This document shows, piece after piece, positions 1 through 64,000 of a stretch of DNA of 64,000 nt. This DNA is from Octopus vulgaris (Eukaryota). Numbering within the stretch: position 1 is the stretch's first letter; every line of letters starts with the position of its first letter. The stretch is from contig OX597825.1 in the NCBI GenBank assembly GCA_951406725.2, forward strand, positions 6,572,001 to 6,636,000, read 5' to 3'. Made by a program: the position numbers and the translations under genes. The notes beneath the pieces were generated by a model. It saw only the letters and a program-made list of their open reading frames with translations. It did not search any database and was not told where the DNA came from.

Positions 1-14
1 ATATATATATATAT

Positions 15-245
15 ATATACTTTATTTAAAAACAGCAGAAATATAACAAAAGCTGTTACTTGGAGTTTCATGTTCCCATTCATTGGACAGTTTTGTTGAA
101 ATAGAACAAAACTGTCCAAGGAACGGGAATGTGAAACTCTGAGTAACAGCTTTTGTTATATTTCTGCTGTTTTTAAATAAAGTATATTACTCTACCTCTG
201 GTATTTGAGTACTCTTTTCCACCTTGTTTATGTGCTTACTCCAGT
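15..245. mobile_element. Fold-back element (~83-bp inverted arms, 7-nt loop, one-sided tail) with degenerate hammerhead motif; probable non-autonomous Penelope-like derivative
   Basis: 15-97 is the near reverse complement of 105-187. The right arm reads CTGT-CCAAGGA-ACG GGAA TGT-GAAA-CTCTGAG-TA-ACAG, a hammerhead layout with a mutated core. Unpaired extension at 188-245. Confidence 0.6.
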
Positions 246-256
246 ATATATATATA

Positions 257-298
<42 letters not shown>

Positions 299-451
299 TA
301 TTTAGCTGAAGCAACAGAGTGATTCAAGGTCTAAGAATTTCATGCGTAGCTTCTGCTAAATATTAATAAAAATATATATACTAATGTTTTGATTTCTATT
401 TTTCCTGTTTGCATCACCAAATCTATAGAAATATATATATATATATATATT

Positions 452-600
452 GTTTTTAAATGTTGGCACAAGGCCAGCCAGTTCTGGGGAGAGGGTAAAT
501 CAATTACATCAACCCCAGTGTCCAACTGGTACTTGTTTTATTGAGCCTGAAAGAATAAAAGGCAATGTCGACCTTGGTGGAATTCGAGCTCAGAAAGTGA
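452..600 (-). mobile_element. SINE family A fragment (tRNA-derived, Meta-like central domain)
   Basis: Matches the intact copy at 31603-31835 (ccccagtg...ggtactt...gaaag...aaggcaa.gtcgacct...ggaatt.ga.ctcagaa). Confidence 0.8.
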
Positions 601-636
601 AAATGGATGACATGCCACTAAACCTATATATATATA

Positions 637-941
637 TATAAAATAATTATAAATAAGGGCAAAAGAAAAGAAAATTTCTATGCCAATATGCTGAGAAATA
701 GATCTTAGATCGGCAGTCACCACATACAATATACATCACTATAAATACATTGTGCTGAAATCTAGGAAACCAGAATTTTTTTTAAATGCGTTATCGCTGT
801 CAGCTTACTATCCTTGATTCAACATGATGTGTATTCATAGTGATGTATATTGTAACGTGGTGATTGACGATTTAAAGTCTATTTCTCAACATATTGGTAT
901 AGAAATTTTTTTTCTGTTGCCCTTATTTATAATTGTTTATA
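637..941. repeat. Long imperfect inverted repeat (~130-bp arms, ~45-bp spacer)
   Basis: 637-766 (ataaataagggcaaaag...tttctatgccaatatgctgagaaatag) is the reverse complement of 811-941 (ctatttctcaacatattggtatagaaa...gcccttatttat). Confidence 0.85.
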
Positions 942-1016
942 ATTTTCACCTTTAAAGGTATTTTAATAAGTTGGTCACTTGATGAAATTTTTGGAGAACA
1001 TTTTCTTCTATATTAG

Positions 1017-1047
<31 letters not shown>

Positions 1048-2427
1048 ATGTTATATTCACTCAAATGAATAATGGTGTTATGCCAATAAGAGAAATCAGT
1101 ACATCAGCCTTCTCTTCCTCTCCATCATCATCATCACTACCCTCAATGACTATGATGTATGTTGGTTTCATTTAGTAAAATTCTCCAAGCATAATTAGAG
1201 AGTGGACAGTCATGAAAGTGAGACTATGAAAGGACTTAATGTTTCTTAGAAGCCCAGATTAAGACTTGTTTGTGGGGATCTTCCCATCAAGGGCTGGCCC
1301 AAAGGATAACCATACTTCAAAGGCCTTTCAGTATTAATCTTATTAATGGAGGTTATCAAGTTTACATTCAATATGCCAGCTACCTGTTCCCTCCAGGGGC
1401 CGAGATAAAGTGTTTTTACTAAGAAGTCTTGCATGCTGTGTAAATTGTAATTCAATCAAGTTGGTTTTACAAGGAGAAGAAGAAGAACAACAACTGTGAT
1501 GACTAGTTTTGCTGAAAGAAACCACATACAAGAGTTTATGACATGAACCAGTGAAGGTGTGGGTCTGCAGTTGTATGTGTGCAATTGTGCAGCTGCAAGC
1601 ACAGTGGCACTCACTTTGTGAATAAAGGTGTTGGGACATATGAGATAAAATTAGTGGCATGGAAGTTGAATAGTGTTTTAAAAAGAGGGGGAAAATAATT
1701 AATTAATACAGGGTGGGGTATGAGTGCCAGTGTAGAAGAAAAGATGGAGTAGCAGTAGCAGCAGCAGCAGCAACACCACAGCAGCAGCAGCAGTAGCGGC
1801 AGCAATGGTTGCACAATATTCAGAAAGTAAAATTAGACATCTACAGGCCAGTTGTTGAAATTAAATGAAGAGCTCAAACTAATGCAACTATGTGGCAGAT
1901 ATTAAAAGCAAATTTAATTATAACAATAAACACATCAAAAGAAACATAAACAATCAAGGAACAAGATGGAAACGGCAGAAAGTACTGGAAGACTTAGTCC
2001 TTTGAATTTAAAGATCAACTTTCGAAGAACTAAAATCAAATGAAGCTTTGTTTTTGTATAATTACATTTTCGGTTGCATTAGTTACCGCTTCAGTAAATT
2101 AGAGCTCTTGTTGCTAGTAATTATATGGTTTTCACAAACTTTCATTGTATCACATGGTTTATTTTCTGATTTCAATGTTTAGTTCATCGTATAATTAATA
2201 CTCGCTAGCCTAACGAAATTTAATGATCCTCTACCCTCACAAAATTGAAGCAATAAACATCCTTTAAAAATAACAATTTGTTCTTTATTTTGACTCTTTA
2301 AAAGGCTCAAAAGATTTTTCTTTCTGCTTTCGTATTTATGTATATCTAATGAGAGAGAACGGCTGGCAGATAGAGATAGATAGATAGAGATAGATAGATA
2401 GTTAGATAGATAGATAGAAAGGTAGGT

Positions 2428-2459
<32 letters not shown>

Positions 2460-3118
2460 GGGGAATTCTTGTTATTTTGTTATGCAGGTTTTCTTATCAG
2501 TCAATTAACGAAATAAAATGCTTGTTTTGAAAGTATTTATGCTGGTTTTATATTTATATTTTAATACATACATCTCTGCTGAACACTAAAAATATTCTCA
2601 TTCACAAATATAAAGTTATAAATTTTTAATCCAATTCTTGCTTGTATCGAAAAACAGGCTGAAAAATGATGATGAGGAAAATGCTAATGAGACGAAAAAA
2701 GGTATTAACTGCAATAATTTAATCACTAAGAGTTCAATACAATTGATCTCTTATTAGGATTTTCAGCTATTTCGTGATTACAGATCATAGACTTTTTTTG
2801 TGTGTAAATTGGTGAGATTCTTTATATGAAAGACATTTTGAAGTCTAAAATTCTAGATTTTTCTGGCTCCAATGCAGACATGTGTAAAATAAAAATTCTT
2901 TGTGAGCTTACAGACAAATACCATATTTCTTAAGGGTAATAATTTATACAATTTATCTCTTTTTAAAAATAGTTCCATTAAATCAATTTGCATTACAGAA
3001 AGACAAGGTCAAGTTGGTGTTTCTTGGGAATTGGTGATTCAGTTCTTGGAGTTCTCCATAAAAATCAACAGCAAATACTTTTCTGTGAAAATTGCTTCCC
3101 AGATAATCGTTAATATAT

Positions 3119-3332
3119 TGGTTTCAAATTTTGGCACAAAGCCAGCAATTTGGGAGAAGGGGGAAGTCAATTACATCACCCCCAGTATCCAGCTAGTACT
3201 TATTTTATAAATCTTGAAAGGATGAAAGGCAAAGTTGACCACAGCAGAATTTGAACTCAGACATAAAGACGGAGAGAATGCTACAAAGCATTTTGCCCAG
3301 CCTGCTGATGATTCTGCCAGTTTGCCGCCTAA
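3119..3332 (-). mobile_element. SINE family A
   Basis: Full-length similarity to 31603-31835; tRNA-like head (ggcggc..actggcagaa) at the right end. Confidence 0.85.
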
Positions 3333-3435
3333 GTATTATAATTATATTAAGGTCTATATTAATTAATAAGTCATTTCTAAGGAAATGTTATATAACAATA
3401 GTACTTCATATGAAATATCAATAGTTGGGAATAAA

Positions 3436-3658
3436 TCAACCCTTTCATTACCAACCTGGCTGAAACTGGCTCTGTAGTACAAATGTCTTGTTTTCATAAG
3501 TTTTGAATTAAAATCTTCCACCAAACCTTAGTCACAATTTATGTTCCTAACACTAGCTTAATGGTAACCAAGTTATTTTACTAAATTCTTTGTTATATTT
3601 AATGTAATTGAAAGAAACACAGAGCATCTCAACAGAAATACAGTAACGAAAGGGTTAA
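3436..3658 (+). mobile_element. piggyBac-type MITE family P1
   Basis: TCAA-CCCTTTC...GAAAGGG-TTAA termini; internal sequence shared with 3802-4031 and 42844-43071. Confidence 0.85.
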
Positions 3659-3801
3659 GAAGAAAAATAGTCAGCAGAAGACATGAAAAAAAGGAAACCT
3701 CAATGTGGTCACTCTATATGCTAGAAATAGTAGCCTAAATTTCCTTCAAGCCACACCCTTCCAACTGCTTCTAATGTACATCAGCCCAAATGTAGATGTG
3801 T

Positions 3802-4031
3802 TTAACCCTTTCGATACCAACCCAGCTGAAACCGGCTCTGGCTCTGTAATACAACTATTTTGCTTTCATAAGTTTTGAATTAAAATTTTTCACCAAACCT
3901 TAGTCACAATTTATGTTCCTAACACTAGCTTAATGATAACTAAGTTATTTTACTAAATTCTTTGTTATATTTAAAATTAATTGAAAGAAACACAGAGCAA
4001 CTCAAAATAAATACAGTAACAAAAGAGTTAA
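3802..4031 (+). mobile_element. piggyBac-type MITE family P1
   Basis: TTAA-CCCTTTCG...AAAAGAG-TTAA; same internal sequence (ccaaaccttagtcacaatttatgttcctaacactagc). Confidence 0.85.
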
Positions 4032-4445
4032 AGTGATAACACTTACACATAAATAAACTAAATAACTATAGCATAGCAAAATTAATATCCGATGCCAATT
4101 GCATGGTATTTCATTGGTTTGATTCAATGCCAAACATGAAGAGTAAAAGTGATGATTTTTTCCAAAAGTGAATAGAGTTGAAAACTTTTTGAATATTTCT
4201 CTTGCAAAAGAAGTCAGACACAATACTACACCATTCTCATAACTGAAAAACTCCTCAATTATTTACTTTTGCAATTAGATTTCAATATAATGAAGGTGGG
4301 GAGGGATTGTCTTTCTTTACATTTTTCTAAAATGCAAAGAAAGGGAATGGGTGGGAGGTGGGGCAAACTAAAAGGAATTAGAATGATTTTTAGTATAAAT
4401 ATAATGAGGATATAATAAGCTGTATACAGTAACATACAGTAGTGA

Positions 4446-4635
4446 AGGCACATGGCTTAATGGTTAGAGCATTGAGCTCTCAATTGTGAGGTAGTGAGAT
4501 CGATTCCTGGATCAGGCTGAAAGTTGTGTTCTTGAGCAAGACACTTTGTTTCATGTTGCTCCAGTTCACTCAGCTATAGAAATGAGCTGCAACATCACTG
4601 GTACCATGCTGTATCAGCCTTTTCCTTGGGTAACA
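4446..4635 (+). mobile_element. SINE family C, 5' part (tRNA head + V-like domain)
   Basis: tggcttaatggttagagc A-box, tcgattcc B-box, then gttgtgttcttgagcaagacactt; matches 37223-37560. Confidence 0.8.
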
Positions 4636-4646
4636 TGTGTGTGTGA

Positions 4647-4800
4647 CAGGCTTCTTTCAGTTTCCATCTGCCAAATCCACTCACAAGGCTTCGTCAGCCT
4701 GAGGTTATAGTAGAAGACACTTGCCCAAGGTGCTACATCGTGGGACTGAGCCTGGAACCATGTAGTAGGTAAGCAAGCTACTTACCACACAGCCACTCCT
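4647..4800 (-). mobile_element. SINE family B, 5' part
   Basis: Reverse complement of aggagtggctgtgtggtaagtagcttgc...ccttgggcaagtgtcttctac. Confidence 0.8.
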
Positions 4801-5476
4801 GTTGAGACAGGGAATATTTCTACACCCAGATACCCTTCCTGTTGCTGTGCCTCCCTTGTTAAACAACAATCCACACATCTATCAAACAATCAACAATACA
4901 GACGTAGTTACAGAATAAACTGGAAACAAACAGCAACATTTGAACAGAGATATATGGTTTTTTCTTTTATTGTACATGTTTCTTTACATTTCCTGACATG
5001 TTGCATAATGTTTGTTTATGTCTTTGCAAACACTGGGCACCGTGACATGTCAAGAAGCCCGAAGTTGCTTCCCCAGTTGGCTGCAAGCAAATCATATTGC
5101 CTGTGTTGAAAGGGAGGCTGTTTGTGTACAGTTAGCAAACACATGTTAAACGAAGGGAAAACAAACTCACTTCTCACACGTATGCACGTGCACACAAACA
5201 CACACACGTAGACACAGAGGACAAGTGTCTTCAGATTCTGTCAACCAATTTCATTCTTAAGCTATCGGCTGACCCATGGCTATATTATAGAATGTTAGCC
5301 AAAAACGTTCATGTAGTGAAAATGAATCCAGAACCATTTGATTCTCAAGTGAACTTTTTAACCACTACACCTATATATAACCCTAAGACAATTTACGTTC
5401 ATCTCTATATATATGAGTTCAATCTCTACTAAGGTTAACTTCACTTTTCAATCCTCTAGGGTCAATTCATCACCAC

Positions 5477-5515
<39 letters not shown>

Positions 5516-5519
5516 GATT

Positions 5520-5675
5520 AAGGCAGCCAGCTGGCAGTAATTGTTAGCATGCTGATTGAAATGCTTAGTGGGGTCAATAAAATAAGTAACAGTTGAGTAC
5601 TGGGGTTGATGTAATTGACTATCCCCGTGCCCCAAATTTCAGGCCTTGTGCCTATAGTAGAAAGGATTATTATTG

Positions 5676-5717
<42 letters not shown>

Positions 5718-5920
5718 TTATTAAGATAGTGAGCTGGGCAAAATGCTTAGCAGCATTTTATCTGTCTTAATGTTCTGAGTTCAAATTCTGCCGGGATCAA
5801 CATTGCCTTTCATCCTTTCTGGGTTGATAAGTTAAGGACCACTAAACACTGTGGTTAATGTAATCAACTATCCCTGTTCCCACCAAATTTCAGGCCTTGT
5901 ATCTATAGCAGAAAGGATTA
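5520..5920 (+). mobile_element. Two tandem SINE family A copies separated by (ATT)n
   Basis: Heads at ~5520 and ~5722; both end in caggccttgt..ctatag.agaaaggattattatt. Confidence 0.75.
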
Positions 5921-6050
5921 TTATCATCATCATTACTAGAATGGTGGAGGGGCATAAAGAGCTAAAATTATTTAGATTCATCTCCAATGTTCTGAGTTCA
6001 ATATCTATGAAAGTTAACTTTTCTTTTTTATTATATTGGGTCAATAAAAA

Positions 6051-6222
6051 TGTTTTCATAAGTTTTGAATTAAAATCTTCCGCCAAACCTTAGTCACAAT
6101 TTATGTTCCTAACACTAGCTGAATGATAACTAAGTTATTTTACTAAATTCTTTTGTTTTATTTAAAATTAATTAAAAGAAACACAGAACATCTCAAAATA
6201 AGTACAGTAACGAAAGGGTTAA
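6051..6222 (+). mobile_element. piggyBac-type MITE P1, 5'-truncated
   Basis: Internal P1 sequence ending CGAAAGGG-TTAA. Confidence 0.8.
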
Positions 6223-6816
6223 CATGGTAGGGTGTGATCTGGAGCACACAAGAATGGCTGTGAAATTGTAAAGTTTGCTTCACAATTGTGTCAACTTGGG
6301 CAGATACTTTGTAAATAAATTAGACTTGGTTCAATCAAGTGAAATTTGGTAAATAGAAACTCTGTGGAATCTTGTTGGCTCAATCAGTTTTGTTTAAATT
6401 TAATCAAAACAAATGGTGGTGGTGGTGGTGGGGGGTATTTTAGTAATAATTATACTAATGAAAGAATTAAGGTCGTTTAATGGGACTTCATAAGGATCTA
6501 AAGTCTGTCAAACTTTAAAATGACCAAGTAGACTAGAAGACAACAGTTCAGCAAAGAGACCAATAGAATAAGTACTAGGCTTACAAAAACAAGTCCAAGG
6601 AATGATTTGTTTGACTAAAAGTGGTACTCCAGCATGGCCACAGTCAATTATTGGCAAAACAATCTTCAAATGTTTTTCAAGGAAGGGTCAACAAAATCAT
6701 TCATTGAGTCTGGGAGATAAAGATCAAAGCTAATTCTGGCAGCATTTTAACTGAGGATATAGAAACCAAATTAAATATACACCTACTCGAATGATTTATA
6801 AATCTTATACATATAG

Positions 6817-7205
6817 ACACAGGTGTGGCTGTGTGGTAAGAAGCTTGCTTTCCAACCACATGGCTCTAAATTCAGTCCCACTGCATGGCACCTTGGGCAA
6901 GTGTCTTCTACTATAGCCTTGTGAGTGTATTTGGTAGACGAAAACTGAAAGAGGCTCATCATATATATGTATGTGTGTATATATATAGATATATATGTAT
7001 GTATTTGTTAGCTGTGTTTGTCCTCCTACCATCGCTTGACAACCAATGCTGGTGTGTTTACGTCACCGTCACTTAGCAGTTCAGTAAAAAGAGACCGATA
7101 GAATAAGTACTAGGCTTACAAAGAACAATTCCTAGGTTCGATTTGTCTGACTAAAGGTGGTGCTCCAGCATGGCCACATTCAAATGACTGAAACACGTAA
7201 AAGAC
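6817..7205 (+). mobile_element. SINE family B with internal (TA/TG) microsatellite
   Basis: tRNA-like head, ccttgggcaagtg core, tail ggtgctccagcatggcc...aaatgactgaaac; homologous to 23252-23640 and 29417-29818. Confidence 0.85.
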
Positions 7206-8369
7206 TATCCATAAAAGAAAGCAGCAGTAGTAGTAGTAGCAGTGGTGGTGGGGGGAGTATAGTTGATTAAATTGCTCCTTGTGCTTTACTGATGATACTT
7301 AATCCTTCACCCAGTTTAATCCTACCGCTTGGGATTAGGGTATCTTTATCAGATGGCACTCTATTGTAAGTATTTGGACTAAGTCTCCAACTTCCACCAG
7401 TCTTAAATGGCTGGAAAACTCATGGTTGCTGTTCTTCATTTTCTGACTAATTGATGTAAAAATATAAAAATAAAACACGAATAATATATATTTTTCTTGC
7501 ATTTAATCAAATACATCTGCACTTAAGTAAAATAAAAGAAGTATGTTATTTTAGCAAAATACATTGGGGATGGAAAAATCAGCCCTATAAATTTTATTTA
7601 TTTGAAATAACAACTTGAGCTATTAAATAAACAGTGTGAGGGGACATTTTACAAGTGGCTCACTTTCATGCATCGAGTCTTTTCATGCAGACAATCCGAA
7701 TAATCCGTTGGTTTTACGGTTTTATTTTATTCGTTGGTTATGCAGGTTTAAAAATGTTTGATCACTTCTGTGTTTTTATTGGCGGAATTATCGGAAAATG
7801 TTAATAGATTTTAAAAAGCTAAAGAATCCTCCTCCCCACCAGAAACGATTGTAAACATGCAGGATATGGGAAATATATTATGATGGGTGATATTTATTGA
7901 GTTCCATGAAAGGAAAGAAACAGTCAATAACAATGTGTTTCAGGCAACTAGTGACTAAGGTTTACAAGTATGACTATCCTCAGCTGAATAATAAAACATG
8001 TATTACGGTATATTAGAAGTGTGTACGTTTTAAGTTAGTAAATTGAAAGCAAAGTATAGTCAAATGAATTTTGCTACATAAATGGTTTTCATCACAAATG
8101 AAAAAAAAAAAAAATCCCTGATATCTGTGCAATAAATATTGATTTCCTTGTTATTAAACACAACAAGGAAAATTAATTTGTTGGAATGGGAAAACTTTCC
8201 AAAGAAGCTGAATAAACAAATATGGTCTTTTTTTTTGTTTTTGTTTTTGGTTTTGTTTTTCTTTTGTCTCGAACTTAAATGAAAAATTATTAACAAAAGC
8301 TGTGTTATAAATACTTATTGTCGATTCAGTAATTATATAGCATTTCAATATCTCTCCATTTATCTTGAT

Positions 8370-8630
8370 TATGCACACACATATACATACATATGTATAT
8401 ATACATATATTATACATATATGTGTATATACATATATTATACATATGTGTATATACATACATTATACATGTGTATATACATACATATGTATATATATATA
8501 TATACACATACACACACATGTATTATACATACATATATATATACATATGTGTATATATATAAATATATATATATAAATATATATAAATATATATATATAT
8601 ATATAAATATATATAAATATATATAAATAT

Positions 8631-8681
<51 letters not shown>

Positions 8682-8686
8682 TAGAT

Positions 8687-8743
<57 letters not shown>

Positions 8744-8800
8744 TAAAAATACATATATACACACACACATATATACACATGTATATATGTATGTATGTAT
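8370..8800. repeat. Compound (TA)n/(CA)n microsatellite
   Basis: Seen directly; source of several spurious YI-rich ORFs. Confidence 0.95.
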
Positions 8801-9465
8801 GTTTAAGGAAACTATAAAACAGAAGTGAGGGTAAAAAAGAATCAACTCCAAAACTACAAACAACTCATTAAAATTTAATCTAGCTTTTGGCAATCACTGC
8901 CTCCTGAGTGTCATTCATACAAAGAATATTCCGTTGTCAAATATTTTATTAATTTTCATTGATAAATGTTAGACTACATCCACAATAAAAATCTTCTATG
9001 ATTTGTACTCTACTTATAGAATTGTTTTAGTTTACAAATCAACATTTTTCATTGTTATTGTGGCAGGTTAATGCAAATCTCTTAACCAAATTTCATTTCA
9101 AAGTTGGACTGTTTTAACTAATGTCTTTAGACGAAATATAACTTGTCAGTCACAACTTCCTTCCATTGTAATTCTATGAGTAATTGAGAAATCATTAAGA
9201 ATATTTACAGCTTCATGATATAGAGGTAAATAATTTGGTGAAATATAGTTAAGTTAATTTTAAAACATACCAGCACAATGTCAATTCTTAGCAGCAGGAA
9301 GATTAGATTTTGAACCAGAGTAAGAAATGGAAACCATACATAATTTTCAGCCTCATTAGTTTTTATGAAGGGGAAAATATTACTGAGTTCAACAATATTT
9401 ATTTTTGCCAATATTTCCCAAAAAAATTTGTTGGAACCATTGGTTGTTTTTAATTGAATATTCTT

Positions 9466-9692
9466 ACTCCACCAAATCATTCACATCTTCTCACTGAATG
9501 TGAGTAGCCATAGGTGGCCCTTCTACAATAAGAAACTTGCTCTGACCCCTCTTCTCATAATTTAACCCCTCATATCTCTTTGCAACTCCACCAGATCATT
9601 CACATCTTCTCCCTGAATGTGAGTAGCCACAAGTGGCCCCTCTACAACAAGAAACCTGCTCTGACCCCTCTTCTCATAATTTAACCCCTCAT
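9466..9692. repeat. Direct tandem duplication, 119-bp period
   Basis: actccacca.atcattcacatcttctc.ctgaatgtgagtagcca...ttaacccctcat starts at 9466 and again at 9585. Confidence 0.9.
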
Positions 9693-9899
9693 TTCCTACC
9701 CTTAAGTCCACCCTGTCACCTCAGGGTACATACAATTGCAAGCTGCATGGTGACCTCACTAGTAGCGGTGATATAAAAAATGCATCCTGAACAGTGTAAA
9801 GTAGTTGTTGTTCTGAAGTGCATCCTGCTGTAGAAGCCATGCCAAAGCTGATATTAGAGCAAGAAGAAGTCCTGGGACTAAGATCAAGAAAATAGCATC

Positions 9900-11010
9900 A
9901 TTTACTCTTTTCTAGTAATATTGCAAAAACCCCAAAGAAAACTAACCCTTACACAAACTACAATATTAATAAGGAAGCAAAGCAATTAGCATTGGTTATT
10001 AAATTAGATGACAAAATTGAAAGCTTAGCTTCAAGCAGTCATCACTACCAAGATTAATTTAAAAGACCATAAATCAAATAAATGCAGACTTACCAGTCTA
10101 AAAATGGATTAGGTAAAGTTAATAGAGTCATTTGTGGCAATCAATGACAAAATTATTTTTTCAGAGAGAAGCAAAATGTCTATCAATTTGGCAAGATTTA
10201 ATATTTTTTGAAGTCTTGACCTAAGAATTATTGTGAGAACTAAAACTAGTATTGTCAGCCTTTTAGATGTTATTCTAAAGCTAGCATTTAACATTTACAG
10301 TCCTAGAAAACAATGAGATATAATGATACATTCACCTAATATTCTGAAAAACTTACCCAGAAGCATTAAAGGATTTCTAAAATATCATGTAATGAAAAGA
10401 TTTTAAACCACGCTACTATATTTTACAATGAGGCTCTGAGCAGAAGTGGCTTCAATGATAGAATAGAGTATTATTTCTTCACAAGGATCTCCTAATACTA
10501 GAAATACCAGGAAAAGTGATATATATTCCCACTTTCAGTTTAAACATCAGATTTAATCTGGCCTGATCCTTTTGAAACTGAGTTAATCAACACTTCCCTT
10601 GTAGTCTTAAGTAACGCAAAATTTTTAACAGATATAACATCAAAGTAAGTTACAGTAGCACGGATATTTTCCCCTCTTCTTTAAAAGAAATTACTCTTCT
10701 TCCTACAAATGATACCTCATTTCAGTGTAACTGTCTTAACACGAGGACATGCCTTGTATACAGTAAAGGCCTACAGAAAAGTGTTGCTTTCAACAATAAC
10801 GACAATGACACAGAATGCTATATAAGCCTTACTAAAAACTCATTGAAATCTAGATATAATCAACTTAGGCACATGCTTAGACATGAAAATAAAACATTAG
10901 AAATGAAACTTCTAAAATATGTCTGAAGTTTAAGAACAAAGGCTTTCCCAACTATAAAATTAAATGGTCTGCTGTCAAATCATCTCTGACTTGCAACTAA
11001 TTATCAAAAA
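9900..11010 (+). mobile_element. Decayed Penelope-like element (Neptune-type RT and GIY-YIG remnants)
   Basis: Broken frames give INKEAKQLA..IKLDDKIESLA, LKDHK..KCRL, FLDV.L, YNEAL.RSGF, HFP...KIFNRYNIKVSYS and YISLT..LKSRYNQ, which are motifs typical of Neptune PLEs; many stops and frameshifts. Confidence 0.7.
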
Positions 11011-11994
11011 AATTCATTATATTTACACTTCTCAATCAATTAGATTCTAAATTGTAGTCGATTTCTGTATATCCCTATGGAAGCAAGTCCTAAAATTCCT
11101 CAAGCTACCTGCTGGAACCTGTCATGTGTCTTTTAACCTTCACTCATTCATATTGACAAAGTCCCTGTTTTTACATAAATCCCCTTTTATGGGAAGAATT
11201 TATCTCCAGTTTCATTCACTTATAGGTTTATATGGTTAAGATGTTTCTGGAACAAAGTTCTCAACCATACTACCATGCATGCACCTAAATTTGTATGCGC
11301 AAATTAATATGTAAATATATATATATATACGTTATGCAGGTGTTTAAAGTTAGAGGTGTTTAAAGCTGCTGAGGGATAGATATAGCCAAAGGCACTCCTG
11401 GTAATTATCTCAGTAGGTATAGTCCTTGGTAAAAGGTATATGGCGGCAGGTAATTTTAGTGGGAAAACCATAGTTTAATTTATATAACCGTAGTTAATTT
11501 ATATATTTTCTATATATACATATATATGTGTGTGTGTGTGTGTGTGAGTCTGTAGGTATGCATATTTGTGTATGTGTGCATGTGTTGAGAGAGAGAGAGA
11601 GAGAGAGAGAGGGGAAAGAGAGCAAGAGCGAAATATGTGTGTATGTACATGCATTTTTTAAAACTGCATTTTACTTTCCCTCAAAAACTAGTCTATCATT
11701 GGCCTTTGAAAAAGATGCATACTCCATGTGACCTGCTCAAACTTTGATTTCTAACTGACCATTCTAGAAAGAAATTATAATTTATTGTATATAAGAAACA
11801 AGATCCCAGACTTGGAATCAGTTTGATAAATGTCATGCATGAACTCTTGGCCCTGGAGTCACTTTTGTAATTTTCCATTGATTGAAGATTATAAAAATGT
11901 ATATATATACTCATGTATTATTAAGTTCTATTTTGCTTGTTTCTTCTACTAAATATATATATTCACCTGTCTGTCTGTCTGCATGTATATAATC

Positions 11995-12148
11995 ATCATC
12001 ATAATTATTTAACATCCGCTTTTCATGCTGGCATGGGTTGAACAGTTTGACAGAAGCTGGCTAGGCAGAAGACTGCACCAAGCTTCACTATTTTGACATA
12101 GTTTTTTTTATGGTTAGATGCCCTTCCTAACACCAATCACCTTACAGA

Positions 12149-12150
<2 letters not shown>
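11995..12150 (-). mobile_element. SINE family D, 3' fragment
   Basis: tttaacatccgcttttcatgctggcatgggttg...gatgcccttcctaacaccaa. Confidence 0.7.
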
Positions 12151-12209
<59 letters not shown>

Positions 12210-12210
12210 T

Positions 12211-12248
<38 letters not shown>

Positions 12249-12399
12249 CCATCTTTCTACCTTTCAATTTACACATATCTATCTATTGATAGGTCTTTTC
12301 ATCTGTCTCTCTACTCTGATAATATTGTGAAACATTATTAAAACCTCTAATAATGAAGTCTTGTTATTTATTATCTGCCACTCTATTCCTTCCATTTAA

Positions 12400-12735
12400 C
12401 TGTACAGACGTTTTATTCATACATAAACACAAATGAAGAAACTTCCTGTTGTGAATGATGAAAAGTGGAATGGTTATTGGGAGGTGGCTTCAGATTTACC
12501 AGAGTGCCAAGGATTCTTCCCCATTCCAGTAAGAAAGAAACCAGATATTATCATAGGGTGTGAAAGGAAGAAAGTAGTAAATCTAATTGAGTCAATGGTT
12601 CCTCATGGAGATAACATGGATGCTGCTCAGGCTTGAAAGACTGACCATTATAAAAAACCTCCTCAAGGAATGTGAAGATGCAGAGAGGAAAGCAGAGCAT
12701 TTTCCAATCAGAGTTGGTCATAGAGAATTCAGATT
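12400..12735 (+). pseudogene. Decayed restriction-like endonuclease domain of a Hero/NeSL-type non-LTR retrotransposon
   Basis: ORFs 12433-12636 and 12587-12805 give KKPDIII..KKVVNLIESMVP..DNMDAA and LLKECED..KAEHFPIRVGHREF, matching the PD...IELTVP...P.EVG.RGF pattern. Confidence 0.65.
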
Positions 12736-13762
12736 TACCAGAGTGCCAAGGATTCTTCCCCAGTGTAAGGTGATTGCTGTTGTTGCTTGGCCTAACTCAT
12801 TGTAAAGCAAATACCACCAGAAGTGAATATCCAGACAACAGTGGAGAGGGCAAACCATTGGGTTTGATTAAAAAGAGATGATGAACAATAGCTAGAAGAA
12901 TACAGAGTGAAACTTAGTAACCAGTTCATCTTGCAAGTGGGGCTTTGTTCCAGTGAGGGGGTCGGTGCGCAATGATGCCATTGAGAGGAAGGCACTGAAA
13001 TAGAACACATCTCATAAGCTTGCTGGCATCCAGGATGCAGAACTTTCAGCTGGTGGCACTCACATCTGGAAGTTGTTTGCAAAAAATCATTCAAGAAGTA
13101 CGAGAAATAGAAATTCATTGTTATTTTACACAAAATACCTAATCAGAGAATTGAAATGTGTGAATTTTGATAAATGACAGCAGCATTAGTCAATAAAAAA
13201 AACATACCAGTCATATACAAGGGGTTATTGTGTTGACTCTACAGCAATAGTCTGTGGTTAGTAAAACAAACACAAACTGATGTAAGAAATTTCAGAAAGA
13301 TTACCATTCAAGGCAACAACATAGATTCCATCTGGCTTCTTTGATAGATAAATATTCTGATGCAGGAAGATAGAGTCAGGCAGTATCGGAACTACCATTG
13401 TTTGCTCCTCATTTATAAACTTAGAATAAACTGTTTGATAGTGATGATTGCAATTTATTGGAAGTATTAATTGTTATGTTTACGAAGAATAATTATTATA
13501 TTTATCACTACTTAATAAGAACCAAATGAAAATTATTCATTAAAATTCGTATCAAATTAACATTAAATGGTATTTAATTTTCAGCTCACTGAGAGAAATG
13601 TTAATGATACTGCAATAATGTTTGACAAATGGTTTAATTTTGACATTATATTTATTTTATTTACTACAAACAAAAAAACAAAAGAAGAAAAGTTTTAAAC
13701 TTAAACTGCTAACATGAAAATTCTTCAAAAACAATATTTAATTATTTCGGTAAGTTAACTAT

Positions 13763-13990
13763 TTAACCTTTTAGTGTTTAATCTGGCCATATCTGGGCTG
13801 AATATTCAACTTGTTTTGTGTTAAAATTGATCCTTTCCAACCTCTCACACCTACTCTACAATGTCTTTCTAAAAATATGCAAATGCATCATTGAAATCTT
13901 GATGCTACAAAATAATGTGTGATTAATTCAGAACAAGGTAAATAAATGAGCAAAACACCTGACAAAGAAAGCTGAATGCTAAAGGGTTAA
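13763..13990 (+). mobile_element. piggyBac-type MITE family P2
   Basis: TTAA-CCTTTTAG...CTAAAGGG-TTAA; homologous to 26455-27053 and 42197-42425. Confidence 0.75.
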
Positions 13991-14124
13991 ACAAAAGAAA
14001 AGAAATAAAAAGACAAAACAAAACAATAATTTTGTCTAACCCATGAAAGCATGGAGAAAGGCAGACGTTAAAACAATGACGAGGGTGATAATAATTTGCT
14101 AGAAAAACAAAACAAAACAAAACA

Positions 14125-14162
<38 letters not shown>

Positions 14163-14163
<1 letters not shown>

Positions 14164-14610
14164 TCTTTCTAATAAAGGCAAAAGGCCTGAAATTTGTTGG
14201 GAGGGAACTAGTTGATTACATCAACCCCAGTGTTTCACTGGTACTTAATTTATTGACCCCCAAAAGGATGAATGGAAAAGTCAGCATCAGTGGAATTTGA
14301 ACTCAGGTCATAAACACGGATGAAATGCCGCTAAGCATTTTGCCCAGCATGTTGATCATTCTGTCAGCTCGCCACCTTAATAATAATAATGACAATAATG
14401 GTTTCAAATTTTTGCCACAAGGGCAGCTTGGGAGAGGGGATAAAGTCAATTACATCGACCCTAGTGTGTAACTAGTACTTATTTAACTGACCCTGAAAGG
14501 ATGAAAGGCAAAGTTGAACCTTGGTGGAATTTGAACTTAGAACATAGCAACAGGTGAACTATCACTAAGCATTTTGCCCAGCGTGCTAACGATTCTGCTG
14601 CCTTGACGCC

Positions 14611-14614
<4 letters not shown>
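14163..14614 (-). mobile_element. Two tandem SINE family A copies within (AAT)n
   Basis: Units ~14163-14380 and ~14398-14614, each matching 31603-31835. Confidence 0.85.
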
Positions 14615-14660
<46 letters not shown>

Positions 14661-15249
14661 CATTGGCACTATAAAAGATGAAAGCAAATCAATGTTTTGG
14701 ATTATAAGTAGTCTGTTAAAGCTTTCATAGTTCCAGCTGAACAAATTCTCAGAGTTCTTGAATAAATGATGGACCTCATGATATTAAATGGAAAGATCAT
14801 ACTTTAGAAATATCACTCCAAGAATCAGACATTTCTTGGAATATTTTCAAACAAAGTAGAAGTGATTTATTCCAGTTATCTCTGACGATCCAGGTATTCC
14901 CTAGTGGGAAACATAAAAGACTGTCAAACCAATTATTTCAAATGGATTGTGGCTGGACATCATAGAATTTAACATCAAACACTGCCAACAAAAACCACCA
15001 CCTCACCCGTTGTGCTCATTAGAAGAAAAACAAAACAAAACAAAATAAAAATCAAAATAAATGAGACCATTAAAATAGGGAGAAGCAGAAGAAGGGGACT
15101 GCTCTTTTGGATTGTTCCTGTTTTAATTCTAATGAAAAAACTTCCAGTATTTTCTGTTATGGAAAACTTGAAAAGGTACCTTATTTGGTAATTCATCAAA
15201 AATAAAGAATCTTCTTTTATAAAAAAAAAAGATTTTAGATTCTACTCTT

Positions 15250-15284
15250 AGTGATGATGATGATGATGATAATAAATAATGATG

Positions 15285-15337
<53 letters not shown>

Positions 15338-15454
15338 TAATAACAATAATAATAATAATAATATGATAATAATAATAATAACAATAATGATAATAAATAA
15401 TAATAATATGACAATGGCACTTTTAATTTTGACTTAATAATAATAATAATAATA

Positions 15455-15495
<41 letters not shown>

Positions 15496-15511
15496 TAATA
15501 ATAATAATAAC

Positions 15512-15556
<45 letters not shown>

Positions 15557-15565
15557 ATGATAATA

Positions 15566-15596
<31 letters not shown>

Positions 15597-15610
15597 GATA
15601 ATAAATAATG

Positions 15611-15663
<53 letters not shown>

Positions 15664-15818
15664 TAATAACAATAATAATAATAATAATAATAAATGATAA
15701 TAATAATAATAATAATAATAAATAATAATAATATGACAATGGCACTCTTAATTTTGACTTAATAATAATGATAATGATAATAATAATAGTAATAATAGTA
15801 ACATAATTATAATAATGG
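15250..15818. repeat. Long (AAT)n microsatellite with an internal 325-bp duplication
   Basis: The unique motif atgacaatggcact.ttaattttgactt occurs at 15408-15435 and 15733-15760. Confidence 0.9.
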
Positions 15819-15869
15819 AAAGAACACTTGTGGTAGTTCCACATAAAATGCATCCATGCTGCTACCATG

Positions 15870-16505
15870 TCTAAAGCACTGCTATTGTATCCAGCACACC
15901 CCACAAAGTGGTCAGCTTTAGGGAGGGAACCCATGCCAAAACAAACAATTACAGCCTGGTTTTCCTGTCAAACTGTCCAACCCATGCCAGCATGTGACAC
16001 AGATTTTAAAATTGCTGACATGGCCGATGACAGTACCACCTGATTGGCACTCGTGCCAGTGGAATGTTAAAGGCACATCTGAGTGTGATTGTTGCCAGGG
16101 CCATGGATTGGCTCCCATGCTGGTGGCATGTAAAAAGCACCGTTCGACTGTGATTGTTGCCAGTGTCGCCTTACTGGCACATGTGCTGGTGGCACGTGAA
16201 AAACAACATGCGAGCGTGGTCGTTGCCAGTGTCGCCAGACTGGCTCCTGTGCAGGTAGCACGTAAAAAACACTTTTTGAGCATGATCATTGCCAGAACCA
16301 CCCTACTGGCCCTTGTGCCAGTGACACGTAAAATCACCCACTACACCCTCGGAATGGTTGGCATTAGGAAGGGCATCCAGCTGTAGAAACTTTGCCTGAT
16401 CAGACTGAGCCTGGTACAGCCTTCTGGCTCACCAGTCTTCAGTCAAACCGTCCAACCCATGCCAGCATGGAAAGCAGACATTAAACAATGATGATGATGA
16501 TGATT
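15870..16505 (+). mobile_element. SINE family D with internal ~65-bp tandem units and (GAT)n tail
   Basis: About five units containing gtgc.ggtggcacgtaaaaagcacc, then ggttggcattaggaagggcatccagctgtagaaac...ccaacccatgccagcatggaaagc...(gat)n. Confidence 0.85.
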
Positions 16506-17328
16506 GACAATCAAAAATTCATTTGAAACATTTCTTAATTCATTTTTTACAGGCAACAACGTGTAGGAAGACTACCATTAGATTCTAATGGAAGCAACAA
16601 CTTCTAATAGAGATAAATCAAACAAGTCTTAGGAAGAATTACAACTGTGATCTAATGGTGTTTTGTCATAAATAAAATTCTTTGTTTATAGCAGACAAGT
16701 TCTGTTTTTTTTTTTGTTTTCTTGTTTCTTTACACAAAATTTTTTTTATAGTGATTCACCTTGACACTGCTGCAGTTGCTACCTGAACAATGATGGTCAC
16801 TGCCACCACCGTCATCAGCACCATCACAAAACCCACTACCACGACTGTGACCAACACTTCTACTGCTACTACTACTACTACTACTACTATGGTCAATACT
16901 GCCACTGCCACCACCACTACAACCACCTGTCTGAACCTTCGAAGGAGCTTCTACATGCCGGCTCAACCTGCTAGCAACAACATTAAAATCTCCCCACCAC
17001 TAAACACCACCATCACCTACTGACAATACATCACATAGATGAGATGGCCATAGTTGGATTGCCTTTGCTCATAAATATGTCTGAACAGGGTTGATGTGAA
17101 GGTAAACAGTAACAACAATTTATATTTGATAAAAGATCTCCTTGATCAGGACTGACCAAGGGCTAAATAACAAAACTCGATCATTACCTGTTTATTAACA
17201 GGTGTGAAGCTCAAAAAGTTTGATGTGTCTACTTCATCTTAATTCATTCTTAGTTCACCAGAAGTGCAGCTTCTGTCTTCCAGTTTATCACAAATTTGGA
17301 TTAAACACACATACTTTCATATTATATA

Positions 17329-17670
17329 CTGTATTTTCCAGTATATAAGGCACACTTTTTTTCCTGAAACTCCCACCGTCCCCACCAAAAGTCTTTCTGT
17401 GCCTTATATGCCGGAGGTCAATATTTGGTTAGACACGGTTAGTGTTATTAACGATGGTGAAGGCCAGTGCTGAAATATGTTAGTGTGAGAGTAAGTATTG
17501 TAACTTAGACTACCACAATAGCTTAAGGGGGTCAGTCTAAACTTTCATGGTTCCTATATATGAAAATGTGTGAGATTTTTCAGCCTGAGGATCTGGCATT
17601 AGCTGCAGTTTCATTCTTGTAGATTAGGCCTGCTGAAATTGGAGTGTGTCTTATATGCTCGAAAACATGG
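17329..17670. mobile_element. Tc2/pogo-like MITE, decayed
   Basis: Left TA-CTGTATTTTCCAGTATATAAGGCACAC; right-end reverse complement CCATGTTTTCGAGCATATAAGACACAC. Both resemble the CCGTATTT...TAAGACGCAC TIR type. Confidence 0.65.
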
Positions 17671-17739
17671 CTTCTCTTAAGAGATGCTCACTCATGCAAC
17701 GACATTTCATTGACACAACTACTGCTACTACTACTGCTG

Positions 17740-17787
<48 letters not shown>

Positions 17788-18536
17788 GAGTGGTTACAAC
17801 ATTTAAATCTCTGAGTCCAACAGCCAGTGTTATATAAACAGTACTAAATAATATGCAAAAAAACATTAGATCTAATGTTTTATTACGTGATATTTAAGGT
17901 TGATTTAAAGTTGGTTCAACAGTCAACTTAAGAAAAGTGGCGCCAATCACATAAAAAAAAGTAAATAAATCAAAGAGTCAAAAATACCGATGTGGATAAA
18001 AGTATTGGGAGGACAGAATGGTTTCAAAAGTGTTTTGGAAATATCTCAAAAGAGAGACAAGAACTATAAAAAAAGCAGAATTGGTAGCTTGTATAGATCT
18101 CAGTATAACAATTCTTATCATCTGAAGGATCAGCAATGATTTGAGATTTGCAGGATGGTTATCAAGAATTCGTGCATGTAACATAAGTGGTTTTGGTTAT
18201 TAAATCGTTAAATCTTACACATTGTTGAATTTAGACTATATCCTTCATTTTATGGGCAGCATACAACAAGAACATATTTCTCAATAAACAGCAATGTGCT
18301 GAGTGAAATTTCTGAATTAGATAACGAGTCTGATTAGGAAATAGCTACAAGAAATGTAAAAAAGATGCTGAAAATGTTATGTGGTTCTTTAAAATGGAAT
18401 GAATTTCCTAGGATTAAATCTTCACAAAAGTTTTAAATAATATCTCTCTGTGTGTTTAGTAGAAAAACAAATACATTAGCTTCTATTTTATTAAGAAGGT
18501 TGGTCACAATGAAGTTGGTCTACAGTAGCAAAAATA

Positions 18537-18984
18537 ATGATTTCAAATTTTGGCACAAGGCCAGCAATTTTGGAGGAGGGCGATAAGTTGATCACATTGA
18601 CCCCAGTGTCCAACCGGTACTTATTTTATTGACCCTGAAAGGATGAAAGGCAAAGTCAACCTGAGCAGAATTTGAACTCAGAATGTAAGGATGGATGAAA
18701 TGCTGCCAAGCAGTTTGTCTGGCATGCTAATGATTCTACCAGCTTGCCGCCTTACAACAGCAACAATATTGCTTTCTATTCTGGGCACAAGGCCTGAAAT
18801 TTTTGGAGAGGGGGCCAGTTGATTAGATTGACCCCAGTACATAACTAGTATTTAATTTATTGATCCTGAAAGGATGAAAGGCAAAGTCGACCACTGTGGA
18901 ATTTGAACTCAGAACGTAAAGACAGACAGAACACCACTAAGCATTTCACCTGGCATTTTAATGCTTCTGCTAGCTCACCGCCTC
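18537..18984 (-). mobile_element. Two tandem SINE family A copies
   Basis: Units ~18537-18753 and ~18771-18984. Confidence 0.85.
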
Positions 18985-18996
18985 ACAGCAGCAACA

Positions 18997-19201
18997 GCCG
19001 TTCAAGAATTTGGACCTGGAGATCTCCATTTCCAGCGACTTCGAGGGCCACCTCCCAGTGGTACCAGGTGTCAACGAAGAGCCCTTGACTACAACAGGAC
19101 GACCAAAGTTTTTTTTCCCAAGGTCTGGGGTCTCCCGCCCCTAAGCCCTAGACCATCACCTGATCACCCTTACCCACCGTCTTTGTTGCTTAACAACAAC
19201 A
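18997..19201 (+). mobile_element. GC-rich 5'-truncated retroposed insert with (AAC)n tail and 12-bp TSD
   Basis: acagcagcaaca flanks it at 18985-18996 and 19202-19213; GC and CpG content far above the surroundings. Confidence 0.55.
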
Positions 19202-19340
19202 ACAGCAGCAACAATATTAAAATCCTGCTGGTACAAGTTTTCCATCTGTCTCTAAAATGGTTGGTTCCAGCATAATTTTATATCATGTAAGAGGCTACAT
19301 TTGGTCGTTCATAAACATATGGTCTTCTTTTATGATTCCA

Positions 19341-19724
19341 CTAGCAGTATCGCCCGGCGTTGCTCAGGTTTGTAAGGGAAATAACTATAAAGCATTTTTA
19401 GAGAGTTATAGCCAAAAAATAGCAAAAAAATGGAAAAAAATGATGGTAAATATTTTTTGAGAGTAAAAAAAGGTGGAGTTGCGTCCCCTAGACAGTTTGC
19501 AGTTTGTGTTTCTGATTCTTGACCCCATGTCGAATTTATCGATTTTTTTCAGAACTGGGGGAACTTTTCAAAATTTTCGCTGCGTTAGTTTTGAATTATG
19601 ACATTGGGCTATTTGTGTGTCAAGTTTCATCAGAATCGGTTGAAAGCCGTGGTCAGGGTGAGGGTACAAGCAAACAGACACACAGAAACACGCACAGACA
19701 AACTGCCGTTTATATAGAGAGAGA
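19341..19724 (-). mobile_element. Non-autonomous Helitron
   Basis: The minus strand starts TC(tctctctatataaa) and ends with a subterminal hairpin cctgagcaacgccggg followed by CTAG; inserted between A and T with no TSD. Confidence 0.85.
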
Positions 19725-22700
19725 TTTTGTATTGTGTAAAGCCATGCAGAAAAGATTGGAGCATTTTTTGCAATAACGGAATACAAAATACAAACCTAGG
19801 AAGAGAAAATGGTGCAGCAATAACTGAATTATTTTTTAAAAATTAACTTTTGCTAAATCATTAATGAAACGAAATCCTTCTGATGATAAATAGCAAACAA
19901 AAACTTGTTATTTAATGAAATATTGTTGAGACAAAATAGCAAAAAAAAAAATGGATCTTCAAGAAAAAAAGGCATTTGATGGAAATGATGCAAAAACGGA
20001 ACAATAGAAATGACAAAAGCTGCAAATGAAACACACGCATGTGTCTGTGTGTGTACATGCATGTGTGTGCGTATGTGCGTGCGTGTGTGTGTGTGTAAAG
20101 GAAGAATACATTGGCAAAAGAAGCAGAAATAAGTAGCAAGTTATCTCATGAAACAAAAGTAGACATGATTCTTTTAAACCTTGGCTTGTATTGTCGAGTC
20201 ATTTAATAAAACAGTTCTTTATATCCTCAAATCCAGCCTAAATTCCTCAACAGTTCATGCTTTTGAGATTCCACTTCCCAAACCCGAATGATATTTCTCT
20301 TTGAAAAACTGTGTATTGTTAGAAATGTTTTCTCTAGTTCCTACAGTTCACTTATAACAAAATCACATATTCCATCACCATTAATCCCCATTTTCAGTAA
20401 TCAATTTAAAAGCTTCCATGGGTTGCGTACTCAGCCACCTTGATAGCTTCATATATATAACGTTCTATTGAAGTAGGATAAATCTGAAGGGAATACATTT
20501 TCAAGGTAGGTTTAAATAATCAAATAATGTATTTGCGAAGAGTGTGAAGTGCTTACTGGAAAATTGTTAGTCTAAGGATCAGGAAAATCTAAATTCTTTT
20601 ATTTTACGTCATCTCTGATGTGATATTAAATTATTTCCTCAACATGGTTTCCTACTCCACAGAAATGTCAGAACTTCACAACTGAACAAAATATTTGCCA
20701 TTTACACAATCATTTCTGCTACCCATTAGTGTGAAGCAAAAGTTATCACTATATCTGCTAAAAGTGAAACTATTCTTCCTCTCACCGCATTAACCATTTT
20801 CTATTTCAATTAATAATTTTTATTTTGATTAATTAGGACACTGACGCATCAGACCATTTGATCTTCTTGTTTCGGTTGCCACCAATTTGTTTGGTTGAGT
20901 AAAATGTCATTCAAAAATGCTTATTGATGTCTTCTTTGTACAAGTATATTTGATAATTATGCCACTACACCACCCCGCCCACCCAACCACCACAATGAGT
21001 TAATGTTTGATTCAATGTTGATCCTCTTAATGATACCTTAATAAAACCAAATGAATTCTGTCACCAAAATTTTGTCTCAACATAAAGCATCAAGCTGAAA
21101 TTTCAGAAAACAATCAATGTTAACTAAGTATCCTTCAAAAATTCACTGATGTCCATCTTAGACTGATACCAGATGCATCTCACTCTTGAAAAATCATCAG
21201 GTTGAAACCTCCAATTCAAGGTCATTGAAACTATTGTAGTGGTTAAGTGTGTATCAGTATGGGTTAAGGTGAACAAATGTGAGAGGCATGTGGATGCCTT
21301 TGAAGTAAATAAATAAATGACATCGATTCACAGTTAAAATAATTTATTTACTGTACTTGCATTTGTCTTTGGTATACAATATTCTTCACTATATGTAATT
21401 GTTGACAACTGCTACGAGTTGCTAGTAATAGAAACAGGGCACATCTGTGGAGGTGATATGTCAGAACTGACTATGGTTTTGTGTGTGTCATTCATCTGAG
21501 AAAGCAGTCTGCCAAAGCCTTTCTTGTCTGTCCCTCTGCTGACCATTTATAATAGCCATGGCAGCTAGAAGGACAGACATACTGCAGCTGAGATTGTGCC
21601 TAAATAGGTCAGCTCCTGTCCATTTGAACTTCGCCTGACATGGCTGAGGTCGTAGGTCAAAGGGAGATGATTTATTTTTTGACAGGACAAAGAAAACCAT
21701 TTTTCGCACCTGTTGACTGCAGGGGCTTGGACAACCGAAAATCCTTAGATTCAGTTTCAAATCTAAGCTTGGAGAAGGAAGTGTTAATTTTTACAATATC
21801 TTTGAACATCATTTCAAAACCTATCAACTCATTTGTTGATTCAAACTACTTAAATAAAATAAATATATGCAAATTATAATTAATAAGAAAACAATATCTC
21901 AAAAACTAATATTGAACTTGAGTGAAAAACAGAGAGATCAACTCAGATCACAAAGAATAATACAAGAGAAATAACCAAATATTAGATAAGTCTTGAAAAC
22001 AATGAAAATAACAGAAAAGGGCCAACATAATATTGAAGCCAGAACAATGAAGCCAAAACAAGTGCAGAGAGAAAATAAGGTAATATCAAAACAAGAAATG
22101 GTAAGAAAGACCTCCATGGAAAATATAATTTGAATATCCAGACATAAAATATATACTTCTGACTCCATGTATAACAACCTGAATAATATTGACAAGTAAC
22201 ATTATAGAAAATATAACAGAAATGATACACAGAATAAGGGAAGTGACCATAACAAAGCAGTCAGTCACAATTCTGGCCAGAACAACAGGCTGACTAAATA
22301 TGCTACTAAAAGACAAAAATGGTAAAGTGTTGTTGATAATTAAAGCTACCCTAAAAAGTGAACTCAATATGAAAAGCAGGATGGATGCCATCAATATCCT
22401 GGTTATACTTGTTTGATCTAGAGCTTTGATATCATAAAGTGATCCATCAACGAGGTAAGAAAAATTGAGGTAGAAATATGGAAGTTTTTAGCAATGCACT
22501 GTGTGCATCGCCCAAAGGCAGGTGTAGACAGACTATACATCAAATAAAAGTATTGAGGATGTGGGTGGATGCAGCTGTAACTGTCCCTAAAGACAGCAAT
22601 CATAGGGGTATGTCTGAAGAACATCAATAACTGGATGCTTAAACTTGTCTGCAAATATGAAAGTACCAAAAATTGTTCTCAATATCAGAAAAAAAGCAGT

Positions 22701-22869
22701 GGAAGATATGAAGGAATTAAAGATCAATGATGAAACTAAAGGAAACAGAAGACCTCACTGTGATAGAAAACCAAGTAATGGCAAAATCCAGATCAAATGA
22801 AATCTCAGAGCTGTGAAACCAATGAAAAAGTAAAACATTGCCTGGCAAATACCATATGAGGGTCAGTAT

Positions 22870-23045
22870 TCATCATCATCATTGTTTAACATCTGCTTTC
22901 CATGCTAGCATGGGTTGGACGATTTTGACTGAGGGCTGGTGAACCAAATGGCTGCACCAGGTTCCAGTCTTAATTTGGCAGAGTTTTTACAGCTGGATGC
23001 CCTTCTTAACGCCAACCACTAGTGGGTGCTTTTTACATGCCGGTC
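22870..23045 (-). mobile_element. SINE family D fragment
   Basis: (cat)n tail, then ttccatgctagcatgggttggacg...gctggatgcccttc. Confidence 0.8.
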
Positions 23046-23251
23046 AATATTCTTGATCTCAATACAGATATGACCCATCAATGGTCAGCTGCATCTGGCC
23101 TTGAGCCAGAAACAGAGGGCTTCGTTATAGCAGCTCAGGATCAGTACCTGCCCATCACAAACTGCTCAAGCAATAATTTTTAAAAGCGGTTTTGATCCTG
23201 CCTGTCACTTTTTGTGGTGCAACCAGAGAAACTTGGTTTCATATGAATATA

Positions 23252-23640
23252 TAGGTGCAGGAGTGGCTGTGTGATAAGTAGCTTGCTTACCAACCACATG
23301 GTTCTGGGTTCAGTCCCCCTGCGAGGCACCTTCTACTATATCCTTGGGCCGACCAAAGCCTTGTGAGTGGATTTGGTAGATGGAAACTGAAAGAAGCCCA
23401 TCGTATATATGTGTTTGTGTGTGTGTGTGTGTGTATGTTTGTGTGTCTATGTCTGTCTCCCCACTATCACTTGACAACCGATGGTGGTGTGTTTGTGTCC
23501 CCGTAACTTAGCGGTTCAGAAAAAGAGACTGATAAAATAAATACTAGGTTTACAAAAAATAAGTCCTGGGTTCAGTTTGCTTGACTAAAGGTGGTGCTCC
23601 AGCATGGCCACCGTCAAATGACTGAAACAAGTAAAAGAAT
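23252..23640 (+). mobile_element. SINE family B
   Basis: Near full-length match to 6817-7205 and 29417-29818. Confidence 0.85.
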
Positions 23641-23906
23641 TAAAGAATATAAATTTCCACTTGGCCACTGTTTGCACAGTAAGTCTGGACTCCCATATGA
23701 GAAGATCTGGTTGGAACCTAAGCCTGCCAAATTGTAGAAAATATAGATATTACTGTTCTTTGAGATCTTAGTATTTAAACCAACCACATCATACAGGTCA
23801 ATAGACCAGATATTATGGTATAAATTCAGGTTGCCAAAACATGCCTGTTCATTGATATGCCAATTCCAGGAAATTGTACCACTTCTGTAAAAATCAATTG
23901 TAAAGT

Positions 23907-24071
23907 TTATCCTTTCGTTATCAACCCGGCTGAAACCAGCTCTGGCTCTGGCTACAAATGTCCTGTTTTCATACGTTTTGAATTAAAATCTTCCACCAAA
24001 CCTTAGTCACAATTTATGTTCCTAACACCAGCTTAATGATAACAAAGTTATTTTACTAAATTCTTTGTTAT
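23907..24071 (+). mobile_element. piggyBac-type MITE P1, 3'-truncated
   Basis: cctttcgttatcaacccggctgaaacc...ttactaaattctttgtta. Confidence 0.75.
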
Positions 24072-24226
24072 GGATCACCATGTCATGCACATATGGTTGT
24101 GATGCATGTGCCTGGTGTACCCTTATCAGACAAGTAGTCATGATGGGTATACTGGGCTTTGTATATTCTACCCCAGTGTCACTTTGATGGCATGCGCTGC
24201 TCTTTCACTCAATAATAATAATAATA

Positions 24227-24264
<38 letters not shown>

Positions 24265-24770
24265 AGTGGTAATAGTGGTAAAAAAAGTAAAAATGTTTAA
24301 TGGTAATTTTGACCTCATGCTCACTAATTTAAAATCTGAGTCAAATATGATGTTAGCTGACACCCATTTTCTCAAAGTTCAATACAATAAGTCAGAGACA
24401 TATACTAAGATTAGGTCACTAGTAAAAAGTGCAATAATGGAGTAAACATCTTGCTATGACACTAAAGTATTTGATTAGAGGAACCATGCATCAACACCTC
24501 TGACACCTAAACCATTATTCATTGCCAACATATGCATGAACAAGGCCAGGGAGAGAGACAGACGGGTGTACCTATGTATATTCACATATACATACATACT
24601 TACACACACACACACATACATAAATGTTGAACAATGAGAATGAGTGCTCAATACCGCATTGGTGGATAACCAACGTAAACAGAAAACTGGTGGAGAAATA
24701 CTCATCATAACTCTTGGGATATATTAACTGGAAGCCAGAGAATAATATTGGCAGCACTAAAAGACTCTCC

Positions 24771-24997
24771 TTAACCCTTTCTTTACTGTATTTCTGTTGA
24801 GATACTTTGTTTCTTTCAATTAATTTTAAATATAACTAAGAAATTAGTAAAATAACTTAGTTATCATTCAGCTAGTGTTAGGAACATAAATTGTGACTAA
24901 GGTTTGGTGGAAGATTTTAATTCAAAACTTATAAAAACAAGACATTTGTATTACAGAGCCAGAGGTGGTCTCAGCCAGTTTGGTATCAAAAGAGTAA
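24771..24997 (-). mobile_element. piggyBac-type MITE P1
   Basis: TTAA-CCCTTTC start; reverse complement of 3802-4031. Confidence 0.8.
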
Positions 24998-25055
24998 GGC
25001 AGTAGTTTGGCAGAAGTATTTGAACTTCTTGTAGCAAGCTTTACAACAGTCGATA

Positions 25056-25500
25056 AAGCAGCCAGCTGGCAGAATGGTTAGCATGCTGAGAGAAATGCTT
25101 AGTGGCATTCTGTCCATGTTTATGTTCTGAGTTCAAATTCTGCTGAGGTCGACTTTGCAATTCATCCTTTTGGTCTCAATAAAATAAATACCAGTTTCGT
25201 ACAGGAGTCAATGCAATAGTCTTATCCCCTCCCCCAAAACTGCTGGCCTTGTGCCCAAATTTGAAATCAAACACACCCCTGCTGGTGGCACATGAAAGGC
25301 ACTCAGCACACTCTACGAAGTGGTGGGCATTAGGAAAGGCATCCAGCCAAAGAAACCAAGCCTCAGCAGACAGTTGGAGTCTGGACAGTTCCCTGCTAGC
25401 CAGCTCTATGCCAAGCCGTCCAACCCATGCCAGCATGGAAGATGGACATTAGAAAATGATGCTGATGATGATGATGATGATGACAATGATGAAGATGAAT
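25056..25500 (+). mobile_element. SINE family A followed directly by the 3' part of SINE family D
   Basis: Family A at 25056-25270; family D at 25275-25500 with a (GAT)n tail. Confidence 0.8.
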
Positions 25501-25806
25501 AATAGACTCTCCTGGGCTTGAAACAGAGATACATGATATCTCATCTGGAAGGCTACGTCTTTGCTATTCAAAAACCAAGAGACAGCAATTAAATACCTGA
25601 TCAGCAAGTGAGATAAAGAAGTTTCTAAACCTTCAGAATATGATAGGAAATATCGATTTTGCTATACCAGAAGAGATAAAAGAAGACACCCACATTATCT
25701 GTAGTTCTATTGACTGTCATCAAGATACCAACTAAAACTATGTACAATACATGGAGAAAGTGTCCTAATGATCATACCAAAAGCTCACCACAGCTGCATC
25801 TGTATA

Positions 25807-26178
25807 CTTAAAGACAAAGAATGAAGATTATTTACATTAGTTACATTTGACGGATATTTGCCCTCATCTTGTTTGTTGTTAACACAACATTTCGGCTGAT
25901 ATACCTTCCAGCCTTCATCAGGTGTCTTGGGGATATGACGTAGTGATTAAGAGCATGGGCTACTAACCTGAAGATTCTGAGTTTCATTCCAAGCAGTAAC
26001 CTGAACAACAACAATAATAATAATAACATCGAAAAAATACTTTAGGAATGAGAACCCAGGTTCGAAATTTCCTCAGGACACCTGATGAAGGCTGGAGGGT
26101 ATATCAGCCGAAACGTTGTGTTAACAACAAACAAGATGAGGACAAATATCCATCAAATGTAAATAATGTAAATAATGT
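25807..26178 (+). mobile_element. Palindromic hammerhead/tRNA-head element, copy A
   Basis: Inverted arms with hammerhead motifs at 25881-25926 (-) and 26077-26122 (+); tRNA-like segment ~25930-26001 (+) between them. Confidence 0.85.
26077..26122 (+). ncRNA. Minimal type-I hammerhead ribozyme motif (best preserved copy)
   Basis: GACAC-CTGATGA-A-GGCTG[GAGGGTATAT]CAGCC-GAAA-CG-TT-GTGTT. Stem I is GACAC/GTGTT, the core is CUGAUGA and GAAA, stem II is GGCTG/CAGCC, and stem III is reduced to the palindrome ACGT. Predicted cleavage after GUU (26117). Confidence 0.75.
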
Positions 26179-26179
26179 T

Positions 26180-26458
26180 AAAAAGGTGTTGTTCTTACAT
26201 GATAATGTAAGACTACATATTTCCTAAGTCATTTAAGAAAAGCTTATGACATTAAATATAGAAGTTCTGCCTCATCCTCCTGAGCTTGTTCAGGCTGGTC
26301 TACAGGGAAAACAGTTTATTAGTTGTGAAGAACTTAGATATGATATGGTTGGTTTCTTTGCTTTGAAACTTGAAAAATTTTACACCCAAGGGACCAACAA
26401 TTTGATGAATAGATGATATTATGTTATCAATAATGAATGGAAATATCATCTTGATTAA
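26180..26458 (+). pseudogene. Mariner transposase C-terminal remnant
   Basis: VLFLHDNVRLH and IEVLPHPP, derived from HDNARPH and WEVLPHPPYSPDL. Confidence 0.6.
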
Positions 26459-27053
26459 CCATTTAGCATTTAAACTGGACATATCCAGCCCAAATTTTCT
26501 ACCTGCTTTATGTTCGAAACTGGTCAGATCTAACCTCTCACACCTGTCCTAAAAAGTCAATGTAAAAATAAACAATCGCATTAATGAAATCTCAAAACTA
26601 CAAGGTAATGCATAAAAAGCACCTTTGAGCACTGGGCCTCATAGAAGCAAGGTGGCCGATGCCAGTGGCACATGCAAGTCACCTTTTGAGTGTTGGGTCC
26701 ATGGAGGAAATGACAAATGACCGAGACCTTTGGCAATATGCTGTGCTTCTGAAGAAGACCCATAAAAAAAGTGAAATTGCAGTCGTGGCAGATACTGGTG
26801 TTATGCAAATGGCACCCATGCCGGTAGCACGTAAAAGCACCCATTACACTCTTGGAGTGGTTGGCATTAGGAAGGGCATCCAGCTGTAGAAACATTGCCA
26901 GATCAGACTGGAGTCTGGTCCAGCCTTCCAACTTGCCAGCCCCCAGTCAAACCGTCCAACCCATGCCAGCATGGACAACGTACGATAAATGAGGATGAAT
27001 GTGAATCAAGAAACATAACATTTAACAGAGTAATCTGAATGCTAAATGGTTAA
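26455..27053 (+). mobile_element. piggyBac-type MITE P2 with nested SINE family D (~26613-26998)
   Basis: TTAA-CCATTTAGCATT...AATGCTAAATGG-TTAA perfect TIR; the family D body lies inside. Confidence 0.8.
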
Positions 27054-27610
27054 GTACATTATTTATAACCAAAGGAGTATTTGATTCGTTTCCATCTTAA
27101 AATGTAACAGGACATTCTTTCCAGCCTTCCATTGATTTTAGCCAAACTATGAACTAATTTGTTACAGCGACCACTGTCCATTATTCTATTGTTGACCACA
27201 ACCATATGATTTCCTTTGAAAGCATTCTCTTGTAGATATTGACCTGTTGCAGAAGTCAGAAGAGGGACAGACAAATATGTCAGCAATCCAGAGATGTTCA
27301 CATTAACCAAAGGCTGTTTTCTTTGACTTATATCTGGCTCCAAGTTGAATGTGAACTTGCCAAAATAAATGTGTGCCAAGAGATAGACTTGTGATTCCAT
27401 TCAATAGGAGATGTCTAGGTATGTTAACAAATGGAAATATTGAAATACGTATATTATATTTTTGATTCTTTCTTCCCCACCCCCCAAGACATTTAGACAT
27501 GATAGAAACGAGTGTATGCATGTGTAAAGAATTACAATTTGAGGTTAACATTCAATTCAAAATATATACACAAACATTTCAGTCAATGTATGTGTGTATA
27601 TATATATATA

Positions 27611-27791
27611 CTCTTTTACTCTTACTGGTTTGTCATTTGACTGTGGCCATTCTAAAGCACTGCTTTTAGTTGAGCAAATCGACCTCAGGACTTATTCTTT
27701 GTAAGCCTAGTACTTATTCTATTGGTCTCTTTTGCCAAACCACTAAGTTACAGGGACGTAAACACAGACACAAACATATACACACACATAC

Positions 27792-27842
<51 letters not shown>

Positions 27843-28026
27843 GTATATATACACATATATATGATGGGCTCCTTTCAGTTTCCATTTACCAAATTCACTC
27901 ACAAGGCTTTAGTTGGCCCGAGGCTATGGTAGAAGATGCTTACCCAAGGTACCACGCAGTGGGACTGAACCTGGAACTATATGGTTGGTAAGCAAGCTAC
28001 TTACCACACAGCCACTCCTGCACCTG
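27611..28026 (-). mobile_element. SINE family B
   Basis: Reverse complement of 23252-23640 with internal (TA)n. Confidence 0.85.
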
Positions 28027-28073
<47 letters not shown>

Positions 28074-29416
28074 ATAAATATATCTATATATCCAGAAGAA
28101 ATCTAATAGCTACACAAGTCGAGGGAAATTTGTTGATTGAACATGAATTCTTTATAAAGCAAACGAGGAATTATTTAGTTAAAACAAATCTGTTAATATT
28201 TGACAAGTTTACAGGCCATTTGTCACAAAGGTTTTGTGTCAGCTATGTTTCGATTCAGTTTTGAACAAGTTTTCATATGAAATTATGGCTAAAATATGAA
28301 GCCGTAAGAGCAGAAATAAAGGTTCTTTGATGAGACTCAGCTTTATGATACGTGTCTATAAAATTATTCTGAATACAATGAAAGAAGCTGATGCGAAAAT
28401 GGAAATAAACTTTAAGAGAAGTGAAGAATATAAAAGTGTTTAATTATATCATTGTAATTTGGAGCTTAATTAATAAGTTATGAAGAAAAGTGAAAGCAGA
28501 ATGGTTGTAATGAGATACTAAAGGTATTAAGTAAGAAATTTGTACCAGAACTTGGAAAGAAATTTATGTAAATATGAAGAAAAGGAAATTTAAAATTCCT
28601 TTGTTTTAATTGTGGAGGTTGAAACTTGAATAAAATTACCTTAAATAGATCGTCAAATGTCTTTTATCTCACATTAATTTATATTTTCTGAAACAAATTT
28701 CAAGTTATGTTCCGCAGTGTGAAGATAAATCTAGGATCTTCTGGAACTCCTTGCCTTCATTTAATATCACTAATTACAAAACTACCTCCTTCCCCATCAC
28801 TAATCATCTCTTTAGTGAAATTTCTAATTATAAAAGGAACATTAATTAAGCTATTCTATGTTCACCTGATAAATAAATAAATAAATAAATAACACAATGG
28901 GGATTCATTTAAGAAGACATAATTGTTTGTAATTTAGGGACAAGACAACAAATCTGTGGGGTGAGGATAAGACAATAGTGTGGACCCTAATATTTGACAG
29001 GTATTTTACTTTATTGATCCCAAAAAGATGAAAGGCAAAAACTATCCTTAGCAGAATTTGAACTGAAACTGTAAAGAGCTGGAAGAAATGTTTTAAGACT
29101 TTTTGACCTGATGTTTTACTGATTCTGACAAATGAACGAGATAATGACATTGGTAATGATGACAATTAGCAATGAGTGTAACATCATCAACATATGATAT
29201 AATGATCATTAGTAACGAGCAGAGATAGCCAGGGTTGCTCGGGATTAAAACGACATAGTTTTTATTCTTTTACTTGTTTCAGTCATTTGATTGTGGCCAT
29301 GCTGGAGCACTGCCTTTAGTCGAATAAAATGAAAGGAAGAAGGAAAGATGGAGAAAGAAAGAAAGAATGAATGAAGGATGGAAGATGCTATACTACAAAG
29401 TATATTAAACAATTTT

Positions 29417-29563
29417 GTGGTTGTGTGGTAAGTAGCTTCTTTACGAACCACATGGGTTCAGTCCCACTGCGTGGCACCTTGGGCAAGTGTCTTCTACTAT
29501 AGCTTCGGGCCAACCAAAGCCTTGTGAGTGGATTTGGTAGATGGAAACTGAAAGAAGCCCACC

Positions 29564-29623
<60 letters not shown>

Positions 29624-29818
29624 ATATGTTTGTCCCTCCAACATCGCTTGACAACCAATGCTGGTGTGTTTATGTCCCTGTAACTTAGCGGTTCAGCAAA
29701 AGAGACTGATAAAATAAGTACTAGGCTTACACAGAATAAGTCCTGGGGTCGATTTGCTCGACTAAAAAAGGCGGTGCTCCAGCATGGCCACAGTCAAATG
29801 ACTGAAACAAGTAAAAAA
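29417..29818 (+). mobile_element. SINE family B
   Basis: Same layout as 23252-23640; a further tail fragment lies on the minus strand at ~29263-29322. Confidence 0.85.
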
Positions 29819-29874
29819 AGTTAAGTGAATACTGTGTTCTACTGTGTTAGCAGTGCTCTTACGTCACATGTTGA

Positions 29875-30103
29875 GGTCGTCTCAACAGGTTTTCTATAGA
29901 AGCTACAGACAACCAAAACTGATTCCGTTCTGACGTTTTGTATCCGAGACGCCAGATGTAAACAAACAATGAGATGGAGGATAATCTAAATTTTTTTCAT
30001 CTTCGGTCACATTGTTTGTTTACATCCAGCATCTCAGATGCAAAACGTCATAACATTATCAGTTCTGGTTGCAGCTTCTTTGGAAAATCTGTAAGAGATG
30101 ACC
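29875..30103. mobile_element. Fold-back MITE with TTAA-type target (Kolobok-like)
   Basis: TTGA-GGTCGTCTC...GAGATGACC-TTAA; ~115-bp inverted arms (gatgtaaacaaacaatg / cattgtttgtttacatc). Confidence 0.7.
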
Positions 30104-30259
30104 TTAATAATACGTGAAATAATTACTTTTTGTTTTGTTTCTTTTCTTTTTTTTTTCTTTTTGTTTTTTTTTTATAAATCTTTCAATATTGATGAGTTTC
30201 TGCCTCACGAAGGAAATAACACTATATAAGTTGATGAACAATGCCAGTGCTGCGTCAGC

Positions 30260-30344
30260 AAATAATAATAATAATAATAATATTAATAATAATATTAATA
30301 ATAATGAAAATAATAATAATAATAATAATATTAATAATAATGAA

Positions 30345-30391
<47 letters not shown>

Positions 30392-30531
30392 TAATAATAA
30401 TAATAATAATAATGAAAATAAAAAGAAGAAGGAGGAGGAGAAGGAGGAAGAAGAATTGAAGAAGAAGAAGAAGAAGAAGAAGAAGAAGAAGAAGAAGAAG
30501 AAGAAGAAGAAGAAGAAGAAGAAGAAGAAGC
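30260..30531. repeat. Compound (AAT)n-(GAG)-(GAA)n microsatellite
   Basis: Seen directly. Confidence 0.95.
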
Positions 30532-30782
30532 AGCTTTCTGCTGCTGCACCTGTTACCATAACGCTGCTTGCAATCATTAATATTAACATACTCGTTTGCT
30601 TTCTCCTATTGTATCCAGAGTATAAATAAACCATACTTTGGCTAATTAACAAGGTAAAAGTTTAGCAGCTGAATCACCAGCAATGCATCAACTGAGTGAA
30701 ATAATATCACCATTATTCTTGGTTGCCGATCTCCATGATTGGAATATTCCAAATGGAAGTTGTTATAATCAGAAACATCAAT
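30532..30782 (-). other. Candidate terminal (3' UTR-like) exon start on the minus strand
   Basis: Strong acceptor tttctctcttttgcaaccaacag|ATTGATG at 30782, in unique sequence. The downstream end is undefined and no homology is recognised. Confidence 0.3.
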
Positions 30783-31602
30783 CTGTTGGTTGCAAAAGAG
30801 AGAAATTAATGAAATGAATAAGCCACAAGTCTCTATAACCAAGTATCGAACACACACTGGGGATAAGAGAGGAATATTATATATATATAAAGTCTGGCTG
30901 ATGCATTGTTCAGGATGGAGATGTAGCCGATAGATGCTGGGGAAAAATATGATGAAGGTAGCTTATTACATTTGATATGCCAGTTTTGAAAAGATTTTGA
31001 GTTAAACAAAACATACACACACAGACACACACACGCATATTTTTGTTTTCAATATTTAAGAAAGTGAAAAAAATAATGGTGAGGAATGTGAAGAAGTTCT
31101 TGCTTGTATTACCAGGAGATTCAGCGAATTCCTCACATTTCCAATATTCTTCATGGCATCTCGATTAGTATTCTTTTGGCCACTTACCAATCAATGTTCA
31201 TTTATTTTAACAAACTGATTCATATCTGGTTTCCCCCAAAAGACTCCTACACTTCTGCCATTTCTTCATCTGAATTTGTGTCTAAGTTACAGAACTGAGT
31301 GTCATAAAATGACAGGAGTAGAATTCTTTGTAACTGATTGGCTGACCAATTTCTTGTCATTTTCCTAGGATGACCTGCCATAGCCAGCCACAATGGTCAT
31401 TCATCTTGACCACTACAGACAGCAGAGGGTATTGGAGTAATTCCTGAGAGTTTTAAAAATTCAATCCAAATAGTCACGTCTTGATTACAACATAATGTCA
31501 CATTGTTCCTGCTCTTCACCAACAGATACAGTTTTAGTGAAAGCTGGGTCGTGTATCTGTTGATCATTCTCAATATTCTGTAACTTCAGAACTGTATATA
31601 TA

Positions 31603-31835
31603 CCTATTTCTTTACTACCCACAAGGGGCTAAACACAGAGGGGACAAACAAGGACAGACAAACGGATTAAGTTGATTACATCGACCCCAGTGCGTAACTG
31701 GTACTTAATTTATCGACCCCGAAAGGATGAAAGGCAAAGTCAACCTCGGCGGAATTTGAACTCAGAACGCAGCGGCAGACGAAATACCGCAAAGCATTTC
31801 ACCCGGCGTGCTAACGTTTCTGCCAGCTCGCCGCC
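31603..31835 (-). mobile_element. SINE family A, young intact copy
   Basis: CpG-intact ggcggcgagctggcagaaacgttagc...gagttcaaattccgccgaggttgactttgcctttcatcctttcggggtcgataaattaagtaccag; flanked by ctgtat(a/g)tata. Confidence 0.9.
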
Positions 31836-32818
31836 CTGTATGTATATTAAACCTACCATAACTACTTGTGGACCTTTGCTCTGCCTCTGTTTGAACCCAC
31901 AAAGTCAACATTCACAAATTCGAGGGGATCCTTACATAATGTAAGAATGTTGTCTATTAGGTCATAGAGCTGTCTCTGAATATTATAAAGGCCCCAAAAT
32001 CCAAAAATCTGTCATATTCTCACATTGAAATGTTTTGAATGTATCTCTTGAAGTGTTGCATTTTCGGGATACTCTGGAGAAGCAGACTTCAAGAAATCCA
32101 GGAAGTTCTTTTATTGCAGAATCATTCTGTTTGATCAATATTTTCTCTAATTCGTTGCTGTCTTTCAGTCTAAAACCTGTCAACAGCAAAACGAACCTGT
32201 TGAATTTCTTCGCTTTCTTCAGATTGTTCTGCTTTCTTTCACTTGGCCTCTGAGGAAGATTTTCCAGATAATGAATAGCAGATGACAGAAGTGACCAAAA
32301 ATTCCCAAATCCCTGAATAGATAATATATTTAAAACACAAAATGTGTATTCTTCATACTCTTTGAGAAGCACCACATTAGCTGCACATTATGAATGCCTA
32401 CTCTGTCCGAACAGTACTTTCTGTATATTTTTTTTTCCCAGGAAGTGAATCAATAAAGCTAGTTCCCATCATTGTTATTTCTATCTAACTTTTCAATCTT
32501 TAAACACTGTTCATTTCCATTGATACAAGACGTCCTAAAACCTTCCGACATTTGGTTATCAAATACAATTATATCAAACACAATTCCAAAGTCTGCAGAT
32601 TTTAGAATACATTACAAATTATCTCATTGTTAACTGCCATCTTCTATTCCATTTTTTCTCTTTCCCTCCTTGTTTTATTCTATATTCTATGAACTCATTC
32701 ACTCTTTCTTTCTTCCCTTTCCTCTTCTTTGACCCTTTTCGACATTCCATGGTTATGCCTTTCCATAATTTTATTTCTCACTTTCTTCTTTATGTAGTCT
32801 TTCTCTTTCAGTCATAGA

Positions 32819-33320
32819 CATCATCATCATCATCGTTTAACGTCCGTTTTCCGTGCTAGCATGGGTTGGATGGTTCGACCAGGGTCTGGGAAGCCAGAAG
32901 GCTGCACCAGGCTCCAATCTGATCTGGCAGTGTTTCTACAGCTGGATGCCCTTCCTAACGCCAACCACTCCGTGAGTGTAGTGGGTGCTTTTTACGTGAT
33001 CACCGGCACAGGTGCCAGGGGAGTCTGGCAGTGGCCATGATTTTTATGTGCCACCGACACAGAAGCCAGTCAAGGTGGCGCTGGCATTGGCCACACTCAG
33101 ATGGTTCTTTTTATGTGCCACCAGCACAGGTATCACAACTACAATTTGCATTTAATATTTATTGTGATGTTGATGTACTTGACTCAATAGGTCTCCTCAA
33201 GCACAGCAGGCCACCCTACGATCCAAGGTAAGCACAGCAGGTCGTTCTGCAATCCAAGGTACTTTGGATGGGCTGGAGCTATGCGAAACTGGTGCAGGAA
33301 GCAGCCATGAACTCACACTA
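32819..33320 (-). mobile_element. SINE family D
   Basis: (cat)n tail, gctggatgcccttcctaacgccaacc, and internal ttttatgtgccacc units. Confidence 0.85.
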
Positions 33321-35751
33321 TTTGTCGGGTCTGTTACCATGTTTACCTTCGACCATCATATATGGCAACAATATGTGATCAGGTTTAGTATCTGATGACT
33401 GTACAGCAATTCTGAATCCCTTTGCTAGGGTGTACATGAGGGTGGGACCTGTAGCGAACAGAAATACATCACAGTCCAATGACAGGCAACCTTTTGCAGT
33501 ACTTTGGTATATGTCCAGCATCATTTTATTTCTTTTAACAAATCCTATGTTATTCAGAAAATGGAAGAATTAGACAACTAAGAACATACCACACACACAC
33601 ACACACACACACACAGAAAATTGCTGAAGAAAGGCTAGATTATTTAAAATAAAAACAGTTGTAAAAGACAAAGAACAAAATGCCGCAAATAACAGCAAGC
33701 CATTAGTTTCTGATGTATTCCTGTTCATAACAAAAGAACAGAGAGTCAGAATTGGTGTAAGATCACAGAGTAATAGAGTGTTCGTGTGACCTCCATTCCA
33801 ACACAGAGTGACAAATGAACTAATTAATTAATGCAAGAGTAATTAAACAAAAGACAAAAAGCTAATACAAAGAAAGTGAGAATAAAAAAAAGTATATTTT
33901 ATTAATTCTGATCCCCTCTCTTTGGTGTGCAGATTACATTGGTGGGGTTTGCCGAGAGTAGATTTCACAGACAGTTGGTCTTTGACTCTTACCACATTTG
34001 TTAATTTTTGGAACTGCTTATTGATCTAAAATAAGGAGGGGAATTAGCAGAGTTGTTAGAGCACAAGACAAAATGATTTTTGGTAGATATATTCTAGTTT
34101 CCAGTGTTCTCAGTTCAAATTTCCCCAAAGTCACTTTCACCTTTTGGGCATTTGGCTGGGACAATAAAATAAAGCAACAGTCCAAGACTGAGGAATTGTT
34201 AGAAATATCAGTGTATCAAATGAGATACCTTGTGGTATTTGATCCAGTTCTTTAGTAGTAGACATAATCCATCACCCAGGTTAACACCACCTCCAGCACC
34301 ATCACCATCACCTGATCTCTGGATGTCTTTAGTAGAGTTAGCAAGTATTTAGGACAGGTCCCTGAAGCAATTTCCTTCTCTACTTTCACTAATGTTGGGT
34401 AAGGGTCCTAAACAAATTTATGAGAATGGGCACTGCCCTAGTGATTTGAAAACCTCCCTTGACTGAGGATGAATAAGAGTATTTATATATATATATGGCC
34501 TTAGGTAGCTAAATGTTGAAGTTTCTGCATAAAAAAGTGAATACAGAAAAACTAAACATATAGACATGTGCACAGACAACTTATGTATGTATGTATGTAT
34601 GAATATATGAATGTATGTATGTATGTATGTATGAATGTATGTATGAATGTATGCATGTATGCGTGTATGTATGTATACACACACACACACACACATCATG
34701 TCTCTATAAATATTTATATATATATTTATAACTGATATATTTAGCAAGCTGCTCATTCACCTGAAATAACTGTTTTTTGAATGGAAATACTTTCAGGCCT
34801 TGAGTGAATGAGTATCAGCTAAAATGAAAATATTGCTAATGTTTTTCTTAAGTATGGATACATTACCTGTTTTATATTAGTAAACACTTTCTGATTAAAA
34901 CCTCCAATTTGTAAAGTAAATGATTAAATTGGAAAACTATCCAGTTAATCATACCCTGGAAGACTCGTTGAAATAGAAATTTGTTGTAATGTATGATTTG
35001 TACATGATGCCTCAATATCTGTGTTTAGAAGGAGAATATGTCGCAAATAAATATCTGTAAAAGAGTTGCTCATCTAAGAAGATGGAAGCATTGATCTGGT
35101 ATATCAAAACTAGTTAGAATTATTGATTTCAAGTAGAAAATTCTCATGTGTGGGGAAGAGAAAAGAGAAACATCAATGAGAAAGGAAGCAGCTTTCTATT
35201 GGATAACACAAAAGGCATTAAAAATATACATCATCTGGAAGGAAGAGATGAAGGACGAGTCTTGGAAATTATTACCGAAAGTGAAACAAATAAGATAAGC
35301 CTAACGCAAAGAGGATAAAATAAAAAGAAATAAAAAGAAGACGCCATTCAGAAACATAAAATTACAAGGAAACAAACATGCGGCAAAAATATGAAACATC
35401 AGTTGGGGTTTAGTGCATGATTGAAAGCAAGGTTGTGCCTGGATGCAGGGGTAAGTCAAAAAGTCTGTACAAATTATTTCAATTCCACTCAAAGAAATTG
35501 AAAGCCTTTCTATTGGTTTCTGACATATCAGTTCCTTGTAGTTCAGGTGCAGCTAATAACTTATACAATAATTGTGATGTACAAAAACAGGCAGGACAGC
35601 TGATAAATTCTTCTTGATAATATTAGGTTCTGTTAAAAGAATTCTACACACACACACACACACATATGCACTGTATATTTTATATACGGTGCATGAGTGT
35701 GTGTGTTTATACATACATGTATATATATATATATATGCATAAAGTAAGATA

Positions 35752-36042
35752 TAAGTTAGAGGTTATGCAACCATCTAAGGGATATATATATCCGTAGGCA
35801 CTCCTGGTGTATTACCTCATTATGTATAGTTCTCGTTGAAAGGTATACAGTAGTAGGTAATTTGGTACGATCGTTTCGCACTGTTGTAAAACTGTTGTAA
35901 TACTTACAACATTTAATAAAATGATGTAGTGTGAAATGATCGTACCAAATTACTGGAGTTATTCTTGTTGCTCATTTTGATTATAATCACCCCATGGATT
36001 TATATGGATAACACCATACAGAATTCTGGTACATCTAACTTA
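35752..36042. mobile_element. Putative MITE with short TIRs and an internal hairpin
   Basis: TAAGTTAGAGGT...ACATCTAACTTA ends; internal IR gtaatttggtacgatc / gatcgtaccaaattac (35857-35953); the 5' part is homologous to 11348-11460. Confidence 0.55.
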
Positions 36043-36104
36043 AGTACCATATTCATTTGAATCTAAATTTTGCTGAACTTATATATATATATATATATAT
36101 ATAT

Positions 36105-36269
36105 CATCATCATCATCATCGTCGTTTAACGTCCGCTTTCCATGCTAGCATGGGCTGGACGATTTGACTGAGGTCTGGTGAACCAGATGGCTGCACCAGG
36201 CTCCAATCTGATCTGGCAAAGTTTATATATATATATATATATATAATAAATACATGTAAACACATACAT

Positions 36270-36366
<97 letters not shown>

Positions 36367-36388
36367 CATGTTTCACACATACATGTTT

Positions 36389-36450
<62 letters not shown>

Positions 36451-36465
36451 AACACATACATGTTT

Positions 36466-36531
<66 letters not shown>

Positions 36532-36540
36532 AATACATGC
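36105..36540. repeat. SINE D tail fragment (-) followed by a (TA)/(CA) array with a higher-order unit
   Basis: tacatgt..acacatacatgtttcacac recurs three times between (TA)n runs. Confidence 0.85.
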
Positions 36541-36602
36541 AAATGCATATGTGATTCATATACTGTATGTGTGCATATGCGTGGTATATGTTTCTATATA
36601 TA

Positions 36603-38196
36603 CACTGGGTTGGTCCAAATGTCCTTTAGGTTCTTCTTGACCCCAGACTTGAAGCACTCTAATAAGCAGCTAATTTCAGTCTGTTCATTAGGCATGCACA
36701 CTCATTGAATACTCGACACTTCATTGTAGTCCAACGTGAACTTGTCACATGACAGGTTGCGTTTTGTGCGCTTGGATTCACCTTGGAAATGGAGAACCAA
36801 AACGAACATTATCGACACCTAATGTTTTCTTTTATTTAAAAAAAAGGCAATAAAGAGGTAGAAACCTACTACAAGACATGATGCACAGTTACACAATGAT
36901 TGTATGCGAAGAGGTTTACAAGATTTCAGACGGGATAGTTTTGGGTTCAAGTCGCACCTTGCTCTGGCCAGGCAGCTGAGCTTAACAGTGATAAAATGAA
37001 AGAGATGTTAACACCAACCCCATTAGATGTCCCAGGATGATTGTACATGTTCTCCAAATACCCAAGCTAAGTGTTGAAAACCATCTGCTTAAACTTGGTT
37101 ATATCAGCTGGTTTCTGTTTGGGTCTCACATTATTTAAGAGAGGAATTTCCTGTGATTTGTTGCAGAAACATGAAGAAAATTACCCTTTTTCTCAAGGGA
37201 GTAGTGGACAAGGGAGTAGTGAAAGCGCCTGGCTCAGTGGTTAGAGCATCAGGCTCACAACCATGAGGTAGTGAGTTCGATTCCTGGATCAGGCTCTGTG
37301 TTGTGTTCTTGAGCAAGACACTTTATTTCATGTTGCCCTTGTTCACCCAGCTGTAGAAATTAGTTGCGACATCACTGGTGCCAAGCTGTATCAGCTTTTG
37401 CTTTTCCCTTGGATAACATCGGTGGCATGGAGAGTGGAGGCTGGTATGCATGGGCAACTGCCAGTCGTCCATAAAATAACCTTATCCAGACTTGTGCCTT
37501 GGAGGGTAACTTTGTAGGTGCAATCTCATGGTCATTCATGACTGAAGGAGGTCTTTACTCTAGTGACAAGGGATGAAAAATGAATCATCTATAACAATAT
37601 GAAGTGCAAATAATCATGAACGAAGCATGGTGAGCAACCACAAACATCCTCCAAAGCAGGACTTCACCTGAAGAAGGTTCTGCTTTTGACTCGATAGGAT
37701 TTTAGAACGGTGTAGTCTTAAGTGTCTTCCTATGGACAAAACCATCAATTCAGATATGTTAGACAAATTAGACACAATGATCTCCCTGAAGCTTTCAACA
37801 CCTATTAACTGTAAGGGCATTCCATCATGACTTCCATCATGACAATGCCACACAACACACTTTGTCACAAACATAGCAGACGTTGCTGTGTGGAAAGTTT
37901 TGCCACGATTTTCATGTTTGCCTGAACTTGCAACAACAGATTTCAACTTGCTTCAGTCTCTCCAAAATTCATTGAATGGACAAACCTTCAGTTCTGAAGA
38001 GGATGTGAAAATTCACGTGGAAGAAAATTTTTTTTGCCAGCAAAACTAGAAAATTCATTGAGCAGACAATAATAGATCTGCTCACATGTGATAGTCAGAA
38101 GATTCTGGAACAAAATATTAATTATATCATTGATTGAATAAAGAGCTTTGTGTCTTCTTTTTCCATAAAAGATGTAAATAAACTTATTGACCAACC

Positions 38197-38201
<5 letters not shown>
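36603..38201 (+). mobile_element. Decayed full-length mariner DNA transposon with nested SINE
   Basis: TIR remnants tgggttggtc.a and ttgaccaaccca. Transposase fragments MENQNEHYRHLM (~36789), VTRDEK*IIYNN (~37563), KAGLHLKKVLL, FHHDNA and WKVLPRFSCLPELATTDFNLLQSLQNSLNG. Confidence 0.85.
37223..37560 (+). mobile_element. SINE family C, full length, inserted in the mariner
   Basis: A-box tggctcagtgg and B-box gagttcgattcc; target duplication tagtg(g)acaaggga on both sides. Confidence 0.9.
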
Positions 38202-38238
<37 letters not shown>

Positions 38239-38734
38239 CTCTGTGAGTGTGTGTGTATAGTATATCACCATTTTCACGTTTGCTTTTCCATTTTCTGTGC
38301 TTGCATAAGTTGGCTGGAGTTTGAGTCAGATTTGCTATGGGTAGAACACTCTTCTTGTCTCAAACCAGATTCTGTTACTGCCACACAAAATAATATTTCT
38401 ACACGCCCAGCCACAATATTGCAGAACATTGAAAACAAATTACATTGCCTGTATGACAGTGACAACCATCACGCAAGGTGAAGAAAAGGAAACACAGACA
38501 TACACACGTATATACACACACAACTCACTCCCCCAATATAAATATATATATATATATATATATAAATGAGGTGAGAGGATAGATGTTTATTCCATTTGTT
38601 TACAGCTGTTTCATAGTCTTGGTTAGTCAATATTCACTTGTATATAAAATATCCATAAAATATATTTGTAAATAAATATATAAGCAGGTGTACACCCATG
38701 ATATACAAGGAATGTTGTGATGGAAACTGAAAGG

Positions 38735-39223
38735 CTTTTTCAGTTCCTGTCTACTGTATTTACTCACGTGGCTTTGGTCAGTCTGGAGCAATTATTAGAA
38801 GACTACTGCCCAAAGTACTCTGCAGTGGGCCTGAACCTAAAACCATGTGGCCAGGAAACAAATTTCTTAACCACATAGCTATGCCTGTACCCACGAATGG
38901 TAAAGGGTAACCCCGCCTCCTTCAGTCATGAATGACCATGGGATTGTACCTAGAGCGTTCCCCTCCAATATCCAAATCTGTACAAGACCAGCAGATGCCT
39001 ATACTAACCAGCCTCTCCTCTCCGTGCCACCAATGTTATCCAAGGGAAAGGCAAAGGCTGATACAGCTTGGCACCAGTGACGTCACAACTCATTTCTACA
39101 GCTGAGTGAACTGGAGCAATGTGAAATAAAGTGTCTTGCTCAAGAACACAACACAGAGTCCGGTCCAGGGATCAAACTCACAGCCTCACTATTGTAAGCC
39201 CAATGCTCTAACCACTGAACCAT
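38735..39223 (-). mobile_element. SINE family C joined to the 5' part of SINE family B
   Basis: Family C at 38903-39223 and family B head at 38735-38890; same junction as 59093-59510. Confidence 0.8.
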
Positions 39224-39536
39224 TATGTACATATAAAACATATACAAGCACCCCAGCATTATAAATGCCTCACCTTAAAGAAATTATAAAGTATAATTAC
39301 TTTGTAGCTTTGCCTTTATGGAAATCCAGATAAATTTTAACTATTCAAAAACTAGTTTCTTCTTAGCTAAAATACCAAGAAGAAGCATTTTGTTTAGTTA
39401 ATGATATGTGGTATTAATAATAATCATGATGCATACAAATATATGTATGTGTTTATGTCACTGTGATTATAGAGTGTAGGGTAGAAAATTTGACCATGAA
39501 GTTTTGTGTCTGTATATTTTCTGACTGCCCTTCATC

Positions 39537-39584
39537 TGACTGTCTGATGAAGGGCAGCAAACCAAAACTTTGAGGTCACAGTCA
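39537..39584 (+). ncRNA. Type-I hammerhead-like motif (G12 mutated) with an upstream inverted partial copy
   Basis: TGACTGT-CTGATGA-A-GG GCAGCAAA CC-AAAA-CTTTGAG-GTC-ACAGTCA: perfect 7-bp stem I and a GUC site, but GAAA reads AAAA. Inverted copy at 39491-39540. Confidence 0.6.
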
Positions 39585-39611
39585 ACCTTTCCTTTGTAAA
39601 AGCATGTGTGT

Positions 39612-39614
<3 letters not shown>

Positions 39615-39674
<60 letters not shown>
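39615..39674. repeat. (AG)n microsatellite
   Basis: Seen directly. Confidence 0.95.
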
Positions 39675-39681
<7 letters not shown>

Positions 39682-39938
39682 TTATATTATGCGGTAAGGG
39701 TTCAACAAGTCGGATATTACTTGATCAGCTAAGAAAGTAAGGATAATGTTATAATAAAAATCAAGAGTCTTGTTAATAACTGCTACCCAGGGTTTCATGG
39801 GTGAAACATTTATTTTAACATTTGGTCTGCCTGAAAAAATGGTGAAATAAATGTTTTGACTATAAAACACTGGGTAGCTGTAATTAACAAGATTTTTGGT
39901 TTTTTTATTATAACATTATATACATGTGTGTGTGTGTG

Positions 39939-39989
<51 letters not shown>

Positions 39990-40760
39990 TTATATATACA
40001 TACATATATATATGTATATATATATGTTCATCATAAAATTTATATCATTGTGATAAGTTCAATATTTCAAAGAAAGCATGGTCACTCTGATGACTGCAGC
40101 AAAGTAAATGATGATAATGGGAGAGCGAAGGATGGGGGAGGGGGAGACAGAATTAAGATTCAAATTGAGTGATGTTGAGTGTGTTAGTGTAGGAAAATGG
40201 TAGCATTCACAGACAGCAGAAAATAGATTACGGACATAATCACACACACACACACACACAAGCATACACACAAATATGGGAGTTGGTGGACGTGTGTGTG
40301 TGTGTGTGATGTATTGAAAACTGTAATATTTTGCTGTGGTGATGATGCTGATAGGCTGTATGGTAATGGAACTGGGTGTGGTGGTCATGGTGGGGATGGT
40401 TGTACATAACAACAGTTAGGAGTTGATGGTAAAGTATTTACTTTCGGGGGGGACTATAATTTGAAAAAAAAAGAAAAGATAATACTACTACTCAATGGCT
40501 TGGTGCAAATAACTGTCTTCTGTTAAATTGTTATCTTCCTAAATTTCAATTCTCAAAAAGTCACTAATAACTTTGGAACAAAATCAAAGACAATGTTATA
40601 TAAATTATAGATTTACAGATACAATATTTAGAACTTTTTAAAGAATTGACAGCACAGCGTTGTCTCTCTTGTTAAGGTTCGTGCCATACAAGCTACCCTC
40701 TGATATAAAAATAAAGATGTCATACAATGCATTATGAATATTTAAAACCTTATCAACATG

Positions 40761-41219
40761 TTCTATATTTAAGAGATGAGGAATTATGTACATTATTTAC
40801 ATTATCAACATTTGATGGATATTTGTCCTCATCTTGTTTGGTGATAACACAACGTTTCGGCTGATATACCCTCCAACCTTCATCAGGTGTCTTGGGGAAA
40901 TTTCAAACCTGGGTTCTCATTCCTAAAGTAGTTTTTCTATGTTATTATTATTATTATTATTATTATTATATGCCCATGGGCATATGGTGTAGTGGTTAAG
41001 AGTGCCGTCTACTAACCCCAAGATTCCGACTTTGATTCCAGGCAGTGACCTGAATAATAATAATAATAATAATAAACATCAAAAGATACCTTGAGAATGA
41101 GAACCCAGGTTCGAAATTTCCCCAAGACACCTGATGAAGGCTGGAGGGTATAACAGCTGAAACATTGTGTTAACAACAAAGAAGATGAGGACAAACATCC
41201 ATCAAATGTAAATAATGTA
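40761..41219 (+). mobile_element. Palindromic hammerhead/tRNA-head element, copy B, with 12-bp TSD
   Basis: TSD cttatcaacatg at 40749-40760 and 41220-41231; hammerheads at 40846-40891 (-) and 41126-41171 (+); tRNA head 40978-41050 (+). Confidence 0.9.
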
Positions 41220-41269
41220 CTTATCAACATGGTCATGCCATGGCAGAATAATATTCCGGATATCTTTTA

Positions 41270-41630
41270 TCATTTATTATTTTCCAGTCATTAGACTGTG
41301 GCCAAGCTGGGGCAGCACCTTGAGGAACTTTAGTCCAATGAATTGATCTCGGTGCTTATTTTTTAAAGCCCACTGCTTATTCTATTTGTTCCTTTTGCCG
41401 AACTGCTAAGTTACGAGGATGAAAACACACCAATACCGTTGTCAAGCAGTGGTGGAAGACAAACACAGACACAAAGACACACACACAGATATGTATATAT
41501 ATGACAAATTTCTTTCAGTATCTGTTTACCAAATCCACTCACAAGACTTTGGTCAGCCTGAGACTATAGTAGAAGACCCAGAAATATGTAGAAGGGAAGC
41601 AAACTTCTCACCACATATTCATGCCTGCAC
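41270..41630 (-). mobile_element. SINE family B, diverged
   Basis: ccaaatccactcacaagactttggtc...ctatagtagaagac and ttttgccgaactgctaagttacg. Confidence 0.75.
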
Positions 41631-41654
41631 CTTTGATTTCATTCTTTGATTTCA

Positions 41655-42105
41655 TTCCCCGTGCTAGCGGGGTGCAAAGAGCACCATACGAGTGTGATCA
41701 TTGACAGAGCACTTGTGACCGTGCTAGTAGGGTACCAAGAGCACCATCTGAGTATGATCATTGCCAGAGCAGCTAACTGGCTTCTGTCCCGGTGGCATGT
41801 AAAAGGGCACCATTCGAGCGTGATCGTTATCAGCGCTGCCTTACTGGCACCTGTGCCGGTGGCATGTGTAAAAATATTTGAGTGAGGTCATTGCCAGTAC
41901 TGCCTGACTGGCCCCATGCTGGTGGCACATAAAAAGCACCCACTACACTCTCGGAGTGGTTGGCGTTAGGAAGGGCATCCAGCTGTAGAAACTCTGCCAG
42001 ATCAAGATTGGAGCCTGGTGCAGCCATCTGGTTCGCCAGCCCTCAGTCAAAATCGTCCAACCCATGCTAGCATGGAAAGCGGACGTTAAACGATGATGAT
42101 GATGA
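41655..42105 (+). mobile_element. SINE family D with internal tandem units
   Basis: Units ending in agcacc, the conserved 3' body, and a (GAT)n tail. Confidence 0.85.
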
Positions 42106-42196
42106 ATTTTAATAATCACAAAGAGAAGATGAAGAGAAGTAAAGCAGTGTTTTCTCGAAGGTAATTAAGTGGAGCTCTTGCTACAGTGAGTTCACT

Positions 42197-42425
42197 TTAA
42201 CCCTTTGGCATTCAGATTCGTCTGTCAAATGTAAAGCTTATTTATTCATAATGTTTGAAATTAACAATGCACCGTCTTATAACTTCAAGGTTTCGATGAT
42301 AAGATTGTTTATTTTTAGAATGACATTGTAGGGTAGGTGTGAGACACCAGATCTAGCCAGTTTGAACATAAAAACAGGTAGAATATTTTGGCCAGGTACA
42401 GCTGGTTTAAATACAAAAGGATTAA
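42197..42425 (-). mobile_element. piggyBac-type MITE P2
   Basis: TTAA-CCCTTTGGCATT...AAAAGGA-TTAA; reverse complement of 13763-13990. Confidence 0.75.
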
Positions 42426-42843
42426 AGATAGAATAAAAGATTACAACTCTCAAGTTCAGAAGAAGCAATACGCGTGAAACAAAGAATATTGTTTTCAAGG
42501 ATATTCTCCCCTAACATTACACATCCAGTACTCCCTACATGAACTTTACACCATCTCAAGAAAATAAATGGTTAAAAAAAAAGTAGAATTTCAAACATGT
42601 ATTTCATGATTCTGTTTAAACTTCCAGCAATCTTATAACCATCAAATTAACCAAAACAGTTTTGTGAGTTTTAATAGCATTAAAAAGTCGCTCCCATTTC
42701 TGTTACTAAAATTCAGTTTCATCTTACAGTACATGATTCACTTGGAGTGGGGTATACGTCATCAGCTTGATCAGGAATAGTGAAAAAACATTACATTTTA
42801 GTTATGCCCCTTGTTAATTATGCTCCTCTCCAGCACTCCCCTC

Positions 42844-43071
42844 TTAACCCTTTCGTTACTGTATTTATTTTGAGATGCTTTGTGTTTCTTTCAATTACTT
42901 TAAGTATAACAAAGAATTTAGCAAAATAACTTAGTTATCATTAAGCTAGTGTTAGGAACATAAATTGTGACTAAGGTTTGGTGGAAGATTTTAATTCAGA
43001 ACTTTTGAAAATAAGACATTTGTACTCAGAGCCAGAGGTGGTTTCAGCCGGGTTGGTATCGAAAGGGTTAA
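42844..43071 (-). mobile_element. piggyBac-type MITE P1, intact
   Basis: TTAA-CCCTTTCGTTAC...GTATCGAAAGGG-TTAA. Confidence 0.9.
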
Positions 43072-45410
43072 CACACCAGGTCAAAGAAAAATTACTATTC
43101 TTGGTCAAACAATCACAGGGGTTAAAGACTATATTCCATAGTTCCAGGGTTCCAGTCTCTACAAAATTGGATGACAGCATGTAAAAATTTCATGTGAAAA
43201 ATTACCTGAAAGTGTACCACCAACAGCCAATATTTAACCTCAGTCAAAGAGACAGAAATTTTCCAAGTGTTGCAGCCTCTGTGCTGGTCATCCGCTCTGG
43301 CTAGGGAAGAGCGGCACATTGAACTCTGACTCAGAGAATCTGAACTCAGCCCCATCCACTGTTAACCGTGACAGTCAGCAGTGTATGACCACCAGGCACT
43401 GATCATTGTCTTTCATTGGGGGAAGAATTACACCTTAGAACTAAGATTCTGAAGTGTATTCTAACCACTTCTGCCAGATACTGTTGAAAGTGTAGCAGGC
43501 CTTAAGGTAGACATCAACTCCCAGTGGGGAGAAACTTCCATATAGTCACAACTGTTCCCAGAGAACATCTGACAGTACAAAGTGTTAGAATCTATGGCAT
43601 CCAAGTATATAACAGGCAAACACAATTTCTCCAACAATGCTGATGGAATCATAGAAACCATTGTCTGCAAAGAACTATATTAAACAAGTTGAGTTGATGG
43701 TAGCATATTTACCCAGTTTTCATATAATTGAGATTATCTTTTCGAAAATCTGATATTAATAATTTTGTTTCTTTATATTTCACATTATATTTGGTGGAAG
43801 ATTAAGATCTATACAATTTTGAAATGTTCCTAACCTTACAATCACCGTGATCACAGAAAAATCAACATTTTTCCTACAAAGTAGCAAGGAGACTGACTTT
43901 TATTGCATTTATACTGAGACTGTATAAACATTTTGGTACAATAACAAACAATTACTAATGGACTAACAAAATTTGTTTCCAGAAAAATCTGCAAAAGCTG
44001 AAGAGTTAATGGTACACAACTATCTTGAATTACAACAACTCAAATTTTGTTCAACATTTATTGAATATTTGTTCTTCCAACATAAATACATACATACACA
44101 CGTATATTATATATATATATCATCATCATCATTTTTAGCATCCAACTCACAAACACACATACACACACACACACACATCATGTTTACAACACAATTCTTG
44201 GTTTATAAACAGTATTGTAGAGTCAATACCTCCATCTTATCAATCATGCTATATTATATTGGTATGACAAAGGATGACAGTGGGGCTTTTCTATATGCTA
44301 TACTTTAGCTCCAGCAAAGAGTCCACGTCATGACGCTCTCCCCATCACTCTTTCTCTCTCTCTGGTGCATGACTCACCTGCTTTCTATTCCCTCTGCACC
44401 ACCCTCCTCACCCTCTTTATTATTGTGGGTGGACCACTTACACTCAGGTCACTCTACTTCCACCCTACCCATCATCCACCCACATTTCACTTGTATTTCT
44501 TTCCTCCCACATATTCTGGGGCTCTGCCATAACTCTGTCCTTATTCTTCTCACCCCTGGTTCACACAGATTTACATCTCACTTCCTGCTGTTTCAGAATA
44601 CACTGGCCACCCCTATCACTCATCCCATTGTCACATTGCACCCTCATTCATACCATTTGAACCCCTGTCACTCATGCGTCTGATGAGTGAGTAGGACATA
44701 GGGTCGCAATGTCTCTTTACTCATGATAAAGACAGATTTTCACCAATTCTCATCCATTTCCAAACAAATTAATATTCTCGCAAGGCCAGACATGTTTTGA
44801 CAAAAATAATATTTAAGACAAAGAGACACATCGAAATACAACTCCTCCCACTGCACACATACATATATACATCTGTGTGAGGGGGTAGGTTTAAGGGTTA
44901 TGGACTTCTTTCAGTTTCTCTCTATCAAATCCAGTTACAAAACTTTGGTCGGCTCGAAGCTAGAGTAGAAGACACTTGGCCAAAGTACCAAGCAGTGGGA
45001 TTGAACCCTCACCATGTATATAACTGGAAAGGAAACTGCCCAACTACTTAGCCACGCCTGCGCTTATATCATAGACTCTTTCGTATACGACAGATGAAGG
45101 ATGATTAGTTTACTGTGATTAAATGATTGTGTTTGTGCATCAGTTCATCAGTCCCTCAAACAAATTGATATTACCTGGACAGGTGTGCAGAGTGGTACGT
45201 GTCAGATATTGGAAGGATAACACAGCAACGTCAAATGAAGTGTATTGCTCAAGAAAACAATTCACGTCTTGGTCTGGGAAATGCAGCCACAATCTTATGA
45301 TTGAGAGTGCAATGCCCTAACCATTAGGCCATGTGCCTATATGTGTTTGTGTATGTATGTGTATATATATGACTATATATATATATGAATATATATATGA
45401 ATATATATAT

Positions 45411-45643
45411 GTATTTCTTTACTACCCACAAGGGGCTAAACACAGAAAAGCCAAACAAGGACAGACAAACGGATTAAGTCAATTACATCGATCCCAGTGC
45501 ATAACAGGTACTTAATTTATCGACCCCGAAAGGATGAAAGGCAAAGTCAACCTCGGCGGAATTTGAACTCAGAATGTAATGGCAGACGAAATATGGCTAG
45601 ACATTTCGTCCGGCGTGCTAACGTTTCTGCCAGTTCGCCGCCT
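45411..45643 (-). mobile_element. SINE family A
   Basis: Close match to 31603-31835. Confidence 0.9.
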
Positions 45644-45644
45644 T

Positions 45645-45698
45645 ATGTGTGTATATATATATATATATGTGTATATATACATATATATATGAACATAT

Positions 45699-45753
<55 letters not shown>

Positions 45754-45913
45754 TGTATATATACTTATATATATATATATGTGTGTATGTGTATATATAT
45801 GAATATATATGTGAATATATATATGTGTATATATATATATGTATGTATATATATATGAATATATATATATATATATATATGAATATATATATATATATAT
45901 GTATGTGTATATA
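45645..45913. repeat. Degenerate (TA/TG)n microsatellite
   Basis: Seen directly. Confidence 0.95.
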
Positions 45914-46561
45914 CAAAACTTTCATTAAAATTTACAGCCCAAAAAATCTGTTCCGCGTTAGATATCAATACAGGTGCATTGAACTAGAATAAATCTAAAC
46001 TTGTATAATTTTTGTAACCAAAAAGTAATTGATGCTTAAAATTTGGCACAAGTATCATTTTGCTATAACAATTTTTTTTTTAAATGATAAACATAAGAAT
46101 ATAAAAAAAGAGGATGAAATAAAAATAATTTGTTAAATATAAGAAAATCAAATCAATATAAACAAACTTTTATCAGAAAGCAATAAATAAAACGAAATTA
46201 TAAAAGTAGAAAAAGAAATAATAATAATAATAATAATAATGATAATAATGATAGTAATAATAATAGTAATAATAATGGTAATAATAATAATAAAATAATA
46301 ATAATAATAATAAACAAAAGCAGGGTTTGAGGGTATTCATTGCATACTCAAATACATAGTTTTGAAATTTTGATATCATGTGAAGCATCTGCAGATAAGT
46401 GTGTAGAATATTTGCTACCTTTTTTTGTTACTTAGATATTAGACTAACATCTTCAAGGATTGCATTTCTTTTAGCTCTGATGAGTGCCAGCTAACATTTG
46501 TGTTATTGCATTGAAGGTTTATAATTGTATTCATCATACACACCTACGTATCAATTATATT

Positions 46562-46582
46562 CTACACGCTTGTAACATCTGG
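46562..46582 (-). CDS. Candidate stop-containing small exon, encodes (P)DVTSV*
   Basis: Tandem acceptors cttcag|CCAG|ATG, then GTT ACA AGC GTG TAG, with donor AC|gtaggt at 46548. The pyrimidine tract is weak. Confidence 0.35.
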   Translation of the reverse strand, partial: PDVTSV

Positions 46583-46671
46583 CTGAAGTGAGCACTTAAG
46601 CCTTTGTATAATAAAACAAATGATAGTTTGTGTGTGTGTGTGTGCATATATGTATATACATATGTATATAT

Positions 46672-46702
<31 letters not shown>

Positions 46703-47521
46703 AATACACACACACACGCATACATTTGTATATCTGTCTATATATAGGAAATGCAAACAATGCTGAGACTTATGTATATGCAGATAAAATTTATGTAGCG
46801 TTTATGATGAAAGTTATTCTTTATAAAACTATATGAAGCGTTTCCTAATTAAAAACAATTAAAGTCAATTAAATTCATTTCATATTCACTTCATATTATG
46901 TAAATCTCTGTCTCTTTCTCTGTGTGTGCATGTATGTGTATTTAGGTATATATATATATATGTATATATATATGTGTGTGTATGTATATATATCTCTGTA
47001 TATGTTTGCACATATGTATATTCACATGCACACATACACAAGAAAAGTGGACAGATGTATGTAATTCCATGACAGCTTAGATTCCAATGAAAATTTGTGA
47101 TTTCATTCATTTATTTTGAATTTCTTTCATTAGAAATTGGTTTTAAAAACCAACTTGCTAGTGGCTAGTTTTATCAACTACAAGGCTGGAAGAGATATAA
47201 AAATAGTCCTTCTTCAGCATTACAAGCCATATTGCTTTTAATATTCAAATAAGGACTAAATAAATAGTTCCAATACCTTCTTTTGTTAACAAGAAAATTC
47301 CTTATTTCATATTCTTGCTTCAAAAATAGCAGGGATTTTCTGAATTACTTTAAAATGATTTTGTTGTGGTAAAAATTGTGATCATTCACTCATCTCATTG
47401 AATTAATTTATTCAAATTTATTATTTTTTTTGTATGAAAATTTAAATTTGTGGCCAATGATAAATCTTGTTGGTTAGTGGTTCTATTTTTGTTGATTTGA
47501 AGTAGCAAATACAATACTCAC

Positions 47522-47569
47522 CTCCATCGTTGTGCCTTCTTCTAACAGACGCGCTCGTGTTATCAATAG
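47522..47569 (-). CDS. Candidate 48-nt internal coding exon (LLITRARLLEEGTTME or xIDNTSASVRRRHNDG)
   Basis: Acceptor ttttttcttcaattttccag| and donor GAG|gtgagta. Length is a multiple of 3, two frames are open, and it is CpG-rich within very AT-rich unique DNA. Confidence 0.55.
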
Positions 47570-48539
47570 CTGGAAAATTGAAGAAAAAAGAAAGGTAACA
47601 GAAATATATATATAAAAAATAATAAATAAATATAAATAAAAATAAAAAGTGTCTTTGTTTTGATTTTTAATTTTGTGATTTTGTAAAAGTTCATTTTTTT
47701 TATAATGTGATATATAAATAAATAATTCACTAAAAAAAGTAAAGCAAATATTTTCTGTGTTCATCTGTCCATCAATAAAAGCAAAGTTGCACAGATCTTA
47801 AAGAAAATGTTTCACATTTGAATTAGAAATTACCAAATCAATGGTTTTCTTTCAAAAACTCTCATATCTTCATATTATTTTGTTTCTCTATAAGTTTTAA
47901 AAAACTGAAGAAAACATTTGTGATAGTCTAAAATATATTTTCTTTTTCATAATATATTTTTTTAAAGTTTCAGAAATTGTTTTATATTTAGCTGTAATTT
48001 CCATGATTTTTTTTCTTCTTCTTTTGCTAATAACTTACATATTTTATGATGAAACGAGCATCTAATTTCAAGTGATTGAGCAATTCTCTTGCAGATGCAG
48101 GTAAGTGCCAATTTAAGAGAAAATATAGGCAAAAGATTAATAAAACTAATATTACTGAACAAAGAATAAAACTGAATAATGGTGATGCTACCATGTGGAT
48201 CTGTGCAACTCTGTTGATGGGAACAAACCAGAGAGTGTAGAAAATATAGATTGCAACATTATGTAATAGCAATGGTACTTTATAGTTACAATGATGCTCA
48301 TATGGAAAACCGTTCCTGGCCATGTTTAATATTAAATAGGATTACCATTTTAGTGAAGAAATTGTATGAGACAAAATTGTAAATGGGAACCATTTAGGAT
48401 GAATATTTAGCCATCAGATTACAAGAAATCAAAAATCAACAGTTTCCATATGAGACATCTAGGATTACCATTGCAAACAATTACAAAAGAAAAAAACGGG
48501 TGCAAAAACTGTTTTTAAAAATTATTATTTGCTTTGTGT

Positions 48540-50990
48540 TGTTCATGGAGGTTATGACTTTGGTACAAGGAATGAGAAAGGTTTAAAGATCTTTTGGAGT
48601 TCTGTGATGCAACTGATCTAACAAACCAACCAATCAGTTGCTCCATCACCTACAGATTCGGCAAACACACACGGGTCAGATCAATTCTATCATCACCAAG
48701 AAATACAAAAGGCAGACTATTGTAAATATAAAAGACTTTTCTAGCAAAGAATGCACTACCAAACATAGATTAGAGATTTAGAATTAGGGAGAGTCAGGGG
48801 ACAGTAGACAACATGGAGAAGGAAGACATGGAAAATAAAACAACCTGTGCTCAGTCATAGGGTTACAGAAATTCTACATGATGTATGTAACTGTAGGAAG
48901 GAGGAATTAGAAACTTGTAGCTTAGTTTGCTAACACAGAGTTCCTATAAGATAACCTAGTGAGGGCTACAGATCAGATAGATGTGGCTTGTGCTAGATCT
49001 CAGCCAAACCAAAGACATGGGAGATAGATCTTTAAAAACTAAGAGATTGGCGTGGAAAACTTGCAACATGGAAGTAGTGGACATTACCAAGTAGCTAAAA
49101 TTGAAGTCAGGCATCACATATAATTAGCGAGGGGTCAAAGAGAATGAGATTTAAACATGTTCTGCTATGCAAGGATTGGAGTCATGTGATGTTCATAGTT
49201 ACAAGATAAGGTGTTTGAGAGAAACCAAGATATCGCTAGAAAGAAGTGTATTTGAAATAATCAAGACTCAGCTGCCATTACTGTGGAAGTGCTACTATGA
49301 GATGTTGTTGAATGAGAAGAATGTATGGAATAAAACCCATCAGTGGATCCAGAGTTGACAGCAGTGTGGTGGATAGGAGCTGCATAGGATATGAAAGTAG
49401 GGAAAACAGCTGATCTGTCTGGTTGTGTTGTGAAGATGCTCTTAATGTCTGGAGATGTAGGATACATAATAGTCACCAGAATAGTTAATCAAGTAGTGCA
49501 GGAAGATGTCACGACCAATATTTGGCATGGCAGCATCTTATAAACCGTTGCATGGACAAAGAAGATGCATAAGAGGGAAGAATTTACAGTAGTAACATAT
49601 TGCTGGATCAGGCTTTGAATGTCACAGAATGAGTCCTAACACAATTAATCAGGAACAGAGTTAACTTCAATGGAATGCAACTTGGCATTATGCCAGAAAT
49701 ATGTACAAGAGATGCAATCCTCTTAGGAAAGATACCTGCAGGAAAAATACTTAGATAAGAGCTAACCATAATATTTGGCCATTGTTGAATTGGAAAAGAG
49801 TGCTATGTTCTCTAATCCATTTGTCACAAAGGAAACTAGATGTTGATGGACAGTTTGTAAAGGCTGTACAAGTTGTGTAAAAAATATTCTGCAAGTAAAA
49901 CGGAAGTCAAGAATGAGTTCAGTGAAAAATTTAATGTGAAGAGAGTGTCCAACAAGGCTTCGTTCTCAGCCTCTTCCTAATCAACATTGTCTTAAAGGCC
50001 ATCACAGAAGAGTTTGAGTGCCCTTAGGAAATCTGGTATGCTGATGATCTAGTTCGTATAGTTTAATCTATAGAGGAATTAGAGAAGAAATTCCAGATAT
50101 GGAAGCAAAACCTAGAATTGAGGAACCTCAAGGTAAAATTAACAAAATGTTAGTAGGTAGGAAAGAAAACAGGATACTGAAATCGCCAGGAAAATGGGAT
50201 TGCTCAATATGCCGAAAAGGAATAGGTAGGAACTTCATTTGCTGTACCAACTTTAAGCTATGGATACACAAAAGGTGTAGTGGAACTGTAGACAGGCTAA
50301 CAATGAAGACAATCTTTAAATCTGGTAGATGCACCAGAATACTAAGTACTGAAGAGCACAACAAAAATTAACTCTCATAAATGCATGACTGGTTCACTTG
50401 AAGTAGTGGACAGCTTTGGTTACCTGGGTGACATAATTAGCAGAGGAGGTGGTTGTTCAGAAAGAATGATAACAAGAGTAAGAAAGGGGTTGGAAAGCAT
50501 TCGATGATCCATTAACATTGCTGTCAACAAAAGTTTTCTCCCTCAGAATGAAGGGCAGATTATATGACACTTATGTGAAAAATGCAGTGCTGTATGGTAA
50601 TGAGATGCAGGCTTTGAATGCAGAAGACTTGCAGAGGCTGGAATGAAAAGAAACCAGCAGGTTCAAATGGGAGTAGGGTGTTAATGTGTGTTAGGGGCAA
50701 TATATAAATGTGTTGAGAACAAAAAAAAGGTGGAAAAGAAATCAGGTGTTATGTACAGGGGAGAAGGCAGTATGGGGGTCTCAGGATGCATATTGAGGAA
50801 TGACCACTTCATAAAGAAATAATGAGAACTCCAACCTAATGGAGCCCATGCAAGAGTGATACCAAAGAAAACTTGGGCAGAGGTGATGAAGCTGATCTAA
50901 AGATGCTGTATCTCATGGAGGAGATGACCAAAAGACTGTTTAGATTAGTGACATGATGTTGCTGAAGACCTGAAATATCCTCAAGGTAAG
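48540..50990 (+). mobile_element. Decayed RTE-clade LINE
   Basis: HGGY.FGTRNEKG (APE region), QLGIMP..TRDAI, QGFVLS, YADDL at 50037-50051, Cys-rich insert WDCSICRKGIG..CT..WIHKRCSG, and FGYLGD. Confidence 0.8.
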
Positions 50991-51349
50991 GTTTAGGGAC
51001 CAAGATATTTTGTACTTCACCCAAGTACACATCATACATCTTGCTTAACACCTCTCCACATGAAACCCTTCATATTATCTAAACAAACCCATCACCCTGT
51101 TGTTCACTCCTCTCCTCCATTTGTTCACATTCATTCCTCCACTAGATCTATGCATAAAAGCCTTCAATGTCCCACCTCTTGACTGCATCAGTCCATTCTC
51201 ATCCTTTCACCAGACTTATGTTTAAAAGACTGAAGTGCATTGGTTGCATGCTGCTAGAATTCTTTCTTTCTAGTCTGTCTTCTTCACCTTTTTTTATCCT
51301 TTACGTACATACATACATACATACATACAAAAAAATACATACATGCATA

Positions 51350-51678
51350 CAACTGGTACTCCGTCGGTTACAATGATGATAAGGGTTCTAGTTGATCCGA
51401 TCAATGGAACAGCCTGCTCATGAAATTCACATGCAAGTGGCTGAGCGCTCCACAAACACGTGTGCCCTTAACATAGTTCTCAGGGAGATTCAGTGTGACA
51501 CAGAGAGTGACAAGGCTGGCCCCTTTGAATTACTGGTACAACTCATGTTTGCCAGCTGAGTGGACTGAAGCAACATGAAATAAAGTGTCTTGCTCAAGGA
51601 CACAATGTATCAGCAAGTATTGAATTAACAACCTTATGAGTGTGAGCCAAATACCCTAACCACTATGCCATGCACCTT
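51350..51678 (-). mobile_element. SINE related to family C (different tail)
   Basis: aaataaagtgtcttgctcaaggacacaa and tRNA-head reverse complement ccctaaccactatgccatgc. Confidence 0.75.
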
Positions 51679-52322
51679 CAGACACACACATACATATATA
51701 TAAATACATAACAGAATTAAATTCAGTGACATTGGCATAAGGAGACCATTCACCTTTCTGTAAATATATATTACATCCTAGAACTTTTGCCATTCTTTGG
51801 ACATGCCTTCTTTGGACAAAGGCAAAGTGGCACCATTTCACAGAATATCACTGCAGTAATGAAGTGTTGAAAAATCACAGAAACTCTGCTACAGGGATTA
51901 CTATTTATATACATCATGACTAGACAAGATGTAGGGGTCAGCTTTGGTAGGCTACACAACTATGACATGAAATTCCAGTGCACCTTTCAACTGAAACAAA
52001 ATTTGTATTAATTTTATAAGCAGGTTAGGAAAGATCCCTCGATAATTTGCATGTAAAGGGTAGAGAGTTCCTAGGATCTGAAATATACTCCAACGTCAGT
52101 GACAAAAACCTGTGATAATAGCAGACCTTCATTGAAAAAGAGATTTGCTGCTCTCACCACAGACCATTAGAATCACACAGCAAATATGACCAGAACGAGA
52201 CCAGTGAATTCTTCCCTGAGAAGATCATAAACAAAATGGACCACAACCAACATAATAAATGTAAAACTGAGATGAATATGTCACCATTACAAGAGTGAGC
52301 AGTATCATGAACTAACAAATGT

Positions 52323-52355
<33 letters not shown>

Positions 52356-52718
52356 GCATTTGACTCTGTTCCCGCAAATGTTTGCTAAAGTCCTTGCACT
52401 CGGCAAAAGTACCTACTTACTACCTTAGCCACTGTCACAAGACGTTCAGAAAGATTTGGGCAACAATCTTCACACAACTTAGAGTGGAATGATCGTATCT
52501 GAAGTTGTAAATATTTTAAAAGGAATGTTCAAAAAGAGATGGTATTTCTGTATTTTGTTTTATTTTGGCATTAAATCCATTATTTTTTTCAACAAAACTC
52601 CAATGGCTACATGCTAGGGATTGCAACTGCTAGAGTTACCAATGTAGCTAAGAATTTCTTTGTGGATGACTTAATGATCTACGCTAAAAATGTTTACAAT
52701 ATAAAAAAAACAAAACAA

Positions 52719-53177
52719 TTATTTACATTATTTACATTTGATGGATATTTGTCCTCATCTTGCTTGTTGTTAACACAACGTTTCCGCTGATATACCCTCC
52801 AGCCTTCATCAGGTGTCTTGGGGAAATTTCGAACTTGGGTTCTCATTCCTAAGGTATTTTTCAATACTATTATTATTATTATCATTATTATTATTATTCT
52901 GCCTGGAATCGAACTCAGAATCTTGGGGTTAGTAGCCTGCGCTCTTAACCACTACGCCATATGCCTGTGACCTGAATAATAATAATAACAATAATAATAA
53001 CATCGATAAATTCCTTAGGAATGAGAACACAGGTTTGAAATTTCCCCAAGACACCTTATGAAGGCTGGAGGGTATATCAGCCGAAACATTGTGTTAACAA
53101 CAAACAAGATGAGGACAAATGTCCATCAAATGTAAATAATGTACTTAATTCCTCATCTCTTAAATATGGAACTGTAT
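52719..53177 (-). mobile_element. Palindromic hammerhead/tRNA-head element, copy C
   Basis: Hammerheads at 52772-52817 (-) and 53050-53095 (+, core CTTATGA); tRNA head 52899-52966 (-); approximate TSD tataaaaaa(aa)caaaacaa; inserted just after the LINE RT catalytic motif. Confidence 0.88.
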
Positions 53178-54189
53178 TATAAAAAACAAAACAAAAACAA
53201 AGAAAAAAAGAAACACCTGGAGTTAGTAACAATATTTTCAGCCAATATAGGAATGGAATTTGGCCAAAATACCTGTTTGTGTTTGATTATTGAATGTGGG
53301 AAATCAGTCCCCCAAACCAGAACCTGTGCATCAACGACCTCCCTATCTCTCTCGTTCCACACAAAGGATGCTACAAATATCTAGGCATTGATGGAAAACA
53401 TGCACAAAATTGCTGTGAATAGAAACTGAGTGACCTGAGAATATTACAAGAGATTTAGAAAACTATTTCAGTCAGAATTCTCCTCTTACAATAAGACAAT
53501 ATCCCACAATGCATTTCCAATACCAGTGCTGATACCAACATAGACTACACACAGGATCCTGACCTCATCTGGAAACTTCCACAGAAACAATGATATCAAT
53601 ATTGTAAATGGACTACAGGTGCCTGCCTTATAGTCACTCTCAGGGGGCACCTGCTAAAGAATGGCAGCGAAAATAAATATATAAACCCAGAACTAAAAAG
53701 GGAAGTGAACAACATCCTGTGCATCAGCAGTGAATTCCTCAGGAAGTATTCTCTCCCTGACGACCTCCCATGCAATCCTAAAACAGCTAGACTAACCTCG
53801 ATGAAGGCCTGGATATCAAATGCTCACCATACCAAAAGATGACTATGCATGGGTATGTTTTCCAAAGACTTGAGAACAATACTAATATTGACGTGAGGTG
53901 CTGGTTTTCTTGGATATGCAGCTGCTCTCACATCACACTTCAAAGGGGATGCATTTGCAACCCAAGAACAAGAGATTGCTACTAAATACTTAATGAACAA
54001 AAGACAGTGAAGCCCACACAGCCCCAAGATACAATCGATAAAGTAAATTAAGTCATATTTTTGTGGAAGACATCAACACCTGCACAAAAATGTCATGAAG
54101 GTATTCTCTATGCGACATGATGTTTTCACTAAAATAATATTACAAAACCAACCAAAAAACGACTGTTCTGGGATAAAAACAGAGAATCG

Positions 54190-54441
54190 GCCCGGCACGT
54201 AAAAAGCGCCAACCGTCATGGCCTCTGCCAGCTTCCCCTGGCACCTGTGCCAGTGGCATGTAAAAAGCACCCACTACACTCACAGAGTGGTTGGCGTTAG
54301 GAAGGGCATCCAGCTGTAGAAACACTGCCAGATCAGACTGGAGCCTGGTGCAGCCTCCTGGCTTCCCAGACCCCAGTCGAACCGTCCAACCCGTGCTAGC
54401 ACGGAAAACGGACGTTAAACGATGATGATGATGATGATGAT
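54190..54441 (+). mobile_element. SINE family D, young
   Basis: CpG-intact 3' body and (GAT)n tail. Confidence 0.85.
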
Positions 54442-54993
54442 ACACAAACTTCAATACGAGGAATATTGGTGAAACATTTTCATAAAAATTAAAACCAAGT
54501 GCAAACATAACAGGGCAGATATCTTTGTTTGGGACACAGAAAAATTATGTACCATAGTAGAGGTCAGCTGTCTTGCTGGTGTGAATATCACTTCGAAGAT
54601 CAATCAAAGGGAAAGAAGATAACTATGAAGAACTGCTTTGAAACCTTCAGCTTCTACATCCAGATTATAAATTCACATTTATGCCAAAAATAATTGGTGC
54701 ACATAGTTATGTTAGTAAATGTGTAAGTGACAATTTGGGAAAATTAGGGTTTCGGGGGAAAAGAAACCAACCGGCTAACATGCGTATTACAAATACAGTC
54801 TGTAAGTGGAACAATAAAAATATGCAAGACATTTCTCAATCTCAGGATGTGAATTTGTTTTTGCTACCTACATCCCATCCATGAAACTTTGTATCTTTGT
54901 GAAAACCCAGCTCCTTCTTTAAAGGAGGACTTCAAATAATTCAAAATAGAAGAGAACACGTACACACACATATATATGTATATACACACACAT

Positions 54994-55038
<45 letters not shown>

Positions 55039-55045
55039 CACACAT

Positions 55046-55916
55046 ACATGGTTTATCGTCTTTCAAAAGAAAGTAAGAAAATGGAGATATAACATTTAGT
55101 AAAATTTTATCTGCAAACAGCTGTTTCAATTAAGCTTAATAGATTAAATAGCAATTATTAAAATCATTATATTAAGCAAAATCTCTTCAAAGAAGTAGAA
55201 AAAAGATATACCATTATGTTTTTAAGCATTGTATTTTAGAATCAGCAAATACAACCCTTACAAAACCTAATGGTATATCTTCTTTCTACTTCTTTGAAGA
55301 GATTTTGCTTAATATAATGATTTTAATAATTGCTATTTAATCTATTAGGCTTAATTGAAACAGCTGTTAAGAATTATGTTTGATTTTTGCAGATAATACA
55401 TTTTTATCAAATCTTATATCTCCATTATTTACACTATTTACATTTGATGGCTATTTGTCCTCATCTTGTTTATTAACACGTTTCGGCTGATATACCTTCC
55501 AGACTTCATCAGGTGTCTTAAGGAATTTTCAAACCTGGGTTCTCATTTCTAAGGTACTTTTTGAAGTTATTATTATTATTATCATTATTCAGGTCACTAC
55601 CTGGAATCGAACTCAGAATCTTGAGGTTAGTAGCCCGTGCTCTTAACCACTATGCCATATGACTTGAATAATAATAATGATAATGCCATCGAAAAATACG
55701 TTAGGAATGATAACACAGGCTCAAAATTTCCCCAAGACACCTGATGAAGGCTGGAGGGTATATCAGCCAAAACGTGTTAACAACAAACAAGACGAGGACA
55801 AATATCCGTCAAATGTAAATAATGTAAATAATGTACATAATTCCTCATCTCTTAAATATTGGAACTGTGTTACATCTCCATTTTCTTTGTTTCTTTTGAA
55901 TGATTATAAACCATGA
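55046..55916. repeat. Long AT-rich fold-back (~190-bp arms), right arm interrupted by hammerhead element copy D
   Basis: 55046-55236 is the reverse complement of 55248-55426 plus 55883-55916. Confidence 0.85.
55427..55869 (-). mobile_element. Palindromic hammerhead/tRNA-head element, copy D, with 13-bp TSD
   Basis: TSD tta(t/c)atctccatt at 55414-55426 and 55870-55882; hammerhead arms at ~55475-55517 (-) and 55736-55778 (+); tRNA head 55592-55661 (-). Confidence 0.88.
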
Positions 55917-56259
55917 ATTATATATAAACCTATTGTTTTATGAATATTATTATTCACAACAACTATTAGGTCTTAAACCAGTAATTCATTGGATGATAAC
56001 ATCATTTAATGAGACTAATTTAACCGCTAATTGAATTTATGTATACATAGACAATTTTATTCTTGTGAGAGAGAGATAGGGTAAAGACCAACTGAGACAA
56101 TAAACCTGTGTAATACCAATAAGAGCTGTCTTGGTTCTTGAAGAACTCTCCAACCCAAGCATGAAAGGCAAGTGGACTGACCCAACCTATAACTTGGTTT
56201 ACCAACTCAATTTACCTCATCACCATTTCCTTCCTTCAAACTAATCCCTAATATAACCC

Positions 56260-56436
56260 TACACACTCCGTAAAGTGGTTAAGTTTTTTGGATGGGCATC
56301 CAGCAACAGAAGACATGCCAAATGGAGACACTGGAGCAAAACGGGGGCCTCTAGCCTGTTGGATACTGTTGCAGTGTCTAACCCATGCCAGCATGGACAA
56401 TTGATATAAAATGATGAGGATGATGATGATGATGAT
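56260..56436 (+). mobile_element. SINE family D, diverged
   Basis: gggcatccagc...aacccatgccagcatgga...(gat)n. Confidence 0.7.
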
Positions 56437-57783
56437 ACATGGACATAGATATATACACACACACATTACTTGTAGGTGCAATCTGACTAAATGGCTAAGA
56501 ATTTTACTTTGCAACTACAAGAAACTGGGCCCAATCTAACTGCATGCAGCTTGGTCAAAGCTCATTTCAAAGAGTACAAGTCAATCGGTTTCACTGTGAG
56601 TGAAATTGGACAGATGGAAACTATACAGAAGCTCATCAGTTGGATGTATCCGTAATTGAAAAGGTACAGGCTTGACAAAAAACAATGTGTCAAACTGATT
56701 TGGGCAGTGAATGTGGCTGATTCTGGTGGTGAATAATGATAAGGCTACGCATTTCTGTGGAATGCTCAATCATATTGACGGTAATTCAGGACCAAGAATT
56801 CCAGTTGATTGACTAATTGGATCGTTATTGTCAAATGATGGTGATCCATGACCCCCACCTTCACCACCACTAATACCACATGTATAGATGTTGTTTTCTT
56901 TTTCTTGTTTCTTTCTGAGCCACAAATTCATGAAGCTATCAGCAAGACTCTTGAAATAAGATGGGTATTTAAAACAGGTAGAGATTAACACTGTTCAGAT
57001 ACAACAACAACACACACACTCACACATACATTATACTTTTATAAGAAGAGGGGTGACAGTGATTTCAAAGTTTTGGCCTGCTATCCTTCACTAGATAGTG
57101 GTACACTTGAGTTCTTCTTGGCTTTGTATAATCTCTGGTAAGTTGTTTTTCTGGGGTAGGTGGAGCTATGTGAAATGATAATTAAGTTTGGGTGCATGTA
57201 CACCTGAAAAGTAGATGTAAATAGTGTGATAGGGAAAGGTAGGAGGCAAGTATTTTTATAGGATGAGTGCTGATGGAAAGATATTACTGGGAGATTTTAT
57301 TGTTTGAAGTGGGAGTTGCATAACTGTTCAGAGTTCAGTCAAGCATTAAATAACTTTTTAATCAGACACATTTACTTTAGATGTGTCAGATTCAGACCAG
57401 GAGACTTTTAGTATAGAGATTTGGTTATGGTTGTGTTTTAGGGTTCACAAAGATTGTCAGTAGATGAAAGGTTAGCAAGCCAGCAGATGTCCAACTGAAG
57501 TTTGCTTCTGATGTTATTCGATATCTATTTCAAGAATTTAACCTGTGTTTTACGGAAAGTAAAGATTAAAAGAATATGTTACTATAAGTATTTATTAAGG
57601 TATTCAATTCATTTTCCACCTTGGTTATTTGCATTCATAGTTATAATATATATATATATATAGATGCATATCTTTGTAAATATGATTGTGTATGGAGATA
57701 TATGCATGGTTAGGCATTTAAATGCTTATATATGTATACTCAAATTTGCATATATGCAGATTGATACATGTTTGTGTGACTAA

Positions 57784-57891
<108 letters not shown>

Positions 57892-57950
57892 TTATAAATG
57901 TACTTGGAAATGGATGCGTGGCATTCGATCATATAATAACATAAGTAATA

Positions 57951-58226
57951 TATAAACATATGCATATATACATACATATATGTACATACCTACATCTATA
58001 TGTATATATACATGCATATATGGGTACAGGACACCAAAAAACGTTGAACACAATGAGAAACGAAAACTTAAAAACAAAAACATGGAAACAAACTTTTTCG
58101 TTTTTATGTTTTCGTTTCTCATTGTGTTCAACGTTTGTTTTGGCGTCCTGTACCCATATATGCATGTATATATACATATAGATGTAGGTATGTACATATA
58201 TGTATGTATATATGCATATGTTTATA
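57951..58226. repeat. Near-perfect inverted repeat (~130-bp arms, 13-nt loop)
   Basis: 57951-58080 (…gggtacaggacaccaaaaaacgttgaacacaatgagaaacgaaaac…) is mirrored at 58094-58226. Confidence 0.92.
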
Positions 58227-58339
58227 AATGTATGTATATTCATATATGGGTGTATGCACACATTCTATGATACTGTATGTTTGTATGTTTATATAAGTCA
58301 AAAATAATTCATGATGTTTATGGCTGTATAATATTGAAA

Positions 58340-58875
58340 ACTGCTACAAAGACAAAAGATGTCTTAGATAGTGGCATCAGACAACTAAATGAGGTTATGA
58401 AGGTCATGGAGAGAGAGTCATAGTACACAATTTATCTGTAACAGAGTAGGCTTAGATTAGATGTAGATAAGCTTTGTCTTTAGAAGAGGTGTAATAGATG
58501 CAATCTTTATAGTGAGGCAAGTGTAGGAGAAATACCTGGCTAAGAATAAACTACTATTGCAGACTTTTGTTGATCTGGAAAAAGTATTGGACAGAGTACA
58601 ACACTCAGTAATTTGGTGGTCGTTGAGGAAACTTGGTGTAAATGAAAGGCTTGTGGGGGCTGTACATGCTATGTACAAAGATGCAGTAAGTAAAGTCAGC
58701 AAAACTTTCAGTGACAAATTCAGTGTGAAAGTAGGAGTTCATCAAGGCTGATTCCTCAGACCCCCTCCTACTCCTCAGAGTCCTACAGGTTATCATAGAG
58801 ATGTTTAAGACTAGCCATCCAAGAGAACACCTGTAAGCTGATGACTTAATTGTCATGGCTGAATCTAGAAGAGAA
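58340..58875 (+). pseudogene. RTE-clade RT fragment
   Basis: ORF 58557-58751 FVDLEKVLDRV..VIWWSLRKLGV...FSVKVGVHQG, then *ADDL; homologous to 49540-50070. Confidence 0.8.
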
Positions 58876-59092
58876 TTGGTGCAATCTCCACATATTAATG
58901 GTATTTTTTTTTTTATATCAAGTGATGGTTTGAATTACCTTTACAAAAAACATGGTAGATTATACTAATAAATGAAAAGGAACCAACACTTAAGAAAAAA
59001 AACAACAGATTCTTAAATATAGGGACCACACCATCACTTCCAACACATCACTGGCGTATTAAATACGTAAAATAGGGTAAAGATACCCTTTG

Positions 59093-59510
59093 GGGCCTGA
59101 ACCTAAAATTATGTGGTCAGGAAACAAATTTCTTAACCACATAGCTATGCCTGCTCCCACTATTGGTAAAGGATAAAAAAACCCATTCAGTCATGAATGA
59201 CCATGGGATTGCACCTAGAAAGTTCCTCTCCAAAGCACAAGTCTGGGCAAAGTTGTTTATGGAAGACCAGCACTCACCCATGCATACCAGCCTCCTCTTT
59301 CAATGCCACTGATATTATCCAAGGAGAAGGCAAAGGCAGAGAATGGTTTGGCACCAGTCATGTCACAATTCATTTCTAGAGCTGACTGAACTGGAGCAAT
59401 GTGAAATAAAGTGTCTTGCTCAAGAACACAATGCACAGCCTGGTCTGGGAACTGAAATCATTACCTCATGATTCTGATCCCAATACTCTAACCACTGAGC
59501 TATGCACCTT
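59093..59510 (-). mobile_element. SINE family C joined to a family B head
   Basis: Same composite as 38827-39223. Confidence 0.8.
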
Positions 59511-59715
59511 AAATACATGTGTGTGTGTGTGTGTAATTCAATCCATACCACTGGATATTATAAACAAGATAGAGGACTATATACACACATGAACTGGCCT
59601 ATACATGTATACACAGTCTAGTCAAAAAGACAGAAACACTAACTGCAAAATAAATACATAAAAGATTTAAAGCAAAACCTCTTTTACCATCCACACCTTT
59701 CACAAACTCCATGCA

Positions 59716-59747
<32 letters not shown>

Positions 59748-60449
59748 TCTCTCCACTGTAGTTACTCAAAGATCCAACTTTACCACACAAATGTGCATCC
59801 ATGCACACACATACACACCAGAGCACACACATGTATGAATGTGCACTCAACTACACACTCTCCTTCTCACATGCATTTACACTCCCAGCCATACGACTAT
59901 ATAAATACAGAACCTACAAAATGAGGGAGAATCAGACCTGAAGCAGCCCTGGAGAAGAGAGGGCAGTGATGAGGTTGTGAATGGGGCTGAGAGGACTTTC
60001 ACTAACCCCACTGATTGATGAACCATATAATTAATTAAACAATCAATAAGTTAATCAGGTATATAGTTAACCAATTGACAAATGAATAACAAAGAAGTGA
60101 AACACAATCAGTGTGTGTATTTGTTATTGGCAAAAATAATCTTTCTGAGATTGAACAAAATAATAAAATTATTAGAATAGTGATACAAAAAAGTTGAAAA
60201 TTGAAATGGGAATTATTTAGATAAATGGATGATCAATATTCCGAAAAGTAGTTGGTTCTTTCACAAAGGTAAAAAAGGATTGTAGGAAGATGAGCTTGGG
60301 GGGATTTGGGATCAAAAGGAGTAACAATGAGGGCTGAAATACAATAAATAGAAATATATAACTAATTTTATAATCACCAGCTAAATGGTTTCTTTAAAAG
60401 GGTTTTATTAAATTGGTGTGAACAACAAATTAACAACTTATTATGTTTA

Positions 60450-60753
60450 TTTACGTGGCCTTTCCATCTGAACGTGGCCGATGCCAGCGCCGCCTTGGCT
60501 GGCTTCCGTGCTGGTGGCACGTTAAAAGCACCAACCGATTGTGGCCGATGCCGGACACCCCTGGCATCTGTGCAGGTGGCAAGTAAAAAGCACCCACTAC
60601 ACTCGCGGAGTGGTTGGCGTTAGGAAGGGCATCCAGCTGTAGAAACTCTGCCAGATCAGACTGGAGCCTGGTGCAGCCCCTGGCTTCCCAGACCCCGTCG
60701 AACCGTCCAACCCGTGCTAGCACGGAAAACGGACGTTAAATGATGATGATGAT
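60450..60753 (+). mobile_element. SINE family D, young
   Basis: Two internal units, conserved body, (GAT)n tail. Confidence 0.85.
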
Positions 60754-60788
60754 TAGTCCTAACTTACATTTTAAAATTTCAAAGCCTC

Positions 60789-61068
60789 TGTAGCATAACT
60801 GATATTCTCATTGTTTGAGAGACATATTAGGAATGATCTCATGCTAGATAGCAACCATCTTGGGCTAGTTTGACCCTGTTGTGTCCACTGCTCTGATTGG
60901 TTGGCATTTGGCGCAGTTTGTCTTTGGACTTATTTAGAGGCCAGTGTGTAAGCCAAGCAATCAGAGCAGTGGACACAACAGGGTCAAACTGGCCCAAGAT
61001 GGTTGTTATCTAGCACGAGATCATTCCTAATATGTCTCTCAAACAGTGAGGATATCAGTTACACTACA
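60789..61068. mobile_element. Fold-back MITE with TGT...ACA ends and 4-bp TSD (Ginger-like)
   Basis: 117-bp inverted arms at 60789-60905 and 60952-61068; CCTC duplicated at 60785-60788 and 61069-61072. Confidence 0.8.
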
Positions 61069-61842
61069 CCTCCATGTAACATAAATTACGACTGCACAAA
61101 CCTACTTTATATGAAAGCGCTGTCTGTAAAATTGACCATGAAATAGAGTGATCAACATTTCACTCTTTGGGGTTCCAAATATATTTTGTGAGGGATGTAT
61201 AATGCAAACTGCGCCTGTTATTGAAAGAGAATATGCAGTTACTCAATCTAAATTTTAATGCTATAGCACCAATATTGCAATACACTTTATTGGGTGTGGG
61301 GACAGAACATAACATATGTCCACAATATTTGTCACTGGTTACTCAAAATTCAATTATATCAATTCTTACAGTTACACATGATATCAGGTTTACTAATTGT
61401 ATTGTTACTAAAGCTAGTATCATAAAGTAGCACAGAATCAACAGCAATAGATCGAGATGTATTATTAACAGAGGAATTAGAGACAGATGAATAACTATAT
61501 TAATTAAACATACACATAGTTTCTTATTATCACTAGTGGCTATATTATCAACTAAGTTAGGTAAAGTGGAATATGAGAATTTAATGGTGTGCCTGTTCAA
61601 TAATTTACAATATTTACTTGAGCTGGGAAAGTGACTTTCCATTGCTTGGAAAAAAATTACCGTAATATCTATGGCCATTTGAAGTTTGAAGGAGGTAATT
61701 TCACTGTAAAGTAATTAGCATATATAACCTATTTGTCCCTTTGTTATTGTGAAGAACAATCTGACTCAACAGAGAAAAAGTTTTTCCATTACTGTTATAT
61801 TAGCTATGATTGTCACACAATAAACTAATAAAATAATAATAA

Positions 61843-62033
61843 TCCTTTCTGCTGTAGGTACAGGGCTTAAAATATGGAGGGAGAAGGCTAGTTGGTAACA
61901 TGAACCCCATTGTCTGACTGGTACTATTTTTATTGACCCTGAGCTTTTTGGAATTTGAACTCTGAATGTAAAGACAGATGAAATGTCGCTAAGCATTCTG
62001 TTTGAAGTTCAAATGGTTCTGTGAGCTCACCAC
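61843..62033 (-). mobile_element. SINE family A, diverged
   Basis: ctggtactattttttattgaccc...ggaatttgaactc. Confidence 0.7.
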
Positions 62034-63000
62034 ACTGATAGTAGTTGTAGTAGTAGTAGAAATAGTAGTAGTAGTCTATCTTTAATTAGTCACAAAGGCT
62101 TGAAGAAATACAAAAATATGAAACTTTTTCTTTAAGTGCTACAAAATAAAGTGGAGTTAAAAGATAAATTTCTAAAGATAAAAAAAGGAGGGGGTAGAGA
62201 AATATACAGTATATGAATGGACAGATTAAGATTTTAAATAAATATATATATATATATATCAATGAAAATAAAATATAAACATACAATTAAGCTAATGACA
62301 ATTGAACCACGATGTAATTAAAAAGAAAACAAAGTGAAAGATTAGGTTGGGTTTGAACACTCAACAATCTAATCCATTATGAATTAATCCTGATTATAAG
62401 TGCAACCGAATGCAACAGTATGCATTTTTTTGAGATATTTAATGTTGAAAGACTCTATCTTCAAGATATACTCTTTTAAGATTCATTCCCCTCCCCTCCA
62501 CTCTCATTGTGTGAGTGTGTGCGTGTTATGGATGCAGGAATAATTTTTTTTTGATCAAGAAGCTCACTTCCAAACCATGTTGATTTTTGTTTCACCCCTC
62601 TTTGCACAGGACCCTGGGCAATTGTATATTATTACAGTCTAGTCCTGGCCAAAACTTTTGAGTGGATTTAATAGACAGAAACTGAAAGAATCCCATTGTA
62701 TGCATTTGTTTTTGAGTTTCTGTTTACATGTTCTTTGAATATCAATCTATAAGCAGCAAGGCTCTTGCCATTTCTCTGGTCAACAAAATCGTCTGCTGGC
62801 TTTGCATCTTTGAAGACATGTGAGATACAAGATCCTTACTTGAAAAACAGGCAAGTGTTAGAGACAGCAAGGGCATCTGGCTATAAAATAAGGCCTTGAA
62901 AATACAGTCATCTAACCCATGCTAGCATGAAATAATGGACGTAAAACAAATGAAAAAATATAGACAGTGTACACACACACACATCGACACAAAAGAATAA

Positions 63001-63417
63001 TTACTCTTTTACTTGTTTCATTCATTTGACTGTGGCCATGCTGGAGCACTGCCTTTAGTCGAGCAAATTGACTCAAGGACTTATTCTTTGTAAGCCTAGT
63101 ACTTATTCTATCAGTCTCTTTGCCGAACCACTAAGTTATGGGGACGTAAACACACCAGCATCAGTTGTCAAGCGATGTTGAGGTGGGGAGGACAAACACA
63201 GACACACACACACACACACATATATTATTCATATATGTAATATATATTATTCAAAAAAATTCAACTCTATTTTTTATGTTTTATTTATATTCTTTATAAT
63301 ATTAATGAAGAATATAGAATATATAGTATAAATAGTATATATATAATAAAATGAAATGAAGTATTGATTGTCTTATTGAATTGATGAACTATTGAATATA
63401 TTGAATATGAAGGGATA

Positions 63418-63489
<72 letters not shown>

Positions 63490-63746
63490 CTGGTCACAAT
63501 GCGCTCGCATTGCTTTAGCCTTCAAATGATGCCACCCACTGGCTAAGTGAGCAAGCCAACAGAAGAAAGAGTGAGAGAAAGTTGTGGTGAAAGAGTACAG
63601 CAGGGTTCACCAGCACCCCCTGCCAGAGCCTCGTGGAGCTTTACGTGTTTTCGCTCAATAAACACTCACAACGCCTGGTCTGGGAATCGAAACCGCAATC
63701 CTACGACCGCGAGTTCGCTGCCCTAACCACTGGGCCATTGCGCCTC

Positions 63747-63779
<33 letters not shown>

Positions 63780-63925
63780 GACGGGCTTCTTTCAGTTTCA
63801 TCTACCAAATTCACTCACAGGGATTTGGTCGGCCTGAAACTAGAGTAGAAGACACTTGCCCAAGGTGCCGTGCAGTGGGACTGAACCCGGAACCATGTAG
63901 TTGGTAAGCAAGCTACTTACCACAC
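63001..63925 (-). mobile_element. SINE family B whose internal microsatellite hosts further insertions
   Basis: Tail at 63001-63205 and head at 63780-63925; AT-rich block, (TA)n and another SINE between them. Confidence 0.8.
63489..63746 (-). mobile_element. tRNA-derived SINE of a further family
   Basis: Minus strand ggaggcgcaatggcccagtggttagggc (A-box)...ggtttcgattccc (B-box). Confidence 0.8.
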
Positions 63926-64000
63926 CTATTTATAAATATATTATATCTCGATTTATCGTAAATCTAAAGTATTCCACTTTAATACATGTGTCTCTCTGCG

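Follow-up and report, generated by a model that had tools for sequence, protein, structure and literature searches.

The 64,000-nt stretch of Octopus vulgaris DNA analyzed here (hereafter, the window) contains four repeats in which a tRNA-like head is combined with hammerhead ribozyme motifs, and these raise the question of which kind of element produced them. A preliminary description had regarded them as a SINE whose Pol III head stood between two inverted hammerhead arms and which had taken its 3' end from a Penelope-like element (PLE). Positions in the repeat are numbered from r1, the first G of GGGCATATGG, which is tRNA position 1.

All four copies were found at the positions described, each with a tRNA-like head. 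Profile alignment placed the inverted arm of copy A (r138-253) at 25821-25936 on the minus strand and its main pLTR copy (r1-249) at 25929-26178 on the plus strand. The sequence of the main-arm hammerhead (26077-26122, plus strand) is intact, and the cut previously predicted after GUU at 26117 was correctly placed. TSDs were looked for in copy A, and none was found. Copy B is bounded by an exact 12-bp TSD, CTTATCAACATG, at 40749..40760 and 41220..41231 (plus strand). Its inverted arm (40760..40964, minus strand, 94% to the family profile) is a 5'-truncated pLTR of r76-279 that includes the PLE tail and carries a minimal hammerhead (40846..40891, minus strand) with an intact core and one G-U pair in stem II. 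The main arm, aligned to the profile from r-6 to 241 (40971-41219, plus strand), begins with the tRNA-like head at the 5' boundary of the family (40971..41049), where the palindrome reads TGCCC-AT-GGGCA. Within this head lie an A box (40985-40995) and a damaged B box (41030-41039), both on the plus strand. The (AAT)n spacer of the pLTR (41050..41076) and the sense hammerhead (41126..41171) follow on the same strand, the latter with its stem III palindrome mutated to ACAT and situated within the first codons of the PLE ORF (ATG at 41097). The remaining sequence (41172..41219, plus strand) ends without a tail at the inner of the end clusters (r241). Sequencing runs of five organisms contain related DNA; reads from four runs showed no empty site for copy B.

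The main pLTR copy of copy C (52718..52969, minus strand, r-2 to 247 by profile) has intact A and B boxes and a hammerhead with a stem II mismatch (52772-52817, minus strand), and its inverted arm (52967..53180, plus strand, r68-287 by profile alignment) carries the tail. In copy D, profile alignment identified a main pLTR copy (55417..55661, minus strand, r4-254) and a tailed inverted arm (55667..55872, plus strand, r79-286); its hammerhead (55475-55517, minus strand) has a 3-nt deletion at the cut site. The TSDs reported for copies B, C and D were confirmed, that of copy C being 14 bp long and exact but low-complexity and A-rich (52705-52718 / 53181-53194), and that of copy D exact over 9 bp and 12/13 overall (55414-55426 / 55870-55882). 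Hammerheads had been ascribed to every arm; they are intact in only two of the eight (A sense and B inverted). Similarly, both boxes match the profile in copy C only, whereas copy D has one change in the A box and the B box is damaged in copies A and B. The resemblance among copies B, C and D arises from their junctions, every one of which is located in or beside the AAT run.

Among the first 30 genomic matches to the repeat were two in which the head was immediately preceded by a long coding remnant resembling GIY-YIG. A search with this remnant gave 30 loci, all of which ran into the head and 20 of which continued through the hammerhead; the head was located directly after the GIY-YIG stop codon in each of the 30, and before the ORF start. 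Upstream of GIY-YIG, an RT domain (PF00078, above the cut-off in three fragments) was found, followed further upstream by an N-terminal region. The C-terminal 300 amino acids matched Atlas clusters with PF26215 and PF01541 (GIY-YIG) at 0.97. Pfam gave no GIY-YIG match on the decayed copies, and a PDB search returned weak RT matches only. A majority profile was built from ten long copies and the end regions. In this profile, the monomer is 2,664 nt long and holds an 838-codon RT-GIY-YIG frame that starts with the ATG at r118, reads through the hammerhead, and contains the RT motifs DKG and YVDD and the endonuclease motif CVYSIPCSCG..GET.R. All eight long copies that were translated had broken frames. 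Locus L038 is a frameshifted copy of the same tRNA-headed PLE family.

The pLTR comprises the head (r1-72), (AAT)n, the hammerhead (r148-193), the ORF start (ATG at r118) and a tail (to r282). It occurred at each end of the monomer, the 5' copy being in sense and its tail continuing in frame into the ORF. The pLTR-ORF junction was present in 53 of the 89 copies examined; pLTR-ORF-pLTR copies (L221 and L223) and a true tandem (L294/L384) were also identified. Gapped patterns that joined the head or an upstream word with the ORF matched once and not at all, which was too little for a count, and the single match led to the tandem. The tested features of an EN+ PLE of the Penelope/Poseidon kind were observed, namely an RT and GIY-YIG ORF, two pLTRs, an inverted arm and a one-sided tail. 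The domain order, together with translations that show no Zn-finger-like linker joining RT to EN (a clade criterion, PMC8557442), points to Poseidon rather than Neptune or Nematis. These findings indicate that the four repeats are almost certainly solo pLTRs of a Poseidon-type PLE, and the partner PLE is outside the window, elsewhere in the genome. The autonomous PLE that was expected to match the arm was found in the 2.66-kb monomer, whose RT and C-terminal GIY-YIG agree with the proposed mobilisation by PLE enzymes. The head had been regarded as the SINE portion of an element that borrowed its tail from a PLE, but it lies within the PLE's own pLTR. Remnants inside the window had also been considered as the partner. 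Their frames at 10615-10923 and 61346-61714, presumably of Neptune-type PLEs, were rejected in this role, since tblastn at E<=1e-3 aligned neither of them to the partner ORF and Pfam yielded nothing meaningful.

Ends and junctions were analyzed in a head-anchored set consisting of the first 90 loci, in order along contig C1, of 100 listed. Alignments confined to the AAT run were ignored throughout; L253 (the same element as L252) and one junction locus without a chain were dropped. An inverted arm of 16-341 nt was present in 59 of the 90 copies, with 52 different junction pairs, and inverted arms also flanked long ORF-bearing copies. A fixed architecture of one head between two inverted arms was rejected on these variable lengths and junctions and on the arms beside long copies. 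The 3' ends of the arms were bimodal, with clusters at approximately r235-257 and r280-287, which would match the two RT start sites reported previously (PMC11167929). Both arms reached r225 in 35 insertions, of which 13 carried the tail on the main arm, 20 on the inverted arm, 2 on neither and 0 on both (Fisher 7e-8; L164, in which anchor and arm form one hairpin, was left out), in agreement with the one-sided extension noticed earlier; the extension measures 30-40 nt. TSDs of at least 8 bp were detected in 20/55 insertions (L164 and L117 left out) compared to 22/300 swapped-flank controls. Judged from these sequences, the inverted arm is an insertion product, and with its one-sided tail it reproduces the published PLE anatomy. 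In PLEs described previously, a 5'-truncated copy stands inverted and one of the ends bears a tail (PMC8557442, PMC3846280), and metazoan PLEs have dual minimal hammerheads on opposite strands (PMC4209133). In vitro, two internal RT start sites of the anole Poseidon element bound the tail, and both DNA strands are cut and extended (PMC11167929).

Copy numbers were estimated in the 2.80-Gb assembly (227 contigs). Exact 18-mer matches numbered 13,227 at r203, 8,607 in the hammerhead and 5,167 in the head, and 1,172 at r-23 and 804 at r-121 upstream of the head; reversed control 18-mers gave 0 matches, and the abundance of the family is not due to chance. When calibrated with the exact-match share of aligned copies (43/91, 34/90, 27/88, 23/57 and 24/54, in the same order), these numbers correspond to approximately 28,000, 23,000, 17,000, 2,900 and 1,800 arms; a calibration set biased toward young copies makes these values underestimates. 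The calibrated count drops from ~17,000 in the head to ~2,900 only 56 nt upstream, and short copies outnumber ORF-linked copies by about 6 to 1. More than 10,000 short SINE-like copies of the PLE pLTR are present in the genome. Our main reading, to which we assign a probability of roughly 60%, is that this pLTR has a tRNA-derived head and that the short copies are leader copies of an RNA, likely made by Pol III, that starts at the head.

Alternatively, in a reduced form of the earlier description, solo pLTR copies may have turned into a Pol III SINE that propagates by itself, with the PLE copying it in trans and full-length elements playing no part. The excess of short copies over ORF-linked copies, their preserved A and B boxes without internal TTTT, their TSDs, and one allele (r251 A) seen in short copies only would all fit such a SINE. 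In addition, L260 and L261 share one ORF-to-head junction and have different outer ends, so that derived short elements may re-transpose. Against this, all common substitutions were shared by the 156 short and 87 ORF-linked alignments, and no short-only marker was found apart from one weak group difference, r251 C>A, which was seen in 14/57 short and 0/22 long copies (P=0.008, uncorrected). A separate SINE master is not required because the two groups share all common substitutions. Divergence from the profile had a median of 6.5% (298 alignments) and a minimum of 2.1%. The long group showed more deletions than the short group, probably due to how the groups were picked. The inverted junctions vary between copies, which also speaks against such a SINE. 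Furthermore, in the anole Poseidon a usable template has to include sequence beyond the outer RT start (the initial 172 nt of the ORF; PMC11167929), which is missing from solo copies ending at r282 or r241. We consider an independent SINE improbable. With regard to classification, the short copies show the SINE2 features of small size, dispersal, high copy number, a defined 5' end and TSDs, and their tRNA-derived head has A and B boxes but falls below the Rfam and ARAGORN thresholds. A SINE2 head is foreign to the autonomous partner; here it resides in the partner's pLTR. By the head criterion, the short copies would not be a true SINE, although they would work like SINEs.

The hammerhead consists of stem I (GACAC/GUGUU), the core CUGAUGA, an unpaired A, stem II (GGCUG/CAGCC) and then GAAACGUU; the two core halves required of this class, CUGANGA and GAAA-(N)-UH, are present along with both stems, and the cut is predicted after r188. 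Its earlier identification as a PLE-type minimal type-I hammerhead with ACGT as stem III was right. Rfam, which had been suggested as a check, returned no hammerhead or tRNA match in the whole window at E<=1. Within the tRNA-headed family, no compensatory stem pairs occurred at common frequency, and the only common non-CpG substitution was U to A at the free N7 (50/304), which is also a conservative codon change. A second hammerhead family has kept 15 columns, including both core halves, while its stems are wholly different yet complementary, a comparison of two families only. The hammerhead fold of the monomer had an energy of -11.2 kcal/mol against a minimum of -12.6, i.e., 1.4 above the minimum; the folding z-scores of the monomer (-2.3 to -0.2) were uninformative, and the duplex of the AACGUU palindrome was calculated at -5.7 kcal/mol. 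These energies would be in line with the cleavage of PLE motifs as a dimer or with protein assistance, as described for PLE hammerheads (PMC4209133; PMC11167929). Dimers had been expected from separate or multimeric/circular RNAs. A full-length RNA would carry two same-sense hammerheads ~2.66 kb apart, and a dimer could therefore form in cis.

Arms that run into the ORF started at r189-197, just past the predicted cut, in 8/42 cases compared to 1.1 expected (P=2e-5), which suggests that the hammerhead cleaves in vivo. Short arms alone did not show a significant excess at r189-197 (10 vs. 6.5 expected, P=0.12), and the peak overlaps the palindrome TGTTAACA. Hammerhead cleavage is not needed for insertion in vitro (PMC11167929). 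Such arms, together with a type-I hammerhead of PLE origin and the proposal that animal retrozymes are derived from pLTRs (bioRxiv 10.64898/2026.07.22.740005), could be taken to mean that hammerhead-cut monomers circularise and give rise to the short copies by rolling-circle copying. However, no head-to-tail arrays of a short unit were noted among the 90 head-anchored loci, the copies end at r-5, ~r241 and ~r282 and not at the cut, and none of the 15 joints listed, out of 57 in the fragmented RNA-seq data, connected the cut site to itself. A retrozyme-type origin thus appears very improbable.

The main reading places the start of the RNA at the head, and the 5' ends of the copies were examined in this respect. 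In the head-anchored set, 78 of 90 loci reached r10, and 62 of these 78 stopped at r-6 to +10 or folded back there, compared to ~5% per 17 nt expected from the upstream truncation rate; the remaining 16 extended further upstream. Among the 42 ORF-running arms, seven reached r13 or beyond, of which six stopped at the head and one was a tandem. Direct junctions from inside the ORF landed on r-5 in L260/L261 (their shared junction), L342 and L362, and others landed at r-4 (L262), r4 (L327) and r7 (L325). These results suggest that the RT reached the 5' end of an RNA at the G of r-5 and then stopped, folded back or jumped. The RNAs involved would be pLTR-to-ORF transcripts because they include ORF sequence.

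The same boundary could be explained by an ordinary Pol II PLE that carries a fossil SINE or tRNA piece as a passenger, with TATAA at r-33 driving Pol II from r-5 or a hairpin at which the RT stalls and turns back. TATAA was found 28 nt before r-5, overlapping the ORF stop, in 28/30 loci, and the promoters characterised in PLEs consist of TATA, Inr or DPE motifs (PMC2377424, PMC3846280). The palindrome TGCCC-AC-GGGCA stands right at the boundary, palindromes have been described before at the 5' ends of pLTRs (PMC3846280), and 7 fold-backs were seen among the 90 copies. The second hammerhead family, which has no tRNA head, also showed a sharp 5' edge in 24/30 copies (a query-biased count), and a sharp edge is no proof of Pol III because this headless family begins sharply as well. 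An 838-codon ORF also requires a translatable RNA. On the other hand, the A and B boxes remain intact while the tRNA stems have decayed, and the boundary lies where a pre-tRNA leader would begin. An AT-rich stretch at a place similar to that of TATAA was seen by eye upstream of ten host tRNA-Ser genes. Copies without any inversion and direct template jumps end at the same boundary, and the fold of the head is no more stable than those of shuffled sequences (z +1.45). We regard the Pol II explanation as unlikely.

In favour of Pol III transcription from the head, the spacing of the A box TGGCGTAGTGG and the B box GTTCGATTCC is that of a tRNA, while pairing in the acceptor and T stems has been lost. 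One young copy could be aligned in register with the Rfam tRNA model over positions 8-63, at 12.9 bits against a cut-off of 29. Gene finding on the head, another of the proposed checks, gave no tRNA with ARAGORN in the window or in 50 loci. The head has the D loop and B box of the host tRNA-Ser(GCT) genes and, apart from one change, their anticodon loop, and 4 of 2000 shuffles were as good. The comparison covered Ser(GCT) only, and the heads of other host SINEs show a similarity of 64-72%, which leaves the tRNA source uncertain. The sense strand of the 2,664-nt monomer contains 0 TTTT runs vs. 29 AAAA runs. The absence of TTTT had P=0.028 by synonymous-codon shuffle, with 1.9 runs expected by an order-2 model. 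The comparison set consisted of non-PLE retroelement ORFs of the genome, and A-rich LINE-like ORFs among them are also TTTT-poor. The second hammerhead family has 2-5 TTTT runs in ~215 nt of its repeat, a difference that also weighs against the Pol II explanation. The absence of TTTT would permit full-length transcription by Pol III, of which it is a weak sign.

In RNA-seq data from a related organism, both strands were represented equally, 66-71% of the raw reads continued into dissimilar flanking sequence, and neither a start peak nor an end peak was observed over the repeat in four runs. This fits passive transcription and speaks neither for nor against Pol III. Differences of A>G and T>C in the reads were considered as editing and rejected, as the same differences reverse the reference copy's own mutations. 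Transcription from the head by Pol III is plausible.

According to the main reading, transcription would start at the G of r-5, six bases before tRNA position 1 and 28 after TATAA, and could continue across the entire ORF, the sense strand being free of TTTT. The PLE protein would cut AT-rich DNA on both strands, and the RT would start internally at two sites (~r235-255 and r281-284), as the anole Poseidon does in vitro. Copying from an internal start to the 5' end of the RNA would produce a SINE-like copy of 250-290 nt. The second strand end would prime at the other site and thereby generate the head-to-head inverted arm; the tail would be on one arm only because of this use of the other RT start site. 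Long copies would arise from a start in the 3' pLTR or from template jumps. Some of the full-length RNAs would likely be cleaved by the hammerhead after r188, either in dimeric form or assisted by protein, and this cut would not be needed to define the ends of the element, nor would a separate SINE master be needed. In a bolder form that we propose only tentatively, Pol III would make the whole 2.7-kb coding RNA from a captured tRNA promoter, the RNA being kept free of TTTT, and the SINE-like copies would be its leader ("strong-stop") products. If true, the PLE is its own SINE, and the genome records its start site, its two RT starts, its template jumps and its ribozyme cut.

Inverted arms, hammerhead and tail are each already known, and the combination of a tRNA head with a hammerhead is known from Sm-alpha. 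What appears to be new, within the literature searched, is a tRNA-type head with A and B boxes inside the pLTR of an autonomous PLE. If this head is a working Pol III promoter, the element is a coding retrotransposon driven by Pol III, and a direct route would lead from a PLE to a SINE-like or Sm-alpha-like element. Autonomous elements are expected to need Pol II, as stated for LTR elements (PMC10886601). For the question of how PLEs form their pLTRs, tails and inverted ends (PMC8557442, PMC11167929), thousands of insertions with a tail on one arm, a 5' pile-up at one base and jumps landing there make the in vitro two-start-site model testable in this genome. For annotation, more than 10,000 short copies are liable to be labelled as SINEs although they are PLE ends.

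The octopus element resembles the Penelope/Poseidon PLEs (anole PAc, PMC11167929; Adineta Pen2a, PMC3846280; D. virilis Penelope, PMC2377424) in having a single RT ORF with a C-terminal GIY-YIG, which is 842 codons long in Pen2a (PMC3846280) and 838 in octopus. They also share a pLTR that includes the ORF start, with the hammerhead overlapping the first codons, a head-to-head inverted 5'-truncated pLTR, a tail of 30-40 nt at one end only, TSDs near 8-15 bp, a pLTR 5' palindrome and solo pLTRs. The promoter motifs described for those PLEs (TATA, Inr and DPE) are of Pol II type, whereas the octopus pLTR has a tRNA-derived A/B-box head, and, unlike in those PLEs, short copies starting at the head are about six times as numerous as long ones. 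In metazoan PLEs, the minimal hammerheads (Cervera and de la Pena 2014, PMC4209133) are likewise of type I with a 5-bp stem I, an unpaired base before stem II and a stem III reduced to a palindrome. Dual hammerheads 100-700 bp apart on opposite strands were already reported there, and the available text of that paper makes no mention of tRNA, mollusc or octopus. Hammerheads are not mentioned in the available part of the O. vulgaris repeat paper (PMC13282606), and in the giant squid, hammerhead matches were only counted (PMC6962438). The literature, in the portions available, yielded no tRNA-type head in the pLTR of an autonomous PLE; Repbase, Dfam or the curated O. vulgaris library may contain the family.

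Animal non-LTR retrozymes (PMC7229834; bioRxiv 10.64898/2026.07.22.740005) are non-coding hammerhead units proposed to derive from PLE pLTRs. They form tandem arrays that are processed to circles, whereas no arrays were noted in the 90 octopus loci, and the ends there do not match the cut site. In Sm-alpha/Sj-alpha of Schistosoma (PMC6765202, PMC2770079), a tRNA-derived Pol III head is followed by a hammerhead in tens of thousands of copies, the same order as in octopus. Those elements form tandem multimers released by the ribozyme, and the sources as available name no autonomous partner sharing the unit; the octopus copies are dispersed or head-to-head, and their unit is the pLTR of a coding element. 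The TRIMp3 elements Cassandra, Helenus and Ajax (Kojima 2024, PMC10886601) carry a Pol III promoter derived from a small RNA inside the terminal repeat, as would be the case here, and their promoter was proposed to originate from a SINE insertion into the terminal repeat. TRIMp3 belong to the non-coding LTR elements, and Pol II is the polymerase expected for their autonomous partners, whereas the octopus head is located on the autonomous, coding PLE itself.

The (AAT)n spacer in the pLTR of the main, Poseidon-type Penelope-like element (PLE) family was often broken by LINE-like coding pieces, which we take to be R4/Dong- or RTE-like, or by other SINEs (loci L105, L109, L160, L169, L173, L059, and L061). 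In an ORF similar to these pieces, the sole domain match was zf-RVT, below cut-off. It is possible that this spacer serves as a landing pad. Two PLE insertions, L260 (G000:C3:3756489-3759506) and L261 (G000:C3:4755545-4758562), had an identical junction, in which ORF position r515 (counted from tRNA position 1 of the head) was fused to the head at r-5, and their outer ends were unlike. They are possibly an internally deleted PLE derivative that transposed again. The host tRNA-Ser(GCT) gene pattern had 38 matches across the genome, 18 of them clustered at G000:C3:70854346-70896824 and seven at G000:C7:103873450-103889789.

If read through by Pol II, the two-arm copies B, C, and D (window 40760-41219, 52718-53180, and 55417-55872) were predicted to form hairpins of ~180-190 pairs (-212 to -265 kcal/mol). 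Thousands of such copies are present, and these structures would be possible substrates for A-to-I editing or small-RNA production.

Other repeats were also observed. At window 57895-58267, a ~150-nt inverted repeat, almost perfect and bordered by (TA)-rich repeats, resembles either a MITE or a hairpin repeat; its best Rfam match, MIR9555, was far under cut-off. Two 237-nt inverted arms 1.5 kb apart (window 37230-37466 and 38986-39222; 85% complementary) are possible DNA-transposon ends. Near a PLE copy, a 351-residue open frame (L067:1404-2456, minus strand) is presumably, by its motifs, a Tc1/mariner-type transposase.

Decayed frames at window 10615-10923 (plus strand) and 61346-61714 (minus strand) resembled PLE endonuclease-side sequence of another clade, assumed from motifs to be Neptune-like, and were unrelated to the main tRNA-headed family. 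Pfam gave no meaningful match for either frame.

A second minimal-hammerhead repeat family of ~210 nt (L046:2100-2310, L040:3000-3210, and L397-L426) carried the motif GTTT-CTGAYGA-A-GAGC-TCC-GCTC-GAAACGTT-AAAC and lacked the tRNA head. Its copies were 95-97% alike, younger than the main PLE family, and inserted within (TA)n. Most started at ATTCAAAA, within a small hairpin whose TCATTC we assume to be Inr-like. These repeats are probably solo pLTRs of a different PLE.
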